Under the pieces are notes generated by a model. That model made no database searches, was not told where the DNA came from, and was given only the letters and a program-made list of their open reading frames with translations. A stretch of DNA of 63,637 bases, counting the filler, from Globobulimina sp. (taxonomy: Eukaryota): assembly GCA_003354225.1 (NCBI GenBank). It is 26 parts of 26 records of this genome, joined end to end, with 100 filler letters (N's around TTAATTAATTAA, not from the genome) between each part and the next. Parts side by side here need not be neighbours in the genome. Positions count along the whole stretch, not along the records: positions 26,978 to 29,329 come from PIVH01007210.1; 25 more parts are not named here. The stretch is one strand, 5' to 3'. This document shows positions 1 to 63,637 of the stretch, piece by piece (within the stretch, counting starts at the first letter, position 1; every line of letters begins with the position of its first letter). Made by a program: the position numbers and the translations under genes.

Positions 1-889
1 AGCTCTTCGATTTGTGCCAAACGAGCTGTGCGATCGCCAGCAAATTGTAAATGCGTATTTAAAACTAGAGTATGATATTTCTTAAAATATACGTAAAGAA
101 AACCTTTATTTGCTAATGAATCATCACAAGCATGCGATTTATATGCAAAGCAACCAAATTTATCTGCTTTTTGGTTACTTAATATCAATAAACCATTATC
201 TAAAAATGTTTGGAAGGGAATATCGATATTATAGTATGAATATGGTACGGATGTCCGTAATATGGATGCAATTATTAATTTCGGATTGTATTTTATTGGT
301 AAACATTTAAAAAGTGGTAATATTCCAAATAATAAAGATAGAAATTGAAAGAAAAAAGAAATTAATATTCCTAAATATGGGATGTACTCAAAATATGCAA
401 TCCAGCGCAGTAAAAATGGTGGAAATAATCCTATACAAAATTTATGTGCGTTTGTAGTTTGGGATCCAAATTATTTAGTTACAGTTTGTATAGATTTTGT
501 CGATCCATTGTTTATGGAATATATTGGAGAAACCCAGAAACTACAAATTATAGCTAAATTATTTGGATTTTATCTTAACCTGTTTTCCAACTCCACATTT
601 CTTGAAAGCAACATATGATTAATCCATCAAAATCACACCATTTCTCTTTTTTTGCTAATGACGCAACATGATTACCACATCGATGTGGATTTGATAAGGT
701 TCGTGGTGCAAATAGCATACACCAGAGGTTCCATGTCAAAATCTTAAAGTTTGCAGTATCATCGACTATATTTACTTGACAGTAATCAGTGTGAGTGTTA
801 AGAGCAATATCTTGCAGTTCTGCAGGTTCATCTGCATTGTCTCCATTCTTCGTTTTATGTTGAATCTCGATTGTGTCTGGAATCATCAT
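1..889 (-). CDS. EEP-superfamily phosphodiesterase, neutral sphingomyelinase-like (3' partial; intron 431-579)
   Basis: Exon 1 has KILTWNL and FQE. After a GT-AG intron, exon 2 (430-1, my translation) continues in frame with DNGLLILS, DDSLANKG, NTHLQ and RLAQ, the motif order of nSMase-type EEP enzymes. Confidence 0.8.
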
Positions 890-982
890 GGCTCGATCAG
901 ATTTTCCCAAAAGTTTTTTATTCACACTATTTTTGAGTACGCTACTAACATTCTTTCGAAAGCAAGTGTTTTTCAAATAATA

Positions 983-1423
983 ATGAATAGTTTTGTATCA
1001 GCATTTGATGATAATGGAGTTGGCCTTTTTGCACGGCCTTTAGCAACAGAAAAGATAATGAAAAAACTAACAAAAATATTAAAATCTATTAAAACAGAAA
1101 GAAAAAAGCATTGTGTGTTAGGAATTAAACCAGTGACAAAAGCAATTGATAAAAATAATGAAAAAGGAATTGTAATATTTGCAGGAGATCTAAAACAAGT
1201 GGATGTTATTGCACATTTACCAATGCTTTGCGAGGAGAATAATATCCCATATGTTTGGATTACGCACCGAAGGGACATTTGTAACGAAGACACTGGATTG
1301 AGAGCAAAAACTGGTCCCGCTGCAACATTATTAAAAAAAGCAAATTTAGAGCAAAAATACCAAGAAAAATTCGATGAATTAGCTAAAAAAATAAAAAAAG
1401 AAACACCTTTATTCAATCTATAA
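983..1423 (+). CDS. NHP2: H/ACA ribonucleoprotein subunit 2 (L7Ae family)
   Basis: ARPLATEK...LGIKPVTKAI...GIVIFAGD..VDVIAHLPMLCEENNIPY matches NHP2. ATG at 983 is in frame with the ORF-track call 776..1423. Confidence 0.85.
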   Translation: MNSFVSAFDDNGVGLFARPLATEKIMKKLTKILKSIKTERKKHCVLGIKPVTKAIDKNNEKGIVIFAGDLKQVDVIAHLPMLCEENNIPYVWITHRRDICNEDTGLRAKTGPAATLLKKANLEQKYQEKFDELAKKIKKETPLFNL

Positions 1424-2353
1424 AAGTATGCACTAATAAGACTCTGCAGATTACTCACAAATTGTATTATTACTAATTATCACACAAGAAATTATTTAAA
1501 ACTGTATTGATGATTTTTGTGTTTATTAATTCTTTATCCTTGCACCAAACGTAAGATTTATAAATTAAATGCAATTAAAAAAAATAATAAAAAAATTTGC
1601 ATACCAACAAATGCAACGCGACTCGGCATAACCAATTTATTGCTCGGACTTTTGGCGTTTTTGTCAACCAATGGTTTTGATCCCTGAATGAATTTGAAAA
1701 TTACAGGATCATAAATGACACATTTTTTGATAATTAATAAAACATTAAACGATATATTCCAAAAGATCCCACAAAAAACCTTTTCAATCTTACTTATATT
1801 ATCTGTTGTGTTTTTGCACCGCTTTCGTAACGTATTCTGATTTCTTTTTTAAAACTTTCATCTTTCATCCTTCCTAAATTGCTCACAAAATATTTCCATC
1901 CATAATGATTAATGACCAACATGCATATGACATAATTTCCAATGTTCATTTACGAATAGATTCAAATTCCTGCTGTTCTCCATTATTGATGCCATTAGTG
2001 TTAGAATGACAGCTGACCGATTTTAATTTGTTGCCAATTCCAATTTTGTGTGCATGCTTTCGATTTTCTGCATTGGTCATCCATATAAAATATTTTCGAG
2101 TCACAATCACAAAAAAGCCTGATCTGTGCACGTCATTGATAAAATGCAATCTGTTTCTTTTAGTGTTCCTAATTATTGCCCAATGTCGATACGTGATATC
2201 TGGGAAATGTTGGTGCTTCTATATGGCTGAAAATAACCACAGTGACAATTATGCTTACCACTCTACTATAATAACTCTCAACATTTTTCAGAAAAAAAGC
2301 ATTCATTTACGCGCAAACGTATCAAAGGCATTTACAAAAAGTAATTTATTATG

Positions 2354-2453
2354 NNNNNNNNNNNNNNNNNNNNNNNNNNNNNNNNNNNNNNNNNNNNTTA
2401 ATTAATTAANNNNNNNNNNNNNNNNNNNNNNNNNNNNNNNNNNNNNNNNNNNN
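2354..2453. other. Artificial contig linker (first of 25 identical 100-bp spacers)
   Basis: N44-TTAATTAATTAA-N44 with stops in all six frames. It recurs at 4807, 7260, 9713, 12166, 14618, 17070, 19522, 21974, 24426, 26878, 29330, 31781, 34232, 36683, 39134, 41585, 44036, 46487, 48938, 51388, 53838, 56288, 58738 and 61188. Contig lengths fall steadily from 2353 to 2350 bp. Confidence 0.99.
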
Positions 2454-2531
2454 GACATACATCAATGTAATCCTGAGTCCTGACGTCAACACAATTAACT
2501 CATTTAACTGATTTTTTTTGTTTGTTTTAAT

Positions 2532-4806
2532 ATGGCATCGAGTGTTCCAGTGCTGGTAAAACGGCATGCCTTTGGAATCAACAATCGCTTCAATGACAAC
2601 ATAGCATTTTTAGATTCACGTGTTTTGATTTATGTTTGTGGCCGAAATATTATATTTTATAACATTGAAGAACATTCACAACGATTTGTTGTTGGATCAT
2701 CGCCATCAACGCAAAACTGGGTATCTGATCCAGAAATATCATGCATCTCATTATCACCAAACAGCAGATATCTAGCAATTGGCGAAAAAGGAGAGGAACC
2801 ATCAGTTACAATATTAGATACTCAAACATTAAGAAAAAAGAAACATTTACCAATTCCGTCCACTATACGCTCCAAACAAATATGTTCGATATCATTTTGT
2901 AGCGATAATACATACATAGCAATACAGTGTGCCTCTCCTGATTGGAAATTATGTATTTTTCAATGGGAACAAGGTTTCATGGAACATTGTATTACGACAT
3001 CAAAAGATTTGACTCCTATTCATCAAATATCATATTGTTACAATAATACTCCTAATTTGATCGCAATTTGTCATGAAAATTCTGTCCAAATTCACCAACA
3101 ATGTAATAATGAATTGAAACAACAAAACATCGAAATAACAGAGTATGACACCGAAAGTAAATGGAATTGTTTATGTTGGATTGATGACACATTAATTTGT
3201 GGCAATACTGGAGGCGACGTCATTGCAGTAAAAAATAATAAATTTGAAAAACTAATATTATCCAAAAAAGATAACTCTTCAATTACATGTATTCAATGCA
3301 TAAATAATTCAATTTTAGCAATCGGCGCTGAAGATTGTACAATATCGTTTTTACAAAAATGCAACAATGAAAATGACGATGAAATTGCAAATTGGAATTT
3401 AATTTGTGATATAAATATATCGTCGGATGCGAATAATAATAATTGTAATAAAAGCTATAAATCGATACCTTTGGCGATGAGTACTGATCCATCAGGAAAA
3501 CAATTGATAATTACAACCAAAGATAAACAAATATATTATGTGGATATTTCATACCTATCACCTCACGAAAAAGGAGAAGAAAAAGAAAAGGAAGAGGAAG
3601 AAACAACAGATGTTAACATCTCAATATCGGATCGTATACAAAAAACAATATCAAAACCTTTGGGGCATTTTCATGTTTTTGGTATTATTGGAATGGATAT
3701 TTGCGTTCGAAAACCATGGATAGTGACTTGTGGCTATGATAAATCAATTTGTATTTGGAATTATATGACCAAGAAATTAGAAATCCGTAAATATTTCAAC
3801 ACTGAAATACACTGCGTATCATTCCATCCGTCAGGTTTACATATTTTAGCAGGATTTGAAGACAAATTGAGGCTATTAAATGTATTGATGGATGACATTG
3901 AAGCATATAAAGATTTCCATATGGTTCGATCCTGCAAAGAATGCATATTTTCCAATGGTGGACACATATTTGCCGCAGTCAATGGTGACAAAATACATAT
4001 TTATAATACATATTCGGGTGAATTAATCTCAATTTTGCGTGGACATAATCAGAAGATACGTTCCTTATATTTCAGTTTTGATGACACCTCTTTAATCTCA
4101 GCAGGCGCAGAAGGTGCTGTATATGAATGGAATATGTTTAATCCGCATAATCGTATCCAAGAAATGGTAAATCGCCAATGTCCGCTAAATACAGCAATCA
4201 TTACGAAAGATAATAAAATATTTTGTACGGGAAATACGCCGATATTGAATGAGATAATCGACAGCCAATTAGAACAAGAGATGGATATGGGAGGGATTGA
4301 AATAAATAGATTAATTATCTCACATTTACCACAAAGAATGATGATTGGCTCGACAGTGAATGGCCTGTTGCGTTGTATGAAGTTTCCATTGTCGAATGAA
4401 TATTATTTGGATTATATTGCTCATTTAGGCCGAATTAATAGAATTGCTATCTCGCAAAATGATAAATATTTATTTAGTTGCGGCGAATCGGACGGATGTA
4501 TCAATATATTTGAAATCAGAGATAAAGAGGGAAGAGACAATAACAATAACAATAATAATAAGGATGATCAATTTGAATTGAATTGGAGTCGCGAAATATT
4601 AGTAACACAGACTTATTTATACGAAAAGCAGCAATTAATACTAGAATTAGGTAACAAAGTGGACGAATTGAAGCTGCACAACGAGTATCAACTGCGTTTG
4701 CGTGAGATGCATTATCAGGAGACATTGAAAGATAAACAGGATAAATTTAATAAGAAATTAAAACAAGAAAAGTTAAAATATCAAGTCTTGAAAGACGAGC
4801 AACAAG
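2532..4806 (+). CDS. CFAP57: Cilia- and flagella-associated protein 57 (WDR65), 3' partial
   Basis: WD40 repeats with CFAP57-typical segments (SLSPNSRYLAI; CVRKPWIVTCGYDKSICIWNY; HPSGLHILAGFEDKLRL; FSNGGHIFAAVNG; GAEGAVYEWN), followed by the start of a coiled coil. Confidence 0.9.
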
Positions 4807-4906
4807 NNNNNNNNNNNNNNNNNNNNNNNNNNNNNNNNNNNNNNNNNNNNTTAATTAATTAANNNNNNNNNNNNNNNNNNNNNNNNNNNNNNNNNNNNNN
4901 NNNNNN

Positions 4907-7259
4907 CTAGCATGCATGCCATACGTTTACATACCAAGTCAATATGCTCATCAAAGCTCATATTGGAGTCGAGTACAACTCCAAGCGATTTTGCTTTATC
5001 AGTCGTAGTTAACTGTGTCTCTCTGAAATCAATCACCATGTTGGCCTTTTTCCGAAATGATTCACTTCCAATTAGCAAAAATTCTGTTTTCGATGGATTT
5101 AGTTTTAAACAGTTTGCCTGTGCCCAGTTTTCAATAGCCGTCAGGTCTTCTTCAATCAAATGAGAAGCCCTAATAGCTGCATTTTCCCAGCTTTCTCCTT
5201 GATTTGGTGAGAAGCTGAGAAACAACTGAGTGTCATCGGCATATTGTTTCAGTTGAACATGAGAGGTTACGGTAGGCAGATCGGCAGTGTAGATAAGAAA
5301 TAAGAGGGGCGATAGGACTGAACCCTGAGGACATCCGGCTAACACAGTCTCTTGGTCCGACAAGGAACCATTGACTTTAGTCTGCTGGACACGATCACTC
5401 AGATAAGATCGAAACCACTCAATTTCTAACACTCCATATTTATACAATTTATCTAATAATATATCATGATGTAGGGTGTCAAAAGCTTTAGAATAGTCGA
5501 GTAGAATTAGAGCAGTGAGTTGTTTTCTGCTCATGGCTAGATGAAAGGAGTCCGTTATATCAATAAGAGCCGTTTTGGTGCTGTGATTTTTTCGAAATCC
5601 TGACTGAAATTTAGGGAGTAGTTTGTGCAGTTCAAAATAAGCAGCTAGTTGTTCGCTAACAATTCGCTCTGCTAACTTTCCCATAACATTCAACAAGGAA
5701 ATCGGCCGGTAGTTAGCTGGGTCATCTTTAGCACCTTTGGACTTATAGATTGGCGAAATAATTGCTTTTTTCCAAGAATCTGGGAATATACCAGATTGTA
5801 GTGAGTCATTAATTAGGCCAGTTAGATGTTGTGCCAGTGATGGTAAGGCTAGTTTGAGTACCTTTGCAGTGATTCCGTCCTCCCCAGGAGCACTTTCTGG
5901 CATTGACTGTACATGGCGTTTTAGTGAACTGATTGTTACTGGTTGAAATCGAAAATGAGAGGTAATTTCGGGTACATGGCGTAGATATTCATCTTTCGAA
6001 GGAGGGCGATTGTCGCGGACAGCTTTTCCTGTGATGTCTCCAACTGTCGCAAAGTGATGGTTCATGTTATCTGCGAAGGTTTTCGGGTCGTTATTGCACT
6101 GTATGGGCTTTCGTGCTTTTGTGCGATTGCAGATTGAATTAAGGATTGTCCACTGTTTTTTAACATTAGGCGCGTCAGCTAGCAATTGAGTAAAGTGTTG
6201 CTCTTTTGCCTGCCGTCGTACCCTTTGTTCAACAGTTTTGTAATGGCTGTATTGCGTTTGATGGTACTCAAGTTGTTGTCGGATATTAGGCGGCACATTT
6301 TGGTAAGGCCACCAGAGGTTCGACAGGTGCTTAGTCGATATCTGATGGTGTCGTTTTAGGCGCTGCAGCTCTTTGATGTCCGGTCGATTTTGCATCCAGG
6401 GCTGCGGCGGCCTTTTGAAGGTTTTAATCTTAACAGGCGCCAGCTCATCTATTGTTTGAGTAACAATTGATTGTAAGGTAACCGCTCTAGTCGTCAGATC
6501 TGCTCCGCTGTCATAATCTGCCAACTTGGTAAACAAGATGTTATTAATAGCATCAGAAGTGAGACTTGAGCTGTCCCTTACTTGAGACTGGAAAATTTGA
6601 TCTTTTGGAACTTTTAGTTTGAAAGCCGACAGGATTAAGTTGTGGTCTGAGAAATCGCAAAGTAAGGAATCTGATATTGCAATCTTTTGTTCTAGATCAC
6701 TCGTTACTATAATATGATCAATCAAAGTTTTGGACAGGTTGTCGTTCATATAAGCAAGGCGTGTGGGCTTGTCGACCAGCTGTTTAAGACCGTAATCCGT
6801 CCAAACATTCAGCAGTTGTCTAGCAGGAGAACTATCAGACAGCAGATCAACATTTGCGTCACCCAAAATTATATGATTTGGCGAAAGAGAAATTGCCTCA
6901 GCTAGAGTTCGGAAGTTCACAGGGAATTCAGAAGCACTACAGCAGCTATGGAAATTTCTATAGAAAGCAGTGACATGAACAGTACAGCCAACAGTCCGCA
7001 CCGTTACACACAATTTCTCAAAGTTCGCCATTCGTGTGGCATTTTCTAGATCGGAATTGGGAACCGGGTTTAAAGCATCTCTAACATATAAAACTAAACC
7101 TGAACCCTGTCCCACTCCATCCTTTCTAAACAAAGTATAGCCACTTATCTGTAAAGCATTATCGGCATCTCTATCAACAAGCCAAGTTTCACTTACGGCA
7201 AGGATGTCAAGTTTTGTGGTCGTCAAAAATCGGTCAATATGGTCCACTTTGTTTCTAAG
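4907..7259 (-). mobile_element. Non-LTR retrotransposon ORF2: APE endonuclease plus reverse transcriptase, CR1/L2-group-like, uninterrupted
   Basis: APE motifs SETWL, LGDAN, TLIDH and SDH. RT motifs APGEDG, YRPISLL, QSGFR, DYSKAFD, PQGSVLSP, YADD and LNPSKT. The frame is open across the whole contig. Confidence 0.95.
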
Positions 7260-7359
7260 NNNNNNNNNNNNNNNNNNNNNNNNNNNNNNNNNNNNNNNNN
7301 NNNTTAATTAATTAANNNNNNNNNNNNNNNNNNNNNNNNNNNNNNNNNNNNNNNNNNNN

Positions 7360-9712
7360 GTTGCTGATATATCATCGAAATTTATACAGGATTTGCATGC
7401 GATCGAACCATTATTGTTACGGATGACCACCGTTGGCAATGAAGAAAGACAATTAGTGATTAAAATATTGGAATTTGTGGTCACTGTGGAAGATGATCCG
7501 CCTTTGCCGGAATTATCTGCCTTAAAACAACTATTAAAAGATGCATCGGATCGAGATATGGTGTCTTTGGTATTGGAAACCATTCGAAATATTGTTTTGC
7601 GTAAACCACACTATAAATCTGCCTTTTTACAAACTGGTGTTATTGATGTGTTGATGGATCATATTATTATCTTAGCACAACATCTGAAACAACAAAGAAA
7701 TCACTACATCTCAAATACAAATGTTGCGCCATCGCCACAACCGGTTAGTTTAGTTATGTCAGTCAAGCAACAGACATACCACACAACTCTGTCGATACAG
7801 GAAGCAATGGATACTGTGGATACTTCTTCATCCTCCTCTGCCGTACTCATTTCATCGGATGGCGAATCTATACCAAATAATGTAAACAACCCATTAGATT
7901 TGCGGGTGTGGTCCTTATCTGATGTTATAAATTGGTTTTCAAGCGTGAATCATGGCAAATATGAATCGAGATTTACGAACATATTAAAAAAACTAGATTT
8001 TAATGGACAGAAATTACTGGCCACAGAAGACGAAACCTTACGGTTAGAATTAAAAATTGATGACGAAACCGAGAGAAAAAGCATATTATCACTGATTAAT
8101 GAGATGAAGGGGAAATTATTAACCAATAGCTCCCACCGTGAACTGTCTGCATTGGTATTATTGGACCATCACGATTTGTATGTATTGGCCATGGAAACTT
8201 TATTAAATTTATTAAACCAACATCCAGAAAATAGTAAATTATTTCGCGCCAAAGGTTGCCATCAGGCCGTATTCAGTTTATTGAAATCAGAGCCCCACAC
8301 CGATGCTGCCATAAAATTAACGAGATTCCAAACGGATGAAGAATCTGTATCGGATATGCTGTCCTCATTACATATCGAACGTGACTCATTTGAATATAGA
8401 ATAAATATGTTAGAGGCACTGCGCCAAATGGTCTCCGATATACAGGCCGTACATATTAAGAATGCATGGCATGAATTGGCTGGCTTTTCCACTGTCTTAT
8501 CAGTGCTGGCCTCTTTAGATTCAGTCTGGAAATCTGAGAGTAATAACAAACAACTAATTAACAATTTAGCCTTTGAATTAATAAATAAATGCTTCCAAGT
8601 GATTGTCTGTGTGATACGCAATCATCCGCGCAATAGGGCCTATTTCTGGTCCTCGGGTTGGACCTCCATTGCAGATGCCATCGTATTAACGGGCGTCCTC
8701 AAGAATAATAAGCACGCCGCCCGAGTGATTGATGTGTTATTTGGTGTGTCGACCGAATATTTAATCAAAATCCAAGAAGCCAAAGAAGAGAGTGAGAAAA
8801 TAAAAAATGATAAGTTGCGCGATATTGATGAAATGTCTATGTTTGTACAGAACCCCGAAGCCATTTTAGTGATTTTGAAACTGGTATCTCAGGTTGCGCC
8901 GACGTTGCAAATTACAGTGTTTAAGAAATTATTAAGTATCGTCAATTTAAAGTTAAAAAATCAGAATTTTGAGGAATATTTATTACGCAATAAGCAATTA
9001 TTAAATAACCATCACAGTATCAAGCATACGTATGAAATCTATGAAGATATACTAAATAATCCAAACGAATCCGTCATAAAAGATTTAATTGAGCAATTTT
9101 TGACAGAATTAGGTACTCATTGTATGAGTCCCTGTGAATTAAATTTAATATTAAACAGAGGGCGAGAGAAATCGTGCAGAGCCAAAACTTTGTTGAAATA
9201 TATTTCGGGCGAGCATAAGTTTCCGTTTTTCGAATTGGAATCGTATTCGCGGGCCTATGCCTGTATAAAAATGAGCGGGAAAATCAATTTTTTTGAGTGG
9301 TCGCCCATTAGCAAAGGACATGCCATATCTGTATGGTTTAATTTACGTACCATTCCCTCCAAAACGCATTTAACCATTTTCCAAATCCTATCCGATACAC
9401 AAACCAATGTGATCCAATCCAATTACAGTGCAAAAGGTTTGTGTTTCCGTATTGGAGCTTCGTATGATGCCGCTTTTGAATGTAACGATGTCCATTTTGA
9501 GATGCATCGTTGGTATCATTTGTCAATCTCTATGGATGTGCGCGAAGTAAACAAGAAAGACAGAAAGCAAAGACGTTTTATCTTCGAGATCACAGTGTTT
9601 ATCAATGGTTCGGCACATCGTAATTTTACTCATGCGGTGGCCCATGGCGGTGTATTGCATACTATGCGGGATAAAAATTCTGCTCATAATAAACATAGAA
9701 ACGATTATGGTG
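7360..9712 (+). CDS. BEACH-family (WDFY3/ALFY-like) protein fragment: ARM-like helices, an embedded SAM domain and a ConA/LamG-like domain
   Basis: GFSTVLSVLASL...FELI...HPRNRAYF resembles the ALFY N-terminal region. SVWFNL...RWYHLSIS...VFING resembles the ConA-like domain. WSLSDVINWF...NGQKLL...ERKSIL resembles SAM. The BEACH domain itself is not on this contig. Confidence 0.6.
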
Positions 9713-9812
9713 NNNNNNNNNNNNNNNNNNNNNNNNNNNNNNNNNNNNNNNNNNNNTTAATTAATTAANNNNNNNNNNNNNNNNNNNNNNNNNNNNNNNN
9801 NNNNNNNNNNNN

Positions 9813-11931
9813 ACGACGACATCAAAGACGACCAAATTCCATCACAACACTCTCCCATTCCTAAAAAAGACCAATTAACACAAAAATTTGCCTCCATTCC
9901 CAAACCACGAAAAGAAGCACAAAACGCCAACCACAAATTAGATAACAAACACAACAACAAATTAACTAAAAGGTACTCCAAATTTATATAAATTATAAAT
10001 TTATACTTACACTCAATCAATCCATACAAACATATATTTAAAGCATGCGCAAACAATGGTTATTATGCTGTGGCCACAACGAAGAAGATTGCGATGGCTC
10101 CAATGCCTTAACCTGCGTTGCTTTGAAACGCATTAAATTCGCCCTCCAACATTACGCCTCATGGATGAAATATAAATCCTTAGTCGACGACCAAGAGTCT
10201 GATGTATGTAACGTAGAAACTAGAAACGCTTTGCTTTTGATTTGTTTTTTAATTTGTACAAATTGTTGCTATCTTTAGGACGACAGCAGCGACGGTGACA
10301 GCAGTGACGGTGCCTCGCGCATGGACGCGGTGGCCGAGAACGAGCTAATTATGCGCAACTATGAGCATATCACCGATTTCTTTGACGATTTAAGTGAGTT
10401 AATCCCAGACAACGCGCATCAAAAAAAGTATAATTGTGTGCAATTATGCGACGATTTTGAACATATTCGCGATTACCATATGAAACTAAACAAGAATAAA
10501 ACCTCGCTCACCATCGATTATTTTGATAAATTGTTAGGGAAATGCGTCGATAAGGAATGCTGCAGTCTGGCTCGACATTGTCGCGACCGCCATATTGATA
10601 ATATCAATGAAAACAAACGGCGCGAAATCTTTTTTATCCGCGAAAAACCTGCACATAAACCTTATAAAAACAGCCACAAAAAGGACAAAAACGGTGAGAA
10701 TAAAGTCATTGTTAAACAAAACACCGTCGGTGAGAATAAAATGTATTTTGAGATCAACTTACAAACCAAATTAGATACCATTCATATCACGTTACGCCAT
10801 CACCATTTACGCTTAATAAACACCGACAAATTCATCACCAAAATCAATGACAACAACACCAACAACGGCGCTGATGCTGGCGATGCAGACCGCGAACGCC
10901 CAGAAAGCAAAGACATTTTCGGCAAAATGAAGAAATATTCTTTCGGCGAAAGTATCACGTATTGGGACAATAAGCATCATCGATATTGCAAGTCCAAATA
11001 CGCCGACATTCGTTCCGAATTATTGAACAATAAAATCTATCCTTTGTCGCTCTCGTTGTACCTCACCATTCGTGCGTGTGCCCATACTTTCTTACTGACG
11101 AAAAAGGGGCAATCCCTCCGTGGCCTCCGCGAACATGATTGGATGAAGAAGTGGAAGATATTACGCGGCTCATTGATCACCGTGGACCACGTCATTGCGT
11201 TATTGTGCTACGTCAACGTGACTGCCTTGCGGCGCGTGTTCAAATTGCACGGTTATATCCGCGGCGAGGAGAAGGACAGCAGTCGCGACAAATTATTGCT
11301 GCGCCACTCTGAGATCTGGCATTGGAGCCGTTTATTGCTAGAATGCGTGCATTGTTATGGCGTTCCGATCAACAGCAATAACACCGGCGGGAATAAGCAA
11401 TATTATCACGGGATAGACTGCAAATTGTTATTCAATCGATTCAATGTCATGTTTGACATCCCGACGAGTCTGACCTTGAACAGAGACATTGCGTATAATT
11501 TGAGCAAGACTATCAATGCGGGGCGCGGCATTGCCATTGAATTGTCGCATGGAGAATTGTCCGATTTGCAGAGCTTATCGTTTGATCTGTCGTTTGTGTC
11601 GGATTATCCTTCGGAGGAAGAACAGTTAATCTTCCATTCGTATCTGTCGTTTGCGGACATTATCATTAACCGCATGCACCACGACGAGTGGCTCAAGATA
11701 TTGCGCTTTTGGTACAAGATTAAGGAGGGCTTTTTTTTCAACCATTTGATTGAGGCCAACGTGATTACGCGCAACGACCAGTTGTGTATTTGTGCCATGA
11801 TCATCAATATGATCATCGCGGACGAGTCGCACGAGAGATATGATAATCGCATACCCAAATATATGCAGAAACTGTTCAATCAATGTGTGGAGAATCAGAT
11901 GAAAGCAAGACCCATGGCCAGACCACCATAG
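9813..11931 (+). CDS. Uncharacterised lineage-expanded protein with a putative ADP-ribosyltransferase-like domain (5' partial; introns 9973-10043 and 10204-10278)
   Basis: Both GT-AG introns keep the frame. Motifs YYHGID, PTSLT and SDYPSEEEQL. Clear paralogue of 42072-44035. Confidence 0.7.
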
Positions 11932-12265
11932 AGTTGTCCTTACCAAGTTCTCGGGTGAAATCCCATATCCAGCAACGTTACGGCGATACAACACATTCTG
12001 ATGGGAGCTTGGCTGTATTCAGTAACTCGCGAAAACAACAACAAGTGTCCAGGGACAGTTCCCCTAATGGCTGCCGACCAGGTCAGATCGTCATTGAGGT
12101 GGATGCAGCGAGTGCTCAGTTGGAATCCCTGATCCAGCAAATGTACTGCGAGGCCACACCCTTTGNNNNNNNNNNNNNNNNNNNNNNNNNNNNNNNNNNN
12201 NNNNNNNNNTTAATTAATTAANNNNNNNNNNNNNNNNNNNNNNNNNNNNNNNNNNNNNNNNNNNN

Positions 12266-14617
12266 TCTGTGCTTTGCACTAAAATGTATGGATCATATTT
12301 ATATTCAGCATGCCACGGCGATTCAAACTCAATGTTTCCATCCGGAATAATGCTACGTAACAATATCAGTCCTTGATTCTACCTCGTCTTTGAAAACTGC
12401 GTTTGATCAAATTGCTGATTCCATTCAGTAGCACCGTGCCATGTTTCGTTTAATTGTGTAATATTATCCAAGGTCTCTTCAATGATAAAATAATCGATTT
12501 GTGCTTCATCCATCAATATCTTATTTTGTTGCTGTTCAAATTCCGGATCATATAAATATAATGAAAACATTTTGGAAATATAAGTCTTGCAACAAATGTT
12601 ATTTTGTTTTATGGTCTGAGCAGCATTGGGATGAAAGTATTTTGGCCATAAATCAATCAGCATATCCGGCATAAATCTAATTCTCGCGCCTTGAATATAA
12701 AAATAAATCTTTACTAAAGCAGTACTTATATGGCTTATTGAATTGGTTTTAATTATTGTGGCGGCACAAAGGTTGCGAATATCATTTTCATTCTTTTTCT
12801 CTTCTTTTTTATCATCCAAATTATCAGTCGATATTAAAAACGATAAATTAAACATATATCCGCTGCAATTTGATATAGCTCCAAGTCTGGAGTTAAAATG
12901 TGATGATTTTGGTAACAAATAATGAGTCGAACAATAACAATGTGAAATATTTAATAATCCGTGATTTTTTGTGCCAAATAATCGACAATATTCTATTGGT
13001 GGAATAAAGCAAAACAAATAATCACTGGTTTTATATCTACGGTCAATAATAAATATTACACGATTAAGCTCCTTTGTTTTTAATATTTTAATTTGTGATG
13101 ACAAACAATTTAAAATTCTGCCTGTGGTTTTTGTAATATTTGGTTTAGATTTGTAGCACAAATATTCAATTTTATTGATTCTTAAACGCTCTGCGATATC
13201 ACCAATCTCATTTTCTATTATTTCATTATCTTTATCCACCACTTTATTCGGAATAATCCAAAAATCTATGATTAAGGGACATATTGCTGGCTGTGGCTGT
13301 GTATATTGTTTGACTGCATTACACATTGCGATCGTGTACGAAATAAACACCGCATAATTATCCATTATTTTGATACACGTTTTCCAAGAGATATTACGTC
13401 CGAATAAATGAGTATCTGTTGGAGTTGCAAAGTAATATTAAACAATAAATAAAGAAATAAAAACGTAACATTGAGAATATGCCTTTGCTAGAAATGACAT
13501 TGGTTTTGTATAAAAGAGTTGGGTTGATTTATATGTTCGAACTACATAATCTTCATACACTTGATATGTATCATGTGTTTGAAAGAATTCTGCAAAATTA
13601 ACAAACTTTAAATTATCATTTACTAATTTCCGATATCGGATCAGTCCATAAATATCAGCATGGAAACTTAGAGACAACGAAGGACTTTCTGTTAATATCT
13701 CCTCTTTATTTTCTTCGAACTGTTTTGGTATTTTTTCATTTATGGTGCATCTCAGTTGTGTAATTTTCCCTACATTTTGTACATCAAATTTCTTATTTAA
13801 TATTTTACGGATTGACCAATCATGCGGACCAATACAAATTTGTCTCCATTCACTGCCTAATTGTTGATACATAATTGTAATTAACTCATAACATCGCTTT
13901 TTCGTTTCTTGTAATTTGGACTTCTGTAACAAACAATGTATTACATTTAATAAGCGTATCACATAAAAGTTATCCACACTAAAATTTGCTATTGCAATAC
14001 TAGTAAATTTCACAATTGATATCCATGCAAATTCATTGTTAAATTCATCCAAAATATTAATATAATTCTCAATAACACTAAAGACAATTTTAGGTGAAAA
14101 CTGGTAACAGGTTGCAAGTAAGCATTGTGTGGCTTGCTCAGCAAACTTATCATTTTGTAATGCTTTTAATACCAATTTTAAATATACACTAAAAATGCCA
14201 CTGTTACTATCATCTATTCTGGCATTCAACATTGTCATTGTCAGCAATTTCAACATTGTCTGCGTCATTTTTTGCGAGGACATTATATGTGATATTAAGC
14301 TAATTATTGCAACATATAAATCTGTCCAATCTGTATTTGATTGTTGATAATGTTGATACAAACTATCTAAACCATGTATATTGGTTATGATTTGCTGATA
14401 TTGTGTAGTAGAAATATTTAATTTGCTTAATGTTGATGGCATATCCAATAAATTAAATATTTTCGATAATTTTATTGATTCACCATTCTCCTCCAACATC
14501 TGTAATGATATGGATTGTGCCACAGAATAGGTCGATGGCAATGAATGTGAATGGCACGTTTTTTGTATGGACGGAGTCATAATACCTCCGATGCCTTTCT
14601 TGTATTCAATTTGTTGT
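12266..14617 (-). CDS. Hypothetical protein with a degenerate TOG/HEAT-like region (partial; intron 13416-13469, possible 30-nt intron 12353-12382)
   Basis: ORFs 13438..14580 and 12379..13365 join in frame across a 54-nt GT-AG intron. AIANFSV...LLQKSKLQETKKRCYELITIMYQQLG resembles the last HEAT repeats of XMAP215-type TOG domains. Confidence 0.55.
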
Positions 14618-14859
14618 NNNNNNNNNNNNNNNNNNNNNNNNNNNNNNNNNNNNNNNNNNNNTTAATTAATTAANNNNNNNNNNNNNNNNNNNNNNNNNNN
14701 NNNNNNNNNNNNNNNNNTTTTATTTGGTGTTTCAGCAATAAAGTGACTTTTATAGTAGACAAATAAAACTTTTTTACAGGCGTTGTTTGGAATAAAATTT
14801 ATTTTTTTGTACCGTTTCTGTGGAAACAGCCAATTTAAAACTTACTCCATCCGGTAACA

Positions 14860-17069
14860 ATGGCTTCCAATTCAAACGATCACAACTCCAACATATCCAA
14901 TATCCACATAGATGACTCCCAACAACCAGCAGAACTCACAGAATATCCAGACAGCGACACCTTCCGCATCCTAATCGTCACCGACACTCATCTCGGACAT
15001 TTAGAACGTGACAAAGTGCGCCGATACGATTCATTCCGTGCATTCGATGAAGCCCTATCCATCGGCAAACAATACAATGTAGACTTTGTCCTCCACGCAG
15101 GCGACCTATTTGATAAAAACCAACCGTCGCGTTTCACCATGGTCAAAACCCTACACATTCTGCGCAAACACTGTCTCGGCAACAAACCAATCCATTTTCA
15201 AATCGTTTCGGACCAATCACAAAATTTCCCCTCAACCGGTCGCGTAAATTACCAAGACCCAAACTACAACATTTCACTGCCTATCTTTATCCAACACGGC
15301 AACCACGACGACCCCGCCGGCTTAGGCAACCACGCCGCATTGGAACAGCTATCCGCCACTAACTTGGTGAACTACATCGGGCGCGTAGACGACTTGGAAG
15401 ATGTCCGCATTTTCCCTGTCTTAATGCGCAAAGGCAGCACTAAATTGGCTGTCTACCCTTTAGGTTACATCCGCGATGAACGGCTACACCGCGCATTCTT
15501 GCACCACAAAGTAAAATGGATCAAACCCAAAGCAAACCACTCAAATAATGCCTGTGACTGGTTCAACATCGCCATGATTCACCAGAATCGCACCCGACAC
15601 ACCCAACAATATAAAGACTGCATACCCGAGGAGTTCCTGCCCAAATTCCTGGATATCGCGTATTGGGGCCATGAGCATGAATGCGTCATTGATTTGAATG
15701 AGTCGCTGACCGGCAATTTCTTCATCACTCAGCCCGGCAGCACAGTGATAACTAGCTTAAGTCGCAGCGAATCCAAACCCAAATACTGCGGCATTTTGGA
15801 GGTTAAAAACGATGAATGCCGCTTAGTGCCACGCAAATTATTAACTATTCGGCCGTTTGTCTTCGACGACTTGTGTTTGGATGACCATTTTGAACATGAT
15901 ATTGATATTCAAGATATCGATGACTTCTTAAAGGACAAAATTAAAACAATGATCATGACGGCGGAGGAAGAAAACCCTCCGATATCGCAGTTACACGATC
16001 AGCACTTGTCATTTATTACTAATTACACCGCCGCCGAGTTGGACGATAATGAGAATGACAATGAGTCGAAATGCGATCTGTCGCGTTTGCCCATTATACG
16101 CCTACGCGTCGACCATACGCATTTCCCGAAGATCCGCAGTGCGCGGTTTGGACAGAACTTTTTGAATAAGGTGGCGAACCCGGACGAGATCCTATTGTTT
16201 CATAAGAAATCTGCCAGGAAGGAAGTGGAGGGAGATGGCGATGGCGAGGAGAGGCAAATGCGCGGTGGCAATTTGTTTGCTTTTTCGCACGGCGCGGATA
16301 CGACGCATAACATTGAGGACATTGTGACGGCGAATATAACCTCGGAGTCTGCGGAGGCTCTGACCATTTTCGCAGAGTTGGATTTGTTGAAAGCCATTCA
16401 AGAGTTCGTGGATAAGGAAGACCCGCATTGCATTGAGGAATTTTGTGATGCGCGGTTGGATGCCATTGCTGGCAAACTGATTGAGAGTGAATGTGTGGGC
16501 GAAAGTGCAGAGATTATGAAACAGAGCGCGCATATTACCAATAATCGGAGGGTTATACTGCGGCAGCAGAGGAATATGCAGTTGCTGGAGAAGGAGGAGG
16601 AGGAGGGAAAGAATGATAAATTGGAGAGTGATGTGATGGATATTGATGAAGTGAAGCAAATGGCAAAACGGAATGTGAAAGAGAAGGAGAAGGAGCATGG
16701 TGATGAGGTGGTGTTGGTGAAGAAGAAAAAAGCAAATTTGCATAGTTTTGGGCATGGCAATGCGTCACAGAAAGCAAGGGATAACATTGTGAATTCACAA
16801 GTGGAGAATGAGGAGGATAGCGATGATGAGCCGAGAAGGAAAAAAAGCAAATTGTGTGAGGATAAGAGTAAAAGTAATGATGTTCTAAATAGTTTGCTGG
16901 GTTTTGATGATAGTGATTTGGACGAGGATATCGATGAAGATGTGGATATGAGTTCGAGTGTGAACAGGAATAATAGGAATAATAGGAATCATAATAAGAG
17001 TAATCGGGTGTTGAGGAGTCAAAGAAATAGTGGCAATACACAACATTCGTTGGATAATTTTGGGATAAG
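14860..17069 (+). CDS. MRE11: Double-strand break repair nuclease Mre11 (3' partial)
   Basis: Phosphoesterase motifs DTHLG, GDLFD, HGNHDD, HQN, WGHEH and QPGS, plus LPIIRLRVD and RFGQNF..KVANP. Confidence 0.97.
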
Positions 17070-17234
17070 NNNNNNNNNNNNNNNNNNNNNNNNNNNNNNN
17101 NNNNNNNNNNNNNTTAATTAATTAANNNNNNNNNNNNNNNNNNNNNNNNNNNNNNNNNNNNNNNNNNNNGGCTTCTGACATTAACCCAATTGACAAGTGA
17201 AAATCATCTTCCAATAGTGACCTTGATAAGGTAT

Positions 17235-19521
17235 CTAGGAATAAATAAAGCGTAGGAAACTCAAGACGGGGCATGTAATGCAGAGGTGGGTTTCTATTGG
17301 CTGAGTGATATCGCTGTGGCAGAGCTTGCAATGGTCGGGTAAATGGTGGAAATTATAGTATATTCTCCTATATGGTTCAATCATTCGGTCAAGCACAAAA
17401 TCGGCTAAGTCCTGGACTTCATATGTGTGCATTGCAGTGTAATCGGACAAGTGGTACTGTAGGACACGGAACGGATGATACTCGTTGAATGAGCTTACTA
17501 TTTCTTTGTGTTGGTTGAGGACTATGATGGGACGTAGCTCCGAGGAGGACTCAACGTCGTCAAATACATCAACCAATGTGCTTATGCCTTCAATTATGCG
17601 TTGTTCATTGGGCAGCCAAGTGTTTTTCAGGTCGGCGTATTGTTTATAAAGTGTGTAGTTTTGGATATTTTGGATGTTTCTCCATTTGTGCATGTATGTG
17701 ATGGGCTTATTCTTGCATAGTTTCCAATAAAAAGCTAATTTGAGAACTGCCCATCTTTCAATGGGAGATGGGATTCCTGCGAATATGGAGAACTGTTTGA
17801 AAACAAACTTTTTAATTCCTGTGTGATTGTGTATTACTTTTATCTGTTTATCGGTGGCTTCTTTCAGATTTATGGTGTTGCAATCCAGGACCTGGGCAAA
17901 TATTTCCGTATATACTAAATAGAAAGTTTTTAAGATTCTTAGTTTGTCACTTAGTGAAATGAAGCTGTGATTAAAATCAAGTTGTGCCAGCATCCTTGCT
18001 TTTTGGTCTAGTTTGTTTAGGAAGCTACGATTAGTGAATGACGTAGATACTAAGTTGTTGTTATCATAGGAACAAAGATGCGCACCGAGGTACCGTAAAT
18101 GCGTTGCGTTTGTCATAGATTTATTGTTCATCTTGCATTGGTAATGCATTTTAGAAATGGACCAGCTGGAATCGTATATAACGTTATCCCAGATTATGTG
18201 AAAGGGTTTGTCAGAGATTTTATTGTTGTAATACTGGCAATGCTCTTTGTAGGAGCTCATTATCTGTGGTGGGATGTCATCGACGCCGTAGTTTGTTATG
18301 TGGCCGTCAATATTCATGGCCATTACTTGTTTGTTCGCCAGGCGTTGGATTATCATCATTGGGGCTTGTTTCTGGTTATTATGGTGGATTTTAGTGTGAT
18401 ATTCGTTTGTTATTATTTGCTTTTGTGCTGTGTTATGGTGGTGGATGTTATTCGTGCGTAGTGTCTGGTCGTTGTAGATCATGGTCTTGCATTTTGCAGC
18501 ATTGAGTATAGGCCCAGTCTGTGCTGTGTGTTTCACATATTTTTAGCAGGGCTGCTAATTTCTCCACAGTGTTGGCAGTGAGGATGACATCGTCGGCGTA
18601 AAATATGCAGGCGATAAGTTGGTGGAGTTCTGTGGAAATCGCCCCTTTTTGCGAGTTTTGCAGATTGTCAATCATATCATCAATGAACGCAGCGAACAGC
18701 AGCGGGCTAAGGACAGAGCCTTGAAGCACTCCATTGTGCAGTTGGAAGAGGTGTGTTATGAATGGGATGTCACGGATTGCGGAGTGGGAGTTATCATATA
18801 TCGCTTTGATTATTTTGCAGAGTTTTATTGGGATTTTGAAATTGTTGTGCAGTTTGTACAATAATCTCTTCCGCCAGACCGTGTCGAATGCTTTGCAGAT
18901 ATCAAGGGAGGCACAGTAAAGGGGTATGTTACGTTTGTTTGCGGTTTCAGCGATGAGGTGTAGTGTACCAATTTGCTCCGGCACTCCTCTTTTTGCACGA
19001 TTACCTCCTTGGAGTATGTGCAGGTTCCGTCTGAAGCCATGTTCTATATTCATGTTCCACAGAATCAGCCGCTAGTACGTTTTAAAGATGATTGGTAGGA
19101 GCGTGATGGGTCTGTAGTGATTAGGAGTGTCACCATCCGGCTTTTTCAAGATGGATATTATTGACCCTAATCTGCAGTAATATGGGATGATGTAGGTGGA
19201 GTTCCAAACATTGAATAGTGTGCAAAGCAGCTGGTTGATGACATCGCTGTTAATGTGGAGATGTGCGGACTTCACACCGTCATAGCCGGGAGCAGAGTTT
19301 CCATTGGCAAACTGGAGTGCCATTTCAATGGAAGAGTATTTGAGGCAGGGGTCGGCATCCTGATTATTCGGAGTGTCACTGCTATGATGGTCCGATCCGT
19401 CATTGTTATCTTGATCAGAGTCAGGGATTATGGCCCCGCCAGGGGTATTAATCATCATGTCCGTGATCACATCATTGTCATCGTTATTTCCAAGATGCTG
19501 TGGTTCTATGGCTTGGTGTTC
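17235..19521 (-). mobile_element. Degenerate non-LTR retrotransposon RT region (one nonsense codon, one frameshift)
   Basis: APGYDG and YRPITLL, then an in-frame TAG at 19072-19074. Next come DICKAFD, LQGSVLSP and YADD, a frameshift near 18505, LNAAKC and YLG, and a C-terminal CxxC..H...C knuckle. Confidence 0.9.
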
Positions 19522-19621
19522 NNNNNNNNNNNNNNNNNNNNNNNNNNNNNNNNNNNNNNNNNNNNTTAATTAATTAANNNNNNNNNNNNNNNNNNNNNNN
19601 NNNNNNNNNNNNNNNNNNNNN

Positions 19622-21973
19622 ACATTATACATAAAAAATGTTGTGTTTGATGGAAATAATTTCAATGTAAATCAAAATGGTAACGCATTTTGGGAGTTTA
19701 CCGATGTCAGAGTACAATTATTTTTTTATGATTGTTATTTTACAAATATTGATGCAATGTTTTTGTTTTCGAATGGTGTCACGGCCTTATTCTCAAATTG
19801 CACATTCAATGCGAATACAATATCATTAAACACATTATTATCTGGAAATGATGCAATGTTTTTTATAAATGCTTCTTATGTCACCTTTGAACATTGTGTC
19901 TTTTCCAATAATATCCATAGAGGAAGACCGTTATTTGTAATTGCAAACAATGCCTTTGTGTCAATGAAAAACGTCTCATTTATTGGAAATATTGATTTAT
20001 TCAACAATGCCACACTGATTATGATGAACTCAAAGGAATCCACATTGAATATTATCCAATCTGTATTTATGCGCAATTATGGCTATGAAAGCATTATTCG
20101 TGGCATTAATTTAAATCCATCCAATAATAATAAATTTGAATGCGTTTCAAACAACATCAATATCTCAAATATCAATATTATATCTTGTTATTTTAAGAAG
20201 AATAATGTGAGTCATTTATTATTGAGTAAAGGCGGAAATATATATATTGATAATAACACATTGTTTGAGGATAATTTGTGTGATGAATATTGCTTATTTA
20301 CAAAAGATGCATCCGTTGAATTGGCTGGTAATTATTCAAACGCACCATCTAATTTTTTACAATTCGCACAATCACTGCCTGCAATCAACAACATTGGTTT
20401 ATGCATTACAAATAAAATGAATGCACAATTTGAATCTGATATATTTTCCTTTAATATTATTAAAGCAAACAGTAAAATTATTTATGGTGAATGTTTGCCG
20501 CAATGGCAATTAAATTATGCTGTAACATTTGATACTTTTGATACAGAGTTATATCCAAAGCACGTCGCAGTATTTTATGTTCCGGGAGACGCAGTCGATA
20601 AAATATTGGGTTGCTTTGCAAATAATATAACTTTATGTGAGATTTATTGTAATGTCACTGTCTCCTGCTTTGGAAGTATAATATCTGTGGATAAGCAACA
20701 TACGAATATCTTATGTGAGTCCACCTCATCGTGTCAGAATGCAAGAATTACAGCAAATAATTTGAATTTTATCAATACGTCCCTTCATATTATCTGTCAT
20801 CAAAAATCAGCTTGTAAAGCAATTCAAGTTTTATCGGATGGGGTTGATTATTTTCGAATGGATTGTCTGACCAAAGATTCATGCTTGAATGCAATAATTA
20901 ACATCACCTCTACGATCAGAGCAGAAATATCGTGCTTTGAAGGCAATGCTTGCGATCATATGAAAGTTTCGACTGATTATAATAATATAATTTTAACATT
21001 ACATAAATTCAGTGCCAATATAAAGATACATAATAATGTTGGTTATACTGTCAATAATTTAATATGTGGCGATGAGGACTCATACATCGTATTAAGCAAT
21101 GAATATAACACAGCCAATAAATCATTATTACAAACTTTATATAATCCATTGCCATGTCATGATGTTGAATTTATTTGCAATGCAATCAATTCGTGTGCCG
21201 TACAACAGACACTACATTTCCCTGCAAACAATCTTAATTTTGATGCGTTTACCATTTGTTATGCACCGATTTTCTATATAGATATGATTGACACAGATTG
21301 CATTGGTTCCTGTCCAAACTCGCCAACCAATGACCCTTCCAAATATCCAACTGCTTCACCAACCCAACCACCCTCTAATCCGCCTTCCTTTGCACCAATA
21401 TTATATCCAACAATCCAACCGTCCATAAATCCGACTTCAAATCCGACATTATATCCCACCATTTTACCAAGTTCAAATCCGACAATACAGCCAACATCAC
21501 CACCGACAATATATCCAACCACTGAACCATCCATAAATCCCACTATTAATCCAACAATAATTCCTAGCCATATTCCATCCTTTCCACCAACCACAAATCC
21601 AAGCATCCAACCAACATTATATCCGACTGTGAATCCAACATTACATCCAACTGTTACACCAACATCACAACCAACTGACGAACCATCAGCAATTCCAACA
21701 TTCCATCCAAGTCCAAGTAGCATACCAACTGTTGATCCAATATCATATAAACCATCAAATATAATATCAATAAGTCCGAGTAATACACTCAGCAAAAATC
21801 CTACATCCAATCCAACAAAGATACCGTCCGATATTCCTTCCTTTTTTGCAACATCTCAATTCACTCAAACTCATATTCCAACAACATTTCCTGCACAAAC
21901 TCTATTAACAACAACCATGGACAACACAGAAGAATCAATGTCCAAAATTGCAGCGGATACCGGTGTTCAATTT
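19622..21973 (+). CDS. Large surface/adhesin-like protein fragment: beta-helix-like repeats, Cys-rich repeats and a PT/PS stalk
   Basis: Repeated CxFxxN/SxFxxN motifs, repeated CxxxxS/AC units, and an (xPT/xPS)n tract. Confidence 0.7.
21315..21835 (+). repeat. Coding 12-nt-period repeat (xxPT/PS tetrapeptides)
   Basis: SPTNDPSKYPTASPTQPPSNPPSF... through NPTKIPS. Confidence 0.9.
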
Positions 21974-23280
21974 NNNNNNNNNNNNNNNNNNNNNNNNNNN
22001 NNNNNNNNNNNNNNNNNTTAATTAATTAANNNNNNNNNNNNNNNNNNNNNNNNNNNNNNNNNNNNNNNNNNNNAGTAATAAATACAAACTACAAGTGCTA
22101 TTTGCAAACTTGTAAAAATTTTGCATTTAAAGATAAAGAAGTTTTTCGCTAAATGTGAGCTGCACTCAAGATGACAAATTAGCTGCACTGAGTGCACTCA
22201 ATCCTTGTTGAGATGTTGTAAATTTTGTATTCTCCCATAACTCACTAGAAAGAATGCAAACAACATAAATATAATATTTAGCGTTGAAATAAAATAGAAA
22301 GAAGTCCCAAGACATCGACCACTTTTAATAATTTGTCTTGGAACTTTTTTCTTTCTTTCACATTTTTTGAAACACAGAAATCAGAAAAAAAAGGCAGAAA
22401 TATTAAGGCCCATTAATCCAATGCCACATGTCACAAATTAGCTAGCCATATTCCGCCAGAAATCCATCATATTCCGCCACAAATTAGCTAGCAAATGCAG
22501 TTGTGTAATAATAGTCGATGTAGATCCATACTTGGCTCGCTCCATTGGATTTAACATTTCGCAAAAGGAAACAATAATATTGGTAGCTGTGCTCAAAGTT
22601 TCATAATCCACATTTCGATTATCACTCATATTTTTGATCAAATCTCTGATATTGCCGTGGTTATCCAATTTGGCGAATTGGCCGTCCATAAATCTCCCTC
22701 AGATTGTGGTGGCTTAAATATGTATTATTTATTCCTAATTTCCATATTTATTTTATTATTTCATCGCTCAATTTCTTCCCTTTTAATATTACAATCGACC
22801 AAAATATGCACACGATTCTTTTCTCAGTTCGCTGACATTGAGCTATTTTGTGTCATTGAATATGAATTATGGATTCGTTAAATTTAAATTCATGTTTTAA
22901 ATCTGGATCCATTGAGGTTGTGTCTTCTGTGACATATTGCGGTGGTGATTGGTGTCTGTGGTTTGGTTTCAGAGGATTTCGGGAACGCATTTGTGTTTGC
23001 TGTTTCCATCTGTTAATTGCATACACCTCTGCAAAAATACCACCTAATAAGGGTGGCACGAACATGTCGTCCTTGTTTTACAAAATGGGATTAGTAGCGC
23101 ATTTGAATCATTGAATCAACAGAACAACCTATGAAAAAGTCTAATTAGTTGTATACTGGACAGACGCGACAGAATTTGCTTTAGTATATGGATTTCTCAT
23201 TTGTAAATATCTGTCAATTCCAACAATCCCTTTATTATTCAATGCACTCCATTCAGCGTTGATCGCATTACAAATTCCAT

Positions 23281-24035
23281 TCAATACAGGAAAGGATGCG
23301 CGATGTCATCCAGTTGTCTGATGTGTTCCTTCTTTTTTCTCTGATTTGAAACAAACTTACCATTTTGCGCATTCAATGAAACAAATGCACTCATCACAGA
23401 ATAGATAGGGTCAGAATAGTTAACAATTTTGTTTTTGGTAATAAGTTTGCAAACACAATAGGAACCCACGGTACTCTTGATTGAGAGGGACCCTTTTCTA
23501 TCAAATAACAATATTTATCCATATCTGATGTGTGTTTGATGTTGTTTCGCATACTTTGGATGAATACATTTTATATTATCATAACGGTACAGAGTTTGTT
23601 TTTTGGATGAGATTGGATGAAGCCGATTATGTTTGACAATGTTTGATTATTTGCGCGGTACTCGAGAATGTATTCATTCCACTCTTGCGTGGTTAATATT
23701 GGTTGGCATTTCCATGTGTTTGCTCCATTCCAAAAGGCTCTTTCAAACCCAAACTGGACTATATTTGAATATAATGACAGCAGATCAAGCAATGAACGAG
23801 TACCACATTTGGGTGGGCCCAGTATGTTTAGAGATGGAATGGGTGGAACTTGGTAAGAACGGTTGTGTTGGCGATCGTTGATATATTCCATCGGAGGAGA
23901 TTCGGAAAAATTGTAGGAAGTTTGGAGCGAGAGCATAGATGATTCATTTGTGTTGATGTGTGCGAAGAAGCATAGATGATTCATTGCAAATATTGACCAA
24001 AATAGCAGGTTCGTCAGCGAACATTTGGAAGACAT
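23281..24035 (-). pseudogene. Sulfotransferase (heparan-sulfate sulfotransferase-like), disrupted
   Basis: N-terminal hydrophobic anchor and PAPS loop ILGPPKCGT. In-frame TAA at 23571-23573, then EKGPS...LLPKTKLLTIL, with a frameshift near 23413 just before DPI (the ILRDP motif). Confidence 0.65.
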
Positions 24036-24139
24036 GGGCTCACAGTTTTTTCTTGTGGTGACTAATGTTTTCAGAGATGATGTCTTTCAGGCCTTATACA
24101 ATTTTATTACGTTAACAATTACAAATCAAGAACCAGATC

Positions 24140-24425
24140 TTATTTGTGTTGCGACAATAGAAAAGTGCCCAATCGATCATATAACCACTGTCGACTCGAC
24201 ACATTCTGTTCGAGCCTTTCAAATGCGTCTGTTTTGTCTCTCAATTCCTCAGTCTTTTGTTGCAGTGATGTTTCCAATTTCTGGACTCTTTCGGCATTTT
24301 CTTTCTTTAATTTCTCGATTTCTTTGATTAAATCCTGCTTTTCTCCATTGATTGTCTCGATTCTGAGATGATTTTGTGAGATTAATTCCCTTTTCTCCTT
24401 TTCGTACGTGACTGTCTGCTCAAAA
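24140..24425 (-). CDS. C-terminus of a coiled-coil protein (5' partial)
   Basis: My translation reads EKQDLIKEIEKLKKENAERVQKLETSLQQKTEELRDK...LLSQHK, ending TAA at 24140-24142. Not called by the ORF track because it has no start codon. Confidence 0.6.
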
Positions 24426-24535
24426 NNNNNNNNNNNNNNNNNNNNNNNNNNNNNNNNNNNNNNNNNNNNTTAATTAATTAANNNNNNNNNNNNNNNNNNN
24501 NNNNNNNNNNNNNNNNNNNNNNNNNACGGCATGTA

Positions 24536-25020
24536 CTAACCGGCCCGGGACCAGCCCAGGTCGTCAATGGCATAACTGCAAACCACTTCCAGCAGGCTGA
24601 TGGTGCTGGTCAAGGCCGCAAAACCAATGAGCAGGTAGAAAATGGCGTTGAAAAAGCTGGCTGCCGGCAATTGGGCAAACACCGTGGGGATGGTGGTGAA
24701 CAGGATGGTGCTGCTTTTGGAAACGTCGATGTTTGAACTGTTGATGATGGAAAACATGATCACGCAGGCGATCAGGGCGATCAGAGTGTCGAGAATGGAT
24801 ATCTGGAAGGCGGCCCTGGGGATGCTGATATCCTTGCCGATGTAGCTGCCATAAGTGAGCATGGCGCCCATACCCAAGCTGAGGGTGAAGAAAGCGTGGC
24901 CCAGGGCTTCGAGAACCGAACCGGTGGTCAAGGTGCTGAAGTCCGGAATGAAAAGGAAGCGCAGGGCTTCGCTGAACCCGCTGGTGGTGCTGCTGTAAAC
25001 CAGCAGAATGAGCAATATGA
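24536..25020 (-). CDS. Bacterial sodium-dependent transporter fragment (NSS/SNF family)
   Basis: ALGHAFFTLSLGMGAMLTYGSY and FAALTSTISLLE. About 55-60% GC, unlike the rest of the contig. Confidence 0.9.
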
Positions 25021-25981
25021 GAAAGCATTGTTGTTATACGATTTGCTGTGTCGACATAGACAATTGCATGGAAACAAAGGCGAGACTGAGATTTTAGAGG
25101 GTTTGATTGAAGAAAATAAGAAGAAAATACGCGATGACGAGGATAATGCATTGTATATAGCTCAGAAACAAGAACATTTGCATGCGTTGATCCAGTTGGA
25201 AGATATTAAAATTAGATTAAATGCGGAGATTAAAGAAATTGAGGGCGAGATTAAAAATAAAAATATAAATTCCATGGATATTCTGCAATATACGCAATTA
25301 TTTGAGATGAGCAAGCAACATAATAAATTATTGCAATTTAATCTGTTTTTTAATACCAAATTCCGTGATTATGTAAGTTATAAATCCCAATCTGATGACT
25401 TTGATGATTTGCGCAATGAGTTGGAGAGTGTGGTTAATCAGCAACAGAGAGCTCACTTTTTCATTAATTGCATCTCTGCCAAGCCCAATGCGATAAATAT
25501 CGATTTTAAATTATATAAACAATTGTTGCTGTTAGCACAGGATAAGTTTGATGATGCAAACGAGAAATTGATCAAATTAAGCAAAAATTTAGCAAAATAT
25601 AACGATAATTTTTTTAATGTTAACAATGCGAAATTGGCGGATGTGTTTATATCGCGTTTGGCAGATTTATTAGTTTTGTATCGAGTGTGTAAAACCATTG
25701 GAAACGGATTAGATTTAATAAAAGATGCCTTGTCGGAGAATGATATCATTAAACAATGTATAAAAGCATGGCGTATTATATATAATAAATTCAATCATTG
25801 TATATTAACGGCGAGGAATGATATTATCGAGAAATTTATTATTAAGCAAGAGGAGGATGGCAATGATGATAATGTATCAATATATAAACTATGGGATATC
25901 CAGGAGTACAATCAGAGTAATCATGTGTTGCCAAATAAAGAACAAATCTCACAAATATTGATGCATATGAATCAAATATAA
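25021..25981 (+). CDS. Eukaryotic helical/coiled-coil hypothetical protein (5' end lost at the junction)
   Basis: Long AT-rich open frame ending in TAA. No family recognised. Confidence 0.6.
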
Positions 25982-26386
25982 ATATATATGTTTCTATTCT
26001 ATGAACAGTGTATCAAGAAATTATCCGAAGCTTAACGGGAATTTCTTTCTATTTTTCTATATTAATGTACTATGAAATTTTGTTTTCTTGTTATGTTTCT
26101 CTAAGGTTTTACATGAATATCTGTAATTTGTAATAGTCGTTGGAGTTATAACTATTTATATGTTCTTGGTGGCCACCAAAATAAACACATTTGCCGTGTT
26201 GATTTTTTTTTGCACGGACTTTTGTCCGAACTTCACAGAAAAGCAAAAAAAAAAGGTATAATGAGTTTCCGTAGCTCTGCAACGCAAAATTAGAAATATC
26301 ACAATATAAAGTGATATAAATATTATACTATACATAACAACATAAAAACAACCAAAAAAAAAAACAACATAAAAATAACAACAGTT

Positions 26387-26877
26387 TTATTCCGCATCCG
26401 CTTTCTCTGCATATCTTCTTAACGTTGATTTGGAATCGTCAGTAAATCCAATAACATAACGATGCAAATTCGAGGGTTCACCTTCAAAACATATAACCAC
26501 TGCGGGAGTGGCATTAAATTCATATAAAAGCATTGCTTGCTCAAAATTCATATCTTTTATTGTACAGTCATACCATCCGACATTGCTATTAAACTCAGCA
26601 CTTAATTCCTCGCAATATCTACGAAATTTTTTGTCTCCCTTCGAAGAGAAACAGCAAAAACCATAACGGCCTAATATAAAAACACAAAAAACACAAAATA
26701 AAATAAACTATATATAAAGTGCAAGGATATGGAACCTGCGGAGCTAATTCTTTTTAATTTGCCCACCAATTTCTTGGAATCTTTAATGGAAACAAAACCC
26801 TGAGGCACCGGCACTTTATTACGTAATGCCATTTGTTTTTTTTTCGCTTTGGCAGCTTTTTTGGCCTTAATTTTTCT
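26387..26877 (-). CDS. Hypothetical protein C-terminus, possible redox-inactive thioredoxin-like fold (intron 26671-26735)
   Basis: Spliced translation ...GRYGFCCFSS...CEELSAEFNSNVGWYDC...YEFNATPAVVICFEG...YVIGF, with a TP motif but no CxxC. Missed by the ORF track. Confidence 0.5.
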
Positions 26878-26977
26878 NNNNNNNNNNNNNNNNNNNNNNN
26901 NNNNNNNNNNNNNNNNNNNNNTTAATTAATTAANNNNNNNNNNNNNNNNNNNNNNNNNNNNNNNNNNNNNNNNNNNN

Positions 26978-27733
26978 GAAAAACAGATCACATCGTCGAA
27001 ATCATGCTCGCCAACCATTACCATACCGAAAGATGCATTAACTCTGGTAGATTTTGGATTGGCTCAACGGTGTCGACGCGATCACGGTTTAACTGAGTAT
27101 TGTGGTACACCCATTTATATGGCACCGGAGATATTCGCGCATAAAGAATATGATTATTCATGTGATATGTGGTCCGCTGGGTGCATATTGTATTCATTAT
27201 TAGTTGGTTACACACCCTTTGATTTCGACGACGATCACGATATTAATGAGCTATCCCGTGCTGTTCAACACGATGCGGTTCTGTTTGAACCAGATTATTG
27301 GAGTGGTATAAGTGTTGACGCCAAAGATTTAATACTCAGATTATTAGAAAGGGATCCTATAAAAAGATACACTGCAAAACAAGCATTGCAGCACAGATGG
27401 ATGAGATCTGCAACCACGGATTTATTTGATCAACGTAGAATGGACAGACTGAGGAAGTTTTCATGTGTTCGGAAGTTTAAAAGAGGTGTTAATGCGATGA
27501 TTGCTGTGATACGATTAATTGAAATATTCTCAGAACAACCTGTGGATGATGAAGACGATGAGGATATCGACGATGGAGATGATTATGATGGTTACGATGA
27601 GGATTATGACGAAAATGCAGCGATTATCAGTCCAATGCAGGTAGTTGGTGCAATGGTAGAGGTACTTGATAGTACTACTGACGATGAAGTAGACGACATT
27701 ATTGTAGAAGAAGATGATGATGACTCTGACTAA
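26978..27733 (+). CDS. CaMK-group Ser/Thr kinase, C-terminal half
   Basis: DFG, CGTPIYMAPE, DMWSAG and RYTAKQAL.H.W, followed by a CaM-binding-like helix (LRKFSCVRKFKRGV) and an acidic tail. Confidence 0.9.
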   Translation, partial: EKQITSSKSCSPTITIPKDALTLVDFGLAQRCRRDHGLTEYCGTPIYMAPEIFAHKEYDYSCDMWSAGCILYSLLVGYTPFDFDDDHDINELSRAVQHDAVLFEPDYWSGISVDAKDLILRLLERDPIKRYTAKQALQHRWMRSATTDLFDQRRMDRLRKFSCVRKFKRGVNAMIAVIRLIEIFSEQPVDDEDDEDIDDGDDYDGYDEDYDENAAIISPMQVVGAMVEVLDSTTDDEVDDIIVEEDDDDSD

Positions 27734-27847
27734 TTTTTTTTACTGTTACAGTTTTTTTTCATAGAGTTTTATTTTGGATGTTTGGATTTTCAATATGTAT
27801 TTTTGTATGTTATGTTTATGACTTTATGTTTACATTTTTTATTTTAA

Positions 27848-29017
27848 TCAATCGATAAAATGATCGATTGTGTTTAACAAAGAATCTATCTCAAAAAGGA
27901 ATTTATGATTGGTTGCTGTTTGATGGATAATGTTCTCTTGAGATTTCTGAACATTTATACATTTCCTAAATGTCAATGAAATTCGCTGTTGTCGTTTGAT
28001 GCGCATATGATCATAAACATGAATATCACTTTGTGTTATTCCATGTTGCCATAAATGCCTCGAATCTCCGCTTAAAATCAACAACGATTTGGGTTTTAAC
28101 AATATTTGTTTAATTTCGTTTGTTTCAATCTGTTTAAAATTGATAACAACCTCATTCAACAACGAAATACAAACAATATATTCATCAAAATATTCATTCG
28201 AATCCAAATGATACTCAAAGCCACCAAATGAAGGATAATTATTTACAATCAATTCATTAAAAAAATAATCCTTCGGTATCGGCAATCTATTATCATTTAT
28301 AAGGCGCAATAAAATATTCTTCACACAAAATGGCATGCAATCAAATGGTTTTTTATTTATTTTCTTCACAATTTCATTTTGTATATCAAACGAATGCATA
28401 TATTCTTGAGTCAGACGACAAGATATTTTATCCCATTCATTATTATTTATAAATTGTAGAATTGCATTGTGCTCGTTATCATTAATATAATTTTCTACGT
28501 AATATAGTCCATTTATATAATTGTCATAGATATCATTATCAAATTCGGCTAAAAAGTGTAAATTTGGTGGCTTTCTATCTGCAAATCTTTCTTTTTTTTC
28601 GTAATCATATATTGGCGATACGGGCACAGACAATCGTGATTTACTTTCTTTTGTGTCGAAAAATATACCAAATTCTGGATCGTTTTTGATAGCAGTTTTA
28701 ATGTCGGGTGGTTCGATACGAATTTTGTTTTTCCTTTTTGCCACATTGCCAGACATTTGTAGCAATTCAGAGGTCATAAATTCAATGACTGCTGATAAAT
28801 ATACCCCCGCTGAGGGAGTGATTGAATTAAAATTATTTGCGTTGTCTGTTATTATTTGGCTTTTCATGTTATTCCATATACGGCCTGATGGGAATAATAA
28901 ACCAGTGTAATCGCTATGTTTTATTTCTATTTTATCAATGTCTCGCGGTGTGTCTGTAATAGCAAATGGTAAATTAATATCTAAATCATCCTCAAAATAT
29001 GTGTGTTCTTCTGCCAT
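27848..29017 (-). CDS. Histone H2A-fold / AlkB (ALKBH8-type) 2OG-Fe(II) dioxygenase fusion protein
   Basis: aa 35-120 read GLLFPSGRI...AGVYLSAVIEFMTSELLQMSGNVA...RIEP..IKTAIKNDPEF, an H2A fold. aa 168-352 carry NxY, H270-x-D272, H325 and R345/R351 (RISLTFR), the AlkB signature. Confidence 0.88.
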   Translation of the reverse strand: MAEEHTYFEDDLDINLPFAITDTPRDIDKIEIKHSDYTGLLFPSGRIWNNMKSQIITDNANNFNSITPSAGVYLSAVIEFMTSELLQMSGNVAKRKNKIRIEPPDIKTAIKNDPEFGIFFDTKESKSRLSVPVSPIYDYEKKERFADRKPPNLHFLAEFDNDIYDNYINGLYYVENYINDNEHNAILQFINNNEWDKISCRLTQEYMHSFDIQNEIVKKINKKPFDCMPFCVKNILLRLINDNRLPIPKDYFFNELIVNNYPSFGGFEYHLDSNEYFDEYIVCISLLNEVVINFKQIETNEIKQILLKPKSLLILSGDSRHLWQHGITQSDIHVYDHMRIKRQQRISLTFRKCINVQKSQENIIHQTATNHKFLFEIDSLLNTIDHFID

Positions 29018-29204
29018 GTAGCGCGAACTTCAGGTAGTATATTTTCACGAAAACGTTTCAGGTTGACATTAACTAGAAACAGGAAAATTACTTGATTTGC
29101 TCTATTGATAATTTCCTGAAAACAAGAATACGTCTAATACCAACACAAGATACAATCCAAGATCATTAAGACTAAAAGAATGAATCCAGAACAAAGATCA
29201 TCCG

Positions 29205-29329
29205 GTCTTCAGCGTCAGATTTTTATTGGGGTAAGGTGTAAGCAAACCGTTTCTGGTGACTGATAAAGGCAAAAATAATATAGGTTTGCCTTCGTTTCTC
29301 AGAAACAATAAAAATCTGACGCTGAAAAC
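29205..29329. repeat. 125-bp segment bounded by 24-bp inverted repeats (MITE-like)
   Basis: gtcttcagcgtcagatttttattg (29205-29228) and caataaaaatctgacgctgaaaac (29306-29329) are complementary at 23 of 24 positions. Confidence 0.7.
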
Positions 29330-29429
29330 NNNNNNNNNNNNNNNNNNNNNNNNNNNNNNNNNNNNNNNNNNNNTTAATTAATTAANNNNNNNNNNNNNNN
29401 NNNNNNNNNNNNNNNNNNNNNNNNNNNNN

Positions 29430-30064
29430 CTCCAAAACTATTATCTGCAGCAGATTGTATGTGGTATAATCCCGCTGTTGCAATAACAAGATGTACTGGA
29501 CCAGTTATAATTGGATGCAGTAACAATGTCAATACACCATATTGCAACGGAGAAGGTGAACAATATGATATATTATCATATGAATTTGCTCCTGGTTTTC
29601 ATGAAAAGTCAATTTATAGCGCTGATATAACGGTAATCACATTAACAAAACCGATAACATATCCGAGTGCAATAATAATTACATACGCGACAGTACCACC
29701 ACCTGGCGATGCATCTCAACAATGGAGAATAACTGGCTATGGTTCTTCATTGACATTATCAACAGGAATAACAACATATGTTCCGCATATTGAATGTGGT
29801 GCTGCATTGGGTCAATGGTCTCCGTATTTGGATTGGTCAATGGTTTGTATATGGAATGGCGAGGATAATAAAACAGCCACTTCTGAATGTTTTGGTGATT
29901 TTGGTGGGCCAATGGTGTATAATAATATTCAATATGGAATCATGTCATTTGCATTTGCAAATTGTGAGCCATGTGGTTGCTGTACACAATGGCCTCAAAT
30001 GGGCGCAAATGTGGCACTTTTTGCTGATTGGATAGCAAATCAAACTACAATTGCAAATAAGTAA
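29430..30064 (+). CDS. Trypsin-family (S1) protease homologue, probably inactive (5' partial)
   Basis: LLSAADC (cf. TAAHC), ADITVITL, ITGYG, CFGDFGGP (cf. GDSGGP), YGIMSF and ADWI. Confidence 0.85.
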
Positions 30065-30303
30065 TTATTATAATTTAAAAATATAAAAGAAAAACAATTT
30101 AATTTTTTATTTAAATTGATAAAGGACGTAAGTCCGATTCCAGACTCATATATTCCTCAAACATAGTTTTATTAGTTTAGCAGCTCACAGTTTTGATAAT
30201 TTTGCAAGTTATTTTGATTGTTGATTTAAATTAAAAGCAAAATGATTTGTGAACAAATTGTTAAAGCAAACAAACAGTGTTATTTATACACTAAATTCAT
30301 ACA

Positions 30304-31117
30304 TTAAATTAAAATGTGTTTAAGTCGTTGTGTCAACGCATTGTTTATAGTATTATTGTGTTTTGCGACCATATTTGCAATGGATTTAACAAGATCTGCA
30401 TAATACGTTTTTTCCAATTGTAGCTTATCAATTTGCAAATGAAGTTTGGCGTTTTGAAATTTGAGTTTCTTTATTTTATCCTCATTGAGATCGTGTTGAG
30501 TCTTTGCAGCAGAATATGAGGATTTGTTGGATGATGGAGATGATATAAATGATAGCTTCGAGTTTGCTGTGTGTTGACTTTCGAAGCTCTTCGCGCTCAC
30601 TGAATCAAACAAATCGTCAGTTGTGCTTATCATATTATACTTTGATATGCAGGATAACGAGAATCGTTTGTTACTTATTTGATTTGTTCTACTCACTGTA
30701 CAATATGTTTTAATTATAATTATGTTCGGAATTTGATGAATTTTAACCTGTTTTTGAGGGTCTACATATGGATAATCTCGGTCGTTTAATTCGTGATTTT
30801 CGGGAATAGTTACTTTTAACGCTGTAATTGCTTGATGTGCTCGAATTGTTTGGTGACTGAGCGATAGGGTTCAATGAACCTAACCGTTTGAAATTAATTA
30901 TTCTCGCTCTAGATCTTTTGAGACTACTTCGCGGTCTTCGTATCATTGACGATTGTTGTGTTTTGTGTGGAGGAGTGAATGGTAACAAACTTCGATTTAT
31001 TGGCAACATTGCAACCTTTGGGACTTGTATTGTTGTCACATTATTAATACACTTGTTATTATTAATATCACTTTGTTCAGAGGTAACATCAACATCCATT
31101 GAGTCATGTGCTGCCAT
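30304..31117 (-). CDS. Ser/Arg-rich hypothetical protein with a C-terminal coiled coil (two exons, intron at about 30696-30747)
   Basis: The two ORFs join in frame across a GT-AG intron. The tail LQIDKLQLEKTYY weakly resembles the EB1 C-terminal motif. Confidence 0.55.
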
Positions 31118-31208
31118 TTAACACTGAATTAGTTTTTTTTTATTAAAAAAATGTTTTTTTTTTGTTGATATATACCATGTCAATTCAAGTTTAATACAGA
31201 TTTGACAA

Positions 31209-31780
31209 ATGTATGTTGGTCGCTTAGTCATGAGAAATATCCATAAATTTCACTCACCAATACCTGCATCAATATACTTAAAACGGAATGTATTACCATC
31301 ATCATCCACAATATACTTATCCATCAATCAACATACGTCCATAGCACATATGTATCAACATCGGCGTTTAATCAACACCCCAACTCATAAAAAACCTGAT
31401 CCATTTCACCGCGTTTACCGCAGAGCACAAACGCCGCGAGAAACGAACCGGTGGATGGAAAAGGTGATATTAGCACTAATGTTGGGAATATGTCTGTTCC
31501 CTTTAGGTTTTATGTACAATTACTTTGATGGTACAGTGCCAATTACAAATCGAAAACGTTTCTTAATAATACCGTTTTGGTTGGATAATTTAGTGGGTAC
31601 ATACACATTGGCTGCGCTTGGCATTGGTCAAAACGAAGAGGAAGACACTGAAAACAACACAGAAACACAGCAAGAATCATCGGATAATCCATATGATATA
31701 AACACGCGGCAGAATAAAGGGGATATAATGTCCAGTAATGATAAACGTGTGGCTCACATTGAAGGTATATTTGACACTAT
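31209..31780 (+). CDS. OMA1: Mitochondrial metalloendopeptidase OMA1-like (M48), N-terminal part
   Basis: Basic presequence-like N-terminus, a TM helix, then VPITNRKRF. The HExxH motif is beyond the contig end. Confidence 0.6.
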
Positions 31781-31880
31781 NNNNNNNNNNNNNNNNNNNN
31801 NNNNNNNNNNNNNNNNNNNNNNNNTTAATTAATTAANNNNNNNNNNNNNNNNNNNNNNNNNNNNNNNNNNNNNNNNNNNN

Positions 31881-34030
31881 AGGTTTTCGTGCCAGGACCT
31901 TAGGGTGCTTATAACAATTTGGACTAACTAATATTAAATTTGGTCTAAATTCGAAATTCGTATTTCAATTTTCAGCTCGATCGGTCAATTTTTGGCTAAG
32001 TTAAAGCTATTTTACGTTTTCGGTTATATAATTTTGAAATTCATGTGCCAGGCATCCACTATTTCAGGCCTCAGGCAATCACTATTTCATGCACCTAACA
32101 AAATAACTCCAAAATTTTCGAAATTTTGTGTTTCAATTTCCAGCTCGATCGGTCAACTTTTGACCGAGTTAGAGTTATGTTACGTTTTTTGGGTTGGATT
32201 TATTCCCGATCCGGCAACTTAGGATATGGTTTGGGATTAGGCTAGTTACCGTATCTTATTCTGGTCCTGCCACGATTACTACTTTACATGTATTCACTGT
32301 GGCGACGCTAAAATTCTATGGTTGATATATTAATTTACGCGTCTTATCTCTGTGTGTAAATAAATACAGTAACCTCGGGTCCTGGTACGATTAGATGATA
32401 TAATCATAACTCAACCAATATTAATAGATTGAAGCTGATATTAAAAACTCGTAAAATCGAATTTTTGATTTCGGGCCAATAATTTTGAATTACATGCATC
32501 AGACAACCTCTATTTCATGCAACAGGCAACCACTATTCCATTTACCATGCAAAATAACTCCAAATTTTTTCGAAATATTATGTTTCAATTTTCAGCTCGA
32601 TCGGTCGAGTTATGGTCGAGTTATGACTATTTACGTTTTTGAGTGGATCTATTCCCGATCCGACCGTTTGGGGTGTTTGGTGCGGGTTGCTATAGTTTTC
32701 GTACCGGGACCGGGTATCGATGTTTTGAATTTGGTTCCGAAATGGTATATCGATATCGATGTTTTTTTGTTTCAGCTCCGACCGTTTATAATTGGCCGAG
32801 TTATGGCTATTTTCGTATTTCATGCACCGGGCTACTTCTATTTCATGCACCAGGCAATCGCTATTTCATGCACCATGCAAAATAAATCCTAATTTTTGGA
32901 AGGTTGTGTTTCAATTTTCAGCTTGATCGGTCGGTCCAATATTGGCCGAGTTATGGCTATTTACGTTTTTGAGTGGATTTATTCCCGATCCGACCGTCTG
33001 GGTGGTTATTATAGTTTTCGTGCCGAGAACCGGGTATCGATGTTTTGAATTTGGTTCCCATATGGTGTATCGATATCGATGATTTTTGTTTCAGCTTCGA
33101 CCTTTTATTATTGGCCGTTTTATGGCTATTTACGTATTTCATGCACCGGACAACCACTATTTCATGCACCGGGCAACCGCTATTTCATACACCATGAAAA
33201 ATACATCTAAAATTTTCGAAATATTGTATTTCAATTTTCATCCCGATCGTTCTAATATTGGCCGAGTTATGGCTATTTTACGTTTTTGAGTGGATTTATT
33301 CCCGATCTGGCCGTCTGGGGTGGTATCTGTAGTTTTCGTGGTGGGACCCAGTATCGATGTTTTGAATTTGGTTCCCTTATGGAGTATCGATATCGATGTT
33401 TTTTGTTTCAGCTCCGATCGATTATTATTGGCCGAGTTATGGCTATTTACGTATTTCATGCACCAGGCAACCACTATTTCATGCACCAGGCAACCACTAT
33501 TTCATGCACCATGAAAAATACATCTAAAATTTTCGAAATATTGTGTTTCAATTTTCAGCCCGATCGGTCCAATATTGGCCGAGTTATGGCTATTTTACGT
33601 TTTTGAGTGGATTTATTCCCGATCTGGCCGTCTGGGGTGGTTACTGTAGTTTTCGTGGCGGGACCCGGGTATCGATGTTTTGTATTTGGTTCCGAAATGG
33701 TGTATCGATATCAATGTTTTTTGTTTCAGCTCCGACCGGTTATTATTGACCGAGTTATGATGACTTGGTATTCTTCGTTTTTCGGCAAATTTTCGGCAAA
33801 TTTTCGTTTTTCGGAAAAATTTTTGCCGAAAAATGAAAAAAATTTGTCCCAAAATCGAAAATTTTGAATTTTCGTGTTTTAATTTTCAGCTCGATCGGAC
33901 GAGTTATGGCTGAGTTATGGCTATTTTACGTTTTTGAGTGGAATTATTCCCGATCCGGCCGTTTAGGGTGTTTAGTGCAGGTTACTGTAGTTTTCGTGCC
34001 GGGACCCGGGTATCGATGTTTTGAATTTGG
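31881..34030. repeat. Complex tandem repeat, unit about 317-331 bp, containing 22-bp subrepeats
   Basis: The anchor GAGTGGA..ATTCCCGATC occurs at 32641, 32971, 33288, 33605 and 33936. Units contain about three copies of CTATTTCATGCACC(A/G)GGCAACC. Degenerate units extend to the left. Confidence 0.92.
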
Positions 34031-34331
34031 CGGGTTATTTAGGCTGCTTATAACAACTTTTCTTACCCTAAGTTTTCGACGATAAACCATTCCAAGTAAA
34101 GTTTTCGACGATGACGTCATCGTCACGTGACACGTCGACGGCCGCTGATTGGTTGAATCGAGTTTTGGCACGCTGCCAAATCGTCGAAAACGCTCTATGC
34201 TACAACGTTGTTTTAGACTCCTCCGGCAATCNNNNNNNNNNNNNNNNNNNNNNNNNNNNNNNNNNNNNNNNNNNNTTAATTAATTAANNNNNNNNNNNNN
34301 NNNNNNNNNNNNNNNNNNNNNNNNNNNNNNN

Positions 34332-34590
34332 ATTTATCAAATATTGCAAATGTACGGGAAACAAACGAGTGGCACACTCACAGTCACAGACCTAATGTGG
34401 TAATCAATATTGCCATAATAAACAATACCAACAGACACAAATTCATACAGTCGACCCATTTTGCATTTTCATATTTACAGTCATATGATGCTAAATGATA
34501 ACCGAATATTACCGTTTGGATCACTGCTGACACTGCTACTATTATTTCAAGTTCATAGCTTGGAACCTCTTTGAAACCTTGCACTGGCAT
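34332..34590 (-). CDS. Membrane protein N-terminus (3' partial)
   Basis: ATG at 34590 and two hydrophobic helices, then a probable GT donor. Confidence 0.45.
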
Positions 34591-34683
34591 TAGAAATTGA
34601 CCTATAGCAAACTATAAACATTAAGTTGCCATTGAGAGCACAGCAGTTCAGTTGGGTACAAAATTCGTTGCTGTACAAAAAGA

Positions 34684-36449
34684 ATGCCTTCTCTACCAAC
34701 TCACAATGGCAATTTTAGCTATTACTACAAAGCGGATGAATATTCACAATCAACCTGCAGAAGTGTTGGGAGATTTATCTGTTTGATGGTAACAATCACC
34801 TTTTGGAGCATATTGTTTTTGTTATGGTGGTTCTTTGCAGATTATTTGTTATTTAATAAAACACGATTTTATTTTGAACATTCTCTTGATTTTCTAGATA
34901 GATTCATTCAGCAAATTTGTTATTTATCACTGCATATGTTTATGCTAATTCTGATAACATCAACAATCCGTCCATACAGGATCATACATGCAATAATCTT
35001 CAAACATAATATATGGTTAATTATCTCATTGATATTATTAATCATATTCTTTGCCATTCTGTTAGAAATACCCTATGTTATACTAAAAAGTGAAACCTTT
35101 TATAAATCAGAAACCATAGAAAATGCCATCTGGTGTAAATACAATGAATGTAAATTCTGGACAATACAACATATTATTGATTATTACCTTTATTGTGCAT
35201 TACTGTCATTATTGATTATTACCTTATTTTTATCTTTGCACTCGCATTTGCAGAACGTTTTTCCCAAGGGTTACAGGGTCTTGACCCCACTAGGTTGCGT
35301 GGTATCTTTTAGAATGTTTTGTATTTTCCAGAGTTTGTAGAAGATATTCCTTATATCATGGAAGCTATTCTGTGTTATCTGAGGATTCCGAATATACGGC
35401 GCATACTGACCCGATTAGGAGAAATAAAAAGCATTCGGCCCAGTTACAAATGGGTTTATTAGCACCAAATGCAAGTCGTGACATATCGACGGAGCTTATT
35501 GAATTAAGGTATGGTACATTTTACATTTAACGCGTTTTCAAACTCCGTCAATATCCGATATTACACCTTGCCATAAAGTGCTTTTCTGAGTGAATCTGAG
35601 AACAAACGGACGCGTACATATTCAACGACATTTTCTGTATTATTTTACATTACATTATCAATATTATGGCTCTTTGTGCAGATAGTGACATCTTTGCGAG
35701 TTCGATATGTCAGAGATGATTTTCTAACGATTTACTGCATATTTTTAACAATTTGTGTGATATTTAAATATTTATTAAAATTAATCGCGAGGAAATTGGA
35801 TGTAATTCGCAGGAAGAAAGAAGAGAGCAAATGCCATTATATCTCAATCGAATTATTTATGGAATGGTACTGTTCATTTATATATTGGTTTTGGTTGCGA
35901 TTTATGATTGCTCTCAATACCCCAAATTTAAATGAATTCGTCACTGCTATGATTATACATTTTGGCACGGAATCGTATAAAACGACGTTTTGTTCCTCGA
36001 GATATTATTATTCGACAACCTGCAAATTATCATATCGAATTAACAGTTATTTTGATAATGCAAAAATATTTTTCAATGATGATTCAACCATCGATGAGTG
36101 GAATATCCGTACTTCATTAGATTCAATCATACGCTTTTTTGCTGCATATTTGTCTGGAGTTGGAATGGTTATTTATTTGGTTTGCATCTCTGAAAAGGGA
36201 TTTAATTCGCAATTATTCCAAGGTGATGGGGATAACACGTCTTCGTATAAAAAAGTATTTGAATATAATGCATTGTCGTTTTTATTAGAAATGTTTTATT
36301 ACATCAATACATTTTTAATCAATTTATGTGTAAATAAATTCAATTCATTGTATCCATTCATAAATTATGTAAATTCTATGACTACAGCACATCAAATATT
36401 TATTTCTCTCGTTTATTTGTCTGTTTTGTCTTTGTTGAGATTTACTTAG
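34684..36449 (+). CDS. Polytopic membrane protein of unknown family (multi-exon; internal splice sites uncertain)
   Basis: Same-strand hydrophobic ORFs 34684..35340 and 35676..36449 with intron-like sequence between them. Confidence 0.55.
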
Positions 36450-37044
36450 TTTCTATGCATGCAAATTAAATAATTGTTTAACATTTTTGTAACAATCCGG
36501 ACTTATATAACATTCTAAAAAACATTGATTCAAACTGAAGTTTAGAAGTGTAATGTAACAATAATTTAAAATGCAAATGTTGTGAACATCCCAAGGTGAT
36601 CCGACATTATTCGTTTCTCGTTGCGATAATCAACGAGTTTACTTTCAATCACATATTTTGAATGCTTTTCATTAATGAACAANNNNNNNNNNNNNNNNNN
36701 NNNNNNNNNNNNNNNNNNNNNNNNNNTTAATTAATTAANNNNNNNNNNNNNNNNNNNNNNNNNNNNNNNNNNNNNNNNNNNNGGGATATTCAGTTAATTC
36801 ATTATTCGTTTTTGGAAATCTTTAACAACAAAAAACAAAAGGAAGTATGGGTTGGAATCAAAAAATTACAATTGGAACACCACCTTATTTTGTATCAAGA
36901 AGCTGAATATGATATCGTTTTAATGAATTAGATTTTTATGAATTATTTTATATTTGTATCATCCATGCAGTGGAATTAGTGTTTTTGGAAATTGTGCATC
37001 CTTTTGGTCTTCGTTTATATCATTACAGTGGGAAATAAACAAAG

Positions 37045-37308
37045 ATGAGTTATGTTTGCTGTCGGAAAAAGCCGTTTCTTGATGAATCTGCTTTGTGTAA
37101 TCATTTAAAACAAGTACATTATGTTGAAGTTAATTATACGTATGGTGGTGCTCATCCAGATACATGGTATTGCTGCTTGAAGGGATATAATGCACAGTTG
37201 CATGGAAAGAAGCTGAAAAGCTTTGAATGTTTTAAAAATCATATGGCACTGAAACATTTTATTAAAATCAAAGAAGAAGGTGAAGAAAGTTATGTAATTA
37301 GCATATAA
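37045..37308 (+). CDS. Small protein with two atypical C2H2-like zinc fingers
   Basis: YVCC.KKPF..ESAL.NHLKQVH and WYCC...FECFKNHMALKH. Confidence 0.5.
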   Translation: MSYVCCRKKPFLDESALCNHLKQVHYVEVNYTYGGAHPDTWYCCLKGYNAQLHGKKLKSFECFKNHMALKHFIKIKEEGEESYVISI

Positions 37309-37586
37309 ATTAAACACTCAGAAAGATATTTTTCATTTAAATACACTCAAAAGTCACCGCCTCATAGTAGTAGTGAAGCAACATTCAGCCAGGATCTAAG
37401 TCTGGCTCCATACTCACAGATTGCTTAAACATCCCGGCGAGAGGCATCTATTTGGCTGGTTTTTTTGCAGCCAACTACAAGGATTTCCTAAAGGATTAAT
37501 TGATGCATCATGCATAGGTCATTTCAGAAAGAAAATGATCGACTTTTCCATGTACCAAAATGAGTATTTACGTCATTGCCAATGTC

Positions 37587-39118
37587 TCATGTATAAAGAT
37601 GTCTAGCACGGTCAACAACAAACGATCTACACCATTTTGATGACATTACGATACAAAATGCAATAAATTGAAACGAAGCAACAATAAATGTGAACCACAT
37701 CCATCCCAATGTCTGCCTCATTTGTGTAATAGCCAACGCACTAAATATTGAGGAAGGAATCTGATTCATTAGCAATAAAGAATAATAATAATTGATTTTA
37801 TGAGTTCCATACAGTTCACCAACTTGTTTAATCATAATATTATAAATACCAATTTGAAAAAAAAATATCCCACCAAGCCATATCGCAGAACATATTTTTA
37901 ATAAAATCTCAGAGGATTTCATAAATATCAAAAAGGACCAGGTTACCAGTAATATAAAATCTGACATCGTCATAATTCCCATTGTCACAACATATGATTT
38001 TTTATCATTGCAATATCCCCAAAATATCCTCCCCAAAGAATAGTAAATGCTGAAAAAGATCCTACAAAACTTATAAAAGTAATACAGGAATAAAATAATT
38101 ATTGCGACAATATTCAGAAACACACAGTATCTCATTCTAGTTTGTCACAATAATTTATTCCAAATCTGTACCTTAAAAAAAAATCATCCTCGATTTCTAA
38201 CTGTTGATTTGTGAATGTTTTCCACGTGGTACTAAATATTGTATTTGTCATTTGCGAAAAAAATAATGTAAACCATAAGCTTAGAAATATTCCTTCTTTT
38301 AAGACCAATAAATCAAACTTTTCCAAATATTTATCAATTCCACAACAATCAAAACATTTCTTCGCTCGACCGCGAGCTCTGATATCTATGTCCAACAGAT
38401 TACTTTTCTCATTTTCTACGCCTATTTTTTTATTATTTGCGCCATGGTCATCAATAACTTTCATATCATTAATACAATCAATGTCTAATCCGTCAATATT
38501 TTGTGTCATATTGCCAGGGGCTTCGCTAATAAACAATAGAGCCACTAACTGCATTGAAAAACAAATTGCGGCTATTTTCCAAAATGCAGACGGAACATTA
38601 TCTAAAACTTGAGGTTTGTGCAAGAAACCTGTTTCTGAATCTATATGAATAGTTATTTGGACGTACATTAGTTATGAAAAAGTAAACAAAATCTATACTG
38701 TACCTAATTTGATGTTATCCGGGTTAATAATCGCAGTGTAAATAAAAGTGAATATAACTCCGGATAAGCCATAGCCAGATAATATGACACCACTTACCAA
38801 TGCTTGGTTGTTTGGAAACCATTTTGCGGCAATACCCAGCGGCAAAATATAGCTCATACCAATGCCAATTGAAGCCACCCCGCCATACAGTAATATCATT
38901 GCATCCAACGACGAAACAATAAAATATGACATACCAACGGCCGCAGACGCTATAATATCACCAATTAATATGGCAATTCTCCCACCAACACATTGTGATA
39001 ATTTTGCACCGCATACACTGCCAAACACAAAGAATATTGTTCTGGTAACATAGATCCAGGCACCTTGATCAGTATAATATTGATAATTTTCGGCAGTGTT
39101 TTTGTGTTTTGATGCCAT
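37587..39118 (-). CDS. MFS transporter, oxalate:formate antiporter-like (introns 38641-38703 and about 38062-38171)
   Basis: YGG..SIGIGMSY..PL..AAKWFP....LVSGVILSGYG, IINPDN and LGRIFWG...DK. Confidence 0.85.
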
Positions 39119-39233
39119 GTAACTTGCAATATANNNNNNNNNNNNNNNNNNNNNNNNNNNNNNNNNNNNNNNNNNNNTTAATTAATTAANNNNNNNNNNN
39201 NNNNNNNNNNNNNNNNNNNNNNNNNNNNNNNNN

Positions 39234-39446
39234 GCCGAAACAAGACGTAAACAGATGGAAGCTGGCACTTGGAAAATTAAAAAGTCAAAGTTGGAAAAAC
39301 ACCATGACAGGATAGTTGAAGCTCTTGAAGCTGGGGTTTATAAAAAGGTTTTAGCTAAAGAATTGAATGTTGATAGAAAGACACTTTATGATTATCTTGA
39401 AAAGCATGGTTTGAAAGATAAGCCAAAAAAACGTGTACCTAAATAG
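39234..39446 (+). CDS. Bacterial serine recombinase/resolvase-type C-terminal HTH (5' partial)
   Basis: SKL...IVEALEAGVYKKVLAKELNVDRKTLYDYL, a Hin/resolvase-like HTH. Confidence 0.65.
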   Translation, partial: AETRRKQMEAGTWKIKKSKLEKHHDRIVEALEAGVYKKVLAKELNVDRKTLYDYLEKHGLKDKPKKRVPK

Positions 39447-39552
39447 GGGCTTCAATAAGTCACAGAAGTGTATTGTGTGACATAGGGCAGTCAAAATTTC
39501 GGCACTGTGAAAGTGATAATCAAAATAAAATTCAACAAAAAAGAAGTAATTG

Positions 39553-40431
39553 ATGAAAATTAGAGAAGCCGGAATAACAAAGCTGTCAGAAATGATTTGC
39601 GGTGATCCGCCATTTCAATACTTTCCATATAGAAGCTCTTATTATTTAACTCGTTTTTTTGTAGATCTAGACTTAGATTATACTCATGACGGTTCAACCA
39701 GAAGAGTTTGGGTTAAAGATGTTCTTGATGAACTCAATCACCTCCAATCTTCTGAAAATTTGCCTTCTTATGAAATGATCAAAGTCATTGAATATCTATT
39801 GCATCCAGACCACTTTCTATTTAATCAGCAAACCAATCGTGAAAAAGCATTGGAAGCGTCTATTGCATTATTAAAAACAAATGACTTAGCAATAGCGGTT
39901 CAAGCAAATGGCACTGTCAAGCTACATCCGGTAAATAGTGAGTTCATTTCAACTGCATTTGATGAAATACCAAAGTCGAGAGTAATTACCTTTAAGCCAG
40001 AGTTATTTGAATTACCTTCAAAACCAGTAAATGAAAAATTAATATCAGTGATGATGCCTTTCAATAGTAATTTTAATGACACTTATTCAGCCGTCAATAG
40101 AGTTACTGATTATATGGATTTAGAGTGTTTACGTGCCGATGATATTTGGGACAACTCAACATTTATCCAAGATATTTTTGATTTAATATTTTGCTCGAAA
40201 GTCGTAATTGTTGATTTTACTGGCAGAAATCCAAACGTCATGTATGAAACAGGGATAGCACATACTCTTGGAAAAATAGTAATTCCAATTACTCAATCAG
40301 TAGATGATATACCTTCAGATTTGGGGCATGTTAGGGCATTAAAATACCTACCAAATAAAGAAGGTTTAAAGGTTTTAAGTACTGAGCTTTGGAAAAGATT
40401 AAAAATTATTTACGGTATAAGCAACTTATAG
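39553..40431 (+). CDS. Bacterial protein with an AbiJ-like N-terminal domain and a nucleoside 2-deoxyribosyltransferase (NDT)-like C-terminal domain
   Basis: C-terminal part: VMMPF...RADD...IVDFTGRNPNVMYETGIAH.LGK...IPSDL. N-terminal part: ICG..FPYRSS.YLTRFF..LDYTHDGSTR..WV. Confidence 0.75.
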   Translation: MKIREAGITKLSEMICGDPPFQYFPYRSSYYLTRFFVDLDLDYTHDGSTRRVWVKDVLDELNHLQSSENLPSYEMIKVIEYLLHPDHFLFNQQTNREKALEASIALLKTNDLAIAVQANGTVKLHPVNSEFISTAFDEIPKSRVITFKPELFELPSKPVNEKLISVMMPFNSNFNDTYSAVNRVTDYMDLECLRADDIWDNSTFIQDIFDLIFCSKVVIVDFTGRNPNVMYETGIAHTLGKIVIPITQSVDDIPSDLGHVRALKYLPNKEGLKVLSTELWKRLKIIYGISNL

Positions 40432-40441
40432 GTAATTAGAA

Positions 40442-40720
40442 ATGGATGATGAAATGGTTAAGAAATTAGCAGAAATCGCTAAAGAATTTCTTGAGCCGAT
40501 GGACATACAAGATCTTATTAATGATGGTCTTATTAGCCAAATAGGTAAATCTTTCTATCTTACTTCTACTTTCGATGAATTACCGAAAGGAGTTATAAGA
40601 AAGATGACTATTATTAATCAAAGTAAGAATGGGGTGAGAGTAAAATTTCTGAAACTAAAAAAATCTGATATTGCCAGATTTGAAGATATTATTGAAAGAG
40701 CAGAGGGATTCTATGATTAA
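40442..40720 (+). CDS. Bacterial hypothetical protein, 92 aa
   Basis: Starts 10 bp after the previous stop. Its stop overlaps the next ATG. Confidence 0.7.
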   Translation: MDDEMVKKLAEIAKEFLEPMDIQDLINDGLISQIGKSFYLTSTFDELPKGVIRKMTIINQSKNGVRVKFLKLKKSDIARFEDIIERAEGFYD

Positions 40721-41351
40721 TGAGACAATTGAAGATAATATAGAAGCTTATAAGCAAAATAAATATGATAAGGAAGCATTCATTGGAGATGATAAAAGAT
40801 CTATTGAAATTATATCTACAAAAATTTTCAACTCTATCCCAAAATACCTCCCTTTTGCTCTAGTAGCATTAGCTATTCATAATTGGGAAATAGCCCTCAC
40901 AATACTATATAGTGATCTCGAATATAGTGAAAATCTCATAAAAGCAATTAATGAGATACACTTTAATTTTTTTAATGATGCCTTTAAGATAATTATTTCT
41001 ACATATTTACTTTTACTCTTTTCGCCTTGGTTTAGTAATATTCTTAAGGCATCAGCAAAATTAGCTGAAAGCTCAGTTACAAACATACATCTGGAACTTA
41101 TTTTGAAAGGGGAATTATTGAAACATAATATTAATACTTTTGATGAATTAGTATTTGAAGCTAAAGAATACAAGGAGGGCAGTAAAAGGCTTGAAGAGTT
41201 AAATAGAAACTTAATTGAACAACATGGTGAGATGATGCAAATGTTGGAGAAAGCAGAGGCAGATTATAAAGAACTTTTCCAACAAGTGCCAGATGTACAA
41301 TTTGAAAATATTTCAAAAGCGCCTCCACCAAGCCATCTCAAAACAGATTGA
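40713..41351 (+). CDS. Bacterial membrane protein with two TM helices and a C-terminal coiled coil
   Basis: ATG at 40713 in an ATGATTAA overlap with GAGGG upstream. Two hydrophobic segments, then a heptad-rich tail. Confidence 0.7.
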   Translation: MINETIEDNIEAYKQNKYDKEAFIGDDKRSIEIISTKIFNSIPKYLPFALVALAIHNWEIALTILYSDLEYSENLIKAINEIHFNFFNDAFKIIISTYLLLLFSPWFSNILKASAKLAESSVTNIHLELILKGELLKHNINTFDELVFEAKEYKEGSKRLEELNRNLIEQHGEMMQMLEKAEADYKELFQQVPDVQFENISKAPPPSHLKTD

Positions 41352-41497
41352 AAACCATCAACTACGCCCCTTTCAACCTCTTCCCCAATTAACCCCAATT
41401 CCCAATCGGGCAAGCAAAGTTAAGGTTATTAGGCTCATTTACAGTATTAACCTTCGCCATCACTAGGGAAGCCTAGCCCTCAAGAACCTACATTCTA

Positions 41498-41526
41498 TTG
41501 ACACACCTCTACATCCCTTGTAAGCT
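41498..41526 (+). promoter_or_regulatory. Sigma-70-type promoter
   Basis: TTGACA, 17 bp, TAAGCT, upstream of AGGGA and an ATG near 41558. Confidence 0.55.
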
Positions 41527-41684
41527 GTACCTATACAGTAATAAATCAGGGATTTCAGATGATACCATTCAAAATCAAAGCCACNNNNNNNNNNNNNNNN
41601 NNNNNNNNNNNNNNNNNNNNNNNNNNNNTTAATTAATTAANNNNNNNNNNNNNNNNNNNNNNNNNNNNNNNNNNNNNNNNNNNN

Positions 41685-41855
41685 GAAAGGGAAAAAACTT
41701 TCCATTGCGCCAATAGATCCATGGTCGAAGACAGCAAAACCACCATTTAATTGTGGTGAGCAAAATTGCGATTTCTCATTAGTACGCATTGGATATATTG
41801 ATGGCTGTTGATGGAATCTATTTTGATTCATGAATGTGAATTGATTAAAACTCAT
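41685..41855 (-). CDS. N-terminus of a hypothetical eukaryotic protein (3' partial)
   Basis: ATG-initiated frame running off the contig. Confidence 0.35.
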
Positions 41856-42071
41856 TTACACATATAAACGTTAACGTAAATAAGCAAGTATTAGAGTATT
41901 TTACTGGTTTTTGTTGGTGTATGCGCTGCGATGGCTAGGTTGAGCGCACTGTTTTTAAAATATCGATTTGTTTACTCAGTGCTCCTTCTGCTTCGTCTTT
42001 TCTTTCCTAAAAAAAAAGAAATTGTTCAACAAAACATTTAAATTCATAACAACACCAAACAAAAAGCAACA

Positions 42072-44035
42072 TTAAGTTTTTTTATAGTCATAAATTTTAA
42101 TAGCAATATGCCATTCAAAATGTGTTTTTACATGTTTTAATTTTTCGCTATCAAACATAGTATATCCCAAATAATCAGATTGTTTAAACCATCTCCGCGG
42201 AACAGATGTTTTAAACGAAATTGATGGACAATACAAATCAACGCCGAACAATATTCTTTCTAAATTGCGGGACAAAGCATTTACTTTCATAAAAAAAGAA
42301 TGTTTGCCAGTTTTTGATGGCGCGCAGGAACATTGAAATATTGCATAACATTCCTCATCTCGCAATAAATAGTCCTCTTCCAACTCCTCTCCATTCTCAT
42401 CATATTCATATTGATTTATATTATAAATAAATTCTTGTTCACAATTTATCCATTCTCCATTTTTCATGGTCTTGAACCGAGTAAAATTATCGCCGCAAAT
42501 GTTCCATATATATTCCACGCAATACTTCAACGGATATGATTTTATATATTGATGTTTCAAATCATAATCACCCGCTAAATTCAGAACATATTTCTTTGTA
42601 AAAGAGTCTTGTTCGTCGTCGTTGTTCTTCTTCTCTTCGTTTATAAATGGCACAAAATATTTCTTCAATGTCGGTTCTAAATATTTTAACTGCGATTTAA
42701 TGATCCAAACATAATGCTGATTCAAATAAAAATACTCAAATAAATCCTGAATATATTCCGGTATATCATAGTTATAAGCAATTGCATTCGAAGCATGCTG
42801 CTGTGTTTTGATCCGCTTTTGTTTGGAGTCATAGCCATATTTATACTGGAAATTATTAATCATATTTAATAATATCTGTTGATACACTTTATTCTCTTTC
42901 AAAATGTCAACAAAAAACCTGCCATTGATAATACTTTGAAACAATGTCAAAGCACTTACAAATTTCTTATAAGATTTGTTCTGATAATATATATTTTGAA
43001 TGGCGAGGTCTGCGCCGAAGAATAATTTCTCATTTTCAGCTGGGAAATCGCTCATAATTTGCACATCGATAAAGAAGCACAACTCGCAATATCCTAACTC
43101 TATGATAATACCCTCGTTATCCATTTCATCCTCTTCGTCCTCTCCATCCTCTCCGCCATCGCTACTGCTGCTGCTATCATCGTAGGCCAATTGCAACACT
43201 TTCTTCTTTTTCTCATTGTTGGATGTATGGAAGTTTGCGAATAAAGACGCTTCTTTCAACGAAGTAGTGGTCGATAAAGGAAATCGAAAGCGAGCATGGA
43301 ACTGAGTGAACAAAAGTGTTTTATTGATGCCGTGATAGAAAATATCGCCAGGTTTCATAGCTTGTCCATAAAACCAACACACTTCCTTTAACAACGAGAA
43401 CCAATGTCCGATTTCAGAGTTCCTTTGATTCAAAGACTGGCGAGACTCTTTTTTATGCGTCGGACGACATTGCTGCTTAAATTTCCTTTGCAATGAATCA
43501 AAATTGCAATAAAATAGTACAACCATGATATGCGATAACGAGATGGGCATTTTATAGGGGATTGAATAATGATTGTTGGTGCCACCTCTATTGATCGCAA
43601 ATAGTGATTGACCTTTGTACGACATTTTGATTTGGATGGCTTTAAATAATGTGTCATTCCATTGGAACTCTGACACAGTAAACACGCGATTCAGCAACAT
43701 TTCTTGCCGCAAACTCTTGTATTTGGGCACACAAAATACTTTCTTATGACTGAAATGATCCCAATATTTGAAAGTCGCACCAAACGAATACTCATTTAAT
43801 TCGGTGTTGTTATGTGTTGCCGACAGCGAATTGTTCATTTCTGGAGGAGCACAATCATTAATATTATGATTTTCTGCATCTTTGTTTTTATCTGTTGGGT
43901 TAATATATATTTGTTAGAAATGGCACAATTAAACATAACAAAACTCTCTTTTTTTTCTTCTTCAATTTGAGTCACAAATTTGGTGTTATTGGCTAAGTTT
44001 ATTTGACATTTTTGCAGTCCCTTTTGTCGTTTTAT
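42072..44035 (-). CDS. Paralogue of the putative ART-like family, with a C-terminal MATH-like beta domain (5' partial; intron 43892-43944)
   Basis: KFVT, YSFG.TFKYW, PKY.SLRQEML.N, FYHGIN, PLSTTTS and SDFPAENEKL. The C-terminal domain runs EYIWNI...FEWHIAIKI. Confidence 0.75.
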
Positions 44036-44135
44036 NNNNNNNNNNNNNNNNNNNNNNNNNNNNNNNNNNNNNNNNNNNNTTAATTAATTAANNNNNNNNN
44101 NNNNNNNNNNNNNNNNNNNNNNNNNNNNNNNNNNN

Positions 44136-44254
44136 TATGATGCAGATTCATGCGGTGTTATTGTAAGGAATGTATTTGAAAACGAAGAGGATGTTGTTGG
44201 TCAAAGCTATTATGCTGAATTGACACAAATTTGTGAAAAATATCATAAACCATA
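44136..44254 (+). repeat. 119-bp exact direct terminal repeat (second copy 46368-46486); the contig closes into a 2232-bp circle
   Basis: tatgatgcagattc...cataaaccata is identical at both contig ends. Confidence 0.95.
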
Positions 44255-45795
44255 ATCCTCTTCAACTGAATATTCACAGTTCTCTAAAATTAAAATGATA
44301 TCTTGCAAAACTTTAACATGATAATTATTTCCATACTTTGTTTCATAAATTTTGAATGCTCTCTCGATAGAATCAGTCGCTGTGTCTGTCAAATCCATAT
44401 CAAATCTCTGCAATGTATTCTTTACTTTTTTGGCAATGTCAGCTGGCTTATTTCTTATAGTTATGCAATATTAAAATAATATGAAAGTTGTATGTGTTAA
44501 TTGCACAAATACGTACCTCAATAATTTACAATATTTCTTATGTGTTTTCCAGCCATTCCGTTGGCAGCCTTTACAGCAATAATATAAAACTTTGCAGCCA
44601 CTGCATCTCTGCGTGGTCAAATTGCAACAAATATCACATTTACACCTTTCTAATTGTTCTATGCTTCGCAATCTGCGTTTTTCTCGGATAACATGTATCT
44701 GTTCATCATAAATATTTGAATAGCCATCAAAATGAACAACAATCAAATTATTTCTTTTGTCAATCACTGTGCATGAAAACCATTCATTTTTTTCATTAAC
44801 ACCACTGACCACAGACTGTATATTACAAATATATAAATAAAATAAAATATTCTTTGACAAAAGATACGTTTTATACCTTTCCCATATTGTTTACTTCTAA
44901 TTTGTCGCCAATCACATATATAAATTAGCAATTTCTTTGCTTTTTTGTTTGGATTCTTCCGCTAAACAAACACTCCATTTTTTAGCCTGATCATGGTCCA
45001 AAAAGTTATTTGAAATTTTTCCATTTTCAAATTAAATATATCAGAAAGACCAACCTTAATACTGCTGACTGCAAATCTATCATCTTTCAATAAGAACGCT
45101 CTCAAACTTCCCAATTTTGTTTGAAAACTCTGTGTCCAATGAATTCCATTGTTTCTTTTTTTAAATTCTTTGTGCAATGCAGCTTTGCTCAATGTATTAT
45201 TATTATTTAATATGGAAAGAATAACCTTTGTGGCGAACACCATATTTCGTTCATGCTCAGGTTCTGTTTTAAAATATAAATTATTCCCACTTAAAATAAA
45301 AGGATCAGTGGGATCCTCATCAACAATTCGTGCCGGCGCCTTTGTGGCGAACACCATATTTTGTGCATGTTCAGGTTCTGCTATCTTTTGTACATTATCA
45401 TGATGGTGATGGTGATGGTGATTTATATCTTTCTCTTCGAATTCCTGCGTTTCTGATAAACCTGAACCCAAATCACGTAATCGCTTCTTATGTTTAACTA
45501 CATGCATTTTCTGATCATATTTGGAGGACAAACCTTCGAAATGAACCACAATCCAATTATTCTCCTTAGCTATTACCGTGGCAGGGATCCATTGACGCGT
45601 TTGGCTGTCTTGCACTTCTAACCAGTCGTCAATACCATAGTGATTATCCACAACTTCATTTTTATGTGGTTTCTGTTGTATTGTCGACGCCTTTGTAAAG
45701 CTGCTAAAGCATGCTATACAATTCAGTACGTTGGATTTATTAATAAGTGAGCACTGACAGCGCCAAGATGTTTCACTCGAATCACAGTTTGTCAT
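44243..45795 (-). CDS. Multidomain protein: RanBP2-like Zn finger, two MBT/Agenet (Royal family)-like domains, a LOTUS-like HTH and a MYND finger (introns 44987-45054, 44816-44876, 44454-44516)
   Basis: WRCQCSLIN......CIAC; LEV.D....W.PATV......IVVHF.G..SKYD twice; CDIC......CSGC....YC...CQ...W..HKKYC. All three GT-AG introns keep the frame to TGA at 44243. Confidence 0.8.
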
Positions 45796-45839
45796 TTTGT
45801 TCTAGTACACTTTTTGCAGTCAAAAATAAAAAGTCAAAA

Positions 45840-46486
45840 ATGGGTCAGACCCCTTCAAAAAAAATCCCTAATGGCACGCAAAACCAGAAAGTCACGCAAA
45901 ACCAGAAAATCAAGTCTTTGGCAGATATTCAAAAAGAAAGGGAAGAAAGATTTTTAATGGATGCGCCAACTGCCTTAATAGTGAACAAAAAATGGACATT
46001 TAAGCATCATAATGTATTGACAGAAGCATTGCAAGTTTATCAATTAAATAATGATTTTGTGGACATTATCCAACAATACATTGGAACGCAAAAATTAAGC
46101 TCAATCACGTATGATGTGGACGAAATGTATATAATATTAAATTGAGTGAGAAAGATGATTTCAAAGTGTTTGTGAGTGGATCATGAGGATGCGGCAAGAC
46201 ATTAAAAATCTCTCTTCCCTTTCTTTTTGAATATCTGCCAAAGACTTGATTTTCTGGTTTTGCGTGCCATTAGGGATTTTTTTTGTACATCAAATATAAT
46301 TTTCGAAACACGATCACGCAAAGAATCGGATGTAATATTACACCTATTTATTAATGGCAATATTGCGTATGATGCAGATTCATGCGGTGTTATTGTAAGG
46401 AATGTATTTGAAAACGAAGAGGATGTTGTTGGTCAAAGCTATTATGCTGAATTGACACAAATTTGTGAAAAATATCATAAACCATA
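45840..46486 (+). pseudogene. Disrupted gene with an N-myristoylation-like start and a remnant small-GTPase-like P-loop
   Basis: Starts MGQTPSKK. In a shifted frame it reads KVFVSGS*GCGKT with TGA at 46184-46186, and a further frame change follows. Confidence 0.45.
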
Positions 46487-48094
46487 NNNNNNNNNNNNNN
46501 NNNNNNNNNNNNNNNNNNNNNNNNNNNNNNTTAATTAATTAANNNNNNNNNNNNNNNNNNNNNNNNNNNNNNNNNNNNNNNNNNNNACTAAACGCACAAT
46601 ACGCACTGCCCGCAAAACAGGCAAAGTAGACACTATCCGCACATTTAAATAAATACGGCGGACGTATGGCACCTTCATCAGCATCAAACATCGGATTACA
46701 TTCACAGTCACACGCGTATTTAAGACATAATGCAGTAACATCGCATCGTTCAATCGACACAACAGAAACATGTACAACCAAAAGATGTGCGATTATTTAA
46801 AGAATTTACAACGCAAAACACACCAAAAATAGAATTGATAGCAGGTACAAAGGTTCTGTTACAATTATCGGTGGTGATTTTAATGGGATGCATGATATTG
46901 ACAATACACAATGTGCTTGCTTTGGATTTGCTGCTTCTAATACTTTAATATAATGATTCGGAAATATTATCTGTCCATTATGTGGTGGTTTGACATAAAT
47001 CCAATCCGGAATATTTATGGTACCACTTTTGTATCCATAAAATGCAGTGTTTCCAAGAATGTAATTTAATTTTCATAATAATTCATGTGGAGAACGGAAG
47101 AAAAATTTAAATTGTTGTTGATGATCATCACTTGCTATTTGACGGAATGTTGGATATGTTCTTAAGAGGTGGTGCTCCGACTGATCATAATGCTGTTATT
47201 GCCACCATGCGTTATCATAATACTAACAATGAAATCCAATGCAATTATAATGTTTCCTATTCCATTTAATAATTTACAAAAACAAAAAAAAACTCTTTCT
47301 TTTCTGCAGCTACAGTATTTTAATGCTTTCGTCCTTTAATTAGTCTCTGATTTAATTGGTACAATACCGCCACCAAAACAATCCAATCCATAGCAGTTAC
47401 GTACAATCACACAAATTAAACAGGCGTGTTGCAACTGAAAAATATGGGCTCTCGAAATTGTAAATGATTGATATTGTGGTTGTTTGTGGTTCGCTAAACC
47501 GTCGAAAGATTCCCATCAAATTAAATATTGTATATGTACGACATCGATCTGTGCCGTCAGGCCATGCAAATTAAAGCGGCGCTCATTCCCGAGGCCAAAT
47601 AATCCGTCGTATCAACTTAACATATTCCCGCAGCTCATACGCGATTTGCCCGTACAAACTGGCGTGAATATGGTGGAATTATTGGCTTTGAATTTATCCA
47701 CAATGTTCCACTCCATATTACGCAGCGCATACAACACATCCAAGTCCGAGGCGCCATCATCTAACGGCACGTTACGTTTATATTCGTACGAAGTCCTCAC
47801 TCCACTCGAAGGCAAAGAGGAGCCATCATTAATAATTTGGAAAACTAAATAATTATTCTCTCACTTTTTAATTTAAATTTTCTTTTTTTTATCATATTTT
47901 TCTATTCGCCTTCGCATTTTCATTTGTTTTTGATTTTGGTGATTGTGAAATATTCCTACTTCTTTGAGCTGTATTTTTGTTAAAATAATTTTTGTTTGAA
48001 TTTTCTTAATTTTTTTGTCTAATTTAATATTACAAATAAACTCTTAATAACAATCACAAAACATTACAATAAAAAGGTGTCATACTTATATTAA

Positions 48095-48937
48095 TTATTT
48101 ATACGAAGGTGCATTATATCGAGAATTATTGTTCTCCGAAGCAAGAATAGCACCATATGTTGGCCCATATTCTTGTTTTTCATTAAATTTTTCAACCATC
48201 ACATTTGCTCTCTCATTTTGTGGTATTTTCGTATTTTTAGTGACATCAACATTTGCAGCTATTAATGCGCTGTTTTGTGTTGAAGGTAAAGCTAACGGAT
48301 TATAGGCAATATGTTGTTTGTTTAAACGAGGAGCCATTCCAAACTCATCCGTTTCAATTAATTCTTCCAATTCATTCTCTTTCTGCGACAATGCCTTCTC
48401 TTTCCACCGCGTCTTATTCCAACAAAAATAAACAACCATTCCAACCAACAAAATAAGTACAATTAACCCTGCAACCAACCACCATAAAATCGGTTCCATT
48501 TCTCGCTCAAACCACGATAACGGACTTCCGGGCTGCAACTGTTGAATAAATAAAGTATATTGAAACGGGAATACAATCTCGCATTTCTGCTCCAAATTAT
48601 ATGAATAATCAGAAGAACAATTCAATAAATTTAATCTAAAAATTGCATCAGATTCGCAATTCACAATGGAAGAAAATGTTGGTTTTATATAAAAAGTGAT
48701 CCGTTTATTGCTAATACTGCCATCCGCATCGAATTCTATTCTCCCTCTTCTTGGCGTTATTAACATTGCCTGTTTTGTACCAATCAAAAATTATATAATT
48801 TATATCGATAAAATATGTAACGACACACCAACCATTTCCTCACTATCATCATCTTCCGAGATACTGCAATTTGAAACATTTTTAGTTCCAAGATATTCAA
48901 ATTGGTAATCAGCACTGGTATAAAATGGAGGAACATA
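48095..48937 (-). CDS. Type I membrane protein, C-terminal part
   Basis: Single TM helix ILWWLVAGLIVLILLVGMVVYFCW, a basic stop-transfer, and a cytoplasmic tail of about 105 aa. Confidence 0.7.
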
Positions 48938-49037
48938 NNNNNNNNNNNNNNNNNNNNNNNNNNNNNNNNNNNNNNNNNNNNTTAATTAATTAANNNNNNN
49001 NNNNNNNNNNNNNNNNNNNNNNNNNNNNNNNNNNNNN

Positions 49038-50370
49038 AACGGCCATCGACGCAAACACCATTGACCAGACCAATGATGTTACAGCGAATGGACCCCACCG
49101 CCACTCAAAAAAGGTCATCCTCTAAATTGATAATCCCCCAATCAGTGCCAATGGCGCAATTCAAACAATTTGTGTCTGAAATAGAAGAGATATCGGCCCA
49201 ACGCGACCCCATCGACGTAGCCTATATCGTGATTCGCGAGACCTGCAAAACAATGCGTTGCGATCGTTCCTCGTTTTTTTTCGTGGATGGCGACTATTTG
49301 GACTTAGTCATCGCCAAAGAGGTCGAAAACATCAGAATGCCCAAAACCGCAGGCTTTGCCGGTTTGTGCGCCACGACGGGCAAAATGATCAATATCCCGG
49401 ACGCCTACGACGACGACAGGTTCAATAAGAAATGGGATAAGATCAACAAGTATCGCACCAAACAAATCTTATGCGCCGCCATCATCGACGAGCATGAAAG
49501 CAACGAAATTATCGGCGTACTACAGTGCATCAACAAAAACACCGACCAGACCTTCACCGCCATCGACGAGGCCTTAATCTCTTGCATTGCCAACCAAGTG
49601 AGCGTGGCCATGCGGTACGCCATCCAAATGGAAGAAGCCAAGAAAGCCACCCGGCAGAAAGACGCATTGATATCGTACATCAGAGTTAATTCATTCGCAT
49701 ATGTGCACCCACGCAAATTCGCATATACCTCCATATAAATATAATACGCACCTTTCAGACTATGAATGCCAACACCAATGTGCCGTCGTTGCTGTTTACA
49801 TTAAACAAAGCGGCTCAGGAATTATTGGAGGCGGAGCGGTGTACCTTTTATACGGTGAATCACGACGCGAAGAGCTTGCATTTAATCAATACGGACGCCG
49901 ATATTGACATTGTTTTGAAGATATCGCAAGGCATCGCCGGGACGGTGGCGACCACTGCAAAAAAAATCAACATCCCCGATTGTTATAAGGATCATAGATT
50001 TGACCCGTCCTTTGATAAACAGACTGGATATCGCACCGTGTCCATGTTGGTAATGCCCGTATTTGCGGTGATGAACAACAAAAATAAGGATAAGCCCATC
50101 GCCATCGTGCAGTTAATAAACAAGAATAAAGGGGACCGCGTGTTTGACGCCAATGACGAGGAGATGTTGTCGGTGTTGTTGAGATTCGTGGGGCCATTGA
50201 TCAAGAATTCATCCTTGTTTTCACACAAAAAAAAACCTATGGAAGCGCGTTTGATTTCGGATTTGAATAAACACAAAATTAATAGACAGCCGTCGTCGCA
50301 AATGAATTTGGATAATATTTGTATCGAAGAGGAGGAGGAAGATTATGAGTTTAAGGACGATTTTCAATAA
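49038..50370 (+). CDS. Tandem GAF-domain protein of the phosphodiesterase GAF type (intron 49685-49758; probably 5' partial)
   Basis: Two copies of G.AG..ATT.K.INIPD.Y.D.RF...D....YRT, each with the NK/F/DE motif. Confidence 0.88.
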
Positions 50371-50639
50371 TTTGCTGTTTGTTCACTTTATGCATTGTAT
50401 ATAGAATTTTTGTTTTCTTTCAATTTCCAATAATTTCAATTGCTTTTATTGTTAATTTGTTCCTTTTGTTGAAATTAGTGTTGATTGTATTTTATAAATC
50501 ATTTTAATGTTATCATATTTTATAAATCCGATTTGAGAAACGAAACGAAACCAATTTGTCAGTTACAGCTTTCAGTAACTTCAACAAAAGAACATCAAAA
50601 AAACACCTTCTTCCATCCTACCAAAACAAAAAACAAAAA

Positions 50640-51346
50640 ATGAAGCATTTCTTTGTAGCTGTTTGCTTTGTTATTCTTAGCTGTGTTCATTCGTCACCAC
50701 CAATAAAACTCGAAGGAGGTGACGGTTTTATACAAATCGGTGATTTCCGCATTGGAAATGTCGACAATACGCATTTTTCAATTTCATCAACAACACAGCA
50801 AAAAACATCAATAATATTTCGAAGTGATGGAACTGTTCATTATGGTTTGTATTCAACTCTCTTTGCAATCCTTTACATTTTGTCTATTATAAAACAAATA
50901 ACTTTAAAGGTCCTCGATCAGATTTTGGTTTAAGTGCTCGTCCATTATTAGCAGCTCCAATAAATGTACAATACACTGGTAATGGCATTGAATTTGGTGT
51001 ATGGTGTTTAGGCATATCGGCATTAAATCATTTATCAATATCGCATCATAATGGTGCCGGTGCAGATAAAACAGCAATGATTTGGAGAAATGATGGAACC
51101 CGACATGGCGGACCAAGGGATGACTTTAGTTGTTGGAATCAGGCAGAAAACAACAATGTAAAAGTCGGTGCTGATTTAGATGGGCATGAATATATTCAGT
51201 TCGATGATATGTTTCGAATTGGACAAACAGCAAACAGTCATTTATCAATTGTGTCAACTCGAACTGCAGTAATTTATAGATCCGATGGTACTGTACATCC
51301 GGGGCCTAGAGATGATTTTAATTGGCCTCCATTTGATAATTGTTAA
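50640..51346 (+). CDS. Secreted protein made of three repeats of about 65 aa (intron 50845-50909)
   Basis: Signal peptide MKHFFVAVCFVILSCVHS, then three copies of I(Q/E)(I/F)...(F/W).(I/L)G.....H(F/L)SI...T..I.R.DGT.H.GPR.DF. Confidence 0.85.
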
Positions 51347-51487
51347 CAAGAAAAAAAAGACTTATTTGAATAGGTGCATTCGTGTTANNNNNNNNNNNNN
51401 NNNNNNNNNNNNNNNNNNNNNNNNNNNNNNNTTAATTAATTAANNNNNNNNNNNNNNNNNNNNNNNNNNNNNNNNNNNNNNNNNNNN

Positions 51488-52265
51488 ATAACTGATCATT
51501 GTTGTCACTCCCTTGAGAGAATGGGTCTTTTTGAAAGATAACACCACATAAAATACATCCAAATGACCATAAATCTAAGCTATAATCATAATATTTGTTA
51601 TTTGTCAATAATTCCGGCGCTTTGAAATAGCGCGAAGCCACTTTAACATTGTAATCCTTGTTTGGATGATAAAATTCCGCCAAACCAAAGTCAATCAATC
51701 GCAATATTTTCGCATTATTATCTATCACAACATTGTGAGGCTTGACGTCGCGATGCATGATTCCATTGGAATGGCAATGATTTATCGCCAACAATAATTG
51801 GTAAAAATAGTGTCTCCATTCATTCTCTGTTAATCCGCTTTCAACGTCATTCAATAATTTCCAATCCGTTGATTCAATGTATTCAAAAATGATTGATGGT
51901 ATTTTAGAGATGGGATCGCGAATTGTGTCATACATTTGAATTATATTTGTGCCACCAGATAGATTTTGCAATATCTTTATTTCTCGATTTATTTTCTTTT
52001 TTTTGACGGGTTTTAGTACTTTTATACAACATTTATGCTTGTTTTTGGTATTATATCCTAGAAACACATCGCTATATTTGCCACGTCCGATTTTCTGTTT
52101 TACTTCGTAATCATATGGTAAATGCCAATCTATCTCAAAATTCTCATAATCCCAATATGAACGAGGCCGCAAACTGTTTATGTTTGCGTACTGCTTTGGT
52201 AGCTGACTCGCCATTGATTGTATGGGGTGTTTGCTTAATTTAAATAGAGTCGCTTTAACTGCCAT
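51488..52265 (-). CDS. CSNK2A: Casein kinase II catalytic subunit alpha (3' partial)
   Basis: [45 protein letters not shown] and VASRYFK. Alternative ATG at 52214. Confidence 0.95.
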
Positions 52266-52465
52266 CACTTGTACTTGGCTGATGTTGGCAATTTAGTGAC
52301 GATTAAAAATCTCTTTTAAAGAATTAATTATGGGCTCGGTGCTGCAACTTTAAACAAGTGCACAATGCAAATTATATATATCTGGATCTATTGCAAGCTC
52401 ATATCTGTGATTCTTGGTATAATTAAATTCAAGTCTGACTTCAGTTAACTTCTTCAAGTCTGACC

Positions 52466-53296
52466 ATGGCACACAAAGAAACTCACACACGTTTATGGGT
52501 AGCGAATTTGCAGGAAGACCTGTCCAAAGAGCAAGTCATTCATTTATTTGAAAAGTACGGCGCCATTCATAATATCGTACGGAAAGGAAACTTTGCTTCG
52601 ATTGAATTCGAGAATGGAAGCGAAGCATTGCGATGCAAAAGGGGTTTGGATCAGGTTGATTATCATGGCAGGCGATTAAATATTGATTGGTACAGAGGTG
52701 ACAATTTTGGGAAATTAGAAGGCACCAATTGGTGGGGTGGCAAATGTGGACATCCACGGTTTAAACACAGAGTGTGTGTGTTAGGATTGCCTGCAAACAT
52801 AAATTATCAGAATGTTCTTGTTAAGTAAAGTGCTCTTTGTATCCTTACACTCACTGATAATATTATTAATAATATATGATAGGATATTGCATGGGAGGCA
52901 GGCCACAGTGTGGTATTTATTGACATTGCGACATCTCGATGCGGGTTTATTTATGGCATCGTTGAGTATGCACATTATGACGATTACAAATATGCGGTGG
53001 ATTACTTGGATGGTAAACAGTTCAAATTGAATGATGGGAATCTAACTACATTGAGATTTATTAAAGGCGATCAATTATTATCTGTGGAAAGATATGTATC
53101 GGAGAACAGAGAAAAGGGCTTTCATGAATCAAAAACGAATTATCCGCCACATCCACATACAATGCCTCCGCCGAACCAACCGTATCCACCACAACCAATG
53201 GCACCAAATCAGCCGTATACACATCCATATCCACCGTATTATGCGCCACCTCCAAATTATAGACCACCACTTCCCGCTGGTCCACCGCCTCAATGA
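52466..53296 (+). CDS. SRSF1-like two-RRM RNA-binding protein with a Pro/Tyr-rich tail (intron 52820-52882)
   Basis: RRM1 LWVANL...FEKYG...KGNFASIEF. The second domain HRVCVLGLP..INYQNVLDIAWEAG resembles the SWQDLKD pseudo-RRM. Confidence 0.75.
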
Positions 53297-53499
53297 CTAG
53301 ATTGATTATTTAATTTAAATTGCATGATTAATTGTGATTGTTTTGAATTCAATATTGTACTGCATCTTCATTCAAGGTCTTTAAAGATAATTCTTGTTTT
53401 TGTAACAAAGTGTTCAGCTAAATTAAATTTAAAGACATTTTTAAATAACCTCTCTGTTTAACACAAAACAATTGCTAAAAATCAAAAACAAAAAACAAA

Positions 53500-53837
53500 T
53501 CACAAATGTTGTTGCTGTCTACGTTGTTTCATAGCCTTTTCAATAGCAGCAAATGTTTGTTGTAGCTCTTTCAATTGATTTTCAGATTGGAATTCGTTGT
53601 CAATATCACTACTACTCACTGTTTGTACATTACTATTGTTATCTTCTTCTTGTTTTGTTTGTAATATCATCGAACCAGACCCATCATGCAACTGTGCCTC
53701 AGCCGAATCACGGGATATTTTACCAATTTTATTTCCTTTTTTTAAATAATATAAGTACTTATCATCAGCCACATGATTCCGTTTGGTATTGCTATTATAA
53801 GTGTTATTATGATAAGTGTCTATAAATTCATTTACTT
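53500..53837 (-). CDS. C-terminus of a hypothetical protein
   Basis: Open frame ending in a coiled-coil-like stretch and TGA. Confidence 0.45.
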
Positions 53838-53937
53838 NNNNNNNNNNNNNNNNNNNNNNNNNNNNNNNNNNNNNNNNNNNNTTAATTAATTAANNNNNNN
53901 NNNNNNNNNNNNNNNNNNNNNNNNNNNNNNNNNNNNN

Positions 53938-54297
53938 AAATAGTTTGAATAATAAAATATCAGCAAAAGAAAAACAAATTTCAGATCTTCAAGTCCAAGT
54001 AAAGCAGCAACAGCTTGATATAAATAAAAATATTCATATTGTTACTGATTTAAAAAAGCAGTTGAAACAACAAAAAAATGATATTAATAGTATCAAAGTA
54101 ACGTTAACAAACAAAGACAATGAAATGAAAATATTTAAACAATTCATGAATGATGCAATGGATGAAAAAAAAGCAACCGATGCTAATACTGCAGAGCCTG
54201 AATATTTTTATTTATATCAAGCTGTTGCTGCTTTACTTGGACTTGAAGATCTGAAATTTGTTTTTCTTTTGCTGATATTTTATTATTCAAACTATTT
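53938..54297. repeat. 99-bp exact inverted duplication (53938-54036 and 54199-54297), a fold-back structure
   Basis: The same coding segment NNKISAKEKQISDLQVQVKQQQLDINKNI is encoded on both strands. Confidence 0.93.
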
Positions 54298-54987
54298 ATT
54301 TTTGTTTTTAAATCATTAACAACATTATCATTCTCTGCATTACTTTTATCAATTTTTTGGGTCAAATGTTTAATTTTTTGTATAATTGCCTCATCTGATA
54401 ATACATTACAATTTTGAATATGTTTTGAAAATAATTCTTTTAATGTACCTTTCCAGTCACACTGCTGTTTAACAGCATTTTTTTTCTGCATAATATTGAC
54501 ACCTTCCTTCTGATCTGCGGTATCATAATAAATAAAATTGACAGCGTCACCCGCAACATTATCATCATTTTGCTTCTGATTATTGCAATTGTTTGCGTAG
54601 TGTCCACCGTTTGGGCAATAAACCTTTTGATATAATATTTATTATAAAATATTAAATATAAATGATGATCATTGGTCAATATATTATGACCTGAAGTGAT
54701 AGGATTTGCTTTCTTAAAATCCTCGCAGATGTTATTGGTGGATTTTGATGTGATTTATCAATTGGGCACTGATTATTGTTTGATTTGATGACTTGAACTA
54801 AACATTGTTTACAAAATGCGTCAATTTCATTGTCATCATGATCGCATCCCAATTCTACTGCGTCTTTACACACATTATTGCAAGATTTACAGCTAAACAC
54901 ATCTGGTACCTTTGATATAAACAATTTATGATTCCAACCTTTTCCATTCACTTGTAATATTGATAAAAATTCAGCAGAGTCAGCCAT
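54199..54987 (-). CDS. TRAF-like RING zinc-finger protein with a coiled coil (its continuation is inverted at 53938-54198)
   Basis: CKSCNNVCKDAVELGC.H......FCKQCL.......NQCPI..H, then CDWKGTL......H..NC and a coiled coil. One intron near 54630-54690. Confidence 0.8.
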
Positions 54988-55046
54988 TTTCTTGAGTACG
55001 CACTTTAACCACTAAAAAATAAAAAAATAATCCGTTAGCTGAGAAC

Positions 55047-56287
55047 ATGTCATACCTTAAAGACGATGACGAAGCGTCAAGCAGTAATCGCACAATATTC
55101 ATTACAAGGCAAATTCGTTACTTTGTCGACGATTATATTCAAGAAGAATCATTGGGAGAACCAGGACAATTTGGTACTGCATATAAATGTTACAGGAAAA
55201 CGGATGTTGATAAAACAAGGCCATTTGCAGTGAAAGAAATAAACAAATCACGTTTGACAGCGGCTCAACCGACAGAAAAAGACGAATTGTTACAGACGAT
55301 GCAAAATGAGATTGCCATATTATTAAAAGTACGGCATACAAATATTGTGGAATTATATGACGTTTATGAGTCCCGCGATCAGTTACATTTAGTCATGGAA
55401 TATTTACCCGGCGGAGAATTATTTGATAGAATATGCCAACACTCAGAAAGCGGTGGTTATGGGGAGAAAGAGGCTGCGAATATTATTAAACAAGTATTGA
55501 ATGCATTGGATGTTGTACATTCAAAGAAGATCCTTCATTTAGATTTGAAGCCAGAAAATATTTTGTTTAAAGATAATACAGATAACACTGTCAAAATAAT
55601 CGATTTCGGAATGGCGCGCGTTGTGCCACGATTGACTTTGTTAAAAGGTGCGTATCAATTTAAAATTGTCTTTTTCTGCTAATTTGCCATTGACACAAAA
55701 TAAATCAGGCCAAGTTGGGACCATTCAATATATGGCACCGGAGGTCATATCAGGTCTGCATTTATGCGCAAAATTAACCATTTTGTAAATTGTAAACTGT
55801 AAACATTGACATATGAAAGGCGAGCTTTTCAGTTACGGCGCGGATGTGTGGTCAGTGGGTATTATTTTATATAGCATGTTATTCGGATTTCCGCCGTTTA
55901 ATGATTATGAGAAAGCAATCGGTGATATTTTATCGTCTGAAAAATTCATTGAAAACAAAATAATGACAGGGTTTGAACCAGTGGTGAAAGATGGATACGG
56001 CGCGTGGTTCCCCAAAGAAATGCCAATCAGTGGCGAATGCATGAAATTGTTATCCAATATGTTACAAAAAGATGTTCCCAAACGATGGACTGTCAAAGAA
56101 TGCTTATCTTCAAAATGGATCCTGCAGAAAGATGGAAATGAAAACGTCATATCACCCTTGTTTAGGGACTCTTTATTGAAGTATACGAAAAAAAATAAAT
56201 TTAGAATTGCCATAACTCATTTGCTTGGACATTATTTGGATCTGGACGTAACACAAGAAATTGCCAAAGAATTTAATGAAATAGACA
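55047..56287 (+). CDS. Calcium-dependent protein kinase (CDPK-like), 3' partial (introns 55648-55708 and 55754-55819)
   Basis: AVKEI, GGELFDRI, HLDLKPEN, DFG, spliced GTIQYMAPE and DVWSVG, then a junction helix (KNKFR) and the entry to an EF-hand (EFNEID). Confidence 0.9.
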
Positions 56288-56554
56288 NNNNNNNNNNNNN
56301 NNNNNNNNNNNNNNNNNNNNNNNNNNNNNNNTTAATTAATTAANNNNNNNNNNNNNNNNNNNNNNNNNNNNNNNNNNNNNNNNNNNNAAATGTTTCGAAG
56401 GGACGTGAATCACTTTTTAGAACGCTTCCAGCTAAAGCCCTTCTGTATTAAACAGAGAAGTTTTTTCGAATGTTTAACCTCCGAACTTAATTGACTCTGG
56501 TCTAATAGATACGCGTTGGATCCCAAAACCATTCCTCTCACTCCTCTTCAAACA

Positions 56555-57583
56555 ATGCCTTCGAGGCCAAATAGGGCTGCTAGAGCCTCAAAGTCAGCAC
56601 CACAACTCCACAAACTCAAAGACAGAAATTACAGAACCATCTATCGAACCTTATCATATAACACGTTGCTAAAAACACAGACAGGTACAATCACATTAAT
56701 TATATCTTCATTTTAAATATCCCACCACTTTTTCTGTGCTCCATAACTAGAATATCTTCGCAAAATACCCGAGAACATTGTAGCTCATCGTCCCTTTATA
56801 TTGGATGGATATTTGGACGTCGAACATATTGACAATGCGTGTTTGTCAACGCTATCAATCTTAGCTGGTTTACACAATGAGACAATAAATATTTATACCC
56901 ATTTAATACCGTTTGTGTTCATCATAATCCAGTTATGTTCGTGGTATATGTACGGCATTTATGAGTATGTGTTGTATGGCTATGGGATGACAATGGCTCT
57001 ATGCTTTTTGTCCTCCAGTTATTATCATGTTGGATGTTGTCGGCGACCCTCGAGTTATTCCAAGTTTTTACAGATTGATTTATTTGGAATATTTGTTGTT
57101 TTTTTTGCTTCTGTGTTAGCGGGAATTAGTTGCTGTTATTCCTGCCATTCATCGTTAAGGACAATGTATTCTGTCATAAATATTATTATTTTCAGCTGTG
57201 TGCTGTTTCCATTATTATTTTTATTCCCAAATAAGTCGTCATTCAAATTAAAACGCAATGTTTTTGGATTGTTGTTGGTTATGGAACTTATTCCCATGTT
57301 TCATTGGATTTATTTGTATAATTATTCCATTGGTGATTGGTCGTTAATATATGAATTTTGGTATGCTCCGTTGGGAATGTTTGGCGGTTATTTTGCAGGT
57401 GGCTTAGTTTGGTTTTTACGAATTCCTGAACGATTTTATCCGGGCAAATTTAATATATTTGGGCATTCGCATCAATTATGGCATTTATTTATTGTTTTGG
57501 CATCATTTTGTTGGTTTTATGGATTGTATGATATTCAGGTGTATCAGAAAAAGAATATCAATGTCTGCTATGTACATATTTAA
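56555..57583 (+). CDS. PAQR / adiponectin-receptor (HlyIII) family protein (intron 56685-56750)
   Basis: FILDGY, HNETINIYTH, SSYYH, D.FGI and PERFYPGKFNIFGHSHQLWH. Confidence 0.95.
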
Positions 57584-57763
57584 CCTTAAACTTACTAAAT
57601 TATTATAAATAATTAAATTAATTTGGTGTTTTGCTCTTGTCATAAATTGCTGTTTTGGTGAGAATGCACTATGTTTGTTTACAGAATATCGGAGTACGTT
57701 ATAAGTCAGATATATCTGTTTGAAACTTTGAGTGTGTCACATTTGCAAAAAAACTGTCTTTGA

Positions 57764-58737
57764 TTACCACTGTTGAGCTCCATTTTGGTACGTTACAACA
57801 TACGCGGGATACATGGTTTGATTCTTATAAACATTTAATATCTGCCCATTCCGTATAAACTTAACCGACTGAGAATCTCCAGACGCAACAAACGCTAAAA
57901 ACACTTGATTTTCAAGATTATTTTTCCTAAATTGATAACCGCCCATCGAGTAATTATTTTGTATCGCAAACCAAATACATCCGCCAACATTGGCATAGCG
58001 CACATCAAAGCCACTCCCTTTCCATATAACGCATGGATCCGTCTGTCGCGTACCATGCCATACCCTCAGTTCATTCACTTTCATCTTCCTTTTTAAAATC
58101 ATTTCCTTGCAATGTCTGTAATATTCAATGTATAATTTGCTATTTTGCACTCGTTCCACTCTCGTTACATTAAACTGATTCATTGTCTGCATATTTGTTA
58201 TCACTTCGTTCCATTCCTTGCCTCCTCTCTTAACTTTATATATTTTCTTCATTTTAGAATATTTTTTCAATGTTTTATACGGATTCAAAGACTTATTTAT
58301 TTTGAGCTTTTTCCATCGATTTAAGAACTTATTCTGATATAAAAATTGATATTCCTCGCAATCCAATCTACGTATTTTTTTCTCTTTAATTTGTCTATGA
58401 ATCACATTGCAATCAATACAATTTTTAGATTTACATTCAGTGCATTTGAATGATGTTTTATTTGCTCGTTTTCTCTTCGATTTCATATATATATTGCCAT
58501 CGCATAATTTTTTTGAACAATAAAATACTCCTTTTTTACGGTTGTTTGTTTTAATAATATCGATAATATCTTTTTTTTCGACATTTGATTCTTTTTTTAA
58601 TATTTTATCATCGTAATCCAAACTGCTATCACTCCCATCATCTGAATCTGAGTCTGAATATTAAAAAAAATGTAAATGTATTTCTAGGAATATAATATTC
58701 AACATTTTAACCTGAACCAGAGCTGGAATCGGAATGT
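57764..58737 (-). CDS. IBR zinc finger plus compact PARP-like (mono-ART) catalytic domain (5' partial; intron 58654-58711)
   Basis: C...C...CTEC....CIDC...H...C (IBR pattern), then RVERVQN..LY, NEL.VWHGT, GFD.RYA, IWFA....YS and YPAYVVTY. Confidence 0.8.
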
Positions 58738-58864
58738 NNNNNNNNNNNNNNNNNNNNNNNNNNNNNNNNNNNNNNNNNNNNTTAATTAATTAANNNNNNN
58801 NNNNNNNNNNNNNNNNNNNNNNNNNNNNNNNNNNNNNAATATAGAACAACCGTCGCGATGTTTA

Positions 58865-59404
58865 ATGAAAAGTAAAAATGAAATCAATATGACTGATTTG
58901 GTCTTTTTATTATTGATATTTTGGAATATTGGCAGCCGGATAAAAATCTTATGGTGGATGCTTTCGTTGGGAATGGAGGAGTTATTTGCTGTCAGCAAAC
59001 AGAGATTTGAGGAATTAGAATCAAACTTTAATCCCCGGCAATTAGCAGAACATTTAAAGCATATCTCACAATCAATAAATACTATTTTAGAGTGGTTTGG
59101 AATGGATTTAACTCATAAGAGAGTTAAAATGGATGAACAATATAATCATGGAAAATCTGGATGGATTTGTCCAAAGAATAAAGTGTATGAAAAACAGAAT
59201 TTAGATGAATTAATTCAAAAACGATATGATACATTTCCCTGTTTTTACCGATGTAAGTTATGTTTTTCAAAAGGTAAACAAAAAATGATTACCAGAGTCG
59301 AATCAGTGAAAAATCAAAATTATTTAATCCAACAGCACGAGTCAGGAAAGCAACATCTACGTTTTTTTAAAAAATTACCTATATCTGGTACTCAAACCTG
59401 GTGA
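58865..59404 (+). CDS. Hypothetical protein with a C-terminal U1/matrin-type zinc finger
   Basis: YRCKLC...IQQHESGKQH. The true start is uncertain. Confidence 0.5.
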   Translation: MKSKNEINMTDLVFLLLIFWNIGSRIKILWWMLSLGMEELFAVSKQRFEELESNFNPRQLAEHLKHISQSINTILEWFGMDLTHKRVKMDEQYNHGKSGWICPKNKVYEKQNLDELIQKRYDTFPCFYRCKLCFSKGKQKMITRVESVKNQNYLIQQHESGKQHLRFFKKLPISGTQTW

Positions 59405-59553
59405 TTATATTAATTGATGGTACAATATCATTATTGATTTGCTCTTTGTTTGTATTGAATGGATCTTTTAGGCAAAAACTGTTTCTATAAAACCAAAAAT
59501 CCGTAGCTCTTCAACTTTACAAAATTCGAACAGCAAAAACCTCTTTCAGTCGC

Positions 59554-61187
59554 ATGGGCTTATCAGACATTGATGCTCAAGTCTTGTCTCATGCATGTTG
59601 GTGCATCTGTGGCTTAGCATATTTCTTTCTAATCACCACAATGATTCATTTTTGTTGCACTAACTGGATGGATCCTCGTCTTCCAATGGCAAAAGCTTCA
59701 ACAAAATGGATATACTTTACCAGTGCACATATGTTACGAGTTCAGTCACAGTCAATACATGCATATACTCCAAAAGTCGTGGATGCATTGCATGTTATAT
59801 TCAAAAAACAAACAAAAAAGGTGATCAATCTAATAATCGCCGTCACAGATATGACATTCGAGCAACTAACCGATAAAATCACCTCTGATCATAAGCGAGT
59901 ATTAGGCGCTCAAGTTTCATGTGACGTCTCTTCACGGATCAGAATGAGCTTATTCATGACCTCATTCTATACCTATGGTATCTGTGTAAATATATACCTA
60001 CAAATCGCCAAACATATACCTACAAATTACATACTTCGACAGCATTGTTCTGTTGGTATAAAGTGGCCATTGTGACGGTACAATCGCCAGTACGCAATTC
60101 GCCCCATTTACAGACCGTACATCTAAAGAAAAAACAACGTCGAAAAAACAACAAAAAGGCCTGCGGGCCCAACGGTATCCTGCTGCGGCGGGAACACCTT
60201 TTCTTAGATTTGTTGTGGTATTACATACATTTGTTATATATCATATCCATCACCGTTGGCAATGCCTTGCTTCGTCCACAACATAGCCAAAATGAAGCGT
60301 GTCAACACCGAGACAGCACAGTCGCATTACTTGTGTACATCAGTGCAGTCGTAATAGAATTCATAGCATTGATTATTATCTTTGTTTCTCCATTGTACCA
60401 ATTAATGAAAACCAAAAAACGTTTATTCCGAAACGTATTCAGCAATATAAAAGTGCGCCGGCACAGACATAAAAACAAAGATAAGGATAAGGATAAAGCA
60501 GCAAAGCAACAGCATTTAATGACAGACAGCGTCGACACGCATGCAATGGATACAAATTCAATGGATTCATCCCATTCCACGTCCACTTCGCCCGCACAGC
60601 AAGAGTTTATATCCCGTATTAAAAGCACAATCTCTCGCAACTTCATCGCTGGCTCGATCTCATTGTTATTGTTCAGTGGGTTCATGGCAGTTTATACCAT
60701 CGGCAGAGTCCATGAAAACAGTCAGTTTTTCACCTCTGGCGCGGGATATGTAGTGGTATTTTCCTGCTATTTGTTGAATTTTATGTGTCTGACGTTTTCG
60801 TATCAAAATCATTGGCCAATGCTGTTACCGATTCTGTGCTGTCCGCCATGGCAACACTACGAGGATTATGCGGGAAGCTCAAAGATATCATTGCAGCAAA
60901 AACAAGCTGACGTCGACTTATTTTCTCCTTTGCAGTTAGATGGCGTTTTGGATGAAGTTAATGCATCGATGTACACTCCGAAAACATCGACTGCCATTCC
61001 GATTGTCCCAACAGCAGAGAATCAGAAAGGTACTGTATCGACTATGCAATGCTATTTTTGCTTTTATTGTTGCATATAATGTGTATAAAAGGCGATGGTT
61101 CGTTTGAATCGTTGTTAGCTTCGAGTCATTTGTCAACAACGCCGAAGTATCATGTGATGAATGTCGATGATAACTTGCGAATGCAAA
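59554..61187 (+). CDS. GPCR-like multi-pass membrane protein (introns 59978-60042 and about 61029-61091; 3' partial)
   Basis: About 6-7 hydrophobic helices, a long basic loop before the last two, and a CC motif after the final helix. Confidence 0.6.
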
Positions 61188-61287
61188 NNNNNNNNNNNNN
61201 NNNNNNNNNNNNNNNNNNNNNNNNNNNNNNNTTAATTAATTAANNNNNNNNNNNNNNNNNNNNNNNNNNNNNNNNNNNNNNNNNNNN

Positions 61288-62229
61288 GCCACGTATTGGG
61301 TAAGAATTGCGAGGCTATCAAGAAGGAGTTGGATAAATGTGGCCGCGATATGAGGGTCTCGTATCAGGTGGTCTTCATTCAAGGCGATTTGGAGTGGTAC
61401 AGCTTCACCGATCCGAATGTGGGCATTGAAGATGACGAGAAGAAGATTGATTTGCCAACGATTAAAGGCTCCAAATCTGGTATGCTATATACCGAAAACG
61501 TCATTTTTTTATAGTGGGAAACACTTTTTTTCTATAGGCAGTGGTAAATCACCACGGAAGAATACAGCACCACGCAAGAATACGGCGGGATCGCCGCGAA
61601 AGAACCGCTCGCCTCGCAAATCGCCGCGGGGTACACCAAAAAACATGTTTGCTTCACCAACTCCCGCAACGCCGACGGCCAAGAACCCCAAATATTTCTT
61701 GCGCGATAAGAAGAATGTGACCGCGTTTATGGATATTCGCATTGACGGGGACAAGCGCGGCAGATTAGAGATTGTGTTGTTTATGAATATTGTGCCGAAA
61801 ACGGCCACTAATTTCTTGAAATTGTGTACCGGCGCTAACAAAAAGAAGTTGTCGTATAAAGGGAAGAAATTCCATCGAATGTACATTGGAATGGGGATCG
61901 AAGGCGGCGACGTGGAGAATAATGACGGGAGTGGGAAGGCGTCCATTTATGGCGGATATTTCGAGGATGAAAACTTTAAGATCCGGCATGCGCAGTATTG
62001 CCTTTCTTGTAAGAACGTGGACGACGAAGCTGATACCAACTCATCGCAGTTCTATATCATTGTGGCGGACGATGCGGAATATTTGGATGGGAAGAATGTG
62101 GTCTTTGGCTATATTGCCAATGAGGCGTCGCACCAGTTGGTGGACGATATGGAGGAAGACGGCTGTTCACTTACTGGGAAGCCAAAGTGTAAAGTTGTTA
62201 TTTCAAAATGTGGCCAATTAAAAAAATAA
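61288..62229 (+). CDS. Protein with SPRK repeats and a C-terminal divergent cyclophilin domain (5' partial; intron 61480-61537)
   Basis: VPKTATNFLKLCTG, YKG.KFHR, GGD....G.G..SIYG..FEDENF, NSSQFYI and LDGKNVVFG. Confidence 0.9.
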
Positions 62230-62621
62230 ATTTAATAATTTGTACAGTTTTTGTATTATATTATGTAGGCTATACAGTAGACTTTTTGTTGTTTTTTTGA
62301 GTGTGAGAGGAATTTTTTTCATGATAGTATTAGGATTTTGTTTTGTTATTTTTGTTTTTTGGAATGTCTCTCTTTCTCGTTCGATCGTTTTTGTTGAGTA
62401 TTGGTTGTATACACGTTGTTAATTTAGTGTTCTTAGTGTTTCCGAATTGGTTAACAATTTTGTATTATTGGTTGATTGTATATATATATTTTATGCTTTA
62501 AATTATTAATTTATTATACGAATTGGTTGCAAAAATAGTGTATTTTGAAGAAGAAGAAGTTTTCTTGAAGTAAGCTAGTTTTGCACTTTTCATTTTCAAA
62601 ACACCTTTGCGATCTGACACA

Positions 62622-63373
62622 ATGACAACCTCGGAAGAAAATTCAACTAACGGAGACGGCTCAACTAACGGTAGTTCAAACAGTTTCGAGAGCCTCTCGA
62701 ATGAAAATATTTATATTAAAGAGCCCGCCAACTCTTTGCTGATATCTCGTAATTTTACGATATCGTATTGTATTAAGACGTGTGCAACAATTTTACGACA
62801 ACACAACGAAATAATAATTTCAGGTAAAGGTGTTAATATCAATATTGCTGTATCGTTAGTTGAAGCATTAAAACGTGAGAAATTAGGAAATGTGGAATCA
62901 ATTAAAACTGGAATGGATGTTTCAGATTTTTTTGAGAAATTAGAAAATGATCCTTCGTGGTCTCAACCATGTCCTATGATTACTTTTTATTTAAGGTATA
63001 TGTATTTTTGTTTGTATTTATATTTTTAATGTTGATCCGGATAATTATATTGTACACAAACAGCGGTGGTGAACTTTCCAAATACATTTCAGGTTTTGCA
63101 CAAAAAAAAGTAATTGCGATATTCGAATGTGTAGACACTGAAAAAAAAGGATATTTAAGTTTTAAACAAATTGAAGAATTAAAATTTGCAGAAAAATTTC
63201 GATCAAATTTCTCACAAATTTCAGATGCAAAAGAGTTCTTAGCTAAATTTGCTGAAAAAAAACGACTGAATTTACCAAATTTTATTAAATATGCATCATA
63301 TTTAATACATCCATTATTAAAACATGCACTTTTAAAAAAAATAATGTTCAACGAATTTAAGAACTACTTCTAA
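62622..63373 (+). CDS. Alba domain plus EF-hand-like domain protein (intron 62996-63063)
   Basis: Exon 1 HNEIIISGKGVNINIAVSLVEALKR...IKTG...PMITFYL resembles Alba. Exon 2 IFECVDTEKKGYLSFKQI resembles an EF-hand loop. The splice keeps the frame. Confidence 0.75.
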
Positions 63374-63586
63374 AGAATTCAATTGCATCCAGACAAAAGC
63401 TTTGTTTTTCCCTCTCCGACAACAGAAATGCCGCTGATGAGCTGAGTCGATTATAAAATATATCACTGGCAAATGATTTTGTTTCATCGGGAGCATCATG
63501 TACTAGCTGTGTATTATTATTATTATATATTAGACAGACACGGAAAGTTCAGCCAGACATTAAGTAACTTTAATTAATCAGTATGC

Positions 63587-63590
<4 letters not shown>

Positions 63591-63632
<42 letters not shown>
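63591..63632. repeat. 42-nt poly(T) tract at the contig end
   Basis: Directly visible. It could be the poly(A) tail of a minus-strand retroposed element lying beyond the contig. Confidence 0.85.
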
Positions 63633-63637
63633 CGAGT

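Follow-up and report, generated by a model that had tools for sequence, protein, structure and literature searches.

The gene at positions 27,848..29,017 (minus strand) of the window, by which we mean the whole 63,637-nucleotide stretch of Globobulimina sp. DNA that was analysed, encodes a protein (P0001) in which an H2A-derived histone fold is fused to an AlkB-type 2-oxoglutarate (2OG)/Fe(II) dioxygenase domain. This H2A-fold/AlkB fusion is a new domain architecture, and it belongs to a small family seen to date in foraminifera only. To our knowledge core histones almost never carry enzymes; among H2A proteins extended by a globular domain, macroH2A is the only well-known case, and its domain acts as a binder rather than a catalyst. 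As the first-pass annotation had anticipated, the literature searched contained no description of an H2A-AlkB fusion, with the proviso that supplementary files or figures might list such an architecture, and the text of a chromatin-evolution survey mentions macroH2A and makes no mention of AlkB, 2OG or foraminifera. The reading we favour, at somewhat better than even confidence, is that the H2A-derived fold binds a partner, probably H2B, and bears an oxygenase or oxygenase-like domain, and that it is probably not a bulk nucleosome subunit.

The window is not one contig and consists of about 26 pieces, each roughly 2.35 kb, with N44-TTAATTAATTAA-N44 spacers between them. The true contig holding the gene, bounded by these N-spacers, occupies positions 26,978..29,329, and the sequences past it are unrelated neighbours. 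This contig terminates in a 24-nt inverted repeat. The coding sequence is complete (389 aa plus TGA) as judged from the ORF and from a contig of run X2, runs uninterrupted from ATG to TGA with no internal stop, as expected of the intronless gene originally described, and lies well inside the contig, with 312 nt separating the ATG from one contig end and 870 nt separating the first stop-codon base from the other. Across runs the ORF contains 24 variant sites, comprising 14 synonymous changes and 10 replacements, the latter mostly conservative.

Since the data set is one of short contigs, and a terminal inverted repeat is a possible form for amplification artefacts, the gene could in principle have been a chimera, with an H2A gene and an AlkB gene joined artificially during assembly or amplification. 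Against this, the linker (28,516-28,660) is bridged by contigs of runs X2 (27,760-29,007, with 6 differences from the P0001 locus), X6 (28,416-28,978) and X7 (28,477-29,009), which come from three studies distinct from that of the best-matching run, X1. The same architecture was present in P0002, P0003, P0007 and the very divergent P0090, and the search for foraminiferal homologues recovered it in at least three named transcriptomes, namely those of Elphidium margaritaceum (P0006, MMETSP), Nonionella stella (P0152) and Bolivina argentea (P0004 and P0008). Moreover, a second genomic locus, L001, carries the fusion with a 68-nt GT-AG intron just past the histone fold, the removal of which restores a linker motif conserved in the family and gives a protein of 443 aa. 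The fusion is therefore a real gene of a foraminiferan-type eukaryote, and we regard a chimera as scarcely credible. That runs X6 and X7 are RNA is a guess, and none of the listed runs is recorded as RNA, so expression of the P0001 copy itself rests on the transcriptomes of related species.

The fusion proteins form a single clade (SH-aLRT 93), in which pairwise identity averages 61% in the histone fold, 70% in the motif that follows it and 53% in the AlkB domain, and only 14-21% in the N-terminal region and the two variable spacers. A word-index search with the H2A part against shorter proteins matched P0008 alone, and a profile search with alignment A3 returned no additional fused members. 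We considered whether the domain-boundary intron of L001 might be a relic of exon shuffling and rejected this possibility, because the intron consists for the most part of a copied short repeat that also occurs upstream of that gene, and because the P0001 gene lacks it.

The protein begins with an acidic N-terminal region (aa 1-33; 28,919..29,017, minus strand, as for all the features below) that stands in place of the basic H2A tail. By charge count and alignment its net charge is -7, in agreement with the acidic tail already annotated, and it includes a short motif, DINLPF..T.TP.D, which is common to P0001 and P0004 and recurs in P0152 with one residue different. Next comes the H2A-derived histone-fold domain (aa 34-123; 28,649..28,918), delimited by phmmer, Pfam, the predicted structure and the alignment. 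When compared with PDB chains by phmmer, aa 34/35-117 matched residues ~17-94 of many H2A chains (E 5.3e-10 to 1.5e-9), which upholds the earlier alignment of aa 35-120 to the H2A core. The Pfam Histone profile (PF00125) matched aa 61-111 of P0001 with E 1.2e-5 and 26.0 bits, just below its cut-off of 26.4, and it exceeded that cut-off in the relatives P0002 (29.5 bits), P0004 (27.5), P0008 (31.6) and P0010 (40.1). Helices are predicted at 44-55 (alpha1), 68-95 (alpha2), 103-112 (alpha3) and 114-123 (alphaC), with an L1 loop 5-6 residues longer than that of H2A. No superposition on H2A was obtained with the predicted model of the isolated N-terminal domain, in which alpha2-alpha3 has a pLDDT of 72-80.

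Alpha2 of the fusion family is close to the H2A consensus and G45-R46 is nearly invariant. P0001 keeps four of the six acidic-patch positions and the equivalents of R29 and R77, the minor-groove arginines of H2A in the nucleosome; the R77 equivalent (R100 in P0001) is retained in seven of nine fold-bearing members. The equivalent of R42 is lost. The alignment stops at about H2A residue 94, and Pfam Histone_H2A_C (PF16211) gave no match in P0001 at E up to 1; the basic tails and docking segment are missing, as had been noted. In the docking-domain position there is instead a family-specific motif, GIFF.TKESKSRLSVP.SP (aa 117-135; 28,613..28,669, from alignment and identity), and no segment of the family is better conserved than aa 116-135. 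The net charge of the fold is +1, compared with +7 for the same region of canonical H2A (+16 for whole H2A), and the protein as a whole is acidic, with a pI of 5.5. A variable linker (aa 136-167; 28,517..28,612, from the alignment) follows, which is shorter in P0001 than in its relatives, where it has long acidic inserts.

These results can be set against the idea of a true nucleosomal variant resembling macroH2A, in which the fold would replace H2A in the octamer and the oxygenase would be built into chromatin. The clear H2A homology, the two retained arginines and the preserved acidic-patch positions are what such a variant would be expected to show, and short H2A variants exist: H2A.B, H2A.L and H2A.P are H2A folds with a truncated docking domain and a reduced acidic patch. 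These variants are however small, basic and nucleosomal, without an added domain, whereas P0001 is acidic and has an AlkB domain. A preprint (10.64898/2026.10.21.760831) also reports that a foraminiferan has many divergent paralogues of H2A, with stage-specific expression; 17 H2A paralogues are given for Allogromia. Nevertheless, a bulk nucleosomal role for P0001 appears unlikely because the fold has lost most of the positive charge of H2A together with its basic tails and docking domain, and with the missing R42 equivalent, the extended L1 loop and the low pI also weighing against it, we consider a nucleosomal variant improbable.

MacroH2A itself shares with P0001 an N-terminal H2A-type fold, a linker and a C-terminal globular non-histone domain. 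The macrodomain of macroH2A is a ligand binder. MacroH2A combines a complete basic H2A and docking domain with this macrodomain, whereas P0001 combines a truncated, charge-neutral H2A with a 2OG/Fe(II) oxygenase; Pfam gave no macrodomain match in P0001, whose C-terminal domain is AlkB. Of the initial proposal of a macroH2A-like variant that delivers a demethylase, the presence of an H2A fold and a sequence-intact AlkB domain in one gene stands, but delivery of an active enzyme to chromatin by such a variant is in part weakened, the histone character having been stripped and the iron ligands lost in relatives.

P0001 is built of five parts, namely an acidic N-terminus, a stripped H2A fold, a strongly conserved motif, a variable and mostly acidic linker, and an ALKBH8-clade AlkB domain with a conserved terminal helix. 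We prefer a partner-binding role for it. Because a single histone fold does not stand by itself, and because the dimerisation helix alpha2 and the two arginines are kept while the nucleosome-specific parts are gone, the fold would most likely pair with H2B or an H2B-like protein, presumably as a soluble or chromatin-peripheral dimer. Such pairing would put the oxygenase domain beside H2A-H2B dimers or nucleosomal DNA. The AlkB domain of P0001 would be expected to use O2 and 2-oxoglutarate to oxidise either a base, methylated or modified in some other way, or the side chain of a histone.

The AlkB-type dioxygenase domain (aa 168-353; 27,959..28,516) was defined by Pfam, phmmer, the predicted model and Foldseek. 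Pfam 2OG-FeII_Oxy_2 (PF13532) matched aa 199-351 with E 3.9e-18 and 66.8 bits, well above the cut-off of 31.2, and the pLDDT of the model exceeds 90 over most of aa 170-350. Foldseek returned ALKBH6 (E 1.3e-14, TM-score 0.75 when normalised by the target's length), ALKBH8 (1.9e-14) and NMAD-1 (3.6e-14). By sequence, with the C-terminal half alone as query, ALKBH8 (3thp; E 2.5e-12) comes first among solved structures, ahead of NMAD-1 (1.6e-6) and ALKBH7 (9e-6), confirming the resemblance to ALKBH8 first remarked upon. The catalytic and 2OG-binding residues, which are those of ALKBH8 and of single-domain ALKBH8-like enzymes, were correctly numbered at the outset: N259/Y261, the HxD iron ligands in H270-L271-D272 (codons at 28,202..28,210), the distal iron ligand H325 (28,043..28,045), and the 2-oxoglutarate-binding arginines R345 and R351 in RISLTFR (27,965..27,985), all placed by alignment. 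As far as sequence can tell, the AlkB domain of P0001 is intact for its iron and 2OG ligands. The model and alignment place a C-terminal spacer and a conserved amphipathic helix after it (aa 354-389; 27,851..27,958), the helix being predicted at 356-388 with the conserved end FLF.IDSLLN..D.F.

The affinity with ALKBH8 raises the alternative that P0001 is an ALKBH8-type nucleic-acid enzyme, hydroxylating tRNA wobble uridines or repairing alkylated bases, in which the H2A fold merely takes the place of the usual RNA-binding domain or aids nuclear import. Besides ALKBH8 being the best solved relative, proteins combining AlkB with a methyltransferase domain were found among the profile-search relatives (P0036, P0073, P0076, P0088 and P0115), and PMC4051686 reports DNA repair activity for single-domain ALKBH8s of protozoa, bacteria and mimivirus, with two of the protozoan enzymes also modifying tRNA. 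Pfam, however, matched neither an RRM nor a methyltransferase in P0001, a charge-neutral histone fold would be a poor RNA binder, and the repeated loss of ligands described below would be surprising in an enzyme with a housekeeping function in tRNA modification or repair, making this alternative rather doubtful. In comparison with ALKBH8-like enzymes, the H2A fold, the C-terminal helix and the loss of ligands in some members are found only in the fusion family; among the relatives, the helix is present in the H2A-less P0009 as well.

No catalytic or 2OG ligand (HxD, H, N.Y, R......R) varies among the stand-alone relatives (80 of 80). Of the eight members of the fusion family in which the HxD/E...H triad is visible, four retain all of it; HxD/E is kept in six of nine, and the distal His in four of eight, the other four having Q, R or Y at the H325 position. 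HxD has been lost in close relatives of intact copies, as in P0005 beside P0002, and in P0152. Since the iron ligands have been lost repeatedly among close relatives, catalysis is not the conserved core of the fusion family, and an enzymatic role does not hold across all of it. P0001 also departs from the stand-alone enzymes at Q255, which is conserved in 79 of 80 of them and is E in P0001.

Taken further, this pattern could mean that the family core is non-catalytic, with the AlkB fold used for binding or reading, or serving as a scaffold insensitive to 2OG and O2, and with the triad of P0001 an ancestral leftover. The better conservation of the histone fold and the following motif relative to the AlkB domain points the same way as the substituted ligands. 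Yet P0001, P0002 and P0007 all keep the triad, P0001 and P0002 keep NxY and both arginines as well, and the 10 non-synonymous variants from other runs all leave the ligand residues unchanged, and we judge it unlikely that the whole family is non-catalytic at its core. Under the partner-binding interpretation, the AlkB domain would have turned into a non-catalytic binding module in about half of the relatives. Close relatives of which some have kept and others lost their ligands provide a natural experiment on enzyme-to-pseudoenzyme transitions.

AlkB enzymes have been connected with H2A before. ALKBH1 is reportedly a histone H2A dioxygenase, and both it and Ofd2 of S. pombe resemble P0001 in that an enzyme with the AlkB fold has a functional tie to H2A. 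Ofd2 was among the matches to P0001, with a sequence E of 1e-3 and Foldseek ranks 29-30. According to PMC3250473, Ofd2 is an AlkB-family histone H2A dioxygenase that acts on the HxxLR motif of H2A, and these enzymes belong to the ALKBH1 clade and meet H2A in trans; in P0001, by contrast, the H2A fold is in the same polypeptide and HxxLR is not conserved. This precedent would give some basis for intramolecular docking, in which the H2A-like fold binds the AlkB domain or C-terminal helix of the same protein and acts as its built-in substrate, pseudosubstrate or regulator, or for self-pairing of the protein, and the pLDDT of alpha2-alpha3 is higher in the full-length model (74-94) than in the domain-only model. 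However, the HxxLR position reads W-N-N-M-K in P0001 and is W-led throughout the family, and we think self-docking quite improbable. A two-copy complex prediction for whole P0001 with alignment A3 scored 0.17 against a verdict mark of 0.42 and counts neither way.

Fusions of AlkB enzymes to a PHD finger, an AT-hook or SAD/SRA, in the AlkBH3 and AlkBH5 clades, are described in main-text passages of PMC4738411 and follow the same logic as P0001, that of AlkB joined to a chromatin-targeting module. The partners there are reader or DNA-binding domains, and those passages do not mention a core-histone fold as a partner.

The conserved H2A/AlkB family shows a new way of tying an O2-dependent oxidative modifier or reader to histones, may link an oxygen-dependent enzyme to them directly, and offers independent, fusion-based support for the reported, poorly understood connection between the AlkB family and histone H2A as well as a handle on foraminiferal chromatin regulation. 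A more far-reaching, and in our estimation improbable, version is a foraminiferal histone-embedded oxygenase, in which the H2A fold would pair with H2B and be loaded onto nucleosomes or dock next to them, the O2- and 2OG-dependent AlkB domain would write or erase a mark, and ligand-dead paralogues would serve as readers or antagonists. If this were true, marks on histones, or on nucleosomal DNA (N6-methyladenine, for instance), would be set or removed right at the histone dimer, the state of chromatin could be coupled to the supply of oxygen or to the drastic nuclear cycles that foraminifera undergo, and the disputed H2A-AlkB link of Ofd2 and ALKBH1 would be backed by a natural fusion.

Finally, a giant-virus origin of the fusion received no support, as the giant-virus contigs yielded stand-alone AlkB relatives only (202 and 216 aa). 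The metagenome locus L002 encodes a further AlkB-only relative with 24% identity.

The fusion gene (27848..29017, minus strand) is a single open reading frame of 389 codons running from ATG to TGA with no internal stop, in agreement with the first-pass annotation, which had described it as intronless. To its product, P0001, that annotation had assigned a histone H2A fold joined to an AlkB dioxygenase, and had named an amplification chimera as the alternative. We compared the Logan contigs of four public runs with positions 27700-29200. X1 was the best-matching run and is possibly the source; in X2, which comes from another study and carries another organism label, one contig spans 27760-29007 with 6 differences, and contigs of X6 and X7 (whose status as RNA is only a guess) span 28416-28978 and 28477-29009, respectively. 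The contigs of X2, X6 and X7 all cross the linker between the two domains (28516-28660), which contradicts a chimeric origin; together with the presence of the same architecture in relatives and in a second genomic locus, L001, they rule it out. The reading frame varied at 24 sites across the runs, 14 of them synonymous and 10 mostly conservative replacements, none at the ligands, as purifying selection on a coding gene would produce. The fusion is thus real and conserved.

Database searches recovered the H2A-fold/AlkB architecture in P0002 (471 aa), P0003 (503 aa), P0007 (306 aa, truncated) and the very divergent P0090 (513 aa), as well as in P0006 from the MMETSP transcriptome of Elphidium margaritaceum (384 aa, C-truncated), P0152 from Nonionella stella (427 aa) and the partial P0004 and P0008 from Bolivina argentea. 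The two domains are therefore not always encoded separately, and every named source is a foraminifer. P0008 matches residues 1-209 of P0152 without a difference, and these two were counted as one sequence; the identity may reflect cross-contamination between two transcriptomes of one resource. In a quick maximum-likelihood tree the fusion family forms one clade (SH-aLRT 93), with P0001 sister to the Bolivina protein P0004 (support 97) and P0009, which lacks the H2A part, at its base. The fusion was not found in giant-virus contigs, where the AlkB reading frames (202 and 216 aa) stand alone. Among close relatives of the AlkB domain, P0019 is fused to an XPG-type nuclease, and P0022, P0029 and P0041 to an O-GlcNAcase-like NAGidase domain, P0022 additionally bearing TRIP4 zinc-finger domains. 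Judged by these sequences, the AlkB clade of P0001 appears to have a tendency to fuse to modules of nuclear or repair proteins.

Profile searches of both halves gave a clear result for AlkB (Pfam 2OG-FeII_Oxy_2, E 3.9e-18), whereas the general Histone model reached only 26.0 bits on P0001 against a cut-off of 26.4, which it exceeded in four relatives. The alignment to the H2A core stood when P0001 was searched against every chain sequence in the PDB, where residues 34-117 match histone H2A residues ~17-94 in many H2A entries (E 5e-10 to 1.5e-9). The proposed likeness of the AlkB half to ALKBH8 also held, the AlkB domain of that enzyme being the closest solved protein (E 2.5e-12), followed by C. 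elegans NMAD-1 (1.6e-6), ALKBH7 (9e-6) and S. pombe Ofd2 (1e-3), with weaker matches to E. coli AlkB (0.016), ALKBH5 (0.02) and ALKBH6 (0.8). The full-length AlphaFold2 model, built from a 95-row alignment (mean pLDDT 78.8), exceeds a pLDDT of 90 along most of the AlkB domain, and has helices at 44-55, 68-95, 103-112 and 114-123 in its N-terminal part and a long C-terminal helix at 356-388. Foldseek matched this model to ALKBH6, ALKBH8 and NMAD-1 at E ~1e-14, with a TM-score of 0.75 for ALKBH6 when normalised by target length.

The catalytic signature is present with the numbering first proposed: P0001 carries N259, Y261, H270, D272, H325, R345 and R351, each invariant in 80/80 aligned stand-alone relatives, and the sole deviation noted is E rather than Q (79/80 relatives) at position 255. 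P0001 is among the members with intact ligands. Both HxD/E and the distal histidine are kept in all 80 stand-alone relatives; within the fusion family the former is kept in 6/9 members where it is visible, being changed in P0003 (A.H), P0006 (R.E) and P0090, and the latter in 4/8 (P0001, P0002, P0007 and P0009), with Q replacing it in P0003 and P0090, R in P0005 and Y in P0152. Since these losses adjoin intact copies in the tree (P0005 beside P0002, for example), iron binding has been abandoned several times, and the enzyme part is, by its residues, not uniformly an enzyme across the family. The ligand-dead paralogues suggest selection for binding, not only for catalysis.

The histone part was judged against canonical H2A and H2A.Z-like sequences in one alignment, the structural roles of the H2A residues being those known from nucleosome structures. 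The family keeps the G-R that opens alpha1, with R46 (equivalent to H2A R29) nearly invariant, almost all of alpha2, R100 in loop L2 (the counterpart of H2A R77) in 7/9 fold-bearing members, and both alpha3 and alphaC. In all members W takes the place of the H of HRLLR, the R42 equivalent is missing, loop L1 is 5-6 residues longer than in H2A, and 2/6 acidic-patch positions are changed. As had been noted at first pass, the N-terminal region is acidic in place of the basic tail, and the docking domain and C-tail are missing; the net charge of the N-terminal region is -7, and a family-specific motif replaces the docking domain and C-tail. Net charge is +1 in the fold, whereas canonical H2A has +7 over the corresponding region and +16 in total; the pI of P0001 is 5.5 and those of its relatives range from 4.4 to 6.9. 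Mean pairwise identity among four full-length members is 61% in the fold, 70% in the motif that follows it, 53% in AlkB and 60% in the C-terminal helix, falling to 14-21% in the N-terminal region and two variable spacers. The histone-derived part is therefore constrained at least as much as the enzyme part.

The histone fold is an obligate dimer. Because the fusion retains the helix for dimerisation and two arginines that contact DNA and has shed the features of H2A as a nucleosome subunit, it would most likely pair with H2B or an H2B-like partner. The most likely arrangement is that such pairing brings the AlkB domain to histone dimers or to chromatin. The initial proposal of a histone variant or H2B-binding module divides here: a bulk nucleosomal histone is unlikely, the basic tails, the docking domain and most of the positive charge having been shed, and the partner-binding module is favoured by what was kept.

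The orthologous gene in L001 (3359 nt, 47% identity) has a single 68-nt GT-AG intron immediately behind the histone fold, a position at which the gene studied here has none. With the intron spliced out, the frame is maintained, the conserved family motif reappears and the product is 443 aa long; P0010 (the H2A half) and P0005 (the AlkB half) are evidently two pieces of this one locus, whose gene model was split. Most of the intron matches, at 97% identity, a 35-nt element lying just upstream of the start codon, and a third, weaker copy sits at its 3' edge (copies at 169-203, 642-676 and 682-716 of the locus); a short repeat may have given rise to the intron or inserted into it.

Repair of alkylated DNA is reported for single-domain ALKBH8-like enzymes, and tRNA hydroxylation for some of them (PMC4051686); the AlkB-family proteins Ofd2 and ALKBH1 were reported to act on histone H2A (PMC3250473; PMC3546389), and AlkB fused to PHD, AT-hook or SAD/SRA modules has been proposed to demethylate DNA N6-methyladenine (PMC4738411). 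Neither AlkB, 2OG nor foraminifera occurs in the preprint text of a broad survey of eukaryotic chromatin proteins. A 2026 preprint on the life cycle of a foraminifer describes 17 divergent paralogues of H2A and makes no mention of AlkB in its text. As first supposed, no H2A-AlkB fusion was found in the main text of the literature searched; it is a new domain architecture assembled from two known kinds. It is relevant to specialists in chromatin and 2OG oxygenases, its interest lessened by the frequent loss of catalysis in the family and by a partner that is putative.

Because the window is a chain of ~26 separate contigs, each close to 2350 nt long, parted by N44-TTAATTAATTAA-N44 spacers (29330-29429, for example), gene order across the spacers is meaningless. 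The contig of the fusion gene (26978..29329) leaves 312 nt of sequence ahead of the ATG; the only other gene on it is a protein kinase, convergent and represented by its 3' part (27059-27733, plus strand; Pfam Pkinase positions 145-263, E 9e-27), which is interrupted by the contig end, has a long D/E-rich tail and lies 114 nt from the fusion-gene stop codon. The 45 nt directly upstream of the ATG (29016-29060) have a word depth >200 in X1 and X2, against 6-31 over the gene, and several contigs branch away at both edges, so this stretch is common to many other genomic places; it has no second copy within the window, and could be a repeat or else a shared promoter or leader element. A 24-nt inverted repeat (29205-29228 and 29306-29329; 96% complementary, arms 77 nt apart) lies at least 190 nt upstream of the ATG and leaves the reading frame untouched; its outer arm terminates exactly at the contig end, and it is possibly a fold-back artefact of amplification or assembly, or a hairpin element. 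A trypsin-family reading frame (29459-30064, plus strand; E 2.4e-11) was ruled out as a neighbour, since it sits on the next contig. Its active-site motif is GDFGGP in place of the usual GDSGGP, and the protein may be a protease homologue that lacks catalysis.
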